Positions 1 to 64,000 of a stretch of 64,000 bases of DNA are shown piece by piece. The DNA is from a virus (lineage: Duplodnaviria > Heunggongvirae > Uroviricota > Caudoviricetes). The position numbers were made by a program, and so were the translations under genes. The DNA lies in the IMG/VR virus record IMGVR_UViG_3300032167_000028; one strand, given 5' to 3'. Under the pieces are notes generated by a model that made no database searches, was not told the DNA's origin, and saw only the letters and a list, made by a program, of their open reading frames with translations. Position 1 is the stretch's first letter, and every line of letters starts with the position of its first letter.

Positions 1-1749
1 TTCAAGATGACGATTCTCCTTACTCATCATGGAGAGTTCCATATCTTCTGCAGTCATCTCACCAAGACCCTTGTTACGACCTTGTTCCCAAGTAGGATAT
101 TTCTGACGAAGTTCAGCTAGTTCCTTATCGTTATAAGCAAACACTCGCTGATTACCCTTGGTAAGACGATAAAGTGGAGCCTGAAGCCAACAGAGACGAC
201 CTTCTTCAATAAACTGCGGCATAAGAACAGAGAACATTGTTGCGATTAGACACATAATATTCTTACCGTCTACGTCTGCGTCAACTGCGATAGCAACTTT
301 ACCATAGTTAAGTTTCTTAGGATTATACTTTTCCTGAATGCCACAACCAAGAGCACAAATGATATCACTGATTTCCTGATTTTCAAGACATTCTTCAAGC
401 GGGTGCTTTAGCAGATTCTTCACTTTACCACGAACTGCATAAAGTGCTTCAGTATTAACATCACGAGCTGGCATTAGACCAGCAAGAGCGGAATTACCCT
501 CACAAATAATGAGAAGACTATCTTCTCCATGCTTTTCACAATCCTTGAACTTATCAGGCATCTGAACCTTACGACGCTTAGCCGCGGCTTCCTTACGTTC
601 CTGACCAAGAATTGCATTTCTTGCACGCTCAGCCGCTTCGTCTGCTTTCTCAATCTTACGAAGAAGCGCAACTACAGTATTGAACTCATCATTATAATCA
701 CTATACATCTGCTTGATTGCAGCGGTAAAAGCGTTAGAAGTCAGAGTACGAAGAGAAGCATTGTTAATCTTACTCTTAGTCTGGTTTGCGAAAGAAGGAT
801 TAGCTACCTTGCAATTCATTACAAAGAACAAGCCTTCTCGAATCTTATCACCATCAAATTTAGCATTAGCAAGACCATTGAGAACCTTGGTAATAGAAGT
901 TCTCGCACCAGTAATAGGTGTGCCGCCTTCCGGGCAAAGCAAACCATTTACAAATACATAAGAACGTTCCTTTCCGGCACCCCACTGAAAAGCAATTTCA
1001 ACGCTATCCTCTTCATTAGAAGCAGAAGCAGTAATGATGTGCTTATGAAGCGGTTTATAAGCATTATCTTTAATAAAATCGGTAATACCATTCTTAGCAC
1101 AGAATTCAACACGATCTTCTGTGCCATCCATTAGCTTACCAGTTACCACAAAGGTAATTCCACTATAAAGATAAGAAATGGCTTTAATATCTTCACAAAT
1201 TCTCTCATAAGAGAAACCAATCTCACCATTACAGAATACTTCTGGGTCTGGAATAAAAAGAACTTCGGTACCATTCGGTTCAGTGGTTGGTACTTCCGTG
1301 TAAAAAGATAGTTCACCTTTTACAAAAGAAGCAGACGCCATAATACCATTACGATAAGACTTTACCTGAAACTGTTTAGAAGAAAGACAAACACAAGAAC
1401 CACCAATACCATTAAGACCAGAGGCGTTCTTGTAACTATCATTGCTAAATTTACCACCAGTGTGGCTTTTTGTATAAATAGACACGAGAACATTCTCGCC
1501 ATCTTCACGAATACCAAATGGAACTCCGCGGCCAAAGTCACGAACAATAATTGAATTAGAAGATTCACCTACTTCAATTTCAATCTTCTTACCATAGCCA
1601 GCAAGAGCTTCGTCTGTACTATTATTGATAATTTCCTTTAGAGCCTGATATGTGCCTTCAATATCATCAGAACCGAGATACATCTGGATTCTCTTTCGCA
1701 CACCTTCTCGGAAGGAAAGGCTTTCAATTGAATTAATATCGTAAGCCAT
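1..1749 (-). CDS. gyrB: Type II DNA topoisomerase subunit B (GyrB/ParE-like), 3' end runs off the window
   Basis: Manual translation from ATG at 1749: GHKL ATPase motifs (EIINNSTDE, DFGRGVP, HTGGKF, GLNGIGGS) and TOPRIM motifs (ICEGNSA, VRGKV, DADVDG, KGLGEM); AGGAG RBS. Confidence 0.93.
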   Translation of the reverse strand, partial: MAYDINSIESLSFREGVRKRIQMYLGSDDIEGTYQALKEIINNSTDEALAGYGKKIEIEVGESSNSIIVRDFGRGVPFGIREDGENVLVSIYTKSHTGGKFSNDSYKNASGLNGIGGSCVCLSSKQFQVKSYRNGIMASASFVKGELSFYTEVPTTEPNGTEVLFIPDPEVFCNGEIGFSYERICEDIKAISYLYSGITFVVTGKLMDGTEDRVEFCAKNGITDFIKDNAYKPLHKHIITASASNEEDSVEIAFQWGAGKERSYVFVNGLLCPEGGTPITGARTSITKVLNGLANAKFDGDKIREGLFFVMNCKVANPSFANQTKSKINNASLRTLTSNAFTAAIKQMYSDYNDEFNTVVALLRKIEKADEAAERARNAILGQERKEAAAKRRKVQMPDKFKDCEKHGEDSLLIICEGNSALAGLMPARDVNTEALYAVRGKVKNLLKHPLEECLENQEISDIICALGCGIQEKYNPKKLNYGKVAIAVDADVDGKNIMCLIATMFSVLMPQFIEEGRLCWLQAPLYRLTKGNQRVFAYNDKELAELRQKYPTWEQGRNKGLGEMTAEDMELSMMSKENRHLE

Positions 1750-1779
1750 GTTAGACTCCTTTTCTTATTTCTTTCTTAT

Positions 1780-1808
1780 ATTATACAATAAAATTTTTAT
1801 ATTGTCAA
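1780..1808 (-). promoter_or_regulatory. sigma70/sigmaA-type promoter for the topoisomerase gene
   Basis: Minus strand TTGACA-17 nt-TATAAT with extended -10 TG. Confidence 0.85.
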
Positions 1809-1812
1809 ATTA

Positions 1813-2172
1813 TTAAATCAACCACATACCATTATGAATACTTATCACTTTTGCTCCACAGTAAGGACAGAATTCCATATAATCCATCATACGAGCATAA
1901 GTAGGAATAAATTCTTTACATATTGTACATTGGGCATAGTGCATATCTGGATCTCGTTCATAATCAGTAATAAATTCTGTTGTTCGGCTATAAATATCTT
2001 CTTCCTTATGAATAGGGAAGAAGTCAATAACTTTCTTTACACGTTCCGCAGGATAAAGTTGTACACCATTAAATTCGGTAACTGGTAATTGATTGATAGC
2101 ATTTTTTAAACTATCTTTTTCAATATATTTCATAATTATTCCTCTGATACAAATAGGCTGTAATTTTTGCAA
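1813..2172 (-). CDS. hypothetical phage protein with C-terminal zinc ribbon
   Basis: CTIC...CPYCGA motif. Confidence 0.6.
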   Translation of the reverse strand: MQKLQPICIRGIIMKYIEKDSLKNAINQLPVTEFNGVQLYPAERVKKVIDFFPIHKEEDIYSRTTEFITDYERDPDMHYAQCTICKEFIPTYARMMDYMEFCPYCGAKVISIHNGMWLI

Positions 2173-2378
2173 TTTTTTTCACAATCACAATTGCGTTCAC
2201 AACCATATACATAATATGCACGAGCACAATAATTACATGGATCAAGATTTCCAAGTTTAATTACATATGCCTTTTTCTGATTTGAATCGGGCTGGTGAGA
2301 AAGCTCACATACTGCCGCGGCAGTTGCATTTGAATAAGTTTTTCCACAAGTATCGCACATATAAATAGTAGTCATCAT
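2136..2378 (-). CDS. hypothetical Cys-rich protein
   Basis: CDTC, CELSH, CNYC motifs; packed in gene order. Confidence 0.55.
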   Translation of the reverse strand: MMTTIYMCDTCGKTYSNATAAAVCELSHQPDSNQKKAYVIKLGNLDPCNYCARAYYVYGCERNCDCEKNCKNYSLFVSEE

Positions 2379-2446
2379 ATCACCCCTTATAATAATATTA
2401 TACTACAAAAATTATAAAGAGTCAAAAAGTGAGTGGATTAACCACC

Positions 2447-3694
2447 TCACTTAATTAAATCGCACATCTGAGCAACAGCAGAACGTTCTGGTTTGATTAA
2501 TTCAATTGTACCAAATTTGGGATGACCTTTTAAACTATTGACTAAAGTAGCAATTCCACTATTTTTCTTAAAGATATCTAGGTCCGCTTGTGCTTCATCA
2601 CCTAGAATCCAAAGTTCACTTCCTTCACCAACACGACCAACAATAAGTTTTATAATATTGCTTGTAAGGTTTTCACCTTCATCTACAAATATAATACTAT
2701 TATTAAAACTGCGGCCGCGTAAGAATCCAACATGTATTGGTTCAATAATACCTTGATCAACATAATTTTCTAGTGCTTCAAGACCACCAAGATGATCGGC
2801 AAGTGGCATCATATAAGGAAGTAGCTTATCATATTCGTCACCGGGTAAGGCACCAAGTGCTTTGGAGCCAGCAACCTCAATATTATTACGAATATAAACA
2901 AGTTTATCAAATTTATGGAATTGAATTAAATGCATAGCATGAGCTAAAGCAAGATAAGTCTTTCCGGTACCATAGTTACCACGACAAAGCTTAATAGGAA
3001 TTTTACGATTTTGAAGCAGATCAAAATACATTTTTTGCTGAATATTACGAGGTTGAATCTTACCAAAATATTCAGAATTAATGTCTTTATAATTTAAAGA
3101 ACTATATTCTGTTCCGTCCCATTTAATTAAATCACAAACTTCTCCATCAGCATCATGCAATTCTACATACTCATTTATCTCAGCATTTAGACTATTGTCC
3201 TCAGGATTGCTGTAAATATGATCAAGAGTAGTATCACAAGCGTGAACTACACGGTATCCTGACCAAAGATTCTCTTTATACTTTTCTTCTTCAAAATATT
3301 CTACTTGTATTTCTGGGAATCTATCTTTTACTATTAAATATTGACAAGCATCTTGAGTAATAAATACTACTTTATATTTCTTTGTAAGTAAGAGAGCTTC
3401 ACATATTAACAAACTATCATTCTTACGTTCAAGAAAACGATGCTTTTTCATTATACGTTCCAAATCTTCTTGCGAAAAAATTTCGTGTTTGAAAGTATTT
3501 GTCCGCATTAATTTTCTTACTAATGACCGGGCCGCATACTTTACACTATCATCTTTAACGCTACTCGTTTTAATATGTTCGAGTTCGTCGAAAACAATCG
3601 AACTAATATAAGTATTCTCCTAGATGGGAGCACCACCAAGGAGAGCACTAGTATCATAGAAAAAGATTAATTCCTTATTCTTTTCCATTTTCAT
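2447..3694 (-). CDS. phoH: PIN-domain PhoH-family ATPase (one in-frame TAG read as sense)
   Basis: Track ORF 2447-3508 has the PhoH P-loop (GNYGTGKT), RGRSF and DEGEN. Reading through one TAG extends it to ATG 3694 (GAGG RBS) and restores the PIN start FFYDTSALL...VFDELEHIK. Confidence 0.88.
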
Positions 3695-4295
3695 ATATAT
3701 CATCCTCACCAATAATAATATCAATTAGACCTTTTTCTTTCATTTCTTTTGCGGTCAAATACCATTGATGACGTTCATGTTCTTTATATTCTTCTGCAGT
3801 AATATTTGTATTTGCTACAACATAATCACGAATTGAATGATCGACCCTACGATTAAATTCAATACGATCTTCAACTGATAAAGATTCACCATCAACAGCC
3901 GTATAACCACTATGGAATAAAGCAAAGGTAAATGGATAACAATATTTGGTGACATTTGGGTTTTTGTTGCCAGAAGAAAGAATAATTGTTCCCATTGAAC
4001 AGGCATAACCCATTACATAAATTTCAAGAGGTTTTTTGTAATTGTCGATAATATTACAAAGAATTAAACCATCACTAACTGATCCGCCCGGTGTAGAAAG
4101 AATAAGTTTTACTGGCTCAAAATTATCATCATTTTCAAATTCTTTAAGCGGTAAAATAACCATTTCTACAATATTGGTATCTACATCAGTATTAAAAACC
4201 ACTGTTCTATGATTAAAATAATGATTAAAATATTGATATGTTACCGGATCTAAGTTAGAATTTTGTTCAACTAAGGTTAAAAATCCATCAGGCAT
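3675..4295 (-). CDS. clpP: ClpP-family serine protease
   Basis: ILSTPGGSV, GYACSMGTIIL (catalytic Ser), ALFHSG, YLTAKEMKEKGLID. Confidence 0.9.
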   Translation of the reverse strand: MPDGFLTLVEQNSNLDPVTYQYFNHYFNHRTVVFNTDVDTNIVEMVILPLKEFENDDNFEPVKLILSTPGGSVSDGLILCNIIDNYKKPLEIYVMGYACSMGTIILSSGNKNPNVTKYCYPFTFALFHSGYTAVDGESLSVEDRIEFNRRVDHSIRDYVVANTNITAEEYKEHERHQWYLTAKEMKEKGLIDIIIGEDDIYENGKE

Positions 4296-4418
4296 ATATA
4301 AAATCCTCCTGGGTTTATTGAGAATAATTTTCTCTAATTATAAGTAAGTTTAAAAGATGCTCCGCCAATTAATTATTTCTAATCAAAAAATATAATTGGA
4401 CAAAGTTATCCTTAAACC

Positions 4419-4604
4419 TCATATAAAGACAATAACTTTTTTATTAAGTTTCTTAAAATCATTCACAATATACGCCATTTCAGCAAAACGTTTTTTTGGA
4501 AAAACATAATAAGTATTACTTATTTGTATCTTTTGTTCAGGATATTTATCCCAATCAATTTTATTTTCGTAATCAAAGACTAGTGTAACAAACTCTTCTT
4601 CCAT
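4419..4604 (-). CDS. hypothetical protein
   Basis: ORF with GAGGAG RBS. Confidence 0.5.
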   Translation of the reverse strand: MEEEFVTLVFDYENKIDWDKYPEQKIQISNTYYVFPKKRFAEMAYIVNDFKKLNKKVIVFI

Positions 4605-4614
4605 ACTCCTCTCT

Positions 4615-4727
4615 TTCGGTTAAAGTTGCTTCATCGAGCACGCAGTGCGAGATGAAAGCTACTTCTGACCGAAGCATTGATACGAATAAGGTTCGGCACG
4701 AAGTGCTGAACCGCATGAGTTCAATGC
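4615..4727. repeat. two nested inverted-repeat hairpins with cGNAg triloops in a ~390-bp non-coding gap
   Basis: ttcggt..accgaa enclosing gcac-gca-gtgc; gcattga..tcaatgc enclosing ggttcggcac-gaa-gtgctgaacc. Confidence 0.6.
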
Positions 4728-4999
4728 CAATATTTATTCATATATTTATCCCTACGGCAAAGATAAAAAAATAATTTATCTTGCTCCATATTATTGGAGC
4801 GTTATCAGCGGCCCTACGATAACTTACGCTTCCTCCCTCATTTAACTTAGATTTTCATCCATATGTCCGTAGTAGAGATCTACGGATTGACGCCCTGACG
4901 ATTCGTCATTGAGCGGAAGGATTCTTGCGGCGGGACCTTCTCCCTGTCTTATCGCATCGGCACGCGGCGTTTTTATAAAGTCAATTACGCAAAGACTTA

Positions 5000-5266
5000 T
5001 TATTTGGATTTAGCTGTTACATGAATACAACCAGTTGGTAAATCTTCTGAAGCTGTCAAATCAGCACAACTAATTGTTATAGCATTTGAAATATCGTTTT
5101 TATCTATAATAGCACTAGTAACATCTGTATAAGTATGTCCATTTAAACTTTCGCATATACCACGAGAAGTAGAGTTACTTGCCCAAGTAATTTCATCAGT
5201 GCGATATGTCGGTTGATATTTAATGTTCTCTTCTTTAAAAGTTAGCCACTTGGAAATAAATTCCAT
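5000..5266 (-). CDS. hypothetical protein
   Basis: ORF track, co-oriented. Confidence 0.45.
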   Translation of the reverse strand: MEFISKWLTFKEENIKYQPTYRTDEITWASNSTSRGICESLNGHTYTDVTSAIIDKNDISNAITISCADLTASEDLPTGCIHVTAKSK

Positions 5267-5324
5267 TATAGCCGCTTGCTCTTTTTCAGATTCATAAAAT
5301 AACTCTACTTTCTTCTACTTTGAA

Positions 5325-5624
5325 TTAATCGTAAACTCCATCGATTTCCTCCATATGTCGATAAGGGATATGTGGTACATAAGAATCAAGAAAAACACGA
5401 CGACGACAAGGATAAAGTTCTCCATGAACTCCTCGAATAATATAATCATCTCCAGAACACCACATTGGCCCTTCCAAAGTTAAAATACAAATTCGAACTT
5501 TATCGCCTTCAATTCTAATTTCTTTTTCATTACAATCTTCAAACCATTTTGGAATGGTATTATTTTTTATACTCTCGTTAAAGCAAAAAGCTTCAATAGG
5601 AATAGGCTTCTTTATATAATACAT
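5325..5624 (-). CDS. conserved phage hypothetical protein (TLEG..DYII..GE.YPC family)
   Basis: YIKKPIPIEA, TLEG, GDDYIIRGVHGELYPC. Confidence 0.7.
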   Translation of the reverse strand: MYYIKKPIPIEAFCFNESIKNNTIPKWFEDCNEKEIRIEGDKVRICILTLEGPMWCSGDDYIIRGVHGELYPCRRRVFLDSYVPHIPYRHMEEIDGVYD

Positions 5625-5631
5625 AATTACC

Positions 5632-6774
5632 TCAACCGATAATTTTCTTTAAAGTGCAATCTTCAATATCCATATCGGTATCTCGAATAGTAACCAGTTT
5701 TGGATGACGAATAGAATAATTACCATCCTTATCCTGAGAAAGCATCATACCAGTAATTTTTACGGGACACATATGCCAATTATCATAATCATTCTTTAAC
5801 TGTTCGCGGAACTCTTCGGTTAAACCAGAACACTTACAAAGAACAATTGGATTATGATTTTCGTCATAAACCGCACATTTAATAGCACCAGGCCAATCAT
5901 GATAGCAACTTTTCGTGATTGGAATAATTGTTGCACCGTTTACATAATCAGGATAATAATTACCGAGCATCTTTTCACCAGAGCGATGATTCATCCAATA
6001 AGACCAAGTCTCAACTTCTTTACCAGTATATTCCTGAGTAGCAGGCTCTGTTCCATAGATAAAACAATCTACGTCAATTTCAATTTCCTGCTTTACCTTT
6101 AAAGTCTGCCATGCAGGAGTATCGCCTTCACAGGGCCGCATATCTTTATGATAAAGAACCACACCTTCTCCTCCGGCATTGAAAATGGCATCAATCTTAT
6201 CAAAAAATGTTTCTGGTTTTGCTTCATAATATTTTACATAATCTACAAGAGGACTATTAATTGCTTTCGCGGCCATAGGAAGATACTTGATTCTTTCCAA
6301 AATTGGAGCATTAAGTAAACTTACACCATTGTAATACCAGCAATCAAAGATTCGATATTTTAGAATCTTATCTCCCTTTTGACGAGACAGAGCTTTATCA
6401 GGAAGACAACGAAGAATAGTTCCTACGTCCTTATCTCGACCATCATCCAAATAAATTTCACCAATCAACATGGTAGTATCATGAAAAGCTTCGCGAAGGG
6501 AATCAGAAAAAAGAACCTTATCTTGAAACTCACCATAAGTTCCAGTTTTCTTACTTACTGTTCGGCTCTGGAGAATCATTTCTCCATCCATCCAAATCAT
6601 GCGACTCCAGTTGCCATCAGTCTTCAAACTATAAATATATTGATTAGTATCAAGAAGAAACTTTAAACGCTCCTGTTTCTTCTGCGGAGTATAAGCAGAA
6701 GAAAAGGAGTAATATTTCATAGGTTTGAGTTCAAAAAGATCTTTATTCTCTGGAATCATTTTCAATCTCCTCAA
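5632..6774 (-). CDS. ATP-dependent DNA ligase
   Basis: KTDG adenylation motif, GEIY, FDC, EGVVL, LKVK, SIRHP. Confidence 0.88.
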   Translation of the reverse strand: MRRLKMIPENKDLFELKPMKYYSFSSAYTPQKKQERLKFLLDTNQYIYSLKTDGNWSRMIWMDGEMILQSRTVSKKTGTYGEFQDKVLFSDSLREAFHDTTMLIGEIYLDDGRDKDVGTILRCLPDKALSRQKGDKILKYRIFDCWYYNGVSLLNAPILERIKYLPMAAKAINSPLVDYVKYYEAKPETFFDKIDAIFNAGGEGVVLYHKDMRPCEGDTPAWQTLKVKQEIEIDVDCFIYGTEPATQEYTGKEVETWSYWMNHRSGEKMLGNYYPDYVNGATIIPITKSCYHDWPGAIKCAVYDENHNPIVLCKCSGLTEEFREQLKNDYDNWHMCPVKITGMMLSQDKDGNYSIRHPKLVTIRDTDMDIEDCTLKKIIG

Positions 6775-7312
6775 TCATTGTTTTAATATGAGTAAAGAAA
6801 TCATTAATAAAATCAGTCTTATTAATTATAGTATAATCGAAATTTTTATAATTGTCAAGTTCGCATTCGGATTGATGATTACGCTGAGCTTCAGTCATAT
6901 TATCTGTATCATTATTTTTTTCACGAATAATAAGAACAGTAGTGATTGAAGCTCCGATTTCTTCCATATAAAGATTTAAAGTAGTATACTCATTCATAAA
7001 TCGCCAATCAGGAATGATAGCAATATCAAAATCGTCTCTAATGCAATAGAGCAATTCCGCAACAGTATAAACCCAGAAGTTGGGGTTATAAGAACGAACC
7101 TGATCTGTAGCAAATTCTTGAATACGAGTACGATATTCTATGGTTCGTTCATGAGGAGTATTATAATATTTCTCAAGAACATACTTTACATAATCAGCAA
7201 AAGCAATAACAATAACTCGTTTTCCACGCTGCTCATAATATTGCTTCATACAGGTCGCGGCGGTATCTTTACCACTTTGGGCACGAGCATGGATTAAATA
7301 GACTTTCTCCAT
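6743..7312 (-). CDS. deoxynucleoside monophosphate kinase-like P-loop kinase
   Basis: ARAQSGKDT P-loop, FAD, IIPDWRFMNE, HQSE. Confidence 0.8.
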   Translation of the reverse strand: MEKVYLIHARAQSGKDTAATCMKQYYEQRGKRVIVIAFADYVKYVLEKYYNTPHERTIEYRTRIQEFATDQVRSYNPNFWVYTVAELLYCIRDDFDIAIIPDWRFMNEYTTLNLYMEEIGASITTVLIIREKNNDTDNMTEAQRNHQSECELDNYKNFDYTIINKTDFINDFFTHIKTMIEEIENDSRE

Positions 7313-7653
7313 TAATTATTCTCCTTTTTTGATAATGGAAGTAAATTTAAAAATTTTTCATATTCTTTTTCTGAAAGATAAACATATTGAGTAGTTTTAT
7401 AATCACCTAGACGTTCCTCTTCCAGAAAATTAAAAATAAAAAATCTATTACAATCAGTTCCCATTATTTGAGTAGTTTCATAACCACAGATTTCAAAACC
7501 AGTTTTTATATCTTTCCAAATAGTCAGCTTTTCTCGTGGGGTAGTTTTAATAATTTCATTTTTTGGAAGTCGATAAAAATAAGCTTCATAATCTTTTTTA
7601 TCAACTTCATAAATATCAATTTTATCTATATTAATTTGTTCCATAATCCTCAC
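7312..7653 (-). CDS. hypothetical protein
   Basis: ORF abutting both neighbours. Confidence 0.55.
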   Translation of the reverse strand: MRIMEQINIDKIDIYEVDKKDYEAYFYRLPKNEIIKTTPREKLTIWKDIKTGFEICGYETTQIMGTDCNRFFIFNFLEEERLGDYKTTQYVYLSEKEYEKFLNLLPLSKKENN

Positions 7654-8123
7654 CGTGGGTTGGCCGCGCTTTGAGCAAGTTGGTCAACTAGATTATTATA
7701 ATGATTATCAGCATGTCCTTTTACTTTATGGAAGAAAAAAGATTTACGCTGAAAATAGGGAATAATTTGTTCCCAAAGATCTACATTAGCAACAGGTTTT
7801 TTGGCACTATTTCTCCATCCATTTTTAAGCCAAGCGATCCACCATTCTTGTAAATAACAATTAATAAAATAAGCACTATCAGAGTAAATATGATATTCAT
7901 ATTTGGGATCCCAAAAATGCTCTTCAATTGCTTTTAAAGCTTCAATCGCGGCTTGGAGTTCCATTCGTTGATTGGTGGTATCATTTACATGGCCATTATC
8001 TTTACGAATTAAATCGCCATCAAAAAGAATACAATATGCCCAGCCGCCACTTTTATGAGCGGGATCAGTTCCCTTGGCACTACCATCTGTATAAATTTCA
8101 TATGTTAAAATACTTTTATTCAT
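7650..8123 (-). CDS. rnhA: ribonuclease HI
   Basis: YTDGS, TNQRMELQA, SDSAY, W..NGW, N.DLW, VKGHA...N..VD.LA. Confidence 0.95.
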   Translation of the reverse strand: MNKSILTYEIYTDGSAKGTDPAHKSGGWAYCILFDGDLIRKDNGHVNDTTNQRMELQAAIEALKAIEEHFWDPKYEYHIYSDSAYFINCYLQEWWIAWLKNGWRNSAKKPVANVDLWEQIIPYFQRKSFFFHKVKGHADNHYNNLVDQLAQSAANPR

Positions 8124-8208
8124 ACTTAACTCCTTTCTCTTTCTTTAATTATAACACAGATTTTTAAAAAAGTAAAAAAAATAAGAGCCGTAAAATCGGC
8201 TCTTATAA

Positions 8209-8619
8209 TTATTGTCTTGAGTATAGTTCCTCTCGGCTTTCTGGTAATTCAAGAATTTCTTTGTAATATCTTTCACTCCATCCGTCTTTACCGAGATTAT
8301 GAATTTGGTCGTAATAACGCTTTGCATCTTGCTTTTCTTCTAAGGAAGCCCAATGCTTAACGTGTAAGCGATTATGCAATTGTTGTAAACTTTCAAAGAG
8401 CTCGACTTGTAATCCCTCTTTCATAACGCCAATTTCCTTAGTAACTGCGTCCATCTTACCCATTTGAATATTTTGACCATTTTGAAGTGCCTTTAAATGA
8501 GCATCAATACGCTCTAAAGCATCATTAGTGGCTTTTTGATTATCAGCATAGGCAGTAATTTCGAAGAGAGAGGTAAAGAATTGAGCGATTTTATGAAAGA
8601 TTTCACGTACTTTTTCCAA
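8209..8619 (-). CDS. hypothetical phage protein (coiled-coil, possible holin-associated family)
   Basis: TTG start with GAGGTG RBS; C-terminal Y..IH.LG.DG...ILELP pattern. Confidence 0.5.
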   Translation of the reverse strand: MEKVREIFHKIAQFFTSLFEITAYADNQKATNDALERIDAHLKALQNGQNIQMGKMDAVTKEIGVMKEGLQVELFESLQQLHNRLHVKHWASLEEKQDAKRYYDQIHNLGKDGWSERYYKEILELPESREELYSRQ

Positions 8620-8677
8620 AGGAACTCACCTCCTCAAAATTAAGTATCTGAGAAGGTTATATTTGAAAACTTTTTTC

Positions 8678-8965
8678 CTACACTGTACCAACTCGTTCGT
8701 TGATTATTTTTAAAAAATCACTAGCATTTGAGTATTTAGAAAAACTAAAGTTTACATAAGGAAAGCTTTTGGAAACAATCACCTTAGCTTCAAAAGAACT
8801 ACACAAATAATGTATAAATTCTTTCGGCTCGTAGTCAAACAATTTGTAGATTAAAAAGTTAGTATCGTATGGAGTATAAATTTCTTTTATCGTAGAAAGA
8901 TATGACGCAGTAGGAATAATATAATATCTATTCTCACGCTCTTCTATTTTAAAGGATCCCATCAT
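8678..8965 (-). CDS. hypothetical protein
   Basis: ORF track, overlaps upstream gene end. Confidence 0.5.
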   Translation of the reverse strand: MMGSFKIEERENRYYIIPTASYLSTIKEIYTPYDTNFLIYKLFDYEPKEFIHYLCSSFEAKVIVSKSFPYVNFSFSKYSNASDFLKIINERVGTV

Positions 8966-9278
8966 TTCTTCTTAGTTCCTCACTTAAATCTTTAAGTAAT
9001 TCATAATAACGACGATATACTTGTTCTTCATCGCAATCCTTTAACCAAAGAATTTCTTTTTCTTCGGGGACTGTTTGATTGTTGCAAATAACTTCTATTT
9101 GCTCTGGAATTACTTTATTACTTTCATCGGTTTCAGTTTCACTAATAATGCGTTTAACAAGAACACTACTTAAATTGCTTCGTCGAGCAACTTCAGCATA
9201 GTTATTAGTTTCTTTGTACCAATTAATTATATTTTGACGTAATTCTGGAGTAGGTTCATATCGTTTAGGCATATACAC
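8949..9278 (-). CDS. putative HTH DNA-binding protein
   Basis: NYAEVARRSNLSSVLVKRII resembles a helix-turn-helix. Confidence 0.55.
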   Translation of the reverse strand: MYMPKRYEPTPELRQNIINWYKETNNYAEVARRSNLSSVLVKRIISETETDESNKVIPEQIEVICNNQTVPEEKEILWLKDCDEEQVYRRYYELLKDLSEELRRNDGIL

Positions 9279-9337
9279 ACCTCATACTTTTCTATAATTT
9301 ATTTTACCATAAAATTTAAAAAAAGTAAAGAGGCTTA

Positions 9338-10582
9338 TTAAGCCTCTTTTAAAATAAAGTTTAAAATTACACCAACGATTAATGCAAGAGCAGTAGCAGT
9401 AAAACTAATGATGGAATTGCCAATAACTAGACCGCTAATACCCAAAGAAAGAACCGCAGAAGTGATAACAAGATTCTTTTGAACATTTAAATCAACCTGC
9501 TGTAACATTTTGATACCACTACAAGCAATGTAGCCATATAGAATTAAAGCAGAGCCACAGAATACGCAACTTGGAATGGAAGAAATGAAAGCTTGAACTG
9601 GAGCGAAAAATCCAAGTAGGATAAGCATTAACGCAGCACCAAAAGTTACACGAGTAGATGCCACTTTAGAGAATCCAACAGTAGCCACGCCCTCACCATA
9701 AGAGCAAGAACCAAGTCCACCAATACATCCATTTAGGAGATTTGCTATACCAGTACCAAGGAAAATGCGGCTTAAACCAGGAGTTTTGTAAAGATCGGTA
9801 CCGATGATACCACCCAGAGCCGCGTGATCACTTAGACACTCCATTAATGCAGATATAGTATATGCTGCGTAGATAACAGCAATGGAGAACATGCTGATTA
9901 CATCAATGCTGCCCCAATATGTAAAACCAAAATCTGGAACATGGAACCAAGTAAGATTATTGAAAACAGAGAAATCAACAATTGGATACAAACCCGTAAT
10001 TGTGATTAGAATCGCCGCGGCATAACCAATTAATGTACCAAGTAAAAAAGGAAGAATTTTACTAATACCTTTAGCATAATGAGAGATAATTGCAATCGCC
10101 AGCATTGTAATCATTGCAACTGCCATACCCCACATATTAGTTGCCCCATTAATCTGTACATAAGTTAGACAGAACGGCATTAGGTTAATACCAATTACAC
10201 AAGTTATTGCACCAATAAGAGCTTTTGGAAAAACTTTATAAATACTTTCTACTGGAACTTTAGCAAAAATGTAACTAAAAATACAATAGATAACACAGGA
10301 AACCAAACCACCAAACGCGGCTCCAGTATATCCCGCGGTCGCCAATGCTGTCATAACTGGAGCAACGAAAGCACCAGAGGATGAAATAAACATTGGACTA
10401 GAAAAACCAGTGGTACATAAGTAAGCAATTGTACTAATACCAGCACCGACTAATGCAGCACTAACACTTGTTCCGCAAATGTTAGCAATAAGAATGGTTG
10501 CTACAATTACAGAAAGCATTAGCTGTGTTGAGAATAAAAACCATTCTTTAAATGGTAGTTTGTCTTTAATATTATAAATCAT
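9338..10582 (-). CDS. NCS2-family uracil/xanthine permease
   Basis: Multi-TM; QLML, SSGAF, ME..D, SYGEGVAT signature, CGSALILYGYI. Confidence 0.9.
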   Translation of the reverse strand: MIYNIKDKLPFKEWFLFSTQLMLSVIVATILIANICGTSVSAALVGAGISTIAYLCTTGFSSPMFISSSGAFVAPVMTALATAGYTGAAFGGLVSCVIYCIFSYIFAKVPVESIYKVFPKALIGAITCVIGINLMPFCLTYVQINGATNMWGMAVAMITMLAIAIISHYAKGISKILPFLLGTLIGYAAAILITITGLYPIVDFSVFNNLTWFHVPDFGFTYWGSIDVISMFSIAVIYAAYTISALMECLSDHAALGGIIGTDLYKTPGLSRIFLGTGIANLLNGCIGGLGSCSYGEGVATVGFSKVASTRVTFGAALMLILLGFFAPVQAFISSIPSCVFCGSALILYGYIACSGIKMLQQVDLNVQKNLVITSAVLSLGISGLVIGNSIISFTATALALIVGVILNFILKEA

Positions 10583-11130
10583 TAGAACTCCTCATGCTTT
10601 TCAAGAATAAAATTAATTGCATCATCAATATTTGTAACTAGAACACCGGCCTGCTTAATAAGTCCAGTTACGTACAGATTTTGATAGCTATACTGCTGTT
10701 CACCGAGTTCTGCACAACCGCCCTTATCTTTAGCCTCACTATGAGTTAAATAACATTGACGATTATCTGTGCAAATACCGACAATATATTTGTGATCGCC
10801 ACGAGCAATCTTTTCATGGAACTTACCAATTTCAGCACAAGTGCCGGAAGGAAGAACATCACCATCAATACAAGCTATTAGAATGTCGGTCTTATCAAGA
10901 CGTTCATTATCACCAATAGCAATAATCTGAGAACCGGCAAAACGCTTCTTTCCTTCGGGTCCATTGAAATCTGCTTCAAGTGGATTGTAGACATCTACAT
11001 TAGGAATTGCCGCGCGAAGCTTAGCTGCCCATTCAGTATTGCGTAGGACATCACCATAATAGAAAATACTACCTGCTAGATAAATATTCATATTCATTTT
11101 ACTCCTTTCTTTTTCTTTATTATATAACAA
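10582..11130 (-). CDS. nucleoside 2-deoxyribosyltransferase-like protein (start probably ~11097)
   Basis: IYLAGSIF, YNP, D...DILIA.IDG, SGTCAEIG. Confidence 0.85.
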   Translation of the reverse strand: MLYNKEKERSKMNMNIYLAGSIFYYGDVLRNTEWAAKLRAAIPNVDVYNPLEADFNGPEGKKRFAGSQIIAIGDNERLDKTDILIACIDGDVLPSGTCAEIGKFHEKIARGDHKYIVGICTDNRQCYLTHSEAKDKGGCAELGEQQYSYQNLYVTGLIKQAGVLVTNIDDAINFILEKHEEF

Positions 11131-11143
11131 AAAGAGAAAAAAG

Positions 11144-13555
11144 TCAAAAATTTTGGGACATAAGTTCTGATAACTAATTTACTAAATCAGCGAAATTCAT
11201 CATATAATACATTTTGATTTTTGTTTGTTTTACTGCATTATCACTTTCACGTCTCCAATCTGCTTCGGTATTTCCTGGATATTTACTACCAACATTGTAA
11301 CCATAAATCTAAGTGCGGACTGTACTTTCAGAAAGATTGCGTTTATAAAAATTTCCATTTGTTTTTATTTCTTGCATGTGTTTATACAATTCTTCAAGGA
11401 TATAAGATTGAGGAATATAAACACCATTAATAACATATAGATGTATTTCCTAGACAGAGTTTGTCTTTCCTATTTCTTGAGCACTTTCTGCAAAAGCTTG
11501 AGATACCATTAATTGAGCATCATCAAACATTAAATAAGAAGCAAAAAGAGAAAAATAATTTTCTAGTGAAGAACGGTTTTTAAAACCTAATAGACCAAGA
11601 CCACTGTTAATTAAAGCAAATTTTAACCACTCAGCATCATCTTGAACATCTAGTACATGAGCCTTTTTACCCATAGCTAAAATATTATCTATTACACTAA
11701 AACCATTATTATCTTTACCCATTGCGCCGCCAGAAAAACCAATTCCGCGTTCCCTCATTTTAGTTCCTGGAACAAAAGTATCTAATAAACCAGACTGATC
11801 TTTTACTGTTGTAAGAACGTTATATTGAGTTAAAATTGCTTTAGCTCCCTATTCTTTTTTAGCAATGGAATTAGCTAAAGCTTCTAGTTTAGCTAGCTGT
11901 TGTCGACGAATTTCTTCAAAAGCTTCCGCATTATGCGTATAATCCTTTACAGAAGCTTCACGTCTTATCCATAGACTTTTCTAAGAGTCTTTAGAATGAT
12001 CATAAGCTTTTTGTAAAATAGAATCCATTTCTTCTTGTGCCTCAATAAGTTCTTTCTAAAGTCCTTTTAATACTTTCTGTTTTTCTTGTATTGGAGCATC
12101 ATCATACTCTAATTCGTAATTAAAATATCCTAGAATACTATCAACTTTTGGATTACCTTTAGGACGATATCCTTTACCAAGAACGGTATTTCCTTCTTTT
12201 CCAATCATTTGTTCGATAGCTTCTTGTATGGTTCTTTCTTCAGAATAATAATAAGTTTGTCGAATAGAAGAAGTAATTGCCTCATTAATCGCAGTTTTAG
12301 ATAGGGCATTATTTAACTAATATCTCTCTGTCAACCATTGCCTAAATTCTTTATTGGTGGAACTTATAGCTTTACTTTTCCAACCTCTACTCTCTCTATA
12401 AGCCTATTTTTCACGTTCATCTTTAGCGAGTTGGTCTAATATTTTTGTCATTATTCGTTCCGCGTCTTTATCAGATTGTTTTATAGACTCTCTTAAAGCT
12501 TTTTGCTCTTCATCCTCTGCGGGGACATTTAAAGAATCCATGTAACTATTGGTTCGTAGTAGAGCTTCTACCTTGTCTTCAATTGATTTTTCATCTAATG
12601 TATCCAATGCTGTTTCAAAACGTTTCATTCTTTCTTTGCTATTACTATTTAAGAAATTTTTGGCTGTGCCATTTTCAGTAATATAACGTTCTTTTAAATC
12701 TTCAGTAACAATTTGTTCAATAATCCACATTAACAGTTCTCGTAAAACAGTTTGAATAATAGCTACATTAAAGTCAACTTTATTAGTAGAAAGATTTATT
12801 TTTAAAGCTTTAGTAACATAAGGTAATAATTTCTTTTCAGCTTTTTCAGCGAAACTGCGGCCAGAACCAGTAAATAATTTATTAGCTCGTTTACTTATTT
12901 CTCCTAAAGAACGAGCAATGGTCATCATTTGTTTTTGGTCAGTTGGACGACCAGCACGTCCTTTTGTACCCCAATATAAATCTTCAGCTAATTTATTATA
13001 GTACTAAATTTTATCATCGTAGTTTACACCTTCTCGGGCCGCCCTTCGTTCAAAACGTTTGGCAGCGTTTACATATTTCTACTAAAGTTCTTTACTACTT
13101 AGTACTCGTTCAATATCAATAGCACTCCAACGTTCTGCTTCATGTCTTATTTGTAAATAAGCCTATTCAGTTCCTTTCTAGGCTTCATTAAGAATTTTAA
13201 TAATTTCAATAAAATTCGCATTTTCTGGGTTAGAAGGAAATTCTATTTCTAATACTTCACAAGTTTTTCGCAGCCATTCTAATTCTTTCTTTCTTTCGTT
13301 GTTGGCGGCGACCATTAAAAAATTAATTGCTTTATCTACCGCAGAATCCTAAAAATTAGGATTTAATTTAGTAAAGCCAATATTATTTAAATATTTCTAT
13401 ACTTCTTCACCTATAACACGATTCATTGCAAACTGTTCATCATCACCAGAAAGTAAGCTTGTATAGTAAATATAATTATTTTTTAAACCTATTCCCAAAG
13501 AAGGGAAATAATTTCCGCTACTAACTTGAGGAGGACCTTTCTTTTTCTTTGCCAT
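11144..13555 (-). CDS. ~803-aa helical/coiled-coil hypothetical protein (possible virion protein), interrupted only by TAG codons
   Basis: Manual translation: one frame from ATG 13555 to TGA 11144 with at least 15 in-frame TAG and no TAA/TGA. It joins track ORFs 13397-13609, 12404-12928 and 11450-11758. Confidence 0.85.
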
Positions 13556-13593
13556 AAAATCACCTAAAAAAATAAGTGAGTAGATTTCTCTAC

Positions 13594-13989
13594 TCACCAA
13601 ATTGTCCAAGCATAATCAAAATGCTTTTGATAACCATTATGTTGCTCCATCTCAGGATCAAAATCATCCCAGTCTTCTTCATCTAAACGATAGAAGCTGT
13701 TTATTTTCTCACGCCAATGACGACGGATAACAGAATTGGTTTCATTCTTAGCATATTGACGCGGCCCGGTGAGATAGAAAGTTCGCCAATACTGAAGAGC
13801 ACTGGGAATATGTCTCACAGGTCCATAGGAGTAATTAAGTTCATCTTCAGTAAGTGAAGCACAATATTCTGGATAATTCATTCCAGAGTAAGCTCCATAA
13901 TGCCAACGTTTAGCGAAACGATTTTTTACTTCGTCCTTATGACGGCACTTACCATGATAGCGAGAAACTTTGCGTCCGTTTTCGTACAT
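13594..13989 (-). CDS. hypothetical protein
   Basis: ORF with AGGAG RBS. Confidence 0.6.
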   Translation of the reverse strand: MYENGRKVSRYHGKCRHKDEVKNRFAKRWHYGAYSGMNYPEYCASLTEDELNYSYGPVRHIPSALQYWRTFYLTGPRQYAKNETNSVIRRHWREKINSFYRLDEEDWDDFDPEMEQHNGYQKHFDYAWTIW

Positions 13990-14265
13990 AAAATCACTCC
14001 TTTATTCAATTAATATAAGGTTATTCTCCGTGACTTACTCTCCAGTTTTCATAATCCTCTTTTGACATTTCACCATAATCGACTGGATTGTATTCAAAAT
14101 AATGTGGAGTTTCTTTCTTTTCAGTATTTTCCATATACTAATTCCTTTCAAAAGTATGGATAGGATTTCACCGCTATATAAAAATAACACACTATTGCGA
14201 ACTTGCGGTGTGTTGGCGCGACACAATTACGGGTTTTGAAGCCCAACCTTAAAAGGGAGATTAAC

Positions 14266-14354
14266 TAGACACGGATACTGCCGAGAGCCTACCTCGGAGT
14301 TGTTTGTAATAAATTGCTATTATTTCTTCTATTCAAGGATTGCTGACGTGTCTA
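14266..14354 (-). ncRNA. CAGCAA-module small RNA, copy A (short)
   Basis: 5' TAGACACG-T-CAGCAAT ... 3' CGTGTCTA; internal hairpin CCGAG/CTCGG. Confidence 0.7.
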
Positions 14355-14358
14355 AGGC

Positions 14359-14432
14359 TGGAGCAAGTAACGGGATTCGAACCCGTGCTATATGCTTGGC
14401 AAGCACATGTACTACCACTATACTATACCTGC
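14359..14432 (-). tRNA. trnG: tRNA-Gly(GCC)
   Basis: Cloverleaf, loop TTGCCAA, TTCGAAT, encoded CCA. Confidence 0.92.
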
Positions 14433-14522
14433 ATTAATATCTTCCTTCAAAACCAATACTTCATCCTAGGAAGATGTGTTCCTTATTCTCCACTATAATT
14501 CAAAGGAACGGTTTCCATTAGT

Positions 14523-14596
14523 TGGAGCACGATATCGGGATCGAACCGACGACATCTGCTTGGAAGGCAGAGATGTTACCGCTACACTAATCGTGC
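14523..14596 (-). tRNA. trnG: tRNA-Gly(TCC)
   Basis: Cloverleaf, loop CTTCCAA, CCA. Confidence 0.92.
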
Positions 14597-14602
14597 AATA
14601 CT

Positions 14603-14661
14603 AGACGGCTGTATCTTACCACAGATAAAAATGCTGGTTTATAAAATTGCTGAAACCGTCT
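14603..14661 (-). ncRNA. CAGCAA-module small RNA, copy B (short)
   Basis: AGACGG-TTT-CAGCAAT ... CCGTCT; internal TATCT/AGATA hairpin. Confidence 0.65.
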
Positions 14662-14664
14662 TTA

Positions 14665-14739
14665 TGGTTGCGGGAGCGGGATTCGAACCCGCGATCTTCA
14701 CCTTATGAGGGTGCTGAGGAACCGCTCCTCCATCCCGCA
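14665..14739 (-). tRNA. trnM: tRNA-Met(CAT)
   Basis: Cloverleaf, loop CTCATAA, CCA. Confidence 0.88.
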
Positions 14740-14897
14740 TTAAAAAATCATACAAACTTGTTTATCCGGTTTTGTATATGGATAATTTGTATCTTCCCAA
14801 GTGACTTGTTTAACAGATATAATTTCATCAAAACATCCATCAACAACTTCCATATCTTGTGGAAAATCTTTTAAATAATTGATAAGCTCTTTTACTG

Positions 14898-15095
14898 TCA
14901 TAGTATATCAATAAAAGTCCACCAAGTTAAAATGTTTTCAGCATATTTAACATCATATCGAGAAAGATAAAACATAAAACGAAATTTTGGTTTATCTGAA
15001 CGTAAAAGTTCTATACCGAACTCATGATTCTTCCAATATGGTATTGTTAATAAATGCTTAAAACTTTTTGGATTTTTGGCTATTTTTCTTTTCAT
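14898..15095 (-). CDS. hypothetical protein
   Basis: ORF track. Confidence 0.45.
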   Translation of the reverse strand: MKRKIAKNPKSFKHLLTIPYWKNHEFGIELLRSDKPKFRFMFYLSRYDVKYAENILTWWTFIDIL

Positions 15096-15177
15096 AAAGA
15101 TTCACCGTGTGCGACTAGTACGCTTCAAATAAATGTGGCCGCACTTATTCTTAGGGCACGGCTACTCTACTCCTAAA

Positions 15178-15252
15178 TGGCTGGGGATGCTGGATTTGAA
15201 CCAGCGAATACGGGAGTCAAAGTCCCGTGCCTTACCGCTTGGCGAATCCCCA
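15178..15252 (-). tRNA. trnQ: tRNA-Gln(TTG)
   Basis: U1-A72/G2-C71/G3-C70/G73, loop CTTTGAC. Confidence 0.93.
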
Positions 15253-15326
15253 ATAAAAGTAAGAAGCTCCCTTTCGCCCGGTATATCTACTCTCAACTAA
15301 GGGATGGTTCTTACATTATCATAGCC

Positions 15327-15439
15327 TAGACTCCAAGTGTTTTGTCCTACCAATTGGACGATCTGCCAAATTTTTTGGCTGGCAAAATCGGACTCGAACC
15401 GATAACATAAACATTACGTTTGATTGCTGTGTGAGTCTA
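15327..15439 (-). ncRNA. CAGCAA-module RNA copy C carrying a circularly permuted tRNA-like body (break in anticodon loop)
   Basis: TAGACTC/GAGTCTA terminal stem; order T-arm (ATCGG TTCGAGT CCGAT), acceptor 3' strand + GCCA, linker, acceptor 5' strand, D-arm. Confidence 0.75.
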
Positions 15440-15444
15440 TTTTA

Positions 15445-15570
15445 TTACTTAGAATACTTACGAATTAGACGATCAAGCTTTCGTACAATATTGGCATTTT
15501 CTACAGGGTTACGTTCAAGTAGTAGGGCTTTACGAGCCTCCAGCATTAGCACACGATCAGAATTAGTCAT
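15445..15570 (-). CDS. small hypothetical protein (41 aa, MTNSDRVLMLEARK...)
   Basis: ATG 15570 with AAGGA RBS, TAA 15445. Confidence 0.45.
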   Translation of the reverse strand: MTNSDRVLMLEARKALLLERNPVENANIVRKLDRLIRKYSK

Positions 15571-15604
15571 AAATATTATTTCCTTTCTTTTTTTTAAAAA
15601 ATAC

Positions 15605-15731
15605 TAGACACTGAAATAAGAAAATTGATTTTCAGTCAATCGCGTAAACCATTCCGCCAAAACTACAACGTATGCAGTCTGTGGGATTTGAACCCACACT
15701 CTTCTTGAAGAAGAATTGCTGTAAGTGTCTA
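15605..15731 (-). ncRNA. CAGCAA-module RNA copy D carrying a permuted tRNA-like body (GAA anticodon arm, break in variable arm)
   Basis: TAGACACT/AGTGTCTA stem; T-arm, looped acceptor, Leu-type D-arm, ATTGA CTGAAAA TCAAT. Confidence 0.75.
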
Positions 15732-15733
15732 AA

Positions 15734-15808
15734 TGGTGGACCCAGAGGGAGTCGAACCCTCAATCCCTGCTTGCAAGGCAGGAGTGTTACCGCTAGCACC
15801 ATGGGCCC
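15734..15808 (-). tRNA. trnA: tRNA-Ala(TGC)
   Basis: Cloverleaf, loop CTTGCAA, CCA. Confidence 0.92.
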
Positions 15809-15825
15809 ATAATAGGAGAGGTTAA

Positions 15826-16110
15826 TTACTCTCCAACGATTTCAACGATCTTTGCACGAACAGTATTATTCTCATTCATTAGAGTCTGAGCATTAGTAAT
15901 CTGACCTTCAATATAATTCTTATATATAATAAGATTCTCGATTACTGCGGAAAGTTCTGCATTAGAAGCATCAATCTTGGTAATAGTATTTCTAAAAACA
16001 TTAAGAGAGGCATTCTTCTGAGCAGTAAGCTTGGTAATATCACTATCAAGTCGAGTATTGAAAGTATTAAAAGCTTGCTGGGCAGTTTTCTTGTTATTGA
16101 ATGTTGACAT
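15826..16110 (-). CDS. hypothetical coiled-coil protein
   Basis: Heptad pattern, AGGAAG RBS. Confidence 0.6.
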   Translation of the reverse strand: MSTFNNKKTAQQAFNTFNTRLDSDITKLTAQKNASLNVFRNTITKIDASNAELSAVIENLIIYKNYIEGQITNAQTLMNENNTVRAKIVEIVGE

Positions 16111-16145
16111 TTAAGCTACTTCCTTTTCTATTATAATATTAGAAG

Positions 16146-16223
16146 TGGGGACGGAGGTGGGATTCGAACCCACGATTTCCAACTTATGAGGATGGCGAGA
16201 TGACCAGGCTTCTCTACTCCGCG
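16146..16223 (-). tRNA. trnM: tRNA-Met(CAT), initiator-like
   Basis: C1 mismatch, loop CTCATAA; anticodon stem lacks the three consecutive G-C pairs. Confidence 0.8.
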
Positions 16224-16349
16224 ATATAAAAAGATGAAAGGAAGGTTAGGAAATGTACATATATGAACAGGAGGAGAACAGCAGCATCGCAAGGAGAATT
16301 GTCCTTCCTTCATCTTATATAAATATTATAACAGTTTTTTTAGAAAAAG

Positions 16350-16808
16350 TCAATTTTTTGTAGTTAGCATTTCAATTGCTTTAGCCGCGTGCTCTGGCAG
16401 CAAACCTTTGCGAAAAGTTGTCTGAATTAAATGATCTTTAATATCAGACATATCATTGTCATCATCAAGAATGACATAATGACTTACATCAGGATTGCGG
16501 CTAAGCCACTCTTTAATTTCATCGCCACGTTCGCCACGAGCATCAGAAATGGTACGATCAACAATTTCAAGACCATAAGGAAGTAGTTGTTCTTTAAGTT
16601 GCTTAGTTCTTAAAGAAGAAATACGCCAAGAGGAAGATAGAACAATTTCTGCACCAGTAATAAAAACAATATCTTGTAGGCACAAAATAGCACGCTGATC
16701 CAGCATTTCATAGCCGCGATACTTCTTTTCGTGATTATCCCAAAGCCAGCGACTAAATTCCTCAGAATTTAATACACCATCAACATCGAGAAAAATAATT
16801 TTTCTCAT
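16350..16808 (-). CDS. HAD-superfamily phosphatase (RNA-repair 'Swiss army knife' type)
   Basis: FLDVDGVLN, IVLSSSWR, RG.EI..WL, YVILDD. Confidence 0.85.
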   Translation of the reverse strand: MRKIIFLDVDGVLNSEEFSRWLWDNHEKKYRGYEMLDQRAILCLQDIVFITGAEIVLSSSWRISSLRTKQLKEQLLPYGLEIVDRTISDARGERGDEIKEWLSRNPDVSHYVILDDDNDMSDIKDHLIQTTFRKGLLPEHAAKAIEMLTTKN

Positions 16809-17365
16809 ACTTCATCTTCCTTTCTAATTGCAACAATATAGCCGCCTATAAGGTTACCCAAAACAACACATAACCAAAGGTGAATTTGTTTTAGATCAAC
16901 ATAAAACCAATCTGCAATAGAATGATTAAATCCTGCGAGAATAAAGGCAACCACACAAAGACTACTAACCCATAATGGAGTTTCTTTTTTTGTAGCAATT
17001 GTCATTAAAATTCCACAACCAATACCGGAACCAATGTAATGATACCACGGATAAATCCATTTATTTGATTGAATTATATCATATGTTTCTAAGATATCAT
17101 ATCGTTGGAATATTAAAAGTAAAAACATTGCAAGAGAAACACCTTGAATATTTCCTACCAATATTGATAATAGTTTTACCAAACTACACGAACCATTCTT
17201 AATATTTTGAATTTGTCCTGTATATAGAGATAATTTACATATTCGTATATATAACAAACCAATTGAAAAGAATAGTGCGGCCAAATAATTATTTGTGATA
17301 CTACAAGATAAAAGTGCGGCGAAACCTATTAGAAAGCCCGCCAATACTGATTTGTTATCATTCAT
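16805..17365 (-). CDS. formate/nitrite transporter (FNT)-like membrane protein
   Basis: LYTG, GNI.G, GIGCGILM, F...GFNHSIAD, LGNLIGG. Confidence 0.75.
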   Translation of the reverse strand: MNDNKSVLAGFLIGFAALLSCSITNNYLAALFFSIGLLYIRICKLSLYTGQIQNIKNGSCSLVKLLSILVGNIQGVSLAMFLLLIFQRYDILETYDIIQSNKWIYPWYHYIGSGIGCGILMTIATKKETPLWVSSLCVVAFILAGFNHSIADWFYVDLKQIHLWLCVVLGNLIGGYIVAIRKEDEV

Positions 17366-17386
17366 ATCATCACTTCTTTCATAAAA

Positions 17387-17460
17387 TGGCAGGGGTTATA
17401 AGATTCGAACTCATACGAGCGGTTTTGGAGACCGATATGCTACCATTACATCAAACCCCT
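17387..17460 (-). tRNA. trnW: tRNA-Trp(CCA)
   Basis: Cloverleaf, loop CTCCAAA. Confidence 0.92.
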
Positions 17461-17463
17461 AAA

Positions 17464-17537
17464 TGGAGTGTCTAACTGGATTCGAACCAGTGTATACGGA
17501 GTTGCAGTCCGCCGCCTAGCCACTCGGCAATAGACAC
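17464..17537 (-). tRNA. trnC: tRNA-Cys(GCA)
   Basis: Cloverleaf, loop CTGCAAC, U73. Confidence 0.92.
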
Positions 17538-18204
17538 ATATAAAAATGACGACCTAAGCCTTTTTGCCGTTAGAAAGCATTATCTTGTCGTCTGGGTGGG
17601 TGGATAAATATCGGACTCCGCCTTATCCGGAACTCTAAATCTAACTGAGCTATGACCCCAATCATTAATAGTGTTTTGGACGTATCCGGGGTAGGAGAAA
17701 ACCGATCAAAGTTTTCTTTAACACTCAACCTCAGTAAAAATGTAAGAGATTTGCCGGCTTACCGTCTGCTTTTACCTCACGTTCAGGTACTCTTACTGCG
17801 GGCTAAGCCCAACGTCACTTGGGAAACAACAGAACCGCATATCTGTACTCTACTTTCCAATGAAAGTAATTAACGTTGAGTAACTCCGTTTCACCGAAAA
17901 CAGTCGCTTAGGATTTTCACCCTATTTGCGGTTAATGACTCCGCCGTTTTTCATTCATACAGTTAGTTACTATTATTTTCATTATATCCAATTCACGGGC
18001 CTAATAATATTGATGTAACTACTTTGTATCTTTTAAACTATCTGCACCTATCACGATTACCCAATCGACATTTCTGTCCTTATGCCGGGCCAGCTGGCGT
18101 GCATTTTATTAAGCATAGCTATTATTTCAAGCCTATTGGTGTATCCGTTACAGGTCCCGCACTTTTCAGCCTGCTATTCAAGGGTTCGGGACGGATGGCT
18201 CCTT

Positions 18205-18280
18205 TGGTCTCCTGCACAGGATTTGAACCCGTATTCTGCGGTCCGTAGCCGCATGTTCTGTCCAGTTGAACTAACAAGAG
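18205..18280 (-). tRNA. trnR: tRNA-Arg(ACG)
   Basis: Cloverleaf, loop CTACGGA. Confidence 0.9.
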
Positions 18281-18352
18281 TTAATGTCGGACTACCCACT
18301 TCCCACCGACTCTAACGCACGCTCAATTTCGTGTCTGCGTCTCCCTTTTTTT

Positions 18353-18429
18353 GCGAGAACAACGAGAAAAGAATTCTTGTATAAAAGAAGATTTTAAGTC
18401 TTTTGAAGTATCTCTTCTCTCTGCATCGC
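18353..18429 (-). ncRNA. candidate Y-RNA 1 downstream of TROVE gene
   Basis: GCGATGCAG-stem-ATACTTCA...ATTCT-stem-TTCTCGC; bulged terminal helix; repeat of 18527-18651. Confidence 0.6.
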
Positions 18430-18444
18430 GAATGAAAACATAAA

Positions 18445-18520
18445 AAGAAACCACGGGCCGCGGCCCAACGGTACCGAACTCGACCAATCTGAATACAGAT
18501 TCCGTATAACGTGGTTTCTT
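18445..18520 (-). ncRNA. structured small RNA between the two Y-RNA candidates
   Basis: 11-bp terminal stem AAGAAACCACG/CGTGGTTTCTT with internal hairpins. Confidence 0.45.
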
Positions 18521-18526
18521 AAAATT

Positions 18527-18651
18527 GTGAGAATGTCATAGAGAGAATTTTTTTCTCCCTTGTTGTAGCCAACAAAGGTATTTTTGTTGAAATTCTTTGC
18601 AAATTCAAATAAATCTCATCATAAATGAAGTATCTCTCTATGCTGCATCAC
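18527..18651 (-). ncRNA. candidate Y-RNA 2, starting 10 nt after the TROVE stop codon
   Basis: GTGATGCAGC-ATAGAGAG-ATACTTCA...CTCTCTAT-GACATTC-TCAC. Confidence 0.6.
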
Positions 18652-18660
18652 AATACTTGT

Positions 18661-20316
18661 TCACTGCTTTTGCCTATTCTGGATTCCATCCCAGATTTCA
18701 GTATACGCCTTGGCAAACGAAGCTTCATTACCAGTCCATCCATAGAGAATCGCGCAGCGCTCAGCCATCTCCGGAATGAGAACATTGTCATATCCAGCAG
18801 TCTGGATAGAGAACACGTTCACCTTTGGATTGACCAAGCGACGATAATCCTGAATGAGCTTAAAGACGTTGATATAGCCAGTATATGCAAATCTGCTGTT
18901 GTCAACCGCATATGTCTTGCCATATTCTCTGCACTGCGTACTAGTGCCATATAGACCGCCGTGTCCAGCCTGCTGATCGGAATAAATAAAGATATTATCC
19001 CAATGCTCCTTATTGTTAATGGCATTCTTAAAGAATTCCCAAATGCCACCTTCAGTAGAGCCACCAACATCATTGTCGCCGCGCTTGGAGATTTCCTTTG
19101 CCTGAGACAATACGCCGCGACGCTTGGAGATTGGTGCAACCTTCAGTCTGTCGCCAAACTTGCCAACATAACCTTCATCAGAGCATGCGGCAGTAATAAC
19201 AGAGGAAAGATTGTCGATTTCAGCGACGCGAACAGAGCCATATTCACTGTTAACCGTACCCCAAGCTGAACCAGAGTTATCGGACAAACACATGGTTTTG
19301 CCCTTCAGCTTCGGATAATTGTCCATTGCAATATCCATGCACTCTTCAAGCGCATTGATAATAATAGGCTTGTGATTACATGAGCTGCTTTCAACCGCCT
19401 TGAGCGCAGAATAATAGCGGAACGGAAACTGCTTACCAGTCAGAACTCCGTCCTTCACTTTATTCATGTACTTCATGCAGAATGCAGAATCGTTCACTTC
19501 AGTGAAGACACCGCGAATATTGCGCAGCAGCGCCATGTGTCCCATGTCAATGGTGTCGAAGATTTCCTTCCAGGACTTACCTTGAGAGCGAAGATTCTCC
19601 CAAGTCTTCTGATCGGTATCAACAGCAATCGTACCGGTCTTCATCAGCTCGTCAATTACAGGAGAATTGGCATGACACAGACGCACCGCGTTAATCAAGC
19701 CAATTTCATGATTCTTATACTTTGCCAGATGATAGCGCTTTGAAGAAGAAATCTTCTTTGCCCAAGAACGCTTGAGAATAGACGGCATACGATTCTTTTT
19801 GCCGCTGTTCTTATACATGAAATATGCCATCTGGCTCATCGGTTCATCTGCACGAGACATCACAGTCTGGTTGATTTCGTCAAATACACCCGGATGCGTC
19901 TGCGTAAAATACTGACGCTTGGGATGCATGGCAGCTCTGACCATGATGACCTGCGGATTCAGACGCATATTGAAGTCCTTGCGAAGCGCGATCGCCCAAG
20001 CGAGTGTACCTTCAAAGTCATAATCCAGCGCCTTATCAATGGCAGCTTCCATGATCTGCTCGGTATTCATGCCATCGTATTTGCTCGGCATGATGGTAAA
20101 GCCCTTTACAAGCTTGTGCTCACAATATTTGCCGCTGCGCTTGCCGTCGCGATAATAAGACGGCTCACCGAAGATAGACGAAGCCGTGATCATCTTGAGC
20201 GTATCAAGGGGGTTAATCTTGTATGAATCGCCGCCCATAAAATTGGTAACGGTTTCATCAAGCCTAAGAGAATTCTGCTGATGCATCTCAGCAACTGCTT
20301 TAGACATCTTGCTCAT
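18661..20316 (-). CDS. TROVE-domain (Ro60/Rsr-like) RNA-binding protein with vWA domain
   Basis: NFMGG, FGEPSYY, HMALLRNIRG, GKQFPFRYYSA, CLSDNSGS (MIDAS), IYSDQQ; start taken at MSKMSK with GGAG RBS. Confidence 0.88.
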   Translation of the reverse strand: MSKMSKAVAEMHQQNSLRLDETVTNFMGGDSYKINPLDTLKMITASSIFGEPSYYRDGKRSGKYCEHKLVKGFTIMPSKYDGMNTEQIMEAAIDKALDYDFEGTLAWAIALRKDFNMRLNPQVIMVRAAMHPKRQYFTQTHPGVFDEINQTVMSRADEPMSQMAYFMYKNSGKKNRMPSILKRSWAKKISSSKRYHLAKYKNHEIGLINAVRLCHANSPVIDELMKTGTIAVDTDQKTWENLRSQGKSWKEIFDTIDMGHMALLRNIRGVFTEVNDSAFCMKYMNKVKDGVLTGKQFPFRYYSALKAVESSSCNHKPIIINALEECMDIAMDNYPKLKGKTMCLSDNSGSAWGTVNSEYGSVRVAEIDNLSSVITAACSDEGYVGKFGDRLKVAPISKRRGVLSQAKEISKRGDNDVGGSTEGGIWEFFKNAINNKEHWDNIFIYSDQQAGHGGLYGTSTQCREYGKTYAVDNSRFAYTGYINVFKLIQDYRRLVNPKVNVFSIQTAGYDNVLIPEMAERCAILYGWTGNEASFAKAYTEIWDGIQNRQKQ

Positions 20317-20332
20317 AATTGAGCTCCTTTCA

Positions 20333-20515
20333 TCAATAATTAGGTCTATACCAAGGTCCATCAAAAGAATCATCTACACACTGCGTAGCAAGACAACATG
20401 GACAGATCAGATAATCGACAGCTAAGCGAACCCTGCCGTCATTTCTTCGATCTTTAAACCACACTGGTTCCATTTGAACTCCACACTCATTGCATACAAT
20501 GTCAGCTAATGTCAT
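20333..20515 (-). CDS. small zinc-ribbon protein
   Basis: CNEC...CPCC; AGGAGG RBS. Confidence 0.55.
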   Translation of the reverse strand: MTLADIVCNECGVQMEPVWFKDRRNDGRVRLAVDYLICPCCLATQCVDDSFDGPWYRPNY

Positions 20516-20535
20516 AATGGTCCTCCTTATAAAAT

Positions 20536-20940
20536 TGGTGGAGATGACGGGAATCGAACCCGTGTCCAAATTACAAACCTTCAAAAACGTACTTACGCAA
20601 TAGTCATTGTTTCGAGTGTTCGATTGCTAACTGACAAAAAGCAATCATGGAAGCCAAACCCAATGACAGGTCATATCCATTTAAGGGTGCACTGAAGTGC
20701 CATCCACCACGCAGTTTAATTTGCCCGCAAACTGAGAAAACGGGTGTCGATATTCTATCTTTGATCCTCATATGCTTACCGAATATCAGGTGCATCATTT
20801 TGGAGGTCAGTCTCGCTTACGCGAGAGCGAAGACCGGAGTACGGAAAAAGTTGAGATTTATTCTCTGTCTTTGATCCTTAACGCGGATCATTCGTGCGTG
20901 TTCTTGCTTATTTGCAACCTGTCGAAACCAAAACATCCCC
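20536..20940 (-). ncRNA. ssrA: tmRNA
   Basis: 5' GGGGATGTTTTGGTTTCGACAGG; 3' GGTTCGATTCCCGTCATCTCCACCA; internal tag frame ending ...RTPVFALA-TAA. Confidence 0.93.
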
Positions 20941-21135
20941 ATAAAAGACGACCCGGAGCGAATCACAGAGTCGTCAGAGCAGAGCTAGTCATGCTCAGTG
21001 AGTCGTAGGCTTCATGCAACATCGCTCGGTGACTAGTGTAGCAATGCTAGTGGATATTGCGAATCAACCTTAAGCTGCGCTTATTGCTACGTTACGCAAC
21101 TAATGGGGTACGACGCTCCATTGCCCTCTGTGAGC

Positions 21136-21212
21136 TGGTCCGGGTGGAGGGATTCGAACCCCCGACTTCATGCTCCCAAAGCACGTGCGCTACCAAACTG
21201 CGCTATACCCCG
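21136..21212 (-). tRNA. trnP: tRNA-Pro(TGG)
   Basis: CGTGC TTTGGGA GCATG; two acceptor-stem mismatches. Confidence 0.85.
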
Positions 21213-21218
21213 ATAAAC

Positions 21219-21359
21219 AAGACACATTAGTTTTATTATTTACGCGCTCTAACCAACTGAGCTAATTCCCACACTCTAGTGGGAATATAGGACTCGAACC
21301 TACGACCTCGTGCTCCCTAAGCATTAATTAAACTTGAAAAGAATTGCTGTATGTGTCTT
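21219..21359 (-). ncRNA. CAGCAA-module RNA copy E carrying a permuted tRNA-Pro(AGG)-like body (YrlA-like order)
   Basis: AAGACACAT/ATGTGTCTT stem; GC-TTAGGGA-GCACG, T-arm, looped acceptor ATTCCCA/TGGGAAT, D-arm, CGT. Confidence 0.8.
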
Positions 21360-21373
21360 AACTTTATATTAAT

Positions 21374-21402
21374 ATTATATATTAAATTTTTATTTTTGTC
21401 AA
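21374..21402 (-). promoter_or_regulatory. sigma70-type promoter directly upstream of RNA copy E
   Basis: TTGACA-17-TATAAT. Confidence 0.85.
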
Positions 21403-21407
21403 AAAAC

Positions 21408-21520
21408 AAGACGCTGTAAATTGCATATGGGATTCGAACCCATGTAATTTTCTTGGAAGGAAAATGTCTTAACCACTTGACAAATGCTATTGAGTATTAC
21501 TCATTTGCTGAAAGCGTCTT
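21408..21520 (-). ncRNA. CAGCAA-module RNA copy F enclosing a complete tRNA-like cloverleaf (TCC anticodon, no CCA)
   Basis: AAGACGCT/AGCGTCTT stem; ATAGCAT..TGTC AAGTGGTTAA GACA TTTTC CTTCCAA GAAAA..ATGGG TTCGAAT CCCAT ATGCAAT. Confidence 0.75.
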
Positions 21521-21526
21521 AATAAA

Positions 21527-21724
21527 TTACCAACTTCTCAAGAGAGGAGCATCATGTGGCATTGAAACAAAATACGAACGCTTTTTACCACACTTAGGAC
21601 ACTCTTGAATTTCCGAAAGGCATTCATTCTTAACTCCGTCCATCCACTGAGAAAAACGATAAGAATCAATTGCCTGCCAATTGTGCCGGCAAAATAACTG
21701 TTGCAACTTTACCATGCACTTCAC
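21527..21724 (-). CDS. small hypothetical protein (LFCRHNW...CPKCGK, DUF1660-like)
   Basis: Motif similarity to phage FC.H.W proteins. Confidence 0.55.
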   Translation of the reverse strand: MKCMVKLQQLFCRHNWQAIDSYRFSQWMDGVKNECLSEIQECPKCGKKRSYFVSMPHDAPLLRSW

Positions 21725-21758
21725 TCCTTTGAAGTTTATATTTGCGGATCACTTCCGC

Positions 21759-22349
21759 TTAATAATCATAAGGAAGAAAATTATACTGCCAAGAGGGTTT
21801 ACGTTTCATGAAGTCATCAAAATTTCCAATTGAATTTTGATTATTTTCAAGAAAATCTCTAACTTGATGCTCTGCGTCATCATTAATAATAACAACTTTA
21901 GCCCAGTTACTTTCAGCAGTATGTTTAATTTGACTGGAAATAGAAGTATAAAAAGAAGTACCAATAATTAATAGAATGTCGTCTTTAGACAATCTATCAA
22001 CAATGTCTAATGCTTCTGTATATTTAGGGGCAGAATCACCATAAAGAACTACGTTATTTTTTTCAGCGTTACCGTGAACCTCAACAACATATTGAGAACC
22101 GGCACGATTATGAAGCCCATCAATATTCATAGTAATTACTGGAATATTATATTCAGCAAGTGCTTTATGAGCGTCATTGGGTTCTGCGACTTTGCAAGTA
22201 TCAATAAGCTGCTGCATAATTTTATTAAATTCTTTACGATGATGAGTAGCAAAATAACGATCTAATTTAGTTCTTAGATCACCTTGTTCATCAAAAGTGG
22301 GAATGCCGCTTGCCTTACTAATTCCTGCACCAGTAAAAGCGATAATCAT
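21759..22349 (-). CDS. Sir2/CobB-family NAD-dependent deacylase
   Basis: FTGAGIS..SGIPTF, ITMNIDGLH..AG, EVHG, IGTS. Confidence 0.9.
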   Translation of the reverse strand: MIIAFTGAGISKASGIPTFDEQGDLRTKLDRYFATHHRKEFNKIMQQLIDTCKVAEPNDAHKALAEYNIPVITMNIDGLHNRAGSQYVVEVHGNAEKNNVVLYGDSAPKYTEALDIVDRLSKDDILLIIGTSFYTSISSQIKHTAESNWAKVVIINDDAEHQVRDFLENNQNSIGNFDDFMKRKPSWQYNFLPYDY

Positions 22350-22469
22350 AGTTCTTTCTCTCTCCTTTTATTTGGAACGATAGAGGGAACCGAAGCCATT
22401 AAGACCGTCGTACATAATGCTAAATTTGTGGAATTGTATATCCTAGGTGGATTTCCGACCCCATATCGT

Positions 22470-22546
22470 TGGTCGGGCATTTTGGAATCGAACCAAAGAC
22501 CTCTGCGTTATCAGCACAGCGCTCTAACCGTCTGAGCTAATGCCCG
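22470..22546 (-). tRNA. trnI: tRNA-Ile(GAT)
   Basis: Cloverleaf, loop CTGATAA. Confidence 0.92.
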
Positions 22547-22721
22547 ATAAATGCCTACAACAACCGACAAGTAGGACTTTTAAAAATGGGTTCGCCTGCA
22601 ATGGTAAGGCGACTATCTGCCCCGACGGTTTCCACTACTCTCCATAGTTAATTTTACTTCGCCTGCTAGGCCAGGCATTATCAGATAGTTCAAAGTGTTT
22701 TAATGGATAACACATAACCAT

Positions 22722-22797
<76 letters not shown>

Positions 22798-22806
22798 ATA
22801 TGCGGC

Positions 22807-23037
22807 TTAGCCGCTGTAATAGACATAATTGTAAACAATACCACCAACGCTAGAGGTTAAATCTTCAATCGCATCGTCTTCATATACATATGTCCAGCCA
22901 TAAGAATTGCAAGCATTAGAAACATCCTGCTCTTTGTAATCGGCAATATATTCATTTGCTTTTTCTGCGGACATAGCTGCAATCAAAGCAAAACCGCCAT
23001 AACAATTACCAGGATTCATGTGATATACTTTATACAT
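22807..23037 (-). CDS. hypothetical protein
   Basis: Start MYKVYH with GGAG RBS. Confidence 0.55.
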   Translation of the reverse strand: MYKVYHMNPGNCYGGFALIAAMSAEKANEYIADYKEQDVSNACNSYGWTYVYEDDAIEDLTSSVGGIVYNYVYYSG

Positions 23038-23503
23038 TATGTTCTCCTCCATAATAATCAGCAATGGGGGCTGGTACAAAACGCTTAATTGAAAACTTAT
23101 TTTCAATTAAACCGCGTACCATAGTAGAAGAAATATTGTATACAGCAGGAAGAAAAACCGTTGGAATAGTGGCATTTAAATAACGATTAGCATCGTTAAT
23201 TTCTAGCTCATATTCATAATCAGCACGATTTCTAATGCCACGAATGATACAATCACAATTTAATTCTTCGGCTTTCTCAATAGTAAGGTTGTCATAAGAA
23301 ACAATCTCACAATTAGAAATTCCTTCAAGTTCTAAAGTTTTCTTGATTAAAGATGCCATTGGAGCAGAATGAAAACGTGATTTTCGTGGATTTCTTCCAA
23401 TACCAATATATACTTTATCAAACAACTTAGATGCAATTTTTACTACATAAAGATGTCCATTTGTAAAAGGATCAAAAGAACCGGGATAAAAAGCTGTACT
23501 CAT
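23030..23503 (-). CDS. coaD: phosphopantetheine adenylyltransferase (CoaD)-like nucleotidyltransferase
   Basis: YPGSFDPFTNGH, IIRGIR...DYEYEL, ISSTMVR. Confidence 0.88.
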   Translation of the reverse strand: MSTAFYPGSFDPFTNGHLYVVKIASKLFDKVYIGIGRNPRKSRFHSAPMASLIKKTLELEGISNCEIVSYDNLTIEKAEELNCDCIIRGIRNRADYEYELEINDANRYLNATIPTVFLPAVYNISSTMVRGLIENKFSIKRFVPAPIADYYGGEHNV

Positions 23504-23506
23504 TTA

Positions 23507-23779
23507 TTACTTATCCTCATCATCATAATATTCACCATGCTGGCAGTGTTTACATTGATCATCAAGCTCTTCGGGAAGTTTATCACCGTATAGCTCATAA
23601 TACCACTCTCTATCATAGCGATAAATATAAGCTGGATCATGAATACAATGCATTTCATTAAACTTACAAGTCGGATTATATGGCTTATAATAATTATAAT
23701 AGTGTTTATATGCCGGATTGCGCGTACAATCTTTACACAGATTTTCATCTGCAACACAATCATTACAAGCTCGTGCCAT
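23507..23779 (-). CDS. Cys-rich hypothetical protein
   Basis: Multiple CxxC. Confidence 0.55.
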   Translation of the reverse strand: MARACNDCVADENLCKDCTRNPAYKHYYNYYKPYNPTCKFNEMHCIHDPAYIYRYDREWYYELYGDKLPEELDDQCKHCQHGEYYDDEDK

Positions 23780-23805
23780 TTATATTCGCTCCTTTTGATT
23801 ACATA

Positions 23806-23890
23806 TGGTGGGGCACGAGGGACTTGAACCCTCACGTTATAAAACACTAGAACCTAAATCTAGCGTGTCTGCCAATTCCACCAGCACCCC
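23806..23890 (-). tRNA. trnL: tRNA-Leu(TAG)
   Basis: Class II, loop TTTAGGT. Confidence 0.92.
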
Positions 23891-24027
23891 ATAATGTGGT
23901 TCCTTGGCCTAGGATACCACTTACCCAACACTTTCCTTGAATCTGACCCCGAAGCTTCTGTTATATTCACTGGGCGGTAGTTGTGTCACCGGATAGTTTT
24001 TAATGGCTTTGACACTATCAAAACCGC

Positions 24028-24110
24028 TGGTGCAGATAGAGAGATTTGAACTCTCACGCTTTAGGCACAGCAACCTCAATGCTGCGTGTCTGCCATTCCA
24101 CCATATCTGC
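24028..24110 (-). tRNA. trnL: tRNA-Leu(GAG)
   Basis: Class II, loop TTGAGGT. Confidence 0.92.
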
Positions 24111-24545
24111 TTAGGTATGTCTCTTTCCTTCTATTTTTTGAATAGAATGACAATTTGGACACAATATTTGTAAATTATTTAATTCGTTATTAAAATGATT
24201 TCCATCTTTATGATGAAGTTCTAATGTTAGAGGTTCACCCAACCATTCAGATAATCCACATAATTCACATTCTTGTTTCTTTATGTTTTCTCTAAATAAT
24301 TTTTCTTTAAGAACAGAAGATTTAATATATTTTTCAGTACCAAAATATTCATAAGCTGATTTATAACAACTTGTAGTTCTACCAACTTTACTCTATTGAC
24401 CCTCATACTTAATTCCCATTTTTTCTAAATAAGAATTTAAAGTATGTTGTTTACATTTAAGTTGCTAACTTATCCAAACTTTAGGTTTTTGTTCTTGAAT
24501 CCACTAAAGAATTTCCTCTTTACGTTCTAAAATATCTGTTCTCAT
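24111..24545 (-). CDS. HNH homing endonuclease (3 in-frame TAG), missing from the ORF track
   Basis: ATG 24545 to TAA 24111; CELCG...LELHHKDGNHFNNELNNLQILCPNCH. Confidence 0.85.
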
Positions 24546-24565
24546 AAAATCACCTTAAAACAAAA

Positions 24566-24651
24566 TGGTGGGAGAGGTAGGAATCGAACCTACGGTGTTT
24601 CTTTGTGGGGGATTTACAGTCCCTTGCCCTCGCCGCTAGGCATACTCTCCC
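24566..24651 (-). tRNA. trnY: tRNA-Tyr(GTA)
   Basis: Class II, loop CTGTAAA. Confidence 0.92.
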
Positions 24652-24976
24652 ATATATTAGCATATCTACACCCTGAACTTAATCAGGCTCAAGCATTCCC
24701 GCCTCACACGTCCTCGATATGCCGCACTTTGGTAAGCACCAAATATGTTGCGTAGTCTACTTGCAACCTAACCACGACTAATATTATCCGACTTTCACGG
24801 AACACCCTTCGGTTGTCGCCCACCTTCTGGAATTGGCTTAACCCTTAACTATTCACCACTCAAGTTAAGTATAGGAGTCACTCCACCGTTTCTAGTTTAG
24901 GTCGAAACGCTTTTCTCATACGCAAAATACCTGGGCCTCAGTTATGATTCCTGCTAGCGAAAGCATAACTTCTAGC

Positions 24977-25052
24977 TGGTGCGAAGTGACGGACTCGAAC
25001 CGCCGACCCTCTGCTTGTAAGGCAGATGCTCTCCCAACTGAGCTAACCTCGC
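24977..25052 (-). tRNA. trnV: tRNA-Val(TAC)
   Basis: Cloverleaf, loop CTTACAA. Confidence 0.93.
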
Positions 25053-25338
25053 ATAAAAGAATAGATGAAGTTCGATTACAAGCTAGGCACGCGGCCAGAC
25101 GGAAGTTCATCTCGTCCATAACTCTCCCAATCCGCATCTATTCTGTAATAGGCTGTGAAAACGGAAGGAACACAGCTTTAGAGGGTTTAAGTACCTCTTT
25201 CTTCCAGATGGTACCATTTCTGGCGTAATCTCCGTTACATCGACGTATTTTGTTGACCTTTGCGACTTGACTTTATCAAGTATTCAACAGGATTGAAACG
25301 TCTCCAAACCTACGGATGCCAACCCGCTGCTCCGGCAT

Positions 25339-25413
25339 TGGTGGCTTGGGTTGGTAACGATCCAACCTATGTGGATTTTCAGTCCACTGCTAATCCGTCT
25401 CAGCTACCAAGCC
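25339..25413 (-). tRNA. trnF: tRNA-Phe(GAA), non-canonical T-loop ATCGTTA
   Basis: GTGGA CTGAAAA TCCAC; paired acceptor; CCA. Confidence 0.82.
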
Positions 25414-25419
25414 ATATAG

Positions 25420-25495
25420 TGGTGCGGGATTAGGGATTCGAACCCTAGGCTTACTGATTAAGAGTCAGCTACTCTACCAGCTGAGTTAATCCCGC
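25420..25495 (-). tRNA. trnK: tRNA-Lys(CTT)
   Basis: Cloverleaf, loop CTCTTAA. Confidence 0.92.
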
Positions 25496-25500
25496 GAACC

Positions 25501-25566
25501 AAGGCAGAATTATAATCTTTAGATCCACAAACTTCTAAATATAATTTGAATTGCTGAACCTGCCTT
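25501..25566 (-). ncRNA. CAGCAA-module small RNA, copy K (short)
   Basis: AAGGCAG-GTT-CAGCAAT ... CTGCCTT; internal TTTAGA/TCTAAA hairpin. Confidence 0.65.
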
Positions 25567-25569
25567 ATA

Positions 25570-25899
25570 TTATTGAAACATTTCACAAACGCTTTCAGGG
25601 TCGTTGGTGTCGTTATACAAACGTTCACATTCTTCGACAGAAGTAGCTTTAGGAAGAGGAATAGTGTCCCAAGCATAATGTTCTAAGACAAAATCTCCTA
25701 ATTCCTCTTCGTCCAAATCTTCAAAGCCTTCAAGATATTCATCTTCAAGACCATAGGAAGAAATTAACGAATCACACATTTCCTGAGCTGTGGCAATAAG
25801 ACTCTCATCTTCTTCACTCTCAGCTTCAATGAAACCCCATTCTTCTATCCCATGATAACCACCGTAAACATCTTCATAGGCATGAATTGCGTAAATCAT
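25570..25899 (-). CDS. acidic hypothetical protein
   Basis: GAGG RBS; Glu/Asp-rich. Confidence 0.6.
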   Translation of the reverse strand: MIYAIHAYEDVYGGYHGIEEWGFIEAESEEDESLIATAQEMCDSLISSYGLEDEYLEGFEDLDEEELGDFVLEHYAWDTIPLPKATSVEECERLYNDTNDPESVCEMFQ

Positions 25900-25916
25900 A
25901 ACAACATCCTCTCAAA

Positions 25917-26003
25917 TGGTGGGGATAGTGGGACTCGAACCCACACGACTTCGCAGTCAGCGGATTTTAAGTCCGCGTCGTCTGCCAGTTCCGACATAAC
26001 CCC
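25917..26003 (-). tRNA. trnL: tRNA-Leu(TAA)
   Basis: Class II, loop CTTAAAA. Confidence 0.92.
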
Positions 26004-26023
26004 GTTTCTTATCTTGTATATAT

Positions 26024-26052
26024 ATTATACATTGTTTTTTGAAATTTGTCAA
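26024..26052 (-). promoter_or_regulatory. sigma70-type promoter
   Basis: TTGACA-17-TATAAT. Confidence 0.8.
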
Positions 26053-26061
26053 TTTTTTTAA

Positions 26062-26153
26062 TGGCGTAGCCCCTGGGACTTGAACCCAGACACCGTTTCA
26101 CCGATTACTGCTCGCTTTCCAAGCGAGTGCCTTACCATTAGGCTTAGGGCTAC
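26062..26153 (-). tRNA. trnS: tRNA-Ser(GGA)
   Basis: Class II, loop TTGGAAA. Confidence 0.9.
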
Positions 26154-26313
26154 ATAAATTCTAACACTCTTTAAGATTCTCTGTTAGATGAACTACGAGA
26201 TGCTTACTTACCGAAATACTCATGCACTTTCCTTCGGTTCGTCTGATTAAAATCCAGTAATACCGCGGTCTGTTAATATAACACCGCTATGGAACTTTCT
26301 CACACTTGGATTC

Positions 26314-26406
26314 TGGCGGAGCCGGAGAGACTCGAACTCTCGCACCGGTTTTACCCGATCTGGCGGTTTAGCAAACCGCTCCCTTCACCGACTTGGGTAC
26401 AGCTCC
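26314..26406 (-). tRNA. trnS: tRNA-Ser(GCT)
   Basis: Class II, loop TTGCTAA. Confidence 0.92.
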
Positions 26407-26409
26407 ATA

Positions 26410-26485
26410 TGGTACGGGAACTGGGAATCGAACCCAGATTGTAGATTTAGAAGACCTATGCCCTTATCCTTTAGACTATTCCCGC
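26410..26485 (-). tRNA. trnR: tRNA-Arg(TCT)
   Basis: Cloverleaf, loop CTTCTAA. Confidence 0.88.
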
Positions 26486-26496
26486 GTAGTCAAAAA

Positions 26497-27100
26497 AAAG
26501 GATAATTTGTTTAATAAATCACTAGACTTTCGCCTTACCCCAATAATTCTTCTAACATATTCAGGCACCGAGGAAATAAGACTGAGCATAAAGGAGCGAC
26601 CGATATACTTCTTACCCCAAGAGGTTTCCCTCTCAATTCTCGTATGGGACTGACTACCCAATACCTTTCACCAATCATTCAGTAAAAGAAATCAATTTGT
26701 ATTTAATACTAACAACTAATTAAACAAAACTTGATAACTTACCGTCTTAGGCTACTTAGACTTTAAACCAATCTTATAGGACATTTCTATCCATCACGAC
26801 GAATCTGCTTATTGGCTTTTCCAAGGTTTGCCACAGTCACCAGCTAAGACCTAACTTGGATTCGTTGCGGAGTTACCCGCCCTTCTATTACGCAGACGAT
26901 TGGAATAATCCCTTTGTTAGCGAACACCAGAGCACATCCTCTTAACATTAGAAGTTTCTTCATATCGCATAACATCACTGTTTCTGCGGCCGCGTTTTAT
27001 GGCTATCGTCATAAAACGTATGACTGTTGTACGAGGATTCTCAGCACGTTGATTAGACGCTCTGCACTGAGTTAATCATTTATTAAACAAATTATCCTTT
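26497..27100 (-). ncRNA. large (~600 nt) structured ncRNA candidate, ROOL-like
   Basis: Perfect 23-bp inverted repeat at the two ends (26497-26519 / 27078-27100), own promoter at 27117-27145, U-tract after the 3' arm, internal GNRA hairpins, no credible ORF. Confidence 0.6.
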
Positions 27101-27116
27101 CTTTAGATTATAATTA

Positions 27117-27145
27117 ATTATAACCTAATTTTTTGAAAAAGTCAA
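27117..27145 (-). promoter_or_regulatory. promoter for the large ncRNA
   Basis: TTGACT-17-TATAAT. Confidence 0.75.
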
Positions 27146-27155
27146 ATTTTCAAAC

Positions 27156-27277
27156 TAGACGTCTTTATAAGGGTTGGACTCGAACCAACGACACATAGAT
27201 TATCAATCTATTGCTCTAACCAATTGAGCTACCCAGCCTGTTAATGGTGGCTGCACACTATTTGCTGAAAACGTCTA
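27156..27277 (-). ncRNA. CAGCAA-module RNA copy G carrying a permuted tRNA-Ile(GAT) (break in acceptor 3' strand)
   Basis: TAGACGT/ACGTCTA stem; CAGCC-ACCA-linker-GGCTGGG-D arm-ATAGA TTGATAA TCTAT-T arm-CC. Confidence 0.78.
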
Positions 27278-27309
27278 AACAAAGTCGGTGAGACAACCTA
27301 ACCGACAAC

Positions 27310-27385
27310 TGGAGCCCTCGATAGGAATTGAACCTACAACCTGCGCATTACAAGTGCGCTGCTCTGCCAATTGAGCCACGAGGGC
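27310..27385 (-). tRNA. trnT: tRNA-Thr(TGT)
   Basis: Cloverleaf, loop CTTGTAA. Confidence 0.92.
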
Positions 27386-27396
27386 ATTAATATTTC

Positions 27397-27473
27397 TAGG
27401 CAGTTTAATCAATCGCTGTTTTTCCAAAATAAAAACTACATTTGAATTAATAAAATTTTGCTGTATCTGCCTA
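27397..27473 (-). ncRNA. CAGCAA-module small RNA, copy I (short)
   Basis: TAGGCAG-ATA-CAGCAAA ... CTGCCTA. Confidence 0.62.
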
Positions 27474-27505
27474 TACCAAATTAACGCCAATTAATTTATA
27501 TCTGT

Positions 27506-27580
27506 TGGGGACCGTAGAGAGAATCGAACTCTCAACATCAGAACCACAATCTGAGGTTTTGCCATTAAACTATACGGAAC
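27506..27580 (-). tRNA. trnH: tRNA-His(GTG)
   Basis: Loop TTGTGGT, G-1/C73; upper acceptor pairs imperfect. Confidence 0.85.
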
Positions 27581-27687
27581 ATAACCGGCTATTACGGGAG
27601 GCCCTAAGGTGGACCCGCGTGATTTCCACATTTGTGCGATGCCGCTTATGTAAGCATCACACAGTCGTCTTCATTGATCAGATGAAG

Positions 27688-27764
27688 TGGCGATGCGTAC
27701 GGGACTTGAACCCGTGACCCCTAGCGTGACAGGCTAGTATTCTGACCAGCTGAACTAACGCACC
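27688..27764 (-). tRNA. trnD: tRNA-Asp(GTC)
   Basis: Cloverleaf, loop CTGTCAC. Confidence 0.92.
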
Positions 27765-27777
27765 ATACGCGGCTTGA

Positions 27778-28242
27778 TTAATCAAGCCATAAATACTCAG
27801 GAGTAAGATTAAAATTGGAATCAAGCTCATACTCATAAAAATTCAAATTATTTTGATTCAAATAGTGATTAATGCGGCCCTCTTTTGAACCATTTAGAAT
27901 ATCATTTTTTTCATATCCTATAATACGAATTTTATGAGTATATTCTTCTTCGACACGAAGCGTAGCTTTACGTTTTCTACGAATAGCGAGCATTTTTTCA
28001 CGATCACCATTCTCTTTAGCAAGACGTTCTTCTTTAAGAAGCTCTTCACTATCTTTATGAAAAACTTTACGTTCCTCGATCAACTGTTTAATTCGTTCAT
28101 CGCATAGCCGCAAAGTTTTTTCATCATCTTGCTTGACGGTTTCATACAAAGTTTCAAGAAATTTCTTCTTTCCTTCTTCAGTATAAATTCCAATGTTATA
28201 ACTATCTTCATAGTTAAACTTTTCGAGAAGCCATACTTTCAT
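27778..28242 (-). CDS. hypothetical coiled-coil protein
   Basis: Start MKVWLL with AAGGA RBS (the longer track ORF overlaps tRNA-Glu). Confidence 0.6.
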   Translation of the reverse strand: MKVWLLEKFNYEDSYNIGIYTEEGKKKFLETLYETVKQDDEKTLRLCDERIKQLIEERKVFHKDSEELLKEERLAKENGDREKMLAIRRKRKATLRVEEEYTHKIRIIGYEKNDILNGSKEGRINHYLNQNNLNFYEYELDSNFNLTPEYLWLD

Positions 28243-28261
28243 GAAATCATCCTTTCTGAGT

Positions 28262-28336
28262 TGGCAGCCTGTAGGAGAGTCGAACCCCTGATTCTGCCTT
28301 GAAAGGGCAGCGTCTTGACCGCTTGACAAACAGGCT
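28262..28336 (-). tRNA. trnE: tRNA-Glu(TTC)
   Basis: Cloverleaf, loop CTTTCAA. Confidence 0.92.
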
Positions 28337-28567
28337 ATAATTATGGTGTGGGTTTACCACTCACTGCTGCCATATCAGCGCCCATTGCATGGGAATTATT
28401 CACATCTTCCACCTTTGCGAAAGGTCGTCGAGAGTTACTTCGCTTCTTTATATCCCCTTTTCCGCTAGCCACATATCAAAAAGATCATAACCTTGCACAT
28501 CTTATTGCCAGTGGTAGTTTACTCTCAAATCCGTGTTAAGGGTTGCATCATTGCGGAGGCGATGCAT

Positions 28568-28642
28568 TGGCGGGTACGGTAGGACTCGAACCTACAACCT
28601 ACCGGTTAACAGCCGGTGGCTCTGCCATTGAGCTACGCACCC
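28568..28642 (-). tRNA. trnN: tRNA-Asn(GTT)
   Basis: Cloverleaf, loop CTGTTAA. Confidence 0.93.
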
Positions 28643-28663
28643 ATTTCTTAACCTTATGTATAT

Positions 28664-28692
28664 ATTATATACTAATTTTTTAAAATTGTCAA
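28664..28692 (-). promoter_or_regulatory. sigma70-type promoter
   Basis: TTGACA-17-TATAAT. Confidence 0.8.
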
Positions 28693-28701
28693 TTTATTTT
28701 C

Positions 28702-28765
28702 AAGACCCAATTTCATATAGTATCACTTTTGCAAAGTAAAGAAATTAAATTGCTGTCAGGGTCTT
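28702..28765 (-). ncRNA. CAGCAA-module small RNA, copy H (short, anticodon-like GCA hairpin)
   Basis: AAGACCC-TGA-CAGCAAT ... GGGTCTT; internal TTACT TTGCAAA AGTGA. Confidence 0.65.
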
Positions 28766-28768
28766 ATG

Positions 28769-28866
28769 TGGCTGGGGAGAAGGGATTCGAACCCTTACAT
28801 TACGGGTCAGAGCCGTACTTCCTGCGGTTTTAGAGACCGTTTTCTTGCCAATTAGAATACTCCCCA
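28769..28866 (-). tRNA. tRNA-Gln body with two tandem anticodon arms (CTA amber suppressor + CTG)
   Basis: TGGGGAG TA TTCT AATTGGCA AGAA A [ACGGT CTCTAAA ACCGC] AGGAAG [TACGG CTCTGAC CCGTA] ATGT AAGGG TTCGAAT CCCTT CTCCCCA GCCA. Confidence 0.8.
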
Positions 28867-28968
28867 ACGAAGGATTCTAATAAAAGGTATTTTTATTCAC
28901 CCTTTCTAAATTAGTTTTTTCCCAATCAACTATAATATTATAACAAAAATTTTTGAAAAAATCAAATT

Positions 28969-29060
28969 TGGCGGCCGCGGGGAGGCTCGAACTCCCACCA
29001 CCTTTTACAGTGCTAACGGTTTTCGAGACCGTCCCCTTAGACCAGTTTGGGTACGCGGCC
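28969..29060 (-). tRNA. trnS: tRNA-Ser(CGA)
   Basis: Class II, loop CTCGAAA. Confidence 0.92.
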
Positions 29061-29073
29061 ATATAAGGCTCCA

Positions 29074-29373
29074 TTATAGGAGCCAAGTAAGGAACTGAAT
29101 AGAACGATACTTATCTGGGACATAACCGTAAGTACGGCTAAACTCATTAACGCCCTTTGAAAGTTCGTGAGATGCGGCAGAAAGGGCACTATTAGCCTTC
29201 TTTACATTCTCATTAGCTTCCTGGAAAGACACATAGAGCTTCTCAAGATTATCTTTGGCCGCCTTCTCAGCATTAGCCTTCTTGTTCTGCTCATTTAGAT
29301 AAGCCTTTTCCGCGGCCTCGCATTCGGCCATAGTATCATAAATCTTCTTAGTGTGTTCACAATAAAACTTCAT
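29074..29373 (-). CDS. hypothetical coiled-coil protein
   Basis: AGGAG RBS, own promoter upstream. Confidence 0.6.
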   Translation of the reverse strand: MKFYCEHTKKIYDTMAECEAAEKAYLNEQNKKANAEKAAKDNLEKLYVSFQEANENVKKANSALSAASHELSKGVNEFSRTYGYVPDKYRSIQFLTWLL

Positions 29374-29441
29374 AATGATTTACTCCTTTTACTCTTTATG
29401 TATATATTATAGTCTATTTTTTAATAAAAATCAAATTTTTA

Positions 29442-29657
29442 TTAGCCTAAACTATAATCATCGTCATCATAATAATATTCTTCGTCCTCAGAAATATTAT
29501 TTATAGAACGCTTAATTTTTTGTACATTTTCTAAGCCACTTTTAAAAGAATATCCTAAACGTAAGCTTACATAGGTAGTGGTAACATATAGCATAGCGTC
29601 AACACAATGGTCGGCGATTTCAGAACGCCAAACCATAAGAATAATTAAACCTACCAT
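29442..29657 (-). CDS. small membrane protein, possible holin (true start probably further upstream)
   Basis: Hydrophobic segments, acidic C-tail, directly downstream of endolysin-like gene. Confidence 0.45.
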   Translation of the reverse strand: MVGLIILMVWRSEIADHCVDAMLYVTTTYVSLRLGYSFKSGLENVQKIKRSINNISEDEEYYYDDDDYSLG

Positions 29658-29742
29658 TAATACACAATAAATTAATGTATCAATTACAGTTAATTTTTTA
29701 GAATGTTCTGTGGCTTTCGTGATTAAATCTTTAAAAAAAGAT

Positions 29743-30657
29743 TTATCCTACGGTTGCCTGACCTAAGAGTTCCGCAAGACGCTTCGCCTCCTGTGCAGAT
29801 GCACACTGAATCTTTACATAGTAAGTTTCAGTTACAGCTTCGCCGCCTTCCTGCTTTACAAGGAACTTAGACATCATATAACCGGTTTTATTATCATAAA
29901 CGATTTGGCACCAATCACCGGCTTCCTCAACAACATCTACAAGAGCACCAATTGGTACCTTCTTAATAATATCACCGCTGGTAGATGGGCCGGTACGCAT
30001 ATTTACAGTAGAACCGCTAGAAGCAGTAACCTTTGCAGAATATAGCACTTTAATCACATCCTTATTATCAATAATTTCTTCTTCCTTAATTAAGGATTTG
30101 TCCATTTCAATTGGATTACCCTTACTGTCGTAAAGGCCTTTCATAATTGCATAGTGAGTCCAAGACTTATATTGTTTATTGTCAGTCTTTACAACACCAC
30201 TATCGTGTCCTTGGGCATGGTAAGCAATTCCATTATAATACCAACCTACATGTTGTTTAGTTCCTAAAGAATCTCGGAATACACAACATAATTTATCTTG
30301 TGGCACATTTTTAAACTTACCTTTCTCTGTCCAAATATCACTCTTCCATTGAGAAGTTGCACCAGAAACAACATCATTAATTCCTACTGCTTTAGCACCC
30401 CAACGGATAAATTGTGCACAATCATAAGCAGACTTGGCTTTTAATTGTTCATTGTCATACCATTTACATCCCTTACAATTAGATGCAGAACCATTTAAAA
30501 CTTGACAATTATTGGTTATATTCTTCTTATATTTTGGATATTGTTCAATTCTTTCTTTACGATAAGAGACTGTACAATCTTTCTAAGTGGCTCCATAAAT
30601 ATAAGGATTACCTATACGATTCTACATCCATTCTAATAGGTATTCCACTTTTGTCAT
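29743..30657 (-). CDS. NlpC/P60-like peptidoglycan peptidase with SH3b domain (2 in-frame TAG)
   Basis: ATG 30657 with AGGAGG RBS; GNPYIYGA, AYDCAQF, HVGWY..HAQG catalytic pattern; C-terminal VNMRTGPST...W..I.Y..KTGYM. Confidence 0.82.
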
Positions 30658-30669
30658 TTTTATTACCTC

Positions 30670-31227
30670 CTATTTGTTTTTTAAATAGGTTCCTGGAAAA
30701 TAAAATGCTAAAATTTCTTCATAAGTCTAGCCAGCAGCAGCTCGATTTTTTGCTCCATTTTGACTCATTCCAACTCCATGTCCTCCTCCAGAACCATTAT
30801 CATATGGATCCGGTTGAGAAATTAAATAAGGAAAATCTCCGCCCCAACGAGCTTTAGAAGAAGTTGTTTGTCCGCCATTTGATGAACTATAATAGCATCT
30901 AGCAATATTATTTCCATAGTAAAGCAATTGGCCAGCAGTTTTTTCAACTCCAGCATAAGCATTAGGATAACCAGTTAATCTTGAAGCACGATAAGCCTAA
31001 TCTTTAGAAGATTGATCTGAAATTTGAATATAACCCTTATCCTTTTTTAAACGAGACATAGCAAAGTTGCGGGCGGCAACAGCTTGGGCCGCACATGCCT
31101 CAATATGGGCATTACCAACTTCACTAGGTACGACGCCTTTTAAATATTCTTCTAAATCTAATTCAACTTGTGATGTACCAAAATATTTAATATTCTCATC
31201 CCGGGAGAATGATATCAGGACTTTCAT
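30670..31227 (-). CDS. SpoIID/LytB-family lytic transglycosylase (2 internal TAG, ends at a third TAG in frame with next gene)
   Basis: LEEYLKGVVPSE, AQAVAAR, D....Q(TAG)AY, YSSSNGG, GHGVGMSQNGA, YEEILAFYFPG. Confidence 0.85.
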
Positions 31228-31585
31228 TTGTTAAAAAACTGAGAATTTTTTTCCCATCAGGATATTTGAAATTGATATAATCTGTTTTTGGTACATTACA
31301 TAAAGTCTAAACATCATGAAGCATTTTTAAAGTTGCTTCATCAAAATAACCAGTGACAATAAAATCTGGATCTAGTTGTTTAAAAAAAGTTTGTAAAATT
31401 TTTACATCATGTCCCATCTTGTGCTTCATAAGAGGGCGTTCACCAATGTTCCAGAGATTATTATCTACATATTCATTTAGATCAAAAGAAAAATAACGAG
31501 TTGGAGCACCCCAACCTTCCCAATCAGTATTTAAGAAGGTATGAGAAGTAATATAACCTTTTTCATCAATATCATAATAAGACAT
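31196..31585 (-). CDS. peptidoglycan-binding-domain protein (1 in-frame TAG)
   Basis: GHDVKILQ...TGYFDEATLKMLHDV-TAG; the TAG falls at the conserved Gln of the PG_binding_1 'FQ' position; TGA at 31196. Confidence 0.65.
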
Positions 31586-31594
31586 ATTAAGAGT

Positions 31595-31915
31595 CTAATG
31601 TTCTTTTGGTACAATATATCCACTATGATATAATAGGCCATAAATATATTTATTATTTTCCTTTCTATAAATTATAAGGCCGGGAACATAAGGACAATTC
31701 TCCATTGTATCGCTCCAATTCATATCACACCAATCAGACATAATGGAAGTCCCAACAGGCATAATAGTACGATAATGGGAGAGTTTGCAGTAATATTCAT
31801 CCATAAGACTAAGAATGCTATCATGAATACTGTCTTCACGATGAACATACAATTCCGCGACATATTTAATTAAATCAGCCACTGGGGCTTGACGAATTTT
31901 CATTAAATTCACCAC
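31595..31915 (-). CDS. hypothetical protein
   Basis: GTG start, co-oriented. Confidence 0.5.
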   Translation of the reverse strand: MVNLMKIRQAPVADLIKYVAELYVHREDSIHDSILSLMDEYYCKLSHYRTIMPVGTSIMSDWCDMNWSDTMENCPYVPGLIIYRKENNKYIYGLLYHSGYIVPKEH

Positions 31916-31992
31916 CTTGTCATATTAAAGGTGGAAGGGCGGTCTTAACAAAAAATTAGTTTTTTCTGAATATAAAAAAAACGAGGAAGATT

Positions 31993-32415
31993 TTAACCTT
32001 CCTCTTTATCACCATGATGTGGCATTAAGTAACATGTTAATGCAATAGAACCCTGAATAATAGTTTGAATATTTTCTGTAATTTCAATACCAAGAGCTGT
32101 TAGCATACGTTCAATATGTTCCTGAGCATACTGTGGACGAGCCGCTTTATCAATTTCACCCTTTAGCCAAAGATCTTCAGCATAACCGGCAGCATCAATA
32201 GCACCGCTAATAACAGAAGACATAATAGATAGAGCAGTATTATCCTTGGTAACAGCACCAACTGCATGAAGAACCGCAGCAAGACTAGTTAGAATTGGAC
32301 TAACTAAGCTATGAAACTGGAGATAATCCTTACCCTTGACATAGCAAGCAAGAATAATAATAAGCAAAGCAGCTCCAGTTAATACAAAAGAGCCAGTATT
32401 AATATCCATAAACAT
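31993..32415 (-). CDS. phage holin, LL-H family-like
   Basis: N-terminal TM; A..YAE...GEID..R..YA...L..LGI.IT..I..II.G. Confidence 0.7.
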   Translation of the reverse strand: MFMDINTGSFVLTGAALLIIILACYVKGKDYLQFHSLVSPILTSLAAVLHAVGAVTKDNTALSIMSSVISGAIDAAGYAEDLWLKGEIDKAARPQYAQEHIERMLTALGIEITENIQTIIQGSIALTCYLMPHHGDKEEG

Positions 32416-32420
32416 TCTCC

Positions 32421-32738
32421 TTATAAAATTATATCTGGATTAATAATATATTCAATTTTATTTTGAAGTAAAAGTTCCCTCGCTGCCAATTCATCAGAAG
32501 TTTCAGGTTCACGATTTGTAACTATTTTCTTGAGACCAGTAACAATTAATAAACCAGCTTCATGTAAGGCAGGACATCCCATTGTAAATACCGTACCGCC
32601 TTCCATTTCACTCTTTTTACTGTTAATATACAACATACTGATGGCATTACAAGTTACATTAATATCGTGATTATATACTTCTTTTTCACTTGTACTAACA
32701 AGGAAATTTCCATTCACCATTACGGCTTTATCCATCAT
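32421..32738 (-). CDS. degenerate dCMP-deaminase-like fold protein
   Basis: CNAI...GGTVFTMGCP..LLIVTGLKKIV; lacks the HAE motif. Confidence 0.4.
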   Translation of the reverse strand: MMDKAVMVNGNFLVSTSEKEVYNHDINVTCNAISMLYINSKKSEMEGGTVFTMGCPALHEAGLLIVTGLKKIVTNREPETSDELAARELLLQNKIEYIINPDIIL

Positions 32739-32932
32739 ATTTTTCTCACCTCTTTATAAAATAATTATAGAACTCTTTTTTACTTTTTACAAGTTTTTGC
32801 TGATTAACAATTTGTTAATAAATGACTTAATTTTGTAACATTTTTGATAAGTAAGTCGTAATATAATCTAAATCAGCGAGACAGTAAGTAAAACCGAGTT
32901 TTTTACTTTCTTTATGAAAGGAGGGATGAAAA

Positions 32933-33313
32933 ATGGCCAACTTTAATGGTGTGTATAATATTCCTAATTTTTATAATTCTCAATAGCCGATGTTCCCACA
33001 ACCAAATGGAAACATTTACGTTATTTCTAATAGTCTTGAAGTGGCAAATGTTCCTGCTGGAGCAGGTATTACCGCGGCATTATGTACTAACGAAAGTTTA
33101 TTATATTTAAAAACAGTTTAGAATGGCGTTCCAACTTTTTTAGCTTATAAACTTTCGCCTTATACAGAAAGCCCAAAGATGCAGCCACAAGAAGATGAAG
33201 TAGAAAAACGCTTAGCTTTAATTGAAAAACAACTTACTACTTTATTAACCACTTTAGGAGGAAAGAAAAATGATGAACAATCTTCAACCACGTCAACAAG
33301 TGACTGGAATTAA
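32933..33313 (+). CDS. hypothetical protein (2 in-frame TAG), missing from the ORF track
   Basis: ATG 32933 with GGAGG RBS to TAA 33313; first TAG lies in NSQ-*-PMFPQP. Confidence 0.7.
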
Positions 33314-33458
33314 TCCTCAACAATTTCAAAAATGGTTGCCTCAAATAAATGATAATATGATGCAACAATTAATTCAACAAGCTCGTCAGCAAGGCATCTC
33401 TGAAACAGATATCCAAGCTGGTTTAAACTTTATTAAACAACTGCGTTCTCGCGGCTAA
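33270..33458 (+). CDS. Gln-rich small hypothetical protein
   Basis: AGGAGG RBS. Confidence 0.65.
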   Translation: MMNNLQPRQQVTGINPQQFQKWLPQINDNMMQQLIQQARQQGISETDIQAGLNFIKQLRSRG

Positions 33459-33512
33459 TACCGGTATAGTCGTTAGAATATATAAACAAACAATATAAAG
33501 GAGGTCTTTCGA

Positions 33513-34229
33513 ATGATGATGGACAATGGAATCTCTTTAGCCGATATTGCGGCTGTAACAAGAAATGATGAAATGAATGGAATGAATGGCCTTTGGAATA
33601 ACCCATTCATTTACCTTATCTGGATGTGGGCAATGCGTTCTTTCAACGGATGGGGCGACGGAAATGTACCAAATGGTCTTGCCACTGCTGCGGGTCAGTA
33701 TGCTACACAGGCTGATATCCAGCGTGCATTTGATACCAACACGATTGTTCAGAAACTCGATGGTATTACTAATGGTTTAAGTGATGGATTCTACGCAATG
33801 AATACTGGTATGCTTGGCAGCTTTAATGGTATTCAACGTGATCTTTGCACTGGTTTCCATGCTGTGAATAATGGTATTACTGAAAATCGTTTTGCCGCAC
33901 AACAGTGCTGCTGTGAGACAAACCGCAACATTGACAATGTAAGATTTGAAAATTCTAAAAACACTTGCGACATCACCAATGCAATTCATGCAGAAGGCGA
34001 AGCGACTCGTGCTTTAATCAATGCTAATATGGTTCAGGATCTACGTGACCGTCTTGAAGCTCGTGATCGCGATCTTCTCGTTCGTGATTTCCAGATCAGT
34101 CAGTATGCTCAGAACCAAACTTTAATTAATACCCTTAAACCTTGCCCAATTCCAGCATATTTAACTTGTTCTCCATATGCGACTGTTGGGACCCCAACTT
34201 GCGGATGTAACTATGGCACATTCGCGTAA
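33513..34229 (+). CDS. conserved Clostridia-prophage-type protein with QQCCCET motif
   Basis: AGGAGG RBS; ADIAAV, FAAQQCCCETNRNID, HAEGEATRALI, PCPIPAY. Confidence 0.8.
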   Translation: MMMDNGISLADIAAVTRNDEMNGMNGLWNNPFIYLIWMWAMRSFNGWGDGNVPNGLATAAGQYATQADIQRAFDTNTIVQKLDGITNGLSDGFYAMNTGMLGSFNGIQRDLCTGFHAVNNGITENRFAAQQCCCETNRNIDNVRFENSKNTCDITNAIHAEGEATRALINANMVQDLRDRLEARDRDLLVRDFQISQYAQNQTLINTLKPCPIPAYLTCSPYATVGTPTCGCNYGTFA

Positions 34230-34627
34230 TGCGGAGGTGGCATAATATGATGTATGTTTACACAGTTAGTGAGCAGACCACTGAAGTGGCTGCTCCTATT
34301 GAATTTACTTCTATTGGTCTTTCTAAAGGTAGAAATGCAACTCAAGCTACAGAAACTACTTTAATTATTGGTTGTCCAGGTATTTATGAAATCACTTTTA
34401 ATGGTACAGCTACGGCAGCCGGAACTGTACAATTATATGTAAATGGTGAGGAAGTAAATGGTGCGACCTCTACTGGAACTACATTAGCATTTACTACCTT
34501 AATTCAGGTTAATCCTAATTGTTGTGCAGTGACTAATAATCTTCCCGCACGCATTCAGGTAATAAACGATGGCGCGGCAGCACTTACATTAACAAATGTA
34601 GCATTAACTATTATTAAGGTGGGATGA
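34229..34627 (+). CDS. BclA C-terminal/TNF-like beta-sandwich protein
   Basis: PGIYEITFNGT...VQLYVNG; beta-rich Thr/Ala/Val composition. Confidence 0.6.
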   Translation: MRRWHNMMYVYTVSEQTTEVAAPIEFTSIGLSKGRNATQATETTLIIGCPGIYEITFNGTATAAGTVQLYVNGEEVNGATSTGTTLAFTTLIQVNPNCCAVTNNLPARIQVINDGAAALTLTNVALTIIKVG

Positions 34628-34630
34628 TAA

Positions 34631-34942
34631 ATGACTAAAATGTATAAGTACTTATATAAGAAAATGCACGACGACCTTAAAGATGCGGAAATGTTAATAG
34701 ATTATGCATGTGAATTAAAGAAAGAAGGTGGACATGATGAAGTGGCAAAGTTTTTTGTGGAAAGTGCCGTTTTTCGTTTGACCAAATCTTTCAAAGAAAC
34801 CCATAATCTATTTACGACTCACGCAACTTAGGAAAAGGGCTTTGGTGAAGAAACAGTTACCAATTGTTTATGGGATGTACAACATGAGCAAATGATGGAT
34901 TGGTATGACAAAATTGCTAAGAAAATTGAAAAGTTTAAATGA
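34631..34942 (+). CDS. helical hypothetical protein (1 in-frame TAG)
   Basis: Track ORF stops at TAG 34829; the frame continues to TGA 34942, just before a terminator. Confidence 0.7.
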
Positions 34943-34945
34943 TAC

Positions 34946-34971
34946 AAAGAGGAAGCTTAGGCTTCCTCTTT
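34946..34971. terminator. intrinsic terminator between convergent genes
   Basis: AAAGAGGAAGC-TTAG-GCTTCCTCTTT followed by T-tract. Confidence 0.8.
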
Positions 34972-35919
34972 ATTTTTTTGGAAATATTGTTCAATTATTT
35001 GTTTAGCCAAAGCTTTCATAACACATAAATCAATAGCATTACCTAGACAAAAGCCAACCTCTCTTGGTGTTAAAACTGAACAAATCTTTTCAGCTTCAGT
35101 TTTATTCCAACCCATTACCTTACACATTTCAATAGGTGAAAGTTTAAAAACACCTTCTGGACGAGCATATAAGCCACCACTAGAACCAGCTTTGCCGCCA
35201 CCTTGAGCGGTTAAAGTAACTCCCTGACCAAAGATGGAATAAATGCGATTACCTTGGCCGCCACGGTTATAGTCTGTAATTTTAATGGTGTTATTATAGT
35301 TTGGTTTTAACTCTTCATATAGAAATAGTTCACTATCTATACAATAGGTTTCGTCAATAGGTTCTAAGAAATCTTTAATAGTTAATTTCTTTGCTAAGGC
35401 TGGAGGAAAGATAAAATCAGGCATGTCTTTTAATACGGAAATCATAAAAACACGATCGCGAATTGTTCCGCCTCCATATGAGCACGCCTTGATTTTTTTC
35501 CAAAAAGATTTATAACCTAAATCTTCTAAAGCTAAAATCCATTCGTCAAATTGAGGTTTGAATTTGTCATTTAAAAGATTAGATACGTTTTCCATAACCA
35601 AAACCTTGGGACGAGAAGAACATTCTAATAAACGATATACTTCATAAAGTAAAGAAGAATGCTCTCCTGAAAAACCTTTTTGTTTTCCTGCGATAGATAA
35701 ATCAGTGCATGGAAAAGAATAAGTCCAAATATCGGCATAAGGTAGTTCAGTAATTTTGGTAATGTCACCAAAATTATGATAATTACCATTTAAAACTTTA
35801 TAAGCCTTTAAAGGGCGTGGATCAATTTCACTAATACCTATATTATTAACATCGGTATAACTAGAAAAGGCATAGTGCTGAGTGCCTATACCTGAGAAAA
35901 GTTCAATTAATTTAATCAT
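34957..35919 (-). CDS. DNA (cytosine-5)-methyltransferase
   Basis: ELFSGIG, DITKI, SFPCTDLS, MENV, R.RVF, GNAI. Confidence 0.93.
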   Translation of the reverse strand: MIKLIELFSGIGTQHYAFSSYTDVNNIGISEIDPRPLKAYKVLNGNYHNFGDITKITELPYADIWTYSFPCTDLSIAGKQKGFSGEHSSLLYEVYRLLECSSRPKVLVMENVSNLLNDKFKPQFDEWILALEDLGYKSFWKKIKACSYGGGTIRDRVFMISVLKDMPDFIFPPALAKKLTIKDFLEPIDETYCIDSELFLYEELKPNYNNTIKITDYNRGGQGNRIYSIFGQGVTLTAQGGGKAGSSGGLYARPEGVFKLSPIEMCKVMGWNKTEAEKICSVLTPREVGFCLGNAIDLCVMKALAKQIIEQYFQKNKEEA

Positions 35920-36584
35920 TTTTTCTCCTCTACACGAAAAATAAAGGTGGGAGTACAGGTTCCTGATAGAATCTTAATTTGGTTATTTTCTTCTACGGAA
36001 ATAACTTTCTGCTTTCCTCTAGTATTAAAACCATAAACTTTTTCTTTAAAAACATTAGGATTAGAAGCATAATACTTCTTACCATCATTAATGCATTCCC
36101 AATGCTTTGGAAGAAGTTTCACGGCCCATTCAGGAATATTACTTTCAGAACCGCTTTTCTTAAAACGATAAGTACATTTAAAAACATGATTATTAAAATA
36201 ATCTTCTAAAGACTGTTCGGTTACCTTTCCATGTTCTACAACAAGAAAAGCTTTAACTTTTTTAATATCTTTATAATAAGCTTTTACCCAAGCTTTGCAA
36301 ATTGGATGATCATTAAGATAAAAAGTTTCTTTAGGTTCAAGATCTCTTCCATAAATACCAAGAAAATATTCTTGTACATCATCGCTATATTTATATTTAT
36401 AAGCAGTCTTAGCAGTAAATTGTCCGCACTGAGCTTCTACACTTTTAACTTCGTAAATATCTCCATTACTTAATGTAATGTCTGGAGCATTACTAATTGA
36501 ACCTCCATGAAGAACAGCTTTAGAATCAAGATTCTTTTTTACCCACTCATAAGCGATTTTTTCATTAATCTTCCACTGCTTCAC
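35916..36584 (-). CDS. putative PD-(D/E)xK endonuclease (restriction-enzyme-like)
   Basis: PDI...YEVK motif; overlaps the methylase start. Confidence 0.55.
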   Translation of the reverse strand: MKQWKINEKIAYEWVKKNLDSKAVLHGGSISNAPDITLSNGDIYEVKSVEAQCGQFTAKTAYKYKYSDDVQEYFLGIYGRDLEPKETFYLNDHPICKAWVKAYYKDIKKVKAFLVVEHGKVTEQSLEDYFNNHVFKCTYRFKKSGSESNIPEWAVKLLPKHWECINDGKKYYASNPNVFKEKVYGFNTRGKQKVISVEENNQIKILSGTCTPTFIFRVEEKK

Positions 36585-37030
36585 TGCTCATACCTCTCTT
36601 CACAATATCCATTCTCTGTAGTATAACAAACTGTCTTGATTCCCAAATCCTTCAACGCGGCAGTACATGCTTTACAAGGACGTGCCATAGCCAAAGTACC
36701 TTCTTTGGTTTCACGATAAACATAGACAATTACTTTGCTAAAATCAATATCGAGATTGCGAATTTTAGAAACCACTTCCATCTCAGCATGAATTTTACTA
36801 GGATAGTAATGATTACTGTTCGTATCAAAACGATGACAATTATACTTATACTGCAAAGGATGGGTTTTATTCTTGTTATATCCCTTAGCAATTACCGTTC
36901 CTTTAAACACGGCTACTGCTCCAACCTTGGCCGCGGTTGCTCCGTGGTAATCAGATTTAAAAGAACAACGTTTCGCCTCATTAAAAAAGCACGATCGCAT
37001 TATGAATATTTTCCTTTCTCTTCTCGCCAA
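36581..37030 (-). CDS. zinc-dependent nucleoside/nucleotide deaminase
   Basis: IHAEM, ARPCKAC. Confidence 0.85.
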   Translation of the reverse strand: MARRERKIFIMRSCFFNEAKRCSFKSDYHGATAAKVGAVAVFKGTVIAKGYNKNKTHPLQYKYNCHRFDTNSNHYYPSKIHAEMEVVSKIRNLDIDFSKVIVYVYRETKEGTLAMARPCKACTAALKDLGIKTVCYTTENGYCEERYEQ

Positions 37031-37407
37031 TCTTCTACAAGATAATCAGGTAGATGAAACCAAAATTTTTCAAAGGTTTTATTATCTTCAATTACTAAAG
37101 CCCAGTGCCAATCGTGATGTGGATAAGGTGCTTTTCCTATTCCTATAAAATTATAACCAGAAAATCGAATATTGTCAAGTGTTTTGCCAAAAGATAAATC
37201 TATAAAACTATTATTCATTTCATGTTCATAAGTAGAAATTTCAGTAGAGGTAATTTCATCCTCTAAGGCCGCGATATCTTTATCAGTAACAAATCGCTTG
37301 AAGTTCTCTTTATGAACCTTTTCATAATCAATGAACTCCAATTTCTTCTCCTCTATAAAAACATCCTTCAGTTTCAGCAAAAAATTGATCAATTCGTGAA
37401 TGAGCAT
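37000..37407 (-). CDS. hypothetical protein (start uncertain)
   Basis: ORF track. Confidence 0.5.
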   Translation of the reverse strand: MLIHELINFLLKLKDVFIEEKKLEFIDYEKVHKENFKRFVTDKDIAALEDEITSTEISTYEHEMNNSFIDLSFGKTLDNIRFSGYNFIGIGKAPYPHHDWHWALVIEDNKTFEKFWFHLPDYLVEDWREEKGKYS

Positions 37408-37717
37408 TTGGACCCCATGCCACTACAATTCCACTTACATCGTGATGACGAGGATTGTGGAAGTAGTATTCTACTTCATAATCTTTATCCATTAGCATTC
37501 CGACGAAAGCAGCAAGATTAGCAAAATCTTCATCACTAGGATGAATTTTTACACCAAAATCAGACCAAGGTAGCAGACAGAAATCACGACCTTTCTTAGT
37601 GGCTTTTCGCACTTCTTCATTAAAAGCCTCAACATAATTATTCATAGCTTCCTGCATCACCTCATTACGAGACATCTCAGTGAAATAATATGCGTCATTA
37701 CTATTGATAATTTCCAT
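37328..37717 (-). CDS. hypothetical protein
   Basis: GAGG RBS. Confidence 0.55.
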   Translation of the reverse strand: MEIINSNDAYYFTEMSRNEVMQEAMNNYVEAFNEEVRKATKKGRDFCLLPWSDFGVKIHPSDEDFANLAAFVGMLMDKDYEVEYYFHNPRHHDVSGIVVAWGPNAHSRIDQFFAETEGCFYRGEEIGVH

Positions 37718-38464
37718 TTATACCTCTCTACATCTGGTCAGAACAGTAGTCTCTGCTCCATCAATTTTAATGTGTTCTTTAATAGTGCCTTTCAAATGAT
37801 AAATTTCGTCAACCTCTAATTTTCTCGCGGCAGTTTTCCAAGAATAGCGATTGCTATCAGCATCTTCAAAAATATGAAGAGTTTCTTCTCCATAGAAGCC
37901 TTTAATAGTTTTAGTAGAAAGTACAAAGAGATGAAGATCAACCTTATCTCCGACTTCACCAACATAGTGAGACTTTACTTTACCATAAAGTTTTTCTCCA
38001 ACATATGCTCGAATATCGTCATAATTGTTGATTACGTTATTAGTACTAATCTCTTCCCATTTTAAACAAACCGGAATAATGTTAGTGGGAAGAGAAGTAG
38101 GTATTGCAGTTTCAGCTCCAATAAACCAGCCAAACAAAGTATTAAACCTACCATAATGCTTAGGTAAAGCATTAAAGAAATAATTCTCAATATCTTCAGC
38201 ATTTCCTTTAAAAATAGTGATAAAACCTTTTTCTCCAAACAAGAACGCGGCACGAGCGTTAAAACCATTAGTTGTTGCAGAAGAATTTTTTACTTCTCCA
38301 TACCAACGAACTTCTTTAGCATAACCACCAGTACCGCCGCATTTAGCACAACTTTTTCTTTTACAGCAGGGATACTGAATATGAACATAGGGCCGCCCAT
38401 CTTTTTTGTATGGTTCATCGAGAAGTTCATACTTTTCATAAGACTTAGCAACAGACATCTTCAT
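37718..38464 (-). CDS. hypothetical protein with C-terminal OB-fold-like region
   Basis: YVGEVGDK...LKGTIKEH...T.LTRC; first gene after a promoter. Confidence 0.6.
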   Translation of the reverse strand: MKMSVAKSYEKYELLDEPYKKDGRPYVHIQYPCCKRKSCAKCGGTGGYAKEVRWYGEVKNSSATTNGFNARAAFLFGEKGFITIFKGNAEDIENYFFNALPKHYGRFNTLFGWFIGAETAIPTSLPTNIIPVCLKWEEISTNNVINNYDDIRAYVGEKLYGKVKSHYVGEVGDKVDLHLFVLSTKTIKGFYGEETLHIFEDADSNRYSWKTAARKLEVDEIYHLKGTIKEHIKIDGAETTVLTRCREV

Positions 38465-38484
38465 TCCCCTTTCATTATATTAAT

Positions 38485-38513
38485 ATTATATCATTATTTT
38501 TTATTTTTGTCAA
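38485..38513 (-). promoter_or_regulatory. sigma70-type promoter
   Basis: TTGACA-17-TATAAT. Confidence 0.85.
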
Positions 38514-38533
38514 AAATAAAAGACGAGTGAAAA

Positions 38534-38851
38534 TCACTCGTCTACTTTTATTGTGAAAAGGGTAATTGATTCATCTATCTCACGAGGGGTGAAAATAAAT
38601 TCCATATGGGTATCAGATAGGAAAGGATGGCTTTCTGTATTATGATCTGTTTCAATAAAAGGCAAACCAAAAAAGGTAAGTGTTGCTGTTTTTCCATTTT
38701 CCAATTCTACTGGAATACTGTACCAATTTTTCCGTCCAAGTTTAAATACACCACCGGTAAAGACTTGATGGTTTTCTCCACAGATTAAACAGTCTCCCGT
38801 ATCGGGATCGCAAAAAGCATTACAAACTGGACAAGTATTAATTTCCTTCAT
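38534..38851 (-). CDS. zinc-ribbon hypothetical protein
   Basis: CPVC..C..CG. Confidence 0.5.
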   Translation of the reverse strand: MKEINTCPVCNAFCDPDTGDCLICGENHQVFTGGVFKLGRKNWYSIPVELENGKTATLTFFGLPFIETDHNTESHPFLSDTHMEFIFTPREIDESITLFTIKVDE

Positions 38852-39155
38852 TTGATTTCACCTTAAATACATACAGTCCTTCTTCTTCTCTTGCTGAAAA
38901 TAGTTCATATTTTGAAACAACTTCCACAAAAGGAGCATCTGTAACTTGGGCAAGAACATAAGTAGTAGGAGTATTTGACATTGGAATTACGATACTTGCA
39001 AAGATCGTTGCAAGCACAAATGGGAGATAATCCCATTCTCGTGTAGAAACAAAAGTAAAGAAAAGTATAACAGTTATGACCACTAATAGACCATAAACAA
39101 ATTTTTTACCCGGTTCATCCATTGGATACGTCACCCAAGTATCAATAATATTCAT
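38838..39155 (-). CDS. membrane hypothetical protein
   Basis: Two hydrophobic segments. Confidence 0.55.
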   Translation of the reverse strand: MNIIDTWVTYPMDEPGKKFVYGLLVVITVILFFTFVSTREWDYLPFVLATIFASIVIPMSNTPTTYVLAQVTDAPFVEVVSKYELFSAREEEGLYVFKVKSNEGN

Positions 39156-39446
39156 TTAATCCTCCGTCTGTGAAAAACCAATACACTCAGCCTGAAGAAG
39201 AAGGCTTGTAAAGTCAGCCATTTCATCTACAACAACCTTCCTCTTACCAAAACCAAATCCCATCATAAGAAGATTGGCAGCATAATTATAGTCATAAATT
39301 TCAAGACCAAGAATCTCATAAGCAAGTGCCTTACGCTGCATCGCGGCCGCACTTTGACAAATTACAATTGCATTCTCCTTCTTAGCATATTCAAGAAGCT
39401 TACGGGTCTTACCGGTACCAGAAGTTCCATTAATACAATTTACCAT
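39156..39446 (-). CDS. small P-loop protein
   Basis: GTSGTGKT, VVVDE. Confidence 0.6.
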   Translation of the reverse strand: MVNCINGTSGTGKTRKLLEYAKKENAIVICQSAAAMQRKALAYEILGLEIYDYNYAANLLMMGFGFGKRKVVVDEMADFTSLLLQAECIGFSQTED

Positions 39447-39683
39447 AATTATTCTCCTTAATTTAAAATAGTTGGTTTGGCATATTGAAGAGAATTATCT
39501 TCATTTGATTTTATTTCGATTGTAGGAATTTTATTAATTACTTTTCTAAAATAATTAAGCTGATTTTTTTGCATCTCAGCAATTTTAGCATACTGTTCTG
39601 CACCTTCAGGACATTTTTCAGTACACTCTTGTTGTGTTTCATCCAAGATTTTCTCATATTCATCAAAAATCAGAAGTAAAACA

Positions 39684-40133
39684 TCACCGTCGATGGGACG
39701 CACGCCAATCCCTCCCAATTTCACAATAATCAACGTCACCATTACAATGGCACTCTTCTTCTTTAGACCGATGACTACATATAGAAGTGCCAAGTTTTTT
39801 ACTGAAATATTCACAAGGTTCATGGGTAATAATACCATTCATTGGTTTACCACAGCAAGAACAAAATCTGTCAAGTTCTGAAAAACTAGGATCTGCTTCA
39901 CACTCTGAACACTTATAGCTTTTCTCCCACATAGTATCAGCGGACGAGGCTCGTCCATAAGAAATCCAATGTGCCCAGGTAGATTGAATATCTTCAATAA
40001 AACGACAAGCATCATTCCAGATATCACGTTCTAATGTACCATAAGGAAATGTATTAGCCATACGTCTTAGCTTTTCTAAAATTTCTTGCTTACGCAAGTA
40101 TCCATCAAACATCACATTCGTGTTGTTTTCCAT
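39684..40133 (-). CDS. hypothetical protein with zinc ribbons (start MENNTN approximate)
   Basis: CSEC...CSCCGKPM; GAGG RBS. Confidence 0.55.
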   Translation of the reverse strand: MENNTNVMFDGYLRKQEILEKLRRMANTFPYGTLERDIWNDACRFIEDIQSTWAHWISYGRASSADTMWEKSYKCSECEADPSFSELDRFCSCCGKPMNGIITHEPCEYFSKKLGTSICSHRSKEEECHCNGDVDYCEIGRDWRASHRR

Positions 40134-40704
40134 CTTCATACCTCTTTTTATAATCAAGAACAAAGCCTTCTGCATTAGGCCAACTCTGCTGCCAAATCTC
40201 TTCCACACTAACCGGCCGCAGTTCATTAGTGTCTACTCCTACATGGAAAGTACCATCTACATATCCCTTAGGAGCGTTAGAATGAATATGGCCATAAAGC
40301 ATAATTACTTCTGAATTATCTTTTCTTACCATTTCCATAAACTCTTCAGAAGCAATAGGAAAGTGACACATGACAAAATAACGTCCCTTATAAGGAAGGT
40401 AACAAATATCTTTAATTTCAATACCATGCTTTTCATAAATCTTTCGCCGCTTGCTTCCATCATGATTTCCTCGAATAAGGATAATATGTCCCTTTAGACG
40501 TTCAAGGATAGCAGGAATGTCAGTATCCTTTCCCATACAAAGATCTCCAAGAACATATACAGTATCTTCTTCATCTACATGACGATTCCAGTTTTCAATA
40601 AGAACCTCATTCATTTCTTCCACTGTTTCAAATGGACGTGAGATAGGTTCGTATTTAAGAATATTAGTGTGATTAAAGTGAAGATCACTTGTAAACCAAA
40701 TCAT
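40105..40704 (-). CDS. calcineurin-like metallophosphoesterase
   Basis: SDLHFNH, LGD, GNHD, HFP, GHIH. Confidence 0.9.
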   Translation of the reverse strand: MIWFTSDLHFNHTNILKYEPISRPFETVEEMNEVLIENWNRHVDEEDTVYVLGDLCMGKDTDIPAILERLKGHIILIRGNHDGSKRRKIYEKHGIEIKDICYLPYKGRYFVMCHFPIASEEFMEMVRKDNSEVIMLYGHIHSNAPKGYVDGTFHVGVDTNELRPVSVEEIWQQSWPNAEGFVLDYKKRYEDGKQHECDV

Positions 40705-40814
40705 GTTTTTCTTCCCACTCCTTCATTGCATCTAAATAAAAGAATTGTTCTTCAAAAAGTTCTTCATTGAGTATTTCTTTTGCTATCTCATTATCTTCAA
40801 AATAATTATTCATT

Positions 40815-41312
40815 TTAATCCCGTACAATATAGGTCGCTACATGATTCTTATATTCAATCGCTGGCAGTTCATGCTGACGATTCATACGCTTCATAGCAT
40901 CCATAGGAACATATTCACGACCGGTTCGAGTATTATTACGAGCTACACAAGTTTCAAAAGGAACATGGAAATAAACAATAACAATGTCTACTTCTTTTTC
41001 AAAGTCAGGCCAACGCTGCTGAATAGCCATGACCAGCTTTGCACGAGAAATAGCATTTACCTGAGTAGCGTCAGCAATGGTAGCGGTATTCATAAGATTA
41101 AGAAGAGAAAGAATAATATCCTCTACGTAACGATTAAAAACCTTATCCTCCTGAGAGAAATAACCATTCTCTTCCTTCACCATAGAAAAACGAATCTTAT
41201 CACGCGAAACAATTTCAATAGAGCTATCATTTTCTACCATTTTGCGTGCCCAAGTAGACTTTCCGCAGCCAGGTACTCCAGAAAGAATATAAAGCTTTTT
41301 CTTATTCTTCAT
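40815..41312 (-). CDS. polynucleotide-kinase-like P-loop kinase (AAA_33)
   Basis: GVPGCGKST, SRDKIR, DAT, RN..R.GR..VP. Confidence 0.85.
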   Translation of the reverse strand: MKNKKKLYILSGVPGCGKSTWARKMVENDSSIEIVSRDKIRFSMVKEENGYFSQEDKVFNRYVEDIILSLLNLMNTATIADATQVNAISRAKLVMAIQQRWPDFEKEVDIVIVYFHVPFETCVARNNTRTGREYVPMDAMKRMNRQHELPAIEYKNHVATYIVRD

Positions 41313-41631
41313 TGTTGTTCCTTTCTTCTTTATATTTATCTTTTATTTGTCGTAATGACATATGTTTAATACTACTTTCCAAAATATATTCATTAGTAGT
41401 TTTACGTTTCCAACCATACCATGCTCGATTTCCAACGCTTGCTACATTGTGAAGATAACGTTCAAAACCAATGGAAGAGAGATAGTTAATTTTCGCTGAC
41501 CATTTTAAACTTTCATAAATAATCATTCCTATGAATGAAAGAATGAGTAATGTCAAGATTCCTAAACCAATGAAGAAACAGACAACTTTAATTTTATAAT
41601 ATAATTCAATCATATCTGAAGCTCCATACAT
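41302..41631 (-). CDS. membrane hypothetical protein
   Basis: N-terminal TM. Confidence 0.5.
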   Translation of the reverse strand: MYGASDMIELYYKIKVVCFFIGLGILTLLILSFIGMIIYESLKWSAKINYLSSIGFERYLHNVASVGNRAWYGWKRKTTNEYILESSIKHMSLRQIKDKYKEERNNNEE

Positions 41632-41911
41632 ACTCTACAAATGGCTTCCAGTTCATTCTTATCTGTTCGTAAATATCAAACTTTACACCATTAATTCGAT
41701 CTACTCCACACCAAGGAAAAACAACGATTTCATGTTCGGCTTTGCACCAGAAATAATACATTAAAGTATCGCTAAGCTGTTTCTCAAAATCATTTCGATC
41801 GGAAATCTTTAAAATCTCTTCGAGGTCTTGACGAAATCGGCCATGATTGAAAATATTGTAATCTTTTACAGTTTGATAATTGCTATCATATTTAAATACA
41901 TACCATTCCAT
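41606..41911 (-). CDS. hypothetical protein
   Basis: ORF track, tightly packed. Confidence 0.6.
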   Translation of the reverse strand: MEWYVFKYDSNYQTVKDYNIFNHGRFRQDLEEILKISDRNDFEKQLSDTLMYYFWCKAEHEIVVFPWCGVDRINGVKFDIYEQIRMNWKPFVEYVWSFRYD

Positions 41912-42114
41912 TAACCGTTCTCCTTTAATTTATAAGCTTCAAGAGCGGCAAGTTTTGCTCTTAGCATAGTAGGATCAGGTTCAAGATCTTCATATCTAGC
42001 AAGTTTGTCACAAACTTTACAAATCCATTCATCAAAATCTTGTCGTGTAAAATTACGAGGAATTGCGGGACAAACCTCTCCATCATTGCGACGCCAAGTA
42101 AGTCTCTTAGCCAA
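41911..42114 (-). CDS. hypothetical protein
   Basis: RLT...KLARYED pattern common in phages. Confidence 0.6.
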   Translation of the reverse strand: MAKRLTWRRNDGEVCPAIPRNFTRQDFDEWICKVCDKLARYEDLEPDPTMLRAKLAALEAYKLKENG

Positions 42115-42991
42115 TAAACTCTACCTCCCTCTTTTCCCACTTACATTGCATAAAACAAGAACCTGAAGCAATTGCATTATTCAGCTTCTTTTCTATTTCC
42201 TTAACATCAGAAGACTTCTTAATACTGCGGCCCTGAGTAATATATCTAATAGCCCACATTACCATAGTATCAAAAGTATCGAAATACTTTACCTTACCAG
42301 CACAAGACCACTTATACTGCCAATTTGTCTCTTTTGTAGCACCGGTATCAGCGTCCATCTTATTTGCCGGCCAATTAATAAATACCTCTGGAGCACGGCT
42401 ACTACTGGTCTTAGGCTTCTTAAATCTGGTACTCGGCATTGCCGCGAGTCGCTCAGAATCCTCAGGAGTACAATGATTGCAAAGTTCTTTCATTACAACA
42501 CAAAGCATTTCAGCATCTTCCAGAGCATTGTGATGCTGAGGCTCATTATCCTCTTTAATAAGAGAATAGATTTTCTTTAGAGCAAGTGTTTCAAAGGAGG
42601 GAAAATAAGATTGTGCAGTAGAGGAGTAATCTGTAAGATTACAACGAACATAATCACAGAACATTCGGGCATCGAAAGAAGTGAGATACTTTCCAGTTGC
42701 ACGAAGAAAGTCTCCATCAGAATTACCATAACAATAAAACTGAGGAAGTGCTTCGCCGCAAGTGCTTTTTACATACTGATAAAAATTTTCAAAAGCCTCG
42801 TTAGCGGTAGGAGCATTACTAAGCATTTCGCTAGTAATACCAGTAAGATCAGTAATAAAATTCGTAAGTCTTTCTCCCCGCTTAGAGGGCTGAGACAAAG
42901 TGTAAAACTTGTCTCCATTATCATTAATACAACCGATACTAATGATGCGGCCCGAGAACTGAAGAGCTTCAAAATCAACATAGAAATTCAT
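42107..42991 (-). CDS. DEDDh 3'-5' exonuclease
   Basis: VDFEA, ISIG, LTGI, HNALEDA. Confidence 0.85.
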   Translation of the reverse strand: MNFYVDFEALQFSGRIISIGCINDNGDKFYTLSQPSKRGERLTNFITDLTGITSEMLSNAPTANEAFENFYQYVKSTCGEALPQFYCYGNSDGDFLRATGKYLTSFDARMFCDYVRCNLTDYSSTAQSYFPSFETLALKKIYSLIKEDNEPQHHNALEDAEMLCVVMKELCNHCTPEDSERLAAMPSTRFKKPKTSSSRAPEVFINWPANKMDADTGATKETNWQYKWSCAGKVKYFDTFDTMVMWAIRYITQGRSIKKSSDVKEIEKKLNNAIASGSCFMQCKWEKREVEFIG

Positions 42992-43025
42992 ATTTGTATC
43001 TCACTTTCTTTCACTTTATGTATAT

Positions 43026-43054
43026 ATTATAACATTGATTTTCAGAAATGTCAA
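43026..43054 (-). promoter_or_regulatory. sigma70-type promoter
   Basis: TTGACA-17-TATAAT. Confidence 0.8.
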
Positions 43055-43070
43055 AAATTGAGGTAGATGA

Positions 43071-43838
43071 TTACTCTTCTACCTCACTTAAATTTAATTC
43101 AATAATATCGTGATAAAAGATACGACTGTCCCCATGCCAACTATGTTTGCCATTATTACCTAAAATACGATCGGTATGATAATGTCCAAAATACCAATGT
43201 TTATAACTAATATTGGTTAAAACATCATCCAACCAATACTCCATAGATGTATTTACCTTACTTTGGTCGACATAGGATAAAAACAAATCAATTGGCCGCC
43301 AATTATATGGACAAGTATGGGTGAGAACATAATCAAAATGACGATCATAAACCCAGTCAAGAATTTCTAATCTTTGTTCATCTGAAATCTGTTCGTTCTC
43401 ATACCAAGTCCAATGACGAGAAAGACGATACTCTTTATCGACACTATATGCTCCGCCAATGGTTAAAAAAGAATGGTTTTGAATTTTATATTCTTTACCA
43501 TCTTGAAAATACCAAATATTTGGATAATTTGGATCATGCCACATTGGTGGATTAGACCATTCTAAAAGTGGGCATTGCGTTAAAGATACATCGCCGCCTT
43601 CATCGTATGGACGGTCGTGATTGCCACGAAGCACAAAGAAAGTAATATTATATTTATTAGTAGCACTTTTACGGGCGATTTCACGAGAATTTTTTATTCC
43701 TTCAAAACGAAATGCGGAATCACCAAGAAGAATCATTACATCATTTTTTGTAGTTTCATTGGCTTCACAAAAATGAGGTACCCAATCAGTATCTCCATGT
43801 ATATCACCCGTAATAAAAATACGACTAGTTCTATCCAT
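43071..43838 (-). CDS. calcineurin-like metallophosphoesterase
   Basis: TGDIHG, LGD, RGNHD, GGAYSVD, THTCP, GHYH; start taken at MDRTSR. Confidence 0.88.
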   Translation of the reverse strand: MDRTSRIFITGDIHGDTDWVPHFCEANETTKNDVMILLGDSAFRFEGIKNSREIARKSATNKYNITFFVLRGNHDRPYDEGGDVSLTQCPLLEWSNPPMWHDPNYPNIWYFQDGKEYKIQNHSFLTIGGAYSVDKEYRLSRHWTWYENEQISDEQRLEILDWVYDRHFDYVLTHTCPYNWRPIDLFLSYVDQSKVNTSMEYWLDDVLTNISYKHWYFGHYHTDRILGNNGKHSWHGDSRIFYHDIIELNLSEVEE

Positions 43839-44172
43839 ATTATCACCTAAATAAACTATTATAAAGATAATAAGTAGGTGCAAGATATAATACCCAATAT
43901 CGCCAATCTTTCATTGAATACATACGTTCTACTACTTCTGAAATTAAACAACATGAAGCAAAGAAAAATATAACTCTACCTGTCATCCTAATAATAGTTC
44001 TCCTTCTGGTACTTCTTGATCTATAAAAATACGATATTTTAAAAACTTCGCAGGACGATAGTTTAACTTATCAATCATTGACTCTAAGAAAAAATAAGTT
44101 TTCGCCCCACAATAGATATGATGTTTAAGGTTCTAAAGACCCCATGCTTGAGTAAGACGGTATTCAATATCT

Positions 44173-44469
44173 TTAAGTTGATTTTCGAGCGTATCTGTCA
44201 AGGATATTTTTATAACAATAGGATTCATGTTTCGGTTTCTCCGTACAAATCATACTAAGAATACGTTCCTTATAAATTAAATCAATACCGCCGCATTCTG
44301 ACATAAACATAAACATATCATGGCATTCAGCGATTAACTTACTGTTAAGAGTAACAATGGGCGTGCGATCAGTAACAGGATCTCTATGTGCTCCACGAAA
44401 TTCTATATTATAATGCTTCCCAAAAGCTGACTTTGGCAATCCATCAAAGAAAACTTTTTCATTATACAT
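44173..44469 (-). CDS. hypothetical protein
   Basis: ORF track. Confidence 0.5.
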   Translation of the reverse strand: MYNEKVFFDGLPKSAFGKHYNIEFRGAHRDPVTDRTPIVTLNSKLIAECHDMFMFMSECGGIDLIYKERILSMICTEKPKHESYCYKNILDRYARKST

Positions 44470-45346
44470 GCGGCATTACCTCTTCAATATAACTACGTTC
44501 TTGACTAAAAATTGGAATATTTTGATCAATAGTCCATTTTTTACGCATAACTTCGGTAAATTCAGGCTCTCTATTAAAATCATAATTAAAATTTACGTTT
44601 ACAAGAACCTTAGTATCTTTTTTAACAATACAAGATCCACGCTTGTATGAAATAGGATAATTATTCCAATTAATATCCTTTTCAGTTAATAGTTTGTTCT
44701 GAAGCTCATTACAATTTAAACCCTGAAGCTCATTATGAGAAAATACACTCTGAGCTACCATCTGAATAGAATTGCGAGTGGCATCTTGCTGACGCCAGAT
44801 AAAATAATTCACTACTTCATCTTCTGGCAGTACAAAAGCACGAGCATCAAAAAGTGCACCATTTCGGCTGGCTTTATCATAGGCATGAAAAAGTCGATTC
44901 TGCAATTCTCGCTTTTCTTCTTTTTCATATGGTTCGTCAAACATAGCCCATGCTTCATAATCCATATCATATTCATCTACTAAATTATTCCATTCACGAT
45001 TAAAAGCAAGCGTCGCCATGGATGCGGTAATACTGGCAAGTTTTTGTAGATTGTTACCAAACCAAGGTTCGGTTTCAATAGTATCATTATTGGTTAGTAG
45101 AATAGAAATTTCATCACTTTGCACATAAGCTAGCTTAGCTCCTTCAATTTGACTACAAAGTCTCATGGCTGTAGTTTGCATACAGGAAATAAGCATGTCA
45201 TCAAAAGGACGCTTAAATCCCTTAGTAAAACTATGGAAAGCCTTACCATCTACACGAATAATTACAGGCATACGCTTTGGAAGGTACATACGATAACTAT
45301 TTTCGTATCCCTTCATGCGATCGCCAAGAGAATCACGGTTTGGCAT
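44462..45346 (-). CDS. thg1: tRNA(His) guanylyltransferase Thg1-like protein
   Basis: RVDGKAFH, YVQSDEIS, FDARAF, YFIWRQQDA.RNS, KRG. Confidence 0.92.
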   Translation of the reverse strand: MPNRDSLGDRMKGYENSYRMYLPKRMPVIIRVDGKAFHSFTKGFKRPFDDMLISCMQTTAMRLCSQIEGAKLAYVQSDEISILLTNNDTIETEPWFGNNLQKLASITASMATLAFNREWNNLVDEYDMDYEAWAMFDEPYEKEEKRELQNRLFHAYDKASRNGALFDARAFVLPEDEVVNYFIWRQQDATRNSIQMVAQSVFSHNELQGLNCNELQNKLLTEKDINWNNYPISYKRGSCIVKKDTKVLVNVNFNYDFNREPEFTEVMRKKWTIDQNIPIFSQERSYIEEVMPHV

Positions 45347-45662
45347 TTTGCTTCTCCTTTTCCTCTTTGGTCTGACCAAAGAAACTATCAAAATATACTG
45401 AAAATGGATCGTTTAAATTAACTTCCTTTACATCCTCAGTCCAAGCATCACAATTCCGCATGTAAGATTTTTCAGGAAGCTCTTTACCATTTTTACATTT
45501 AAAAGAAGTCCAGCCTTTACGATGACCACAAGTATGGCAAGTACGCTGAGCCTTGTTAAAAACGCAATCTCGCTCATGTTTCTCTATTTCTGCCTTAGGT
45601 CCTGTTTTTTCACAATAATCACACTGATATACTGGCTGCATCGGTTTTCTCCTTAAATTCAA
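45333..45662 (-). CDS. Cys-rich hypothetical protein
   Basis: CDYC, CHTC. Confidence 0.5.
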   Translation of the reverse strand: MNLRRKPMQPVYQCDYCEKTGPKAEIEKHERDCVFNKAQRTCHTCGHRKGWTSFKCKNGKELPEKSYMRNCDAWTEDVKEVNLNDPFSVYFDSFFGQTKEEKEKQNAKP

Positions 45663-45930
45663 TCATCTTATTAACAAGATTATTATACTGTTCTTTATTC
45701 AAACAAATTTCGTGTAAGCAGTATTCTTTGCCACGAAGCATTGCCCACGCGGCTTTAAAACGAGCCTTCCATACCTGAAAAAAGGAAGTTTGTTTTAGAT
45801 AAAACACATTAGCCTGACTGGAGATAAAACAATATTCCTCCCAATCTTCAAGCCAAATTTCAAGATTAAAAGCGTTGCCGCAAGAGCTTCCACAGCCGCA
45901 ATCTACTTTAATTACTTCTTTATCAGACAT
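45619..45930 (-). CDS. hypothetical protein
   Basis: Start MSDKEV, GGAGG RBS. Confidence 0.5.
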   Translation of the reverse strand: MSDKEVIKVDCGCGSSCGNAFNLEIWLEDWEEYCFISSQANVFYLKQTSFFQVWKARFKAAWAMLRGKEYCLHEICLNKEQYNNLVNKMIEFKEKTDAASISV

Positions 45931-45931
45931 A

Positions 45932-46213
45932 TTAAGCCTCCGGCAAATCTTTTCGGTCACTTTCTGCATTAAGATCAATTTTACACCACTGTAAAGCATT
46001 GTAAAAACTATTACTTAGGCCATGATCATCATGACATGCCCAACAAAAGATAGTCCAAAGCATGTTAAGATCTTTACGATTAGGACGCTTCTGATAGCGG
46101 GCAAGCGTGATCCAAAAAGATTCTGAAAAATCCTCCTTAGACCAAGGCTTAAAATCACTACTTTTTGTGATACTATCAAGTCTCTCTTCAATTGTCATTT
46201 TTCTTTTCTCCAT
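45932..46213 (-). CDS. hypothetical protein
   Basis: ORF track. Confidence 0.5.
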   Translation of the reverse strand: MEKRKMTIEERLDSITKSSDFKPWSKEDFSESFWITLARYQKRPNRKDLNMLWTIFCWACHDDHGLSNSFYNALQWCKIDLNAESDRKDLPEA

Positions 46214-46251
46214 TCAAAATCTTATCTACATCAATCATTAATCTACTTCCA

Positions 46252-46551
46252 TCAGAATACTTCCTTCCAACCATTTCGCTGAATAATTCGCCGCATATTA
46301 GCAACACCGACAGGATTAGCAGAATGAATACAAATGGGATAATTGCGACCAGTTTCCTCAAGCCAATCAAGGAGCTTAATATAATCTCCTCCGTATTGAG
46401 CATATTCGCCAGCATCATGGTCTATATTAAGAAGCTCAAGGGGTTCACCCATTCTTTCATAACGAAGGATGTCATTCTTAGCAGTAGTTACAGAAAGTGC
46501 CCAGATATATCCATCTGGAGCAGGACGAACATCATCAAGCCATAAACGCAT
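46252..46551 (-). CDS. cyclic-phosphate-processing receiver-domain protein
   Basis: LWLDD.R..P.G, IDHD, IHSANPVG. Confidence 0.75.
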   Translation of the reverse strand: MRLWLDDVRPAPDGYIWALSVTTAKNDILRYERMGEPLELLNIDHDAGEYAQYGGDYIKLLDWLEETGRNYPICIHSANPVGVANMRRIIQRNGWKEVF

Positions 46552-46566
46552 TCATATTTTCCTTTC

Positions 46567-46800
46567 TTAATATATTGTACCACAATATTCACATTTACAT
46601 GAAACCAAAGGGGCACCGCAATTCTTACAATTAGTAGGTCTATTAATTTTTAAAGAATTGTTCGTATTATTACTACAAATTTTACTATATGTATTTTCAC
46701 CAAATACAAATAACTCTTCGGTATCTATATTAAAAAATAATTGTCCTTGTACTGCTTGGCTAGATAAATTTAACATATCAAAACTATTCCCATAACTCAT
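46567..46800 (-). CDS. hypothetical protein with zinc ribbon
   Basis: CKNCGAP...CEYCG. Confidence 0.55.
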   Translation of the reverse strand: MSYGNSFDMLNLSSQAVQGQLFFNIDTEELFVFGENTYSKICSNNTNNSLKINRPTNCKNCGAPLVSCKCEYCGTIY

Positions 46801-46826
46801 TCTTATTCTCTAGTTAAACATTATAA

Positions 46827-47024
46827 TCAGCTCCGTGAATTAAGCTCATTTTTTGTAAGTTGATAAAGTTCTTTATACCACTGTACATCTGCCCAACTAA
46901 TAGGTTGACAACGATCATCAGTATGAAGATAATTATAAATCTCACGCAAATCATCTTCTAGTTGTTCAATCGTCATATTCTTTAAATTTTTCTTAATTCT
47001 CTCGATCTTCTCCAAACCATTCAC
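46827..47024 (-). CDS. hypothetical protein
   Basis: ORF track. Confidence 0.45.
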   Translation of the reverse strand: MNGLEKIERIKKNLKNMTIEQLEDDLREIYNYLHTDDRCQPISWADVQWYKELYQLTKNELNSRS

Positions 47025-47439
47025 CCTTCTTCCAGACTTTTATAATTACTTTTTGTCCATTGAGAGTTCCAAAACGATAACCCATTTTCGACAATACTTT
47101 ATAGTATATATCTCGCCGCACATTATCAAGCCATGTGCAGTAAATAATTACTCGACGATCTTTATTAAACCAGTCTAGGGTTTCTTTCTCTAACATTTTA
47201 AAAGCTTTACGGGCAAGAATAGCTGTAGCAAGAGGATTGAGACCAGTCATAAGAATATGATCTTCATTATAATCTTTGTGTTTTCTTTTATTAAAAACAC
47301 CAAGACATACATTAATATAAACAGTATCATATGACCAATCATTAAGTTGGAAAGCCATATAAAGTGTTTGGTTATCAATGGGAATATTTACATAATACTC
47401 ATCATCATAACCATTCCATTTTACCTCAAAAGTCTCCAT
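46993..47439 (-). CDS. hypothetical protein
   Basis: Start METFEV approximate. Confidence 0.5.
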   Translation of the reverse strand: METFEVKWNGYDDEYYVNIPIDNQTLYMAFQLNDWSYDTVYINVCLGVFNKRKHKDYNEDHILMTGLNPLATAILARKAFKMLEKETLDWFNKDRRVIIYCTWLDNVRRDIYYKVLSKMGYRFGTLNGQKVIIKVWKKGEWFGEDREN

Positions 47440-48232
47440 AATCACGATTCCTAATAGCTTGTTCAAAAACTTCATAAGTAATCATATCAAGCTCTCGTTC
47501 AGTCTTTGGATTTGGATTGTCTTTAAGTTTATCTTTCATATTATCCATAAACTTACGACCCCATTCAAGAGTTTCCTCACGAATCTTTCGGGCATCTTCA
47601 AGTGGAATACTACCACGCTTAATGGCAATAAGCTCTTCGCGATTAGAAGGAATCAGACACTGTTCATAGCTCTCGTCTTTAAAATAACGAATAAGAAAAT
47701 CCTTAAATCTTAGCATATGAGAAAGCTGCTTCGGATCATAACCAAATTTCTTAATTTTCTCCATTGCACTGGGGTATGGATGATCAAAAGCATGATATTT
47801 CTCTACTAAATTTCCATGCATAGCACATGCGGCTTTATAAGGATTAAAATGTGCGATATCTTCTCGCATTACCCAAAGAGCTGTATATGCCCATTCGTAA
47901 TTAAGATTATAATGAACATATGGTGTAAAAAGAATTTCGATAAAATTGATATTCTGCTTTTTCCAACAGTTTACCATTTCACGCCAATCTTTTACATCAG
48001 CGTGTTCGATAGTAGGTGCTACTTCCAAAGTAGTACTGGTCCGCTTCTTATTAAATACAAGAGATTCAAACGACGGAACTACCAAAGTTTTGGTATCTAC
48101 ATCACTAAATTCATCATCCATTTGATAATTTTGTGAGCCTTGAAGAGCAGTAAAGATGGGGATTTCACGTCCAATATTTAAAGCTATATAAGCCGCGTGA
48201 TCTTCTACACGTTCTAGAACCTTTTGATTCAT
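47426..48232 (-). CDS. DNA-pol-beta-superfamily nucleotidyltransferase
   Basis: LQGSQNY..D.E.SDVDTK (hGS..DxD), K.N.NF.E.L, YDPK.LSH..R. Confidence 0.8.
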   Translation of the reverse strand: MNQKVLERVEDHAAYIALNIGREIPIFTALQGSQNYQMDDEFSDVDTKTLVVPSFESLVFNKKRTSTTLEVAPTIEHADVKDWREMVNCWKKQNINFIEILFTPYVHYNLNYEWAYTALWVMREDIAHFNPYKAACAMHGNLVEKYHAFDHPYPSAMEKIKKFGYDPKQLSHMLRFKDFLIRYFKDESYEQCLIPSNREELIAIKRGSIPLEDARKIREETLEWGRKFMDNMKDKLKDNPNPKTERELDMITYEVFEQAIRNRDYGDF

Positions 48233-48672
48233 TAAAAATCCTCCAATCCAATTAGCTTAGGAATAATAGGCTCATACTTTGCCTTTAAACGAGGGGTAAG
48301 AGTCGCGGTTTGGCTCATATGGTCATACATATCTGCTTGTTTAACAACAAGAGCATAAGTATTGCCGTTATCTACAATATCTTTAATATATTTAGAATAA
48401 GACATATCATCATCTTTAGAGAGATCTAAAATAGCATCAACCACTTCTTCTGGAAGATACTTTTCAATATCCTCAATAGTAGCATCTGTATCTTCAATAA
48501 TGTCATGACCAATTGCTACGGCCAGACAATTAAGTTCTTGTTCAGAGTTCATAAGAAGTACTCGGAGATCATAAGCTAAATAATCTATTAGCCTTAAAGC
48601 ATGTTGAAAAGTCTTTTCATCATACTTATCTCTGCAATACTCCCACCACTTACCATATTCTTCAAAAGTCAT
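48232..48672 (-). CDS. HD-domain hydrolase (SpoT/Mesh1-like)
   Basis: HA..., AIGHDIIEDT, LSK, VKQADMYD. Confidence 0.85.
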   Translation of the reverse strand: MTFEEYGKWWEYCRDKYDEKTFQHALRLIDYLAYDLRVLLMNSEQELNCLAVAIGHDIIEDTDATIEDIEKYLPEEVVDAILDLSKDDDMSYSKYIKDIVDNGNTYALVVKQADMYDHMSQTATLTPRLKAKYEPIIPKLIGLEDF

Positions 48673-48738
48673 ACTTTTTCTCCTCTCACTTTATATTAAT
48701 ATTATATCATAAAATTTTATAAAAATCAAAAACGAGCA

Positions 48739-49092
48739 TTACTGCTCGTCATTTATTTTTCCTTCTTTCTCATATAAATAAGCATTGCCCAAAGCGAAAA
48801 GAAAATTATTACCGTCTTTATAATAAGTGATTAAATTAGGACAAACATCACAATTATAATGATCCCAACCTTCCTCTTTTGGAATACCATTCTTTTTACA
48901 AAAACGTTTGCACATCTTTTTAGTTCTGCGGCTTAATACGGTCATTGTAGGATTAAGCCAACAGGTATGATTATGTATCCATGCTAAAGCTTCTCGTGCT
49001 TCCGCATTTTCTGGTGTATCTTGAGGATTACCCATTTTTACATAAGCATCATAAACAACTTTAAATCCTCTATAAACTGGTTCCATTACCAA
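48739..49092 (-). CDS. hypothetical protein
   Basis: ORF track. Confidence 0.5.
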   Translation of the reverse strand: MVMEPVYRGFKVVYDAYVKMGNPQDTPENAEAREALAWIHNHTCWLNPTMTVLSRRTKKMCKRFCKKNGIPKEEGWDHYNCDVCPNLITYYKDGNNFLFALGNAYLYEKEGKINDEQ

Positions 49093-49511
49093 TGCTCCTG
49101 TGTATCTGTAATGTCTTTTACTTCATGACAAATTGGACATTCACATTTAATGCCGCGGCCAAGCTGGCATTCATAAATACGATATATTTGTTCATCTAAA
49201 TTTTGGTCATGAAGTAATCTATGGGCAGCGAAAAAGACCTTACTTGCTTTCTTCTCTTGTTCAGACATTGTATAAAGACTGTTTTTTAACAAAGGTTCTA
49301 TTTTTTCTTTATATTCAGCTAATACTTCGCTATCTCGCTTAGCAAGTTCATTTTGATAATGATTAGCATTATCCTCCGCCTTTTGCATATAAGAAGCTAA
49401 AATACCAAAAGCAATTTGAATATCTCGATAGAAAAAATCAGATAGCCCTTTACTTTTTAAAGGAAAGATTTTCTAACCAATTTTAGCATATTTTTCTTCA
49501 TCAAAAATCAT
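49086..49511 (-). CDS. hypothetical protein (1 in-frame TAG)
   Basis: ATG 49511 with GAGGT RBS is in frame with track ORF 49086-49388 across one TAG; C-terminal CECPIC..KDITD. Confidence 0.65.
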
Positions 49512-49519
49512 ACAATACC

Positions 49520-49885
49520 TCAAATCCATAAAGTCCAAAAAATTTGACTTAATCTGGAAAATGCCCCATAAAGAATACCAGTAGCCTCTGCCATACTATC
49601 TCTTGAAGCATCTTCATTAGTCATTTTCTCAGCCCAACGTAGATCATCAGCAATACGTTTAATATAGCGTCGATAGGCTTCTAAAGTGGTAAACATAAAA
49701 TCAGGATAGGTATCTTTTTCGGCAAGCTTATCTAATGCGGCTGGGAGAACAGCGAGTAAAAAATTATCAAAATCTAATAGATCATAATCAGAAAAGCCGC
49801 GTTCCAGACGCTGATGTTTCCATTTTTCATAATTAGGATCATTCTTTAGATTTTCTAAATTAATGTCATCCATTAAATACCTCAA
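49520..49885 (-). CDS. hypothetical protein
   Basis: ORF track. Confidence 0.55.
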   Translation of the reverse strand: MRYLMDDINLENLKNDPNYEKWKHQRLERGFSDYDLLDFDNFLLAVLPAALDKLAEKDTYPDFMFTTLEAYRRYIKRIADDLRWAEKMTNEDASRDSMAEATGILYGAFSRLSQIFWTLWI

Positions 49886-50394
49886 TCATGTTCATCAAAC
49901 AATTTTGCAGTATTGATAAAAATCTGCTTCAACTGATCGTCATAATTAAAACGACTAGCATTCTGTTCAATACTCTTTAAAAGATTACCATCTTTCTGTC
50001 GCTCGCTGGAGGCTTTCCAATCGCACAGCATTTCTACAATATCAATGAGGTTCATATCATTAATACCCTTGGCAAAGTGTTCCGGATGATGACGAGAATT
50101 GGCATAATGATGATCCAAAGCCGGCTTTAAAGCTGCTAGATGAGCCTTATATTCTTCACTATTATATGCTGTATCAGCAAGACACTTAGTATGCTCGGCA
50201 AACAATTCTACTTCGGGAGATTCCAACTTAATAGCATCATGCTTAACTCCACGAAGGGTTAGTCGATCGGTAACAAAGCGAATATAGTGTCGTACGCGTT
50301 CAATATGCTTCTGTGTCTCAACCTGACACTCGGCAATGGACATGGCGTTTTCCTGCTTATTATCTTCGAGCCAGTCCTTCATTTCATTATTCAT
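49882..50394 (-). CDS. HD-like DUF5662-type protein
   Basis: H...V, HD..K, HHY..SRHHPEH, MNLIDIVEMLCDWKA. Confidence 0.75.
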   Translation of the reverse strand: MNNEMKDWLEDNKQENAMSIAECQVETQKHIERVRHYIRFVTDRLTLRGVKHDAIKLESPEVELFAEHTKCLADTAYNSEEYKAHLAALKPALDHHYANSRHHPEHFAKGINDMNLIDIVEMLCDWKASSERQKDGNLLKSIEQNASRFNYDDQLKQIFINTAKLFDEHD

Positions 50395-50396
50395 AA

Positions 50397-50696
50397 TTAC
50401 TCCTTTTTAAATTCACGCAGCATAAGTTCATATTCCATTACAAAGCCTTGTGATCTAATTTTTTTAATATATTGTTTCTTCTCAATATCATCATAAAACA
50501 TTTCAGGACAAAATTGTTGATGTCCTAAAAGAACATCTTTATATTCCCCACACTTACAACATTGATAACGTATAAAAACTTCAACATTATCAAAACAATT
50601 TCTATATTGAGAAAGATGTTCTTTATAAAATAAACCAACTTTTTCTGAAAAGTGATGATTACATGTTTTTCTTATTTTGAATAAATTCTTCAGCAT
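50397..50696 (-). CDS. hypothetical protein
   Basis: ORF track. Confidence 0.45.
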   Translation of the reverse strand: MLKNLFKIRKTCNHHFSEKVGLFYKEHLSQYRNCFDNVEVFIRYQCCKCGEYKDVLLGHQQFCPEMFYDDIEKKQYIKKIRSQGFVMEYELMLREFKKE

Positions 50697-50873
50697 AAGG
50701 ATTCTCCTGTACCAAATTAAAATCTACATTAAAACCACAAGCTTCCATTATTCTTTTAGCACTAACTAAAGCAAATTCCGCGGCTTCGCGAGAGGAAAAA
50801 CTGTGCCCTTTTATATAAGGAAAAGCATCATTCTTTTCATTATATTCAATTGTCATTAAAAGATTCCAATTCG

Positions 50874-51146
50874 TCACTGGTACACTTTCCATGGAACAAG
50901 CCACGCCCTTCCTTCAGTAATTAGTTTGTTACAATTCTGTTCTGGAATACATTGAACAATAAAATAATGTATCGCCCAATCATTACAAGCCCAAGAATTA
51001 TTACTATAATAATTAAGTACAGATTTTAATCCCTTACTCGCTTCTTCAAAAGTATGATATCGCCGCGTTCTAAAACGAGCTTTACCACCTTTACGGAGAT
51101 AATCAATTTCACGACCAGTGGCAAGAATATATGTTACTCCTCCCAC
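50874..51146 (-). CDS. hypothetical protein
   Basis: ORF track. Confidence 0.45.
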   Translation of the reverse strand: MGGVTYILATGREIDYLRKGGKARFRTRRYHTFEEASKGLKSVLNYYSNNSWACNDWAIHYFIVQCIPEQNCNKLITEGRAWLVPWKVYQ

Positions 51147-51628
51147 AGTTCATCCTTCTTTCTTAGTTCATCTCTAATTTGCATAAGCGTCTTACCAAGC
51201 TGATTGCGGCCATGATTGTACTTACGCTTACAACGTTCACAAGAACAAACACCCCAATAATTATCATGCCAATTATTACCTTCAATTAAAGGACGATTGC
51301 CTGTAGCAAGAAGATTGGCTTTATTGGGATCGCGGCTAAACTTATCTCTAAGGATATCATACATTACTTTATCCTTAATCTGTTCCCAATCGGGCCGCAG
51401 TTCTACTCTACGACCATGATACTTTGCAAGGTCAGGAGTAGGAAGGGTAGTGAAAAACTGACGAGATTTACGTTCGGCAATTTTAGCCGCCTGAAAAGCG
51501 TGTTCTACTGTAGGATAAATATCTCCTTCATACATTACATAGGAAGGATGAAAATTGCTAAGAAAGTAATAATCTCTTTTGAAATTGTCAATTGGGACAG
51601 CGAATTCTTCTTCATCTAAAAAACTCAT
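51134..51628 (-). CDS. NADAR (YbiA-like) N-glycosidase
   Basis: FLSNF, TVEHAFQAAK, R.DW...K..VM...L..KF, L.ATG..LIEGN.WHD.YWG, N.LG..LM.IR. Confidence 0.9.
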   Translation of the reverse strand: MSFLDEEEFAVPIDNFKRDYYFLSNFHPSYVMYEGDIYPTVEHAFQAAKIAERKSRQFFTTLPTPDLAKYHGRRVELRPDWEQIKDKVMYDILRDKFSRDPNKANLLATGNRPLIEGNNWHDNYWGVCSCERCKRKYNHGRNQLGKTLMQIRDELRKKDELWEE

Positions 51629-52065
51629 TTATATCACCTGTTCTTTCTCATTAAAGTACATTGAATAGCCTCATATGGAAAATAAGCCATACATCGTCCT
51701 TCATCACATAAACAAAATTCTTCATCTGCAACAGTTTCAGTATCACTTACTATACGAGTGGTGGTAGTTTTTCTAAAAGGACATAACTTAGCCATAATTG
51801 CAATTCTCCTTTATAGCTTTAATTACTGGATGTCTAACAGATGCTGTTCCCCATTGATACGGGGTTTTTAGACTAGTATTACATTTGACACAATAACCTA
51901 AAGTAGTTTCATTAAAATAATTGCATACTGGGCAACGTTTAAAATAAAAAGTAATACTTTGTACATTATTAAATGTAAACTCAGCCATATATAATTCTCC
52001 AACAATCATCACAATATTTGCCAAGTGTGGCACGCTTAGTGCCACACCTAGCACATCTATGGTTC

Positions 52066-53535
52066 TTAAACTGGATTCTCTTCATTAAGAACCTCCTGAG
52101 CCTCTTCCATATCTGGAGCATCGGCAGTTTCCTTAACAATGCCCTCAAGTACCTTGAAGCTATGGTTCTTATGCTTATAAACAGAGATATTTGGCTTATT
52201 TACAATACGAGCAACTACACCCTCACGAATATGAGTACCATCAACAGTGGAAGGACCATCAAAGTACTGTTCTACCTTACGAAGAACATACTCGCCTGGA
52301 GATACGACAAAGGTATCATCTTCTCCATTACCATCGGTATCCATACCCAAATCTGGAATCATAAAGGTTTCAAAGTGTGGAACAACATTGATACCCATCT
52401 GCTCACAACGATAACGCATCTGATCTGGAGATAGCTCAGTAACGAAACCATCTTCAGATACCTGAGTCATACGATATATATAAACATTACAACGTGGCTT
52501 TAGAATATCGTTAGGATCAGCCTGCCAAGTAACACTATCCTCGTTGAGAGTAATAGCTGATAGAGGCTCGTAATCACCCTTTGGATCACAACCATAAGAG
52601 AAAGTAGTGGTCTCACCATATAGCTTTACAAATTCCTTATCCTGAATCTTCTTATTACTACAAGAAGCCATAATAGGAGAATTTTCATTTACAAAGCCAA
52701 CAATCTCATAATAGGCAACCTCGCCCTTATGCAACTTACCCTCAAACTTCTTAGCCATGGCCTGACGGAAGGAGTTATCCTCATAGAAGCCGTCATTATG
52801 CTTTTCGTCAAGAACCACACGACGAGTACCAGTAACATAATCATACTCAGTATATACCTTGCCTGGACGACGTAGAATCTTATCAAGTAGAGTACGATTC
52901 TTCTGCTTATTTACAGGTAGATAACCGGTACGGCCGGAAGTACCGTGAAGCTTTTCAGTTAGTTCAACTACATCGCCACACTTAAAAGCGTCAAGATGAT
53001 AAGCAAGCTGCTCAGTATCAACATGCTCATAGAAAGTTGGTGCATGATTTGCCTTTGCACGCTTCATGCCACCACTACCAATGCTAACGCCGCCGACCTT
53101 ACGACGTGGAATATACTTCTTACAAATCTCAATACCGCCTAGAGTAGTAATCTGATCACCAACCTTTAGATCAGAAACAGTAGTAAATTCTGCCAGAGAA
53201 GTAATTGGTAGCAATAGACCATCAGACTTTGCACCACGAAGGTTAATTGCCTTAACATTACGCTTAGTTGGGCTTAGATAACCGCCACAACGATTACCTT
53301 CTTCATCCTTACGCTCAACAAGATCATTAACACGACAGAACTCTTCACTTAGCTGACCATCGGTTGGGAAATATACACACATCTGGCCAACCTTATAATC
53401 CAGACCAACGATTACATCATTACCAAATACGGTAGCAATTTGTAGTCGGTCTGCATTTGGATGCTTACGTAGCTCCTTAATGGAAACAATATAACCACAA
53501 TAAGACATTATTTTTCTCCTTTCATTATAGAGCAA
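52066..53535 (-). CDS. RNA ligase (Rnl2/DRB0094-like) with N-terminal OB-fold
   Basis: HPNADRLQ, LRG.KS.GL, TEKLHGTS (KxxG), YEIVG, REGVV, YKHK...F. Confidence 0.82.
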   Translation of the reverse strand: MLYNERRKIMSYCGYIVSIKELRKHPNADRLQIATVFGNDVIVGLDYKVGQMCVYFPTDGQLSEEFCRVNDLVERKDEEGNRCGGYLSPTKRNVKAINLRGAKSDGLLLPITSLAEFTTVSDLKVGDQITTLGGIEICKKYIPRRKVGGVSIGSGGMKRAKANHAPTFYEHVDTEQLAYHLDAFKCGDVVELTEKLHGTSGRTGYLPVNKQKNRTLLDKILRRPGKVYTEYDYVTGTRRVVLDEKHNDGFYEDNSFRQAMAKKFEGKLHKGEVAYYEIVGFVNENSPIMASCSNKKIQDKEFVKLYGETTTFSYGCDPKGDYEPLSAITLNEDSVTWQADPNDILKPRCNVYIYRMTQVSEDGFVTELSPDQMRYRCEQMGINVVPHFETFMIPDLGMDTDGNGEDDTFVVSPGEYVLRKVEQYFDGPSTVDGTHIREGVVARIVNKPNISVYKHKNHSFKVLEGIVKETADAPDMEEAQEVLNEENPV

Positions 53536-53743
53536 TTAGAATAACTTCAATATAACCAGCAAGTACAAAAATAAAATAAATTACTCCCAGTACAATTGCC
53601 GCCATAGTAATAAAGGCTCCAAAAACATTTAGAAAACCAAGAAAGCCGTTATCTGTACAAAACATGTTTTCAATGATTTTTGTAATAATATAGATTGAAC
53701 CGCCAACAATTAGCATAGATAGTATAATTGCCCAAACAGTCAT
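53525..53743 (-). CDS. membrane hypothetical protein
   Basis: Two TM segments. Confidence 0.55.
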   Translation of the reverse strand: MTVWAIILSMLIVGGSIYIITKIIENMFCTDNGFLGFLNVFGAFITMAAIVLGVIYFIFVLAGYIEVILIAL

Positions 53744-53750
53744 TTTATTA

Positions 53751-53978
53751 TTACTCCTTTACTAATTCAACAATAATACGAGGATTATCATCTAAAACAA
53801 CTTCATATGGTTTTAGATTATTAAAAACATATCCTTCCGGCAAAGGAAATAAAACATCATCCATTCGCCAGCATGTTCGTTGGATAGATAATCGGGGATA
53901 ATAATCTACAATATCACTACAACCTGTCAACATTACGGTCATTAACCCTAACATGAGTATGAGTAATACTTTCTTCAT
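53751..53978 (-). CDS. putative lipoprotein
   Basis: MKK...LTGC lipobox. Confidence 0.65.
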   Translation of the reverse strand: MKKVLLILMLGLMTVMLTGCSDIVDYYPRLSIQRTCWRMDDVLFPLPEGYVFNNLKPYEVVLDDNPRIIVELVKE

Positions 53979-54009
53979 TGCTCTATTCCTTTCTTCATTC
54001 TATGTATAT

Positions 54010-54038
54010 ATTATATCATTAATTTTTATTTTTGTCAA
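54010..54038 (-). promoter_or_regulatory. sigma70-type promoter
   Basis: TTGACA-17-TATAAT. Confidence 0.8.
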
Positions 54039-54051
54039 AAAAATTAACCGC

Positions 54052-54579
54052 TTATAGAGCGGTTAAAGTATTTATCAAATCATCACTCGAAGAATTTCCA
54101 CAAACAAAACATATAGTATCTACTTCAACCTCTGGCTCTGGCTTCTTAGGAGTAACAAGTTCTGTTACTACACCAGAAGCGACCTTCATATCCATCTTAC
54201 CCTTATAATTACTTGTAAGGAACTTCATTAGACAGGGCTTGGTAAGCGGACCTTCATATTCATCCTGAATAACTTCAATAATTTTCTCTTCATCTGTGAT
54301 TAACTTAGGAACATACTCGCCAATAATAGCAAGATTAAGTGTATACTCCGCCTTAGTAACCTTACGGTCATCTGGACAAGTATCCACCATTTCTTTAAAC
54401 ATCTTTTGAACCTTTAGAAGTTCAGTATCAACGAAATCTTCCTTAATATTATCGCGGCAACCCTTATCAATTGCCGCGCGCTTAATATGGGCAATGGTAT
54501 CAGAAAGAACCTTCTTACGATTAAGATCACCAGACTTCCAAGCTGTTACCATATCTTTATGTAGTCGTTCAAGTGTCAT
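54052..54579 (-). CDS. GatB/YqeY-domain protein
   Basis: DMVTAWKSGD..RK.VL..IKRA.ID, E..K..E...I.EYVPKL, GK.DMKVAS. Confidence 0.75.
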   Translation of the reverse strand: MTLERLHKDMVTAWKSGDLNRKKVLSDTIAHIKRAAIDKGCRDNIKEDFVDTELLKVQKMFKEMVDTCPDDRKVTKAEYTLNLAIIGEYVPKLITDEEKIIEVIQDEYEGPLTKPCLMKFLTSNYKGKMDMKVASGVVTELVTPKKPEPEVEVDTICFVCGNSSSDDLINTLTAL

Positions 54580-55113
54580 AAAATCATCCTTTCTTAAAGA
54601 GTTAGAATAAAAAGAAAAAAGTGTACTGTTGCCGAGATAAAAATTAAAGCAGTAATTAACGTAAAAAAGAGACATAAAATAGAAAAAACTATATTTAAAT
54701 AATTATGAAAACCAAAAACATTCTTTCCTTTTGGGGTAAACAATTTAGCCAAAAAATAAAATAATGCAGTAAGACCACTACTCAATAATAATACTAACCA
54801 TTCATTCCACATTAACTATTTCCTCTCCTTTATAAACGCCAATATAACCAATAGGAACATAACAATGCGGACAATAAACCTTACAATGCTGCACTGGTAG
54901 CTCCATCAAATCAAATACTTCGCCGCATTCAAGACAAGTATGCCACAACGGACCTTCGGTAAGAATAATTTCATTCATTTAAAATACACCACCGTTCCAA
55001 AACAGTGTGGACAAGCTTTGAGAGAAGCATATGTTTCACTAATTGGTAAGAGTTTATACTCTTCTACCCATACATGACAATGTGGGCAAAAAACTTCTTT
55101 AATCTCATGATTA

Positions 55114-55272
55114 TCAATCATCATCATTGTATTGTCTCCCCTTATGCTTGGTTTTAGGATTTTTCTTTTTATTAGGAATAATTTTAGTTACAGGACTAAT
55201 ATCTCCCCAATCTCCGCGCTGCTTCTTCCAAGCTTCGTAATTAGGATTCTGCGACTCCTTCTCTTTCGCCAT
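55114..55272 (-). CDS. small basic hypothetical protein
   Basis: RGDWG.ISPVTKIIPNKK. Confidence 0.5.
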   Translation of the reverse strand: MAKEKESQNPNYEAWKKQRGDWGDISPVTKIIPNKKKNPKTKHKGRQYNDDD

Positions 55273-55474
55273 TAATAGCACTCTCCTTCCCAAATTTGTG
55301 ATCAAAAATTTCATTTATAGGGATTAAAGGACAATTAGGATAACGACGTTTTGCAACTGCTAGACGTGGCATTGGTCGATTTAAAAGAGTACAGCATAAC
55401 CCATTATATCCATCACCACGACAAAAGATACAATCTTGACAAATAACAGGAACTTCATCACATATGATTTTCAT
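55241..55474 (-). CDS. Cys-rich hypothetical protein
   Basis: P..C.DC.FC...CPL. Confidence 0.55.
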   Translation of the reverse strand: MKIICDEVPVICQDCIFCRGDGYNGLCCTLLNRPMPRLAVAKRRYPNCPLIPINEIFDHKFGKESAINGEREGVAES

Positions 55475-55742
55475 GCTTAAATTTTCCTTTCCACTGTGAG
55501 AAACTCTTTACACTTCCATCAGGATAAACTTCTGTTTCAACATAATAAAGGTCATTTTCCCACTCGAATTGGATTGTGCCCCGTGCAGTAGGAAAAACTT
55601 CAATATTAGGAGAACATCCAATTAAATCTATGAAATGAAGAGCAGTTGCAATTACTGAAGGTTTCAATGGTTCTGCACCATAGCCATTCCAATTTTGCCC
55701 TAATTCACGAAAACTTTTAATACGTTCAACAATTTTTTCCAT
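55458..55742 (-). CDS. hypothetical protein
   Basis: L..NWNGYGA.P...FP...G.IQFEW pattern. Confidence 0.65.
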   Translation of the reverse strand: MEKIVERIKSFRELGQNWNGYGAEPLKPSVIATALHFIDLIGCSPNIEVFPTARGTIQFEWENDLYYVETEVYPDGSVKSFSQWKGKFKHENHM

Positions 55743-55754
55743 ACTTACTCCTTT

Positions 55755-55849
55755 GTGGGTAGGGTAGGATTCGAACCTACATCAAGGAATGTTTCACTCA
55801 CATATACTCCTTCTAAGGTGAGAAGCTTTACCAATTAAGCTACCTACCC
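55755..55849 (-). tRNA. aberrant tRNA-like gene, anticodon undetermined
   Basis: Acceptor GGGTAGG/CCTACCC, canonical D- and T-arms; expanded, poorly paired anticodon/variable region; ends ACA. Confidence 0.55.
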
Positions 55850-56007
55850 ATTAGTCCCAGCAATCAGACTTATAGGGGCACTTAGTACAATCAGTGTTCT
55901 CCCAAATAGCATAATCACAGGGAAGAAGAGAAGCGAAGGAATCCGGCTCACGATAATATTCTTCACAGGTGGTGGTGTTCAGGAAATCGTCCATATAAGC
56001 CCTCCTA

Positions 56008-56478
56008 TTAAGTCAAAATAGTTCTAAGCTCATCAACAACTTTATTATAAGTAGTAATTTCCTCTACCTTTGCCGCGATCTCTCTCGCAGTTGTAGTGGG
56101 CATCTTAACGCATTCATCTTTAAGACCAACAAAGGAATGGCATCCACAATATGTCATAAGACTAGTCGCTTCTTCGGTGTATTGGAAAACAATTACACGC
56201 TTACCTTTAGCATAAGCATAACCCTGCTCCCAATTAGTGCCGGCCGTAGAAATTCGACCAGGACTAATAAGAACAACAACATCGGAAGAATCAATTGCCT
56301 GAGTATCTGCGATAAAAACTTTGGTAGCCCACGCTTCCTGTGACATATCCCAAGCATTAGGAATTTGAAGTTCAAAAGGACAATAAACTTCAAAGCCAAC
56401 CTTACGAAGAGCTTTTCCAATTTCAACCATATGAGTACGGCGATCACTACCGCAAGAACCAGCAAGATAGACTTTCAT
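56008..56478 (-). CDS. nucleoside 2-deoxyribosyltransferase-like protein
   Basis: VYLAGS, VYCP, D...IDSSDVVV, GTNWEQGYAYAKGK. Confidence 0.85.
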   Translation of the reverse strand: MKVYLAGSCGSDRRTHMVEIGKALRKVGFEVYCPFELQIPNAWDMSQEAWATKVFIADTQAIDSSDVVVLISPGRISTAGTNWEQGYAYAKGKRVIVFQYTEEATSLMTYCGCHSFVGLKDECVKMPTTTAREIAAKVEEITTYNKVVDELRTILT

Positions 56479-56852
56479 TTAATCTATTTCCTTTCTTCAT
56501 CTTATGTATATATTATATAATAAAATTTTAGAAAAGTCAATTCCAACGTATGATGATTTTATCAATCTGAATATGCTCAGTATTATACCGTCTAGAAGTA
56601 CGTTTTTCTACTTTATATCCGGCTTCACGAAAACGATCGCACACCAAATTTAAAGCAGTAATACGAGTATCCTCTAACCATTCTGGATCTTCTGGTTCGT
56701 AGTTAAAAGAATAGTAACCATTTGAAGCTCGCTCATTTATACGCTTCATAAAAAAATTTTTATATTCATTAAAATAATTACAAATATTTAGCTCAACGTT
56801 TTCCATTGTCTGTTGCCGCATCTCTTCTGCGGGAACAATATCATCTATATCA

Positions 56853-57170
56853 TTATTCAAACCAATGTGTCCTCCATGAAATAGTAAAATCAACAGCATC
56901 AGTCTTAGATGTTCTTGGATTATAAACATATTCAATATGACAACGATATCCTTGCTTACGAATTTCTTTTTTACAACGATTAAGTGCTGAAAGGAGGACC
57001 GCGTCACAATTAGTGAATTTTTCACTCCAACCGCAATAACCAATTTTTGCTGCTTTAGTAACTTCTGCGGCGAAGCGTTGCATAAGTGATTCGTATTTAG
57101 TTTGTACCTCTTTTTCAAAAGCATTATTCGCTTGTTGGCGAATAGCAAAAATATCTGGCATTTTAAACAT
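56853..57170 (-). CDS. hypothetical protein
   Basis: ORF track; start MFKMPD approximate. Confidence 0.45.
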   Translation of the reverse strand: MFKMPDIFAIRQQANNAFEKEVQTKYESLMQRFAAEVTKAAKIGYCGWSEKFTNCDAVLLSALNRCKKEIRKQGYRCHIEYVYNPRTSKTDAVDFTISWRTHWFE

Positions 57171-57501
57171 GTTTTGCCTCGCTATATTCACAATTTTCAC
57201 AGCATGCCGGAAAAGGTTCTAAATCACAGGCATCACAAGCTCTTCTTCGTCTCCAAAAATAGTCGCATTCGTTTACGACTGTTTTACATAATTCAACAAC
57301 CTCTTTTTCTTGATCTTCTGTGAAAAGAACTGAACGACTTGCAACGTCATGAAGCAAAAGAATAAAATCGCCTGGACTAACCCATGTAGTAACATTAATA
57401 CCTTGAGCACTAATATTAAAATCGGTACTTGAAGGACCGGCATCATAATGAGAAACATTTACATCAGTAACAATGGTATTTAAAGGGGTGTTAATTCTCA
57501 T
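57163..57501 (-). CDS. hypothetical protein
   Basis: AGGAG RBS. Confidence 0.5.
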   Translation of the reverse strand: MRINTPLNTIVTDVNVSHYDAGPSSTDFNISAQGINVTTWVSPGDFILLLHDVASRSVLFTEDQEKEVVELCKTVVNECDYFWRRRRACDACDLEPFPACCENCEYSEAKHV

Positions 57502-57528
57502 TGTGTTTTCTCCTTTTAAATTTAAAGC

Positions 57529-57753
57529 TTAATAAACCTCAATCATATCGGCAATGGAACTAACTTCCTTCTTGTAAACAACAATGTTCTCATTATCATT
57601 AAGAAATCTAATATTACACTCTTCAAGAGCGTCCTCACCATAATATTCGGTAAGATACTTCATTGCTCCAGAAAAACTATTCGTACCTGCAATCAGACCA
57701 TGCTCAATGACTTCGCCCTCATCATCATAAAGCTTAACTTTATACTCGTACAT
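57529..57753 (-). CDS. hypothetical protein
   Basis: ORF track. Confidence 0.55.
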   Translation of the reverse strand: MYEYKVKLYDDEGEVIEHGLIAGTNSFSGAMKYLTEYYGEDALEECNIRFLNDNENIVVYKKEVSSIADMIEVY

Positions 57754-57755
57754 AA

Positions 57756-57950
57756 TTATTTATTTCTCCTTTCGTTACGATAGATACGTTCTTGCCATGG
57801 TAAAACAACACACAAACTAAGTGCGGCGATAATTCCTACAACTGCTACTATTGCAATAAAATGAAAATTAAAAACTGCTAAAATTGAATATATTCCCCAC
57901 AAACCAATTATTACAAGTGAAACTAAAAAGGTCCAAGAAAAAATTTCCAC
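57756..57950 (-). CDS. membrane hypothetical protein
   Basis: Hydrophobic. Confidence 0.5.
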   Translation of the reverse strand: MEIFSWTFLVSLVIIGLWGIYSILAVFNFHFIAIVAVVGIIAALSLCVVLPWQERIYRNERRNK

Positions 57951-58095
57951 TAAAAGATCAATTATCTAACGTTCTTTCATATATCTTCCTCCCGCGGACT
58001 GATGATGGTGAGAATAATTAAAATAGTTAAAAATAACTCCATAGTACACCTTTAAAAATACCACCCATTAGGTTTAACGCTAACAGGTGGTCTAC

Positions 58096-58172
58096 TGGTA
58101 GGGACGCTGGGATTCGAACCCAGGACCACCACTTTATAAGAATGGCACTCTAACCGGCTGAGTTACGTCCCC
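58096..58172 (-). tRNA. trnI: tRNA-Ile(TAT)
   Basis: Cloverleaf, CCATT CTTATAA AGTGG, A73-CCA. Confidence 0.88.
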
Positions 58173-58187
58173 TTAGTGTGAGTTTCC

Positions 58188-59297
58188 TCACACGGTATAA
58201 CGATTTAGAATGGAAGAATTAACCTTTTCCAGAGTCATTCGAGCTGGCTTAAAACGCTTATGCTCTTCATTACGCTTAGCCTTCTCTTCGTTGCTAAGTT
58301 CCCAATCATCCTCGGTATCACGCTCAAGGATAATCTTTTCCTTTGGAACACAAAGTTCGCCATCCATGATACAAACATCCTTAGGATTGAATCTTACCCA
58401 ATGACGATCCTTTAGGTTATTAACCCAGAAGCTTGCGTTCTGATTACTATACAGATCAATACGAGTGCTATATGCAGTATACTCAGTACCATCCTCAAGA
58501 TAAACCACAACATCAAACATTACGTCACGAGTACGAGTGAGATTAAGTTCATTGAGTGTTTCTTCAACACTGTATCCCTGATTAAGTTCAAATACAATTG
58601 CACGAAGATAATCATAAGTAATATCCACTGTATGAGCAAAATGGATAATACGCTCGATTACATTTTGATACTGCGGCAGGAGATTATCCATAAGATACGC
58701 AGTAATCTCTTCATCGGTAGGAGAACCAAGATTGAAATGATAGTGGAAGCGGCCCGGTCGATTGATAAGGCAATCATTTAGCTTGTAAGTATCATTACAA
58801 GTAACAATAAATAGCCTATGACCACCATCAAAACCATCAAAAAGTGTTAGCATCTCTGCCTGAGGATCCATCTCATCAGACTTACCAAATGTCTTTTCAA
58901 ACTCATCAAAAAGAACAATAGTTTCCTGCTCAATAGAACTTAGAAAGTTGCCAATGCCTGGAACATAACCTGAAACAATTAGAACAGGATAACCAAGCCG
59001 GATACCCTCTGCGGCAAGTAGCTTTGCAAATACAGACTTACCAATGCCTTTCTGACCACTTAGAATGACACCAAAATTGCGATTAGAAGCCATATAAGAA
59101 CGCATTACCTTTTCTACTCGACGCATATGACTACCGTAGATTTTTTCCTCTGAAGTTACAATATCCTTACGAGCAGTAAGATAAAAACCTGTCATCTTAT
59201 TGAACTCTACATCATAAGTACCAACCGGAAGAAACTGAGAAGTCTTTACATTATCACTATAAATTTGGAAGCGACCACCAGAACTAACTACGTTCAT
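58188..59297 (-). CDS. AAA+ ATPase
   Basis: GQKGIGKS, VLFDEFEK, TCND, NRPGRFHY. Confidence 0.88.
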   Translation of the reverse strand: MNVVSSGGRFQIYSDNVKTSQFLPVGTYDVEFNKMTGFYLTARKDIVTSEEKIYGSHMRRVEKVMRSYMASNRNFGVILSGQKGIGKSVFAKLLAAEGIRLGYPVLIVSGYVPGIGNFLSSIEQETIVLFDEFEKTFGKSDEMDPQAEMLTLFDGFDGGHRLFIVTCNDTYKLNDCLINRPGRFHYHFNLGSPTDEEITAYLMDNLLPQYQNVIERIIHFAHTVDITYDYLRAIVFELNQGYSVEETLNELNLTRTRDVMFDVVVYLEDGTEYTAYSTRIDLYSNQNASFWVNNLKDRHWVRFNPKDVCIMDGELCVPKEKIILERDTEDDWELSNEEKAKRNEEHKRFKPARMTLEKVNSSILNRYTV

Positions 59298-59315
59298 AAA
59301 ATTCTCCTTTCAAAA

Positions 59316-59432
59316 TGGGCCGAAGGTCGGAATCGAACCGACTCACGCGGGTTAACAGCCAAAGATCATTGCAGACACGGTATATTTCTATACCACCTAA
59401 AGTACGCCGCTCTACCATTGAGCTACTTCGGC
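59316..59432 (-). tRNA. tRNA-Asn(GTT)-like gene interrupted by a 44-nt insert in the anticodon stem
   Basis: GCG|insert 59361-59404|GG-CTGTTAA-CCCGC; insert = GGTATA-GAAA-TATACC hairpin + CTGCAA; 3' end short of a full NCCA. Confidence 0.72.
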
Positions 59433-59435
59433 ATA

Positions 59436-59570
59436 TGGTGGGAGAGGTTGGATTTGAACCAACATGAGCATTACTCGGAGGATTTACAGTCCTTTGTTTT
59501 TGCTGTCGAGGAATTTTGCAATACCCGTATTCCGGATTTTCCTCTGCGTCTGACATTCCGCCACTCTCGC
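59436..59570 (-). tRNA. tRNA-Tyr(GTA)-like gene interrupted by a ~50-nt insert in the anticodon stem
   Basis: GAG|insert ~59492-59541|GA-CTGTAAA-TCCTC; insert contains hairpin + CAGCAAA. Confidence 0.75.
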
Positions 59571-59579
59571 CAAATAAAA

Positions 59580-59945
59580 GGCATACTTTTACGGAGTCGC
59601 CACAACCGCGTGGATTGTCCGTTTTCTTAGGGAGTCCACGATAGATTTTTAGTTTTGTAGTTCCGGACCTACGCCACACGGACCTTCGCCCACGATAGGG
59701 AGGGCAATGCTCCCTCATGGTTATTAGCCACCCAACTGTTGGACTATCGTATTAGGTCGGAGTTTCACTCCAATCCACCACCTATTTGTTTTTGCGGTCT
59801 AAATAAGAACGACCGAGGATGAAGTTATTACACTTCACTCATTCCACCACTTGCTTGTTGTTAATAGTCTAAGCAAGAACGACACCCGATCTGCTTACCG
59901 TTCTGCTACTGTTTCCATTGTTTCCGCTCACAGTTTCAGTACAGG
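59580..59945 (-). ncRNA. structured non-coding region (3' part of a large RNA candidate)
   Basis: GC-rich, hairpins such as GGAGT-GAA-ACTCC and GAGGGAG/CTCCCT; no credible ORF. Confidence 0.45.
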
Positions 59946-59948
59946 GAC

Positions 59949-60025
59949 TGGTGACACCACGGGGATTCGAACCCTCGATTACTGGCGTGAGAGGCCAGTC
60001 TCCTAAGCCGTTAGAGGATGGTGCC
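59949..60025 (-). tRNA. trnE: tRNA-Glu(CTC)
   Basis: CTGGC CTCTCAC GCCAG; CCA. Confidence 0.9.
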
Positions 60026-60029
60026 ATAA

Positions 60030-60550
60030 AAGAGGATGCTGCATCCTTGCCGCAGCTCCCGGGTCTGCCGGGTAGGAATCGAACCTACAAACTTCCTCAA
60101 ATAAAAGAGCCTGTTTCGCAATCGCGGCGGGTCATTCCGCTGGCTCCTCGGTTTCTTACGTCCGGCATACCGGATACTCTTTCGCGTTATGGATGAACCG
60201 TACCAAGGAGTTTCACGTTCTCACTCCTCAACGATGGGATACTCCCCACACGAGTACCATTGTGTAAGTAAGGCGGTACATCTCCTTTAATGGCAACCTA
60301 ACAGCGTACTCAGCTTTCGCCTTATGGGTGTTTCGGGGATTCTGGTTTGTTGTCGTAATACAATCCCTTTTTAAAAATATTGAGATAACAAAAGAATGCT
60401 TTCTTAGGGAGCAGTTGCTCTCGGTGCCCTTTATCGACTAACAGAGCTTTTGCGTTAGACAAACCTTATCGTACCTACTCATTCTGCGGGCAATTAGAGC
60501 AACCTAGCCCGCTCTCCTTTTTGGAAGAGTTTATTTATCTCTCTCAACCT
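60030..60550 (-). ncRNA. structured non-coding region with a tRNA-like T-arm near its 3' end
   Basis: Starts just below promoter 60560-60588; GCGAAAG hairpins; GTAGG TTCGATT CCTAC-CCGGCA pairing with TGCCGG. Confidence 0.5.
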
Positions 60551-60559
60551 TACATATAT

Positions 60560-60588
60560 ATTATATATTAAATTTTTAAAATTGTCAA
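60560..60588 (-). promoter_or_regulatory. sigma70-type promoter driving the ncRNA/tRNA block
   Basis: TTGACA-17-TATAAT. Confidence 0.85.
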
Positions 60589-61817
60589 TTATTTAGAAGT
60601 TCAAATACAACTTCAATATTCTTCTTCTTCCACGCTTTCTTAAAACGACGTGCTTCACGATTAAAAATTCCGCCGCGTCTTAGGGTTTGAAATTTAAGTG
60701 TCATTTTTTCAATAAGAGCAGATTCAACCATACTAGAATCCATACGCGGTCTACGACGAGCCGTACAAAGAGTTTGATTTTCTTCCTTTAAACGATGATT
60801 CTCATTTTCATAATTAGAAATTTGCTGTTTATATTCACAAGATTTCTGATGGACATATTCTTCATAATACTGCAAACGCTTTTCGTATTCTCTTACAAGC
60901 CGCCTATAATTTTCAAGTTCTTCGGAAAAACGTTTATTTTCAAGTTCTTCAGAAAAATGTTTGAAATCAACAGAATTAGTGTTATTATTATATTTAGAAC
61001 AAGACTGAACAATACATCCTCTAATTTCTTCTAAAGAAGTCATTAAATTGGCAAGAGCAACAACAATTTGAAAATTCTTACTTTTATCAATAACTGAACC
61101 ATCAGTTGTCCAAAAATCATAAGACTGAGAGGTTTTCTTAAAGAAATTGGTTAGCTTAGTTTTATCACCACGGGAATCAATACTAAGAATATTTTGAATT
61201 TCCTTAATACTCTTGGGCAGCGGCAAAATCTGCTTCAAGTTACTAAGTACTTTATAGGTAATTTCATAATCATTATCGTGAGCAAAAATTTCCTTATATT
61301 CAATAAAATAACCAAGATAAGGCAAAATAGGTAGAATAAAAGACAATAGTAAGTCGCAATCCTGAAGAGCGGTATGCGTTTGCTGAATAGAACCATTGGT
61401 AATGTCATTAACAATAGCTTCAAGTCCAGTTTGTGTATTATTAGGAAAAAGAATTTTTACCAGATTAATAGAATCATAGAAAGGAATCTGTGGAAAAGAA
61501 ACTCCAGTCTGCTGATGCAAAAGTTCAAGCTGACGCTTATCTTCATTGGCATTATGTGCAATAATAAAATCAATATTATTAGTGCTTAAATCATTAGCAA
61601 TAATATTGGCACCCTCAGCACTAGAAATGAAATGAGCATCAGGGTCTGCTTCATAAAATCTCTTTTTAGTTTTATAGGTATTTTCGCCAATAATGTTACG
61701 ATTTTCAAAGTTATTTTGAATAATCAAATTTCTTCGAAGCAAAACTTCCTGATTATGGTTTACAAGAATATAACCATAATTATATGTCTTTTCCGTATCA
61801 AAAATAAGATAATTCAT
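60585..61817 (-). CDS. DEDDh 3'-5' exonuclease with C-terminal coiled coil
   Basis: IFDTE, IAHNA..D, HTALQDC. Confidence 0.8.
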   Translation of the reverse strand: MNYLIFDTEKTYNYGYILVNHNQEVLLRRNLIIQNNFENRNIIGENTYKTKKRFYEADPDAHFISSAEGANIIANDLSTNNIDFIIAHNANEDKRQLELLHQQTGVSFPQIPFYDSINLVKILFPNNTQTGLEAIVNDITNGSIQQTHTALQDCDLLLSFILPILPYLGYFIEYKEIFAHDNDYEITYKVLSNLKQILPLPKSIKEIQNILSIDSRGDKTKLTNFFKKTSQSYDFWTTDGSVIDKSKNFQIVVALANLMTSLEEIRGCIVQSCSKYNNNTNSVDFKHFSEELENKRFSEELENYRRLVREYEKRLQYYEEYVHQKSCEYKQQISNYENENHRLKEENQTLCTARRRPRMDSSMVESALIEKMTLKFQTLRRGGIFNREARRFKKAWKKKNIEVVFELLNN

Positions 61818-61904
61818 ATTTAATTCCTTTCTTAATTTATATATTAATTATATACTAAAAAATTAAAAAAGTCAAATAATAAGAGAGTGTTTCCACCCTC
61901 GTTA

Positions 61905-63422
61905 TTACTTAATCACTGCGTAACGCTCCTTATTGAGACACTCCATCATCAGATCATAACCGGTCTTGCCGCTCATGATAGTCTGGAAGATAGAAGGAGA
62001 AAAGCCACTCACAAAGCTAATAGCATCCTTGCCGAGCATAGGAATGTTATTAGTGCGAGCATTGACGTTCCAGTAAATAAGGTGCGGCATCTGATAACCG
62101 GAGTTCTGCCACTTACGAGCGATGCCCTCCATTAGAGTGGTATTGCTCTGATAACGAAGGTTGTAATCCTTCGCCTGATCAAACTCCATATCACTGATGA
62201 CAATGATGTTCTTAGGCATATCGTCCTGTGGAACACGGTTGCGAATAGCGGTATTCAGAACCATGTCGAACGCGGCCTCAATATTGGTATTCTGGCAGAG
62301 ATTAGTAGATACGATACGATGTACCTTATCACAGAAATCAACACCAGTACACTCAATTAGCTGAGGACGAGAGCTGAAGGAGATGTAATGACCCGCGAAC
62401 GGACCCTTTGCCTTCTCCGCACAGTACAGGCCAAGGCTTACTGCAACATCAATAGGCTTAACATCAGCACTGCCGCAGGTCATAGAACCAGAGGTATCGA
62501 CCATACAGAGAGCGTTGAAGCTGGCACCATCGAAATAATCAGCAAGATTATCCCAATACTTATTCACCATGAGACGATCAACATTGTCAAGTGCCACAGA
62601 GCTGCGGCCATAGCCGTAATAGCTATTGCTACGCATTACCTTGATGGCTTCCTTAACAACCTCGTAAGGATACAGAGTCTTGGCATTTACCTTAGTAGTA
62701 GTATCCTTAGCGAACTTCTCATACTTCGTCTTGATAATATCACGACGAGCAAAAGCGTTCTTATAAATCATGCCAGCCTTAGAAGGAATCTTATCAAACT
62801 CGATTTCATTCCAACGATTCTCAGACATGAGCTTTTCAACAATATTGATACGAGTACGAAGCACAGAAAGAATCTGGCGGTACTGCTTATGGGTTAGACC
62901 AAGATGCTGACGAGTAATGTCACCAAGGTGACGAGTCTCCTCAGAAGAAGCATTCTCAGACTTTAGCCACTTAGCAAGTAGAGATGGAGTCTTACACTGT
63001 ACGTCAAGCATAAGCTGCTTCTTGATAAAAGCGAAAATCGCAGTATCAATAGCCTGATTCATACCAACCATACAGTAGAGATCATCCCAGCGACCAAACT
63101 CTGGAATATACTCAAGATTGCGAAGAACCGCCTCTGGATGATGAACAGCAAGCCACTTTAGATTCTCACGGAAGAAACGACGCTCACCCTGGCCGCCACG
63201 CACATCACGAATATAGAATAGACACTTTAGTGCATACTCTGGATTCTCGTTGTATGCAAGGGCAAACATATTCACTACGTCATCAACAGAACGCTGACGC
63301 ATAGCTGCGCCCATTGCGAACATATCAAGAAGCTTAGACTGAGTAGTATAATGCTTTACAGCACCATTCTCAGTACGACCGATATTAGTACTAGACTTTA
63401 GACCGTTCATAAGAGTATTCAT
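61905..63422 (-). CDS. DUF2828-family TROVE-like protein with vWA domain
   Basis: TENGA, LF..RD.RGG.GER, GRWDD, AKWL, VDTSGSM (MIDAS), NTNI.AAF, ISDMEFD, YWN, SGFS. Confidence 0.85.
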   Translation of the reverse strand: MNTLMNGLKSSTNIGRTENGAVKHYTTQSKLLDMFAMGAAMRQRSVDDVVNMFALAYNENPEYALKCLFYIRDVRGGQGERRFFRENLKWLAVHHPEAVLRNLEYIPEFGRWDDLYCMVGMNQAIDTAIFAFIKKQLMLDVQCKTPSLLAKWLKSENASSEETRHLGDITRQHLGLTHKQYRQILSVLRTRINIVEKLMSENRWNEIEFDKIPSKAGMIYKNAFARRDIIKTKYEKFAKDTTTKVNAKTLYPYEVVKEAIKVMRSNSYYGYGRSSVALDNVDRLMVNKYWDNLADYFDGASFNALCMVDTSGSMTCGSADVKPIDVAVSLGLYCAEKAKGPFAGHYISFSSRPQLIECTGVDFCDKVHRIVSTNLCQNTNIEAAFDMVLNTAIRNRVPQDDMPKNIIVISDMEFDQAKDYNLRYQSNTTLMEGIARKWQNSGYQMPHLIYWNVNARTNNIPMLGKDAISFVSGFSPSIFQTIMSGKTGYDLMMECLNKERYAVIK

Positions 63423-63539
63423 ATTTTATTTATCTCCTTTTCTTTTTTGTCAGTTGCTTGGACAAGCAACATTGTTTCTTAACTTTATGTATATATTATA
63501 ACTGAAATTTTCAAATAAGTCAAAAATACAAACTGATTT

Positions 63540-64000
63540 TTATTCAGCACTAAATTTAATCATTTCTCGGGAATCAATGTCCATAAGATAAATAATATAA
63601 GTGCTAAAGCAACCAGTATCCATATCAATCTTAGTATTATCACAATACCATACAGGACAAACCGTAATAGAACTTCGCCCGCGTTGCCCCAGTCGTTTTA
63701 CAAGATGCTGACAAGGAGTATGACCATGAATCAGAATACCGTCATCCCATTTCTCAAAAAAATGGTCTCGGCTCCAAATGCGGCTGTCGATATTATCCTT
63801 TTCCTTATTCAAGGTACCTGCATGACAAAAAGTAATTTTCTCGCCATTGTTATTAACAAATTCTACACAGGTAGGAAGTTTATCAATAGCATTAACAATA
63901 GTCATGCTTGCACCATCTGCAAGCCATTCGTAAAGAGTGTAAAAACCACCATTATTTAGATGAAGAGCAACGTCATCATTATAGTAAGCACTATAAATCA
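63540..64000 (-). CDS. Ser/Thr-phosphatase-like metallophosphoesterase, 5' end outside the window
   Basis: NNGG..TL, F.HAG, WSR, IHGHTP, I.MDTG. Confidence 0.8.
   Translation of the reverse strand, partial: IYSAYYNDDVALHLNNGGFYTLYEWLADGASMTIVNAIDKLPTCVEFVNNNGEKITFCHAGTLNKEKDNIDSRIWSRDHFFEKWDDGILIHGHTPCQHLVKRLGQRGRSSITVCPVWYCDNTKIDMDTGCFSTYIIYLMDIDSREMIKFSAE

What the first reader, a model, noticed from the sequence alone, without database searches (positions are those of the whole stretch)
59316..59570. Two adjacent tRNA genes carry 44-50 nt CAGCAA-type inserts at the same anticodon-stem position
Seen: the tRNA-Asn-like gene has a 44-nt insert (hairpin GGTATA-GAAA-TATACC, then GTGT-CTGCAA) between positions 29 and 30. 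The neighbouring tRNA-Tyr-like gene has a ~50-nt insert (hairpin, then TCGA-CAGCAAA) compatible with the same position. This is the linear equivalent of permuted copy E, which also breaks at 29/30. Intact Asn and Tyr tRNAs exist elsewhere (28568, 24566), and both interrupted copies have small defects. Established: bacterial tRNA introns are self-splicing group I/II introns of hundreds of nt; short protein-spliced introns are archaeal/eukaryotic. Inference: either a new miniature, protein-dependent tRNA intron or tRNA scaffolds displaying the protein-binding handle.
Basis: partly seen in the sequence, partly recalled or inferred. Interest (0 to 1): 0.82.

Follow-up and report, generated by a model that had tools for sequence, protein, structure and literature searches.

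The report
tRNA-shaped partner RNAs of Ro60-like protein
Two phage genes that look like asparagine and tyrosine tRNAs split by 44-50 extra bases are most likely not tRNAs awaiting splicing but tRNA-shaped small RNAs whose extra arm is the docking handle for a Ro60-like ring protein encoded nearby, one case of a widespread family that I found in neither Rfam nor the papers searched.

Summary
On the minus strand, an Asn(GUU)-type gene (59318-59432) and a Tyr(GUA)-type gene (59436-59571) each carry an insert in the 5' strand of the anticodon stem. The inserts are 44 nt (59361-59404) and 50 nt (59492-59541). Deleting each in silico gives a clean tRNA.

The insert is not chance. IMG/VR phage contigs hold at least 64 distinct versions, in tRNA-shaped genes with about 20 different anticodons. 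All share one plan:
- an A-rich lead;
- a covarying 6-9 bp hairpin;
- 1-4 nt, then CAGCAA or CUGCAA;
- a U-rich tail.

A covariance model built only from other phages ranks the two window inserts first and second in the window.

In 74 of 91 loci a DUF2828 gene lies on the same strand, at a median distance of 463 nt. The window's copy (61905-63422) has a predicted Ro60 fold.

Arguments against splicing:
- Intact Asn tRNAs coexist where checked; the window also has an intact Tyr tRNA.
- Some family members carry anticodons that do not fit their tRNA body.
- One relative has no anticodon loop.
- There is no bulge-helix-bulge motif.

Best reading: Y-RNA-like tRNA mimics. This scan has already reported the same family in at least 33 other genomes.

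The parts
59318..59432 (-). Asn(GUU)-type tRNA-shaped gene with an insert in the anticodon stem
   Evidence: Rfam tRNA 45.3 bits with a skipped stretch. ARAGORN calls tRNA-Asn only after the insert is removed.
59361..59404 (-). 44-nt handle insert between positions 29 and 30: hairpin 59377-59396 with a GAAA loop, and CUGCAA at 59369-59374
   Evidence: Sequence. R1 gives 20.6 bits, E 0.015, second-best hit in the window.
59436..59571 (-). Tyr(GUA)-type tRNA-shaped gene with a long variable arm, an encoded ACCA end, an extra or mismatched pyrimidine in the acceptor 5' strand, and an insert in the anticodon stem
   Evidence: The relative L271 has the same layout.
59492..59541 (-). 50-nt handle insert: hairpin GGGUAUU-GCAA-AAUUCCU at 59509-59526, then CGA, then CAGCAA at 59500-59505
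   Evidence: R1 gives 28.1 bits, E 3.5e-4, best hit in the window, with its alignment shown. CAGCAA was located.
61905..63422 (-). DUF2828 + DUF7788/vWA protein (505 aa), Ro60-like; the likely binder of the handle
   Evidence: Pfam PF11443 at 9.4e-33 and PF25043 at 2.2e-43. The top 12 Foldseek PDB hits of the AF2 model are all Ro60/TROVE. The MIDAS residues D309, S311 and S313 are invariant.
60560..60588 (-). Consensus sigma-70-type promoter (TTGACA-17-TATAAT) that could drive the non-coding stretch holding tRNA-Glu and the two interrupted genes
   Evidence: 12 of 12 consensus positions match. This is a pattern match only.
58060..58091 (-). Terminator-like hairpin after tRNA-Ile(UAU); the likely end of the same transcription unit
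   Evidence: This is a pattern match only.
21219..21359 (-). Permuted tRNA-Pro-like RNA (copy E) with the same handle split into its 5' and 3' ends; the circular permutation of the interrupted design
   Evidence: Sequence. A YrlA match of 32.5 bits, E 8.5e-4, covers its tRNA-like core.

Best explanation
The two genes encode stable, unspliced small RNAs. They are Y-RNA analogues built on whole tRNA bodies.

How it would work:
- The tRNA part (acceptor, D and T arms, anticodon arm) gives the L-shape. It probably also gives RNase P/Z processing out of the long promoter-driven transcript.
- The 44-50 nt insert projects from the 5' strand of the anticodon stem. It is a handle made of a hairpin, 1-4 nt, and then single-stranded CAGCAA or CUGCAA.
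- The phage's Ro60-like DUF2828/vWA protein (61905-63422) binds this handle.
- The particle would then present a tRNA look-alike, with a particular anticodon arm, to tRNA-binding partners. Candidates are nucleases, repair enzymes or synthetases.

Shown here:
- the anatomy of both genes;
- conservation and covariation of the handle;
- linkage to DUF2828;
- the predicted Ro60 fold;
- redundancy with intact tRNAs.

Inferred:
- that DUF2828 binds the handle;
- that the RNA is not spliced;
- what the particle does.
For: 1. The family is wide.
- Pattern scans of IMG/VR gave at least 64 distinct inserts.
- Each sits in a tRNA-shaped gene with a 7-bp acceptor stem and a 5-bp T stem.
- The 5-bp anticodon stem is restored across a break that is usually at 28/29 or 29/30.

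2. The hairpin covaries.
- 88.7% of cells are paired, against 56% in shuffles and 32-43% when partners are slid.
- 93 cells are compensated on both sides, against 30 in shuffles.
- 0 of 500 shuffles reach the observed values.

3. The window's inserts belong to the family. They are the two top hits of model R1, which was built from other phages only.

4. The family is linked to DUF2828.
- 74 of 91 loci with an interrupted gene hold a DUF2828-like ORF within the fetched ~8.5 kb.
- The median distance is 463 nt.
- The strand is the same in 74 of 74.
- The RNA lies upstream of the gene in 66 of 74.
- At the level of whole records, 9 of 10 hold DUF2828, against 0 of 5 chance-match control records.
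- Pfam TROVE is found in 0 of those 10 records.

5. The window's DUF2828 protein is predicted to have the Ro60 fold.
- Phage Ro60 with adjacent Y-like RNA genes is published (PMC12135203).
- tRNA-mimicking YrlA RNAs are published (PMC4201824).

6. The interrupted genes are not needed as decoders.
- Intact tRNA-Asn genes coexist in the window and in all three other records checked.
- The window also has an intact tRNA-Tyr.

7. Some relatives could not decode even after removal of the insert.
- 13 distinct genes carry anticodon GCU on a short-variable-arm body.
- Anticodons AUG and AGG occur.
- In L271, the relative with the same Tyr-like plus second-gene tandem, the second gene has the handle in place of the whole anticodon loop.

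8. The same genome holds the same handle on permuted tRNA bodies with closed acceptor stems and on bodies that are not tRNA-like.
Against:
- After removal of the insert, both window genes are near-perfect tRNAs with canonical 7-nt anticodon loops. A pure protein handle would not obviously need that.
- The phage encodes an RNA ligase and a Thg1-like enzyme, so sealing activity is available.
- In this window the DUF2828 gene is 2.3 kb away, not the usual ~0.5 kb.
- A second, TROVE-like protein (18661-20373) is also present and could be the binder here.
- Binding itself is inferred from linkage only.
Confidence: 0.65

Rival explanations
1. The inserts are a new class of miniature, protein-dependent tRNA introns. 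A phage or host endonuclease recognises the hairpin-CAGCAA module and cuts at both junctions, and the phage RNA ligase joins the halves to give working tRNA-Asn and tRNA-Tyr. Permuted copies would be matured by the same cut-and-join step.
For: - Removal restores canonical tRNAs.
- The anticodon stem is restored at 5 of 5 pairs in every member parsed.
- The break position is nearly fixed, and the 5' junction is often CG|UA.
- Linear and permuted forms share one junction, as archaeal and red-algal BHB introns and permuted tRNAs do (established knowledge, PMC4090602).
- An RNA ligase (52066-53535) and a Thg1-like gene (44462-45391) are in the window.
Against: - Intact Asn tRNAs coexist in all four genomes checked; the window also has an intact Tyr tRNA.
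- Bodies and anticodons that do not match, and a relative with no anticodon loop, cannot yield decoders.
- There is no bulge-helix-bulge complementarity: 3 of 64 against 7 expected.
- No insert-less allele was found in 2.4 Mb of held phage DNA; the best uninterrupted look-alikes are 84-90% identical.
- The same handle sits on bodies that are not tRNA-like.
- The consistently linked gene is a Ro60-like RNA binder, not a nuclease or ligase.
Confidence: 0.12
2. The handle is a real protein-binding module, but its partner in this phage is not DUF2828. The partner would be another protein, for example the TROVE-like protein at 18661-20373 inside the tRNA island, or an RNA-repair enzyme.
For: - The window encodes a 570-aa protein with a weak Pfam TROVE match (E 1.2e-5), surrounded by handle RNAs.
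- Here DUF2828 is 2.3 kb from the interrupted genes.
Against: - Pfam TROVE was found in 0 of 10 other records that carry interrupted genes, while DUF2828 was found in 9 of 10.
- DUF2828 is the immediate same-strand neighbour in 74 of 91 loci.
Confidence: 0.1
3. The two genes are decaying tRNA pseudogenes hit by a small mobile or repeat element. Neither the RNA nor the insert has a function.
For: - Both are redundant with intact tRNAs.
- The Tyr-like acceptor stem is irregular and the Asn-like gene lacks an encoded CCA.
- Thermodynamic folding is unremarkable, with z-scores of -0.7 and -1.1.
Against: - All stems are intact.
- The hairpin covaries across 31 diverged members.
- The acceptor irregularity and the tandem layout recur in L271.
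- Linkage to DUF2828 is near-universal.
Confidence: 0.04

Closest known systems
Ro60 (Rsr/TROVE) with YrlA-type Y RNAs of bacteria and phages (Rfam RF02553; Chen et al. 2014, PMC4201824; Thermus phage phiLo Ro60 with Yrl1/Yrl2, PMC12135203)
   Same: - A ring-type HEAT-repeat plus vWA/MIDAS protein, by predicted fold.
- Small RNA genes that usually lie just upstream of the protein gene on the same strand.
- RNAs that combine a protein-binding stem module with a tRNA-like module (D arm, T arm, acceptor stem).
   Different: - The protein belongs to Pfam DUF2828/DUF7788, not TROVE.
- The handle is a hairpin followed by single-stranded CAGCAA, not the bulged Ro-binding helix or the CGAA motif.
- The handle is grafted into the anticodon stem of a complete, linear tRNA, so the RNA ends lie at the acceptor stem and a full anticodon arm is kept. 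YrlA has its ends in the Ro-binding stem and a capped acceptor stem.
- Rfam's YrlA model scores only 24.7 bits here, against a gathering score of 69.
Protein-spliced tRNA introns of archaea and eukaryotes, including non-canonical positions and permuted tRNA genes (PMC4090602)
   Same: - A short insert (tens of nt) at a fixed position in the anticodon stem.
- Linear and permuted genes share one junction.
- Removal restores a cloverleaf.
   Different: - No bulge-helix-bulge motif.
- Bacterial-phage context.
- The genes are redundant.
- Some members have no usable anticodon.
- The linked gene is an RNA-binding ring protein, not a splicing endonuclease.
Class I RNAs of dictyostelid social amoebae (Rfam RF01414; Kjellin et al. 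2021, PMC7919456)
   Same: - A short (~6 bp) covarying stem.
- An unstructured conserved motif directly 3' of the stem's 5' strand. The paper gives its invariant positions as T3, C6, C9, A10 and A11 of 11, which fit xxUxxCxxCAA, that is UUACAGCAA.
- A variable remainder.
   Different: - Rfam gives no RF01414 match in this window (E up to 1 over 54-64 kb and up to 10 over 14-29.5 kb).
- In Class I RNAs the stem joins the RNA's ends; here it is a capped hairpin inside a tRNA.
- The known binder of Class I RNA is an RRM protein.
- The literal motif was recalled from memory, not read in the text.
Self-splicing group I introns in bacterial and phage tRNA genes (PMC3984707)
   Same: They interrupt the anticodon arm of a bacterial-type tRNA gene.
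   Different: - Those introns are hundreds of nt long, sit in the anticodon loop and have a ribozyme core.
- These inserts are 44-50 nt, and no intron family matched.

Membership tests
Ro60 / Y RNA (YrlA-type) particle | Ro60-type protein: HEAT-repeat ring (TROVE) plus vWA domain with MIDAS | tested here: met
   The top 12 Foldseek PDB hits of the AF2 model (pLDDT 69) are all Ro60/TROVE over 516-576 columns, E 6e-7 to 3e-5. The DxSxS motif is invariant. By sequence the protein is DUF2828 + DUF7788, not Pfam TROVE, and a profile search against PDB gave Ro60 only E 0.25.
Ro60 / Y RNA (YrlA-type) particle | RNA gene encoded next to the protein gene | tested here: met
   74 of 91 loci, median distance 463 nt, same strand in 74 of 74, RNA upstream in 66 of 74. 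In this window the distance is 2.3 kb, downstream and on the same strand.
Ro60 / Y RNA (YrlA-type) particle | tRNA-like module with D arm, T arm and acceptor stem | tested here: met
   Rfam tRNA 45.3 bits. ARAGORN gives cloverleaves after removal of the insert.
Ro60 / Y RNA (YrlA-type) particle | Ro-binding module: a long stem formed by the RNA's 5' and 3' ends, holding the conserved Ro-binding site | tested here: not met
   The handle is an internal capped hairpin plus CAGCAA. YrlA scores 24.7 bits against a gathering score of 69, and that match spans the two genes.
Ro60 / Y RNA (YrlA-type) particle | Physical binding of the RNA by the protein | not testable with these tools
   Inferred from linkage only.
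Protein-spliced (BHB) tRNA intron | Bulge-helix-bulge motif at the two junctions | tested here: not met
   One of the two BHB registers was counted: 4-nt complementarity between the start of exon 2 and the 5' end of the insert occurs in 3 of 64 members, against 7 expected from shuffles. By eye, the window's Asn-like junctions show no such pairing in either register.
Protein-spliced (BHB) tRNA intron | Removal yields a functional tRNA that the genome needs | tested here: inconclusive
   The two window genes give clean cloverleaves. But intact copies exist, and family members include unusable anticodon-body pairs and a gene without an anticodon loop.
Protein-spliced (BHB) tRNA intron | Spliced RNA observed; splicing endonuclease present | not testable with these tools
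No endonuclease search was run.
Group I / group II self-splicing intron | Ribozyme core of hundreds of nt | tested here: not met
   The inserts are 44 and 50 nt. No intron family matched at E up to 1 over 54-64 kb.
Hairpin-CAGCAA handle family of phage tRNA-shaped RNAs (defined here and in earlier notes of this scan) | Covarying 6-9 bp hairpin, 1-4 nt, C(A/U)GCAA, a U-rich tail, then the lower anticodon stem and loop | tested here: met
   R1 was built without window sequences. It scores 28.1 bits (E 3.5e-4) and 20.6 bits (E 0.015), the top two hits in the window.
Dictyostelid Class I RNA (RF01414) | Match to the family model; 6-bp terminal stem plus an 11-nt motif | tested here: inconclusive
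   No Rfam match. The invariant motif positions given in PMC7919456 fit UUACAGCAA.

The most novel reading that the evidence does not exclude
The insert-bearing RNAs are working parts of translation or tRNA repair and not passive mimics. Either they are true tRNAs whose insert is removed by a so far unknown protein-dependent cut-and-join pathway in bacteria, or they are chargeable tRNAs that the Ro60-like protein holds and releases on demand, a gated tRNA reserve against host anticodon nucleases.
Probability: 0.12. Interest if true: 0.9.

Novelty: new variant of a known kind. Interest (0 to 1): 0.62.

Why it matters
- It would name the RNA partners of DUF2828, a Pfam family with no assigned function (five papers in the library mention it). 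It would also extend the Ro60/Y-RNA world to many gut, rumen and freshwater phages.
- The linear, whole-tRNA members are a plausible intermediate between ordinary tRNA genes and the permuted YrlA-type mimics. Both topologies occur in this one genome, so the origin of tRNA-like Y RNAs becomes testable.
- tRNA finders miss these genes, and intron-minded readers would misfile them. A covariance model such as R1 would correct phage tRNA inventories.
- The varied anticodon arms on show suggest a bait or adaptor role towards anticodon-recognising enzymes. That bears on phage counter-measures to tRNA-cutting defences.

Tried and rejected
- The window's own record was not found: the phage GenBank collection gave no match to 58000-61000, and a 34-nt exact search of IMG/VR gave none. 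No whole genome is held.
- The search for related loci with the neighbouring AAA ATPase found no relatives.
- Thermodynamic folding alone is uninformative, with z-scores of -0.7 and -1.1.
- A wide deletion scan with ARAGORN was noisy and mis-called the Val(UAC) group as Tyr. I used the strict positional parse instead.
- The weak YrlA match at 59384-59490 (E 0.1) is an artefact. It joins the T arm of one gene to the D arm of the next.
- Reading the Tyr-like hairpin as GAGGAA/UUCCUC or GGAAU/AUUCC was replaced by the model's alignment, GGGUAUU-GCAA-AAUUCCU.
- The idea that the anticodons on show are queuosine-type (GUN) or t6A-type (NNU) was dropped. The sample was fixed by my search patterns.
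- Pfam TROVE as the linked protein was rejected: 0 of 10 records.
- The 'control' loci that hold DUF2828 are mostly handle RNAs that failed my strict parse, so they are not true negatives. The clean control is.

Full report
**What is there**

On the minus strand, two tRNA-shaped genes follow each other 4 nt apart.

The Asn-type gene (59432..59318):
- It has a 7-bp acceptor stem, normal D and T arms, and an anticodon arm GCG|GG-CUGUUAA-CCCGC.
- The arm is split between positions 29 and 30 by 44 nt (59404..59361).
- The insert reads 8 nt, an 8-bp hairpin with a GAAA loop, GU, CUGCAA and 8 nt.

The Tyr-type gene (59571..59436):
- It has a long variable arm, an encoded ACCA end, and a 50-nt insert (59541..59492) holding CAGCAA.
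- GGA stands both before and after the insert, so the break can be drawn anywhere from 28/29 to 31/32.

ARAGORN finds neither gene as written. After exact removal of the inserts it calls tRNA-Asn(gtt) and tRNA-Tyr(gta). Rfam's tRNA model reaches 45.3 bits on the Asn-type gene by skipping the insert.

**Is it more than chance?**

Two degenerate pattern scans of IMG/VR were run: D arm, gap, C(A/T)GCAA, gap, then the Asn anticodon loop or the T arm. They returned 45 and more than 111 stretches.

A strict positional parse kept 74 sequences with 64 distinct inserts.
- Every one has a 7-bp acceptor stem (two have 6 bp) and a 5-bp T stem.
- Every one has an anticodon stem restored at 5 of 5 pairs across a break that is usually at 28/29 or 29/30.
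- The anticodons include GUU (25), GCU (13), UAC (12), UGU, UUU, UCU, CCU, GAA, UGG, UCC, UUG, GAU, UAU, AGG and AUG.
- The insert always has the same plan: 5-13 A-rich nt, a 6-9 bp hairpin usually closed by a GNNN loop, 1-4 nt ending in A, then CAGCAA or CUGCAA, then 7-12 U-rich nt.

On a MAFFT alignment of 31 diverged members, the hairpin and the lower anticodon stem covary strongly.
- 88.7% of cells are paired, against 56% after shuffling and 32-43% when partners are slid.
- 93 cells are compensated on both sides, against 30.
- 0 of 500 shuffles reach the observed values.

Covariance model R1 was built from these 31 sequences, with none from the window. Run without filters over both strands of the window, it puts the Tyr insert first (28.1 bits, E 3.5e-4) and the Asn insert second (20.6 bits, E 0.015). 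Nothing else falls below E 0.5. Its alignment also settles the Tyr hairpin as GGGUAUU-GCAA-AAUUCCU, followed by CGA and CAGCAA.

**The linked protein**

Pfam DUF2828 was found in 9 of 10 IMG/VR records that carry an interrupted gene. The miss is a 16-kb fragment. It was found in 0 of 5 records that had matched my patterns by chance inside coding sequence. Pfam TROVE was found in 0 of the same 10 records.

A tblastn search with six DUF2828 proteins against all fetched loci gave the following:
- a DUF2828-like ORF in 74 of 91 loci with a parsed interrupted gene;
- a median distance of 463 nt (quartiles 326-839);
- the same strand in 74 of 74;
- the RNA gene upstream in 66 and downstream in 8.

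The window's own copy is 61905-63422 on the minus strand. It is 35-38% identical to three of those proteins and about 26% to the other two, and it matches DUF2828 plus DUF7788/vWA. It lies 2.3 kb upstream of the interrupted genes on the same strand.

An AlphaFold2 model from a six-sequence alignment has pLDDT 69 and pTM 0.62. Its twelve best PDB matches are all Ro60/TROVE structures aligned over nearly the full length. They include the Ro60 of Thermus phage phiLo. The MIDAS motif DxSxS is invariant.

Ro60 proteins with neighbouring Y-RNA genes are established in bacteria and phages, and YrlA Y RNAs mimic tRNA (PMC4201824). In phage phiLo, two Y-like RNA genes lie just upstream of Ro60 and bind it (PMC12135203).

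**Intron or handle?**

Several results speak against splicing.
1. The interrupted genes are redundant. Intact tRNA-Asn and tRNA-Tyr stand in the window. Intact tRNA-Asn genes stand in all three other records checked, two of them 96-100% complete.
2. Many family members could not become decoders.
   - Thirteen distinct genes carry a Ser-type GCU anticodon on a body with a short variable arm, which by established knowledge bacterial SerRS would not accept.
   - Near-identical bodies carry different anticodons: UGG against AUG, and GUU against UCU.
3. L271, from a 168.7-kb contig, has the same tandem as the window.
   - Its Tyr-type gene has an insert and the same kind of extra pyrimidine in the acceptor 5' strand.
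   - Three nt later comes a second tRNA-shaped gene, and there the handle replaces the whole anticodon loop.
4. There is no bulge-helix-bulge complementarity in the one register counted: 3 of 64 against 7 expected.
5. No insert-less allele turned up in 2.4 Mb of held phage DNA.
6. In this same genome the identical handle forms the termini of a permuted tRNA-Pro-like RNA with a capped acceptor stem (copy E, joined at CGU|GC, that is 29/30). It also forms the termini of RNAs whose bodies are not tRNA-like. Copy E's core gives a sub-threshold YrlA match (32.5 bits).

Some points still favour splicing.
- Both window genes give tidy cloverleaves after removal of the insert.
- The break site is fixed.
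- An RNA ligase and a Thg1-like enzyme are present in the window.

**Most likely mechanism**

A consensus promoter at 60588..60560 and a terminator-like hairpin at 58091..58060 bracket a unit on the minus strand (pattern matches only). In order, the unit holds:
- about 520 nt of non-coding sequence;
- tRNA-Glu(CUC);
- 376 nt of non-coding sequence;
- the two interrupted genes;
- an AAA-ATPase gene;
- tRNA-Ile(UAU).

I infer three steps:
1. RNase P and RNase Z release the two RNAs by their tRNA shape.
2. The insert stays in place.
3. The Ro60-like DUF2828 protein binds the hairpin-CAGCAA module.

The result would be a particle that displays a tRNA body with an Asn or Tyr anticodon arm.

What the particle then does is open. 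It could be bait for anticodon nucleases, an adaptor to a nuclease as in the Ro-Y-PNPase complex, or a platform for tRNA repair.

**Comparison and novelty**

The system works like Ro60 with YrlA, but it fails one defining feature of that family. The protein-binding module is not a terminal stem holding the known Ro-binding site, and Rfam's YrlA model does not reach threshold.

The handle resembles the stem-plus-motif of dictyostelid Class I RNAs (PMC7919456), but Rfam gives no match.

I found no Rfam family for the handle. No paper in the library gives DUF2828 a function, and none describes these inserts.

Earlier notes of this same scan report the same family in at least 33 other genomes and reach the same reading. 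My tests were run independently on this window and on IMG/VR.

I class the finding as a new variant of a known kind.

Noticed in passing
window 18661-20373 (-): A 570-aa protein inside the tRNA island has a weak Pfam TROVE match (E 1.2e-5). This phage may therefore carry two Ro60-type proteins: this one and the DUF2828 protein. Ten other handle-bearing records showed no TROVE match.
   Followed up: partly
window 26505-27095 (-) and 20536-20940 (-): The tRNA island holds a full-length ROOL RNA (337 bits, E 1.4e-77) and a tmRNA (88.3 bits).
   Followed up: no
window 59573-59948 (-) and 60026-60550 (-): Two long non-coding stretches flank tRNA-Glu(CUC) downstream of a perfect consensus promoter. 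The 376-nt stretch holds two similar modules (GUCGUUCUU..UAGAC..GGUGGUGGA). No Rfam family matched at E up to 1.
   Followed up: no
window 63453-63470 (-), leader of the DUF2828 mRNA: A 7-bp hairpin (GUUGCUU-GUCC-AAGCAAC) followed by UGACAAAAAA lies between the promoter (63523..63495) and the start codon. R1 scores it 13.1 bits (E 0.63). It may mimic the handle for autoregulation, or it may be chance.
   Followed up: partly
window 59476-59545 (-); L265; L271: In all three Tyr-type genes the full 5' strand of the anticodon stem stands before the insert, and its last 3 nt are repeated after it (GGA, GGA, GGU). Each repeat matches its own 3' strand, so two alternative registers of the stem are possible. 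The Asn-type genes do not show this.
   Followed up: no
window 59564-59571 (-); L271: The acceptor 5' strand of the Tyr-type gene has one extra or mismatched pyrimidine (GG-C-GAGAG here, GGG-U-AGGG in L271). It is conserved in kind, so it is unlikely to be decay.
   Followed up: partly
L271 (minus strand, just after its Tyr-type gene): The second gene of the tandem keeps the acceptor stem, D arm, T arm and a 5-bp anticodon stem (GGACU/AGUCC), but the whole loop is replaced by the hairpin-CUGCAA handle.
   Followed up: partly
L008 4666-4950 (+); L068 3735-4150 (+): Two interrupted genes lie side by side in one phage. Their inserts are nearly identical but their anticodons differ (Asn/Lys in L008; Arg(UCU) plus a second match not parsed in L068). 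Within a genome the handle is more alike than the tRNA bodies.
   Followed up: no
window 44462-45391 (-), 52066-53535 (-), 42107-42991 (-): Genes for a Thg1-like 3'-5' nucleotidyltransferase, an OB-fold RNA ligase and an RNase T-like exonuclease make up a tRNA or RNA repair set in the same window.
   Followed up: partly
window 55755-55849 (-): A tRNA-shaped gene that ARAGORN leaves unassigned (loop CUUAGAA) has a 22-nt extra arm. Rfam tRNA scores it 53.9 bits.
   Followed up: no
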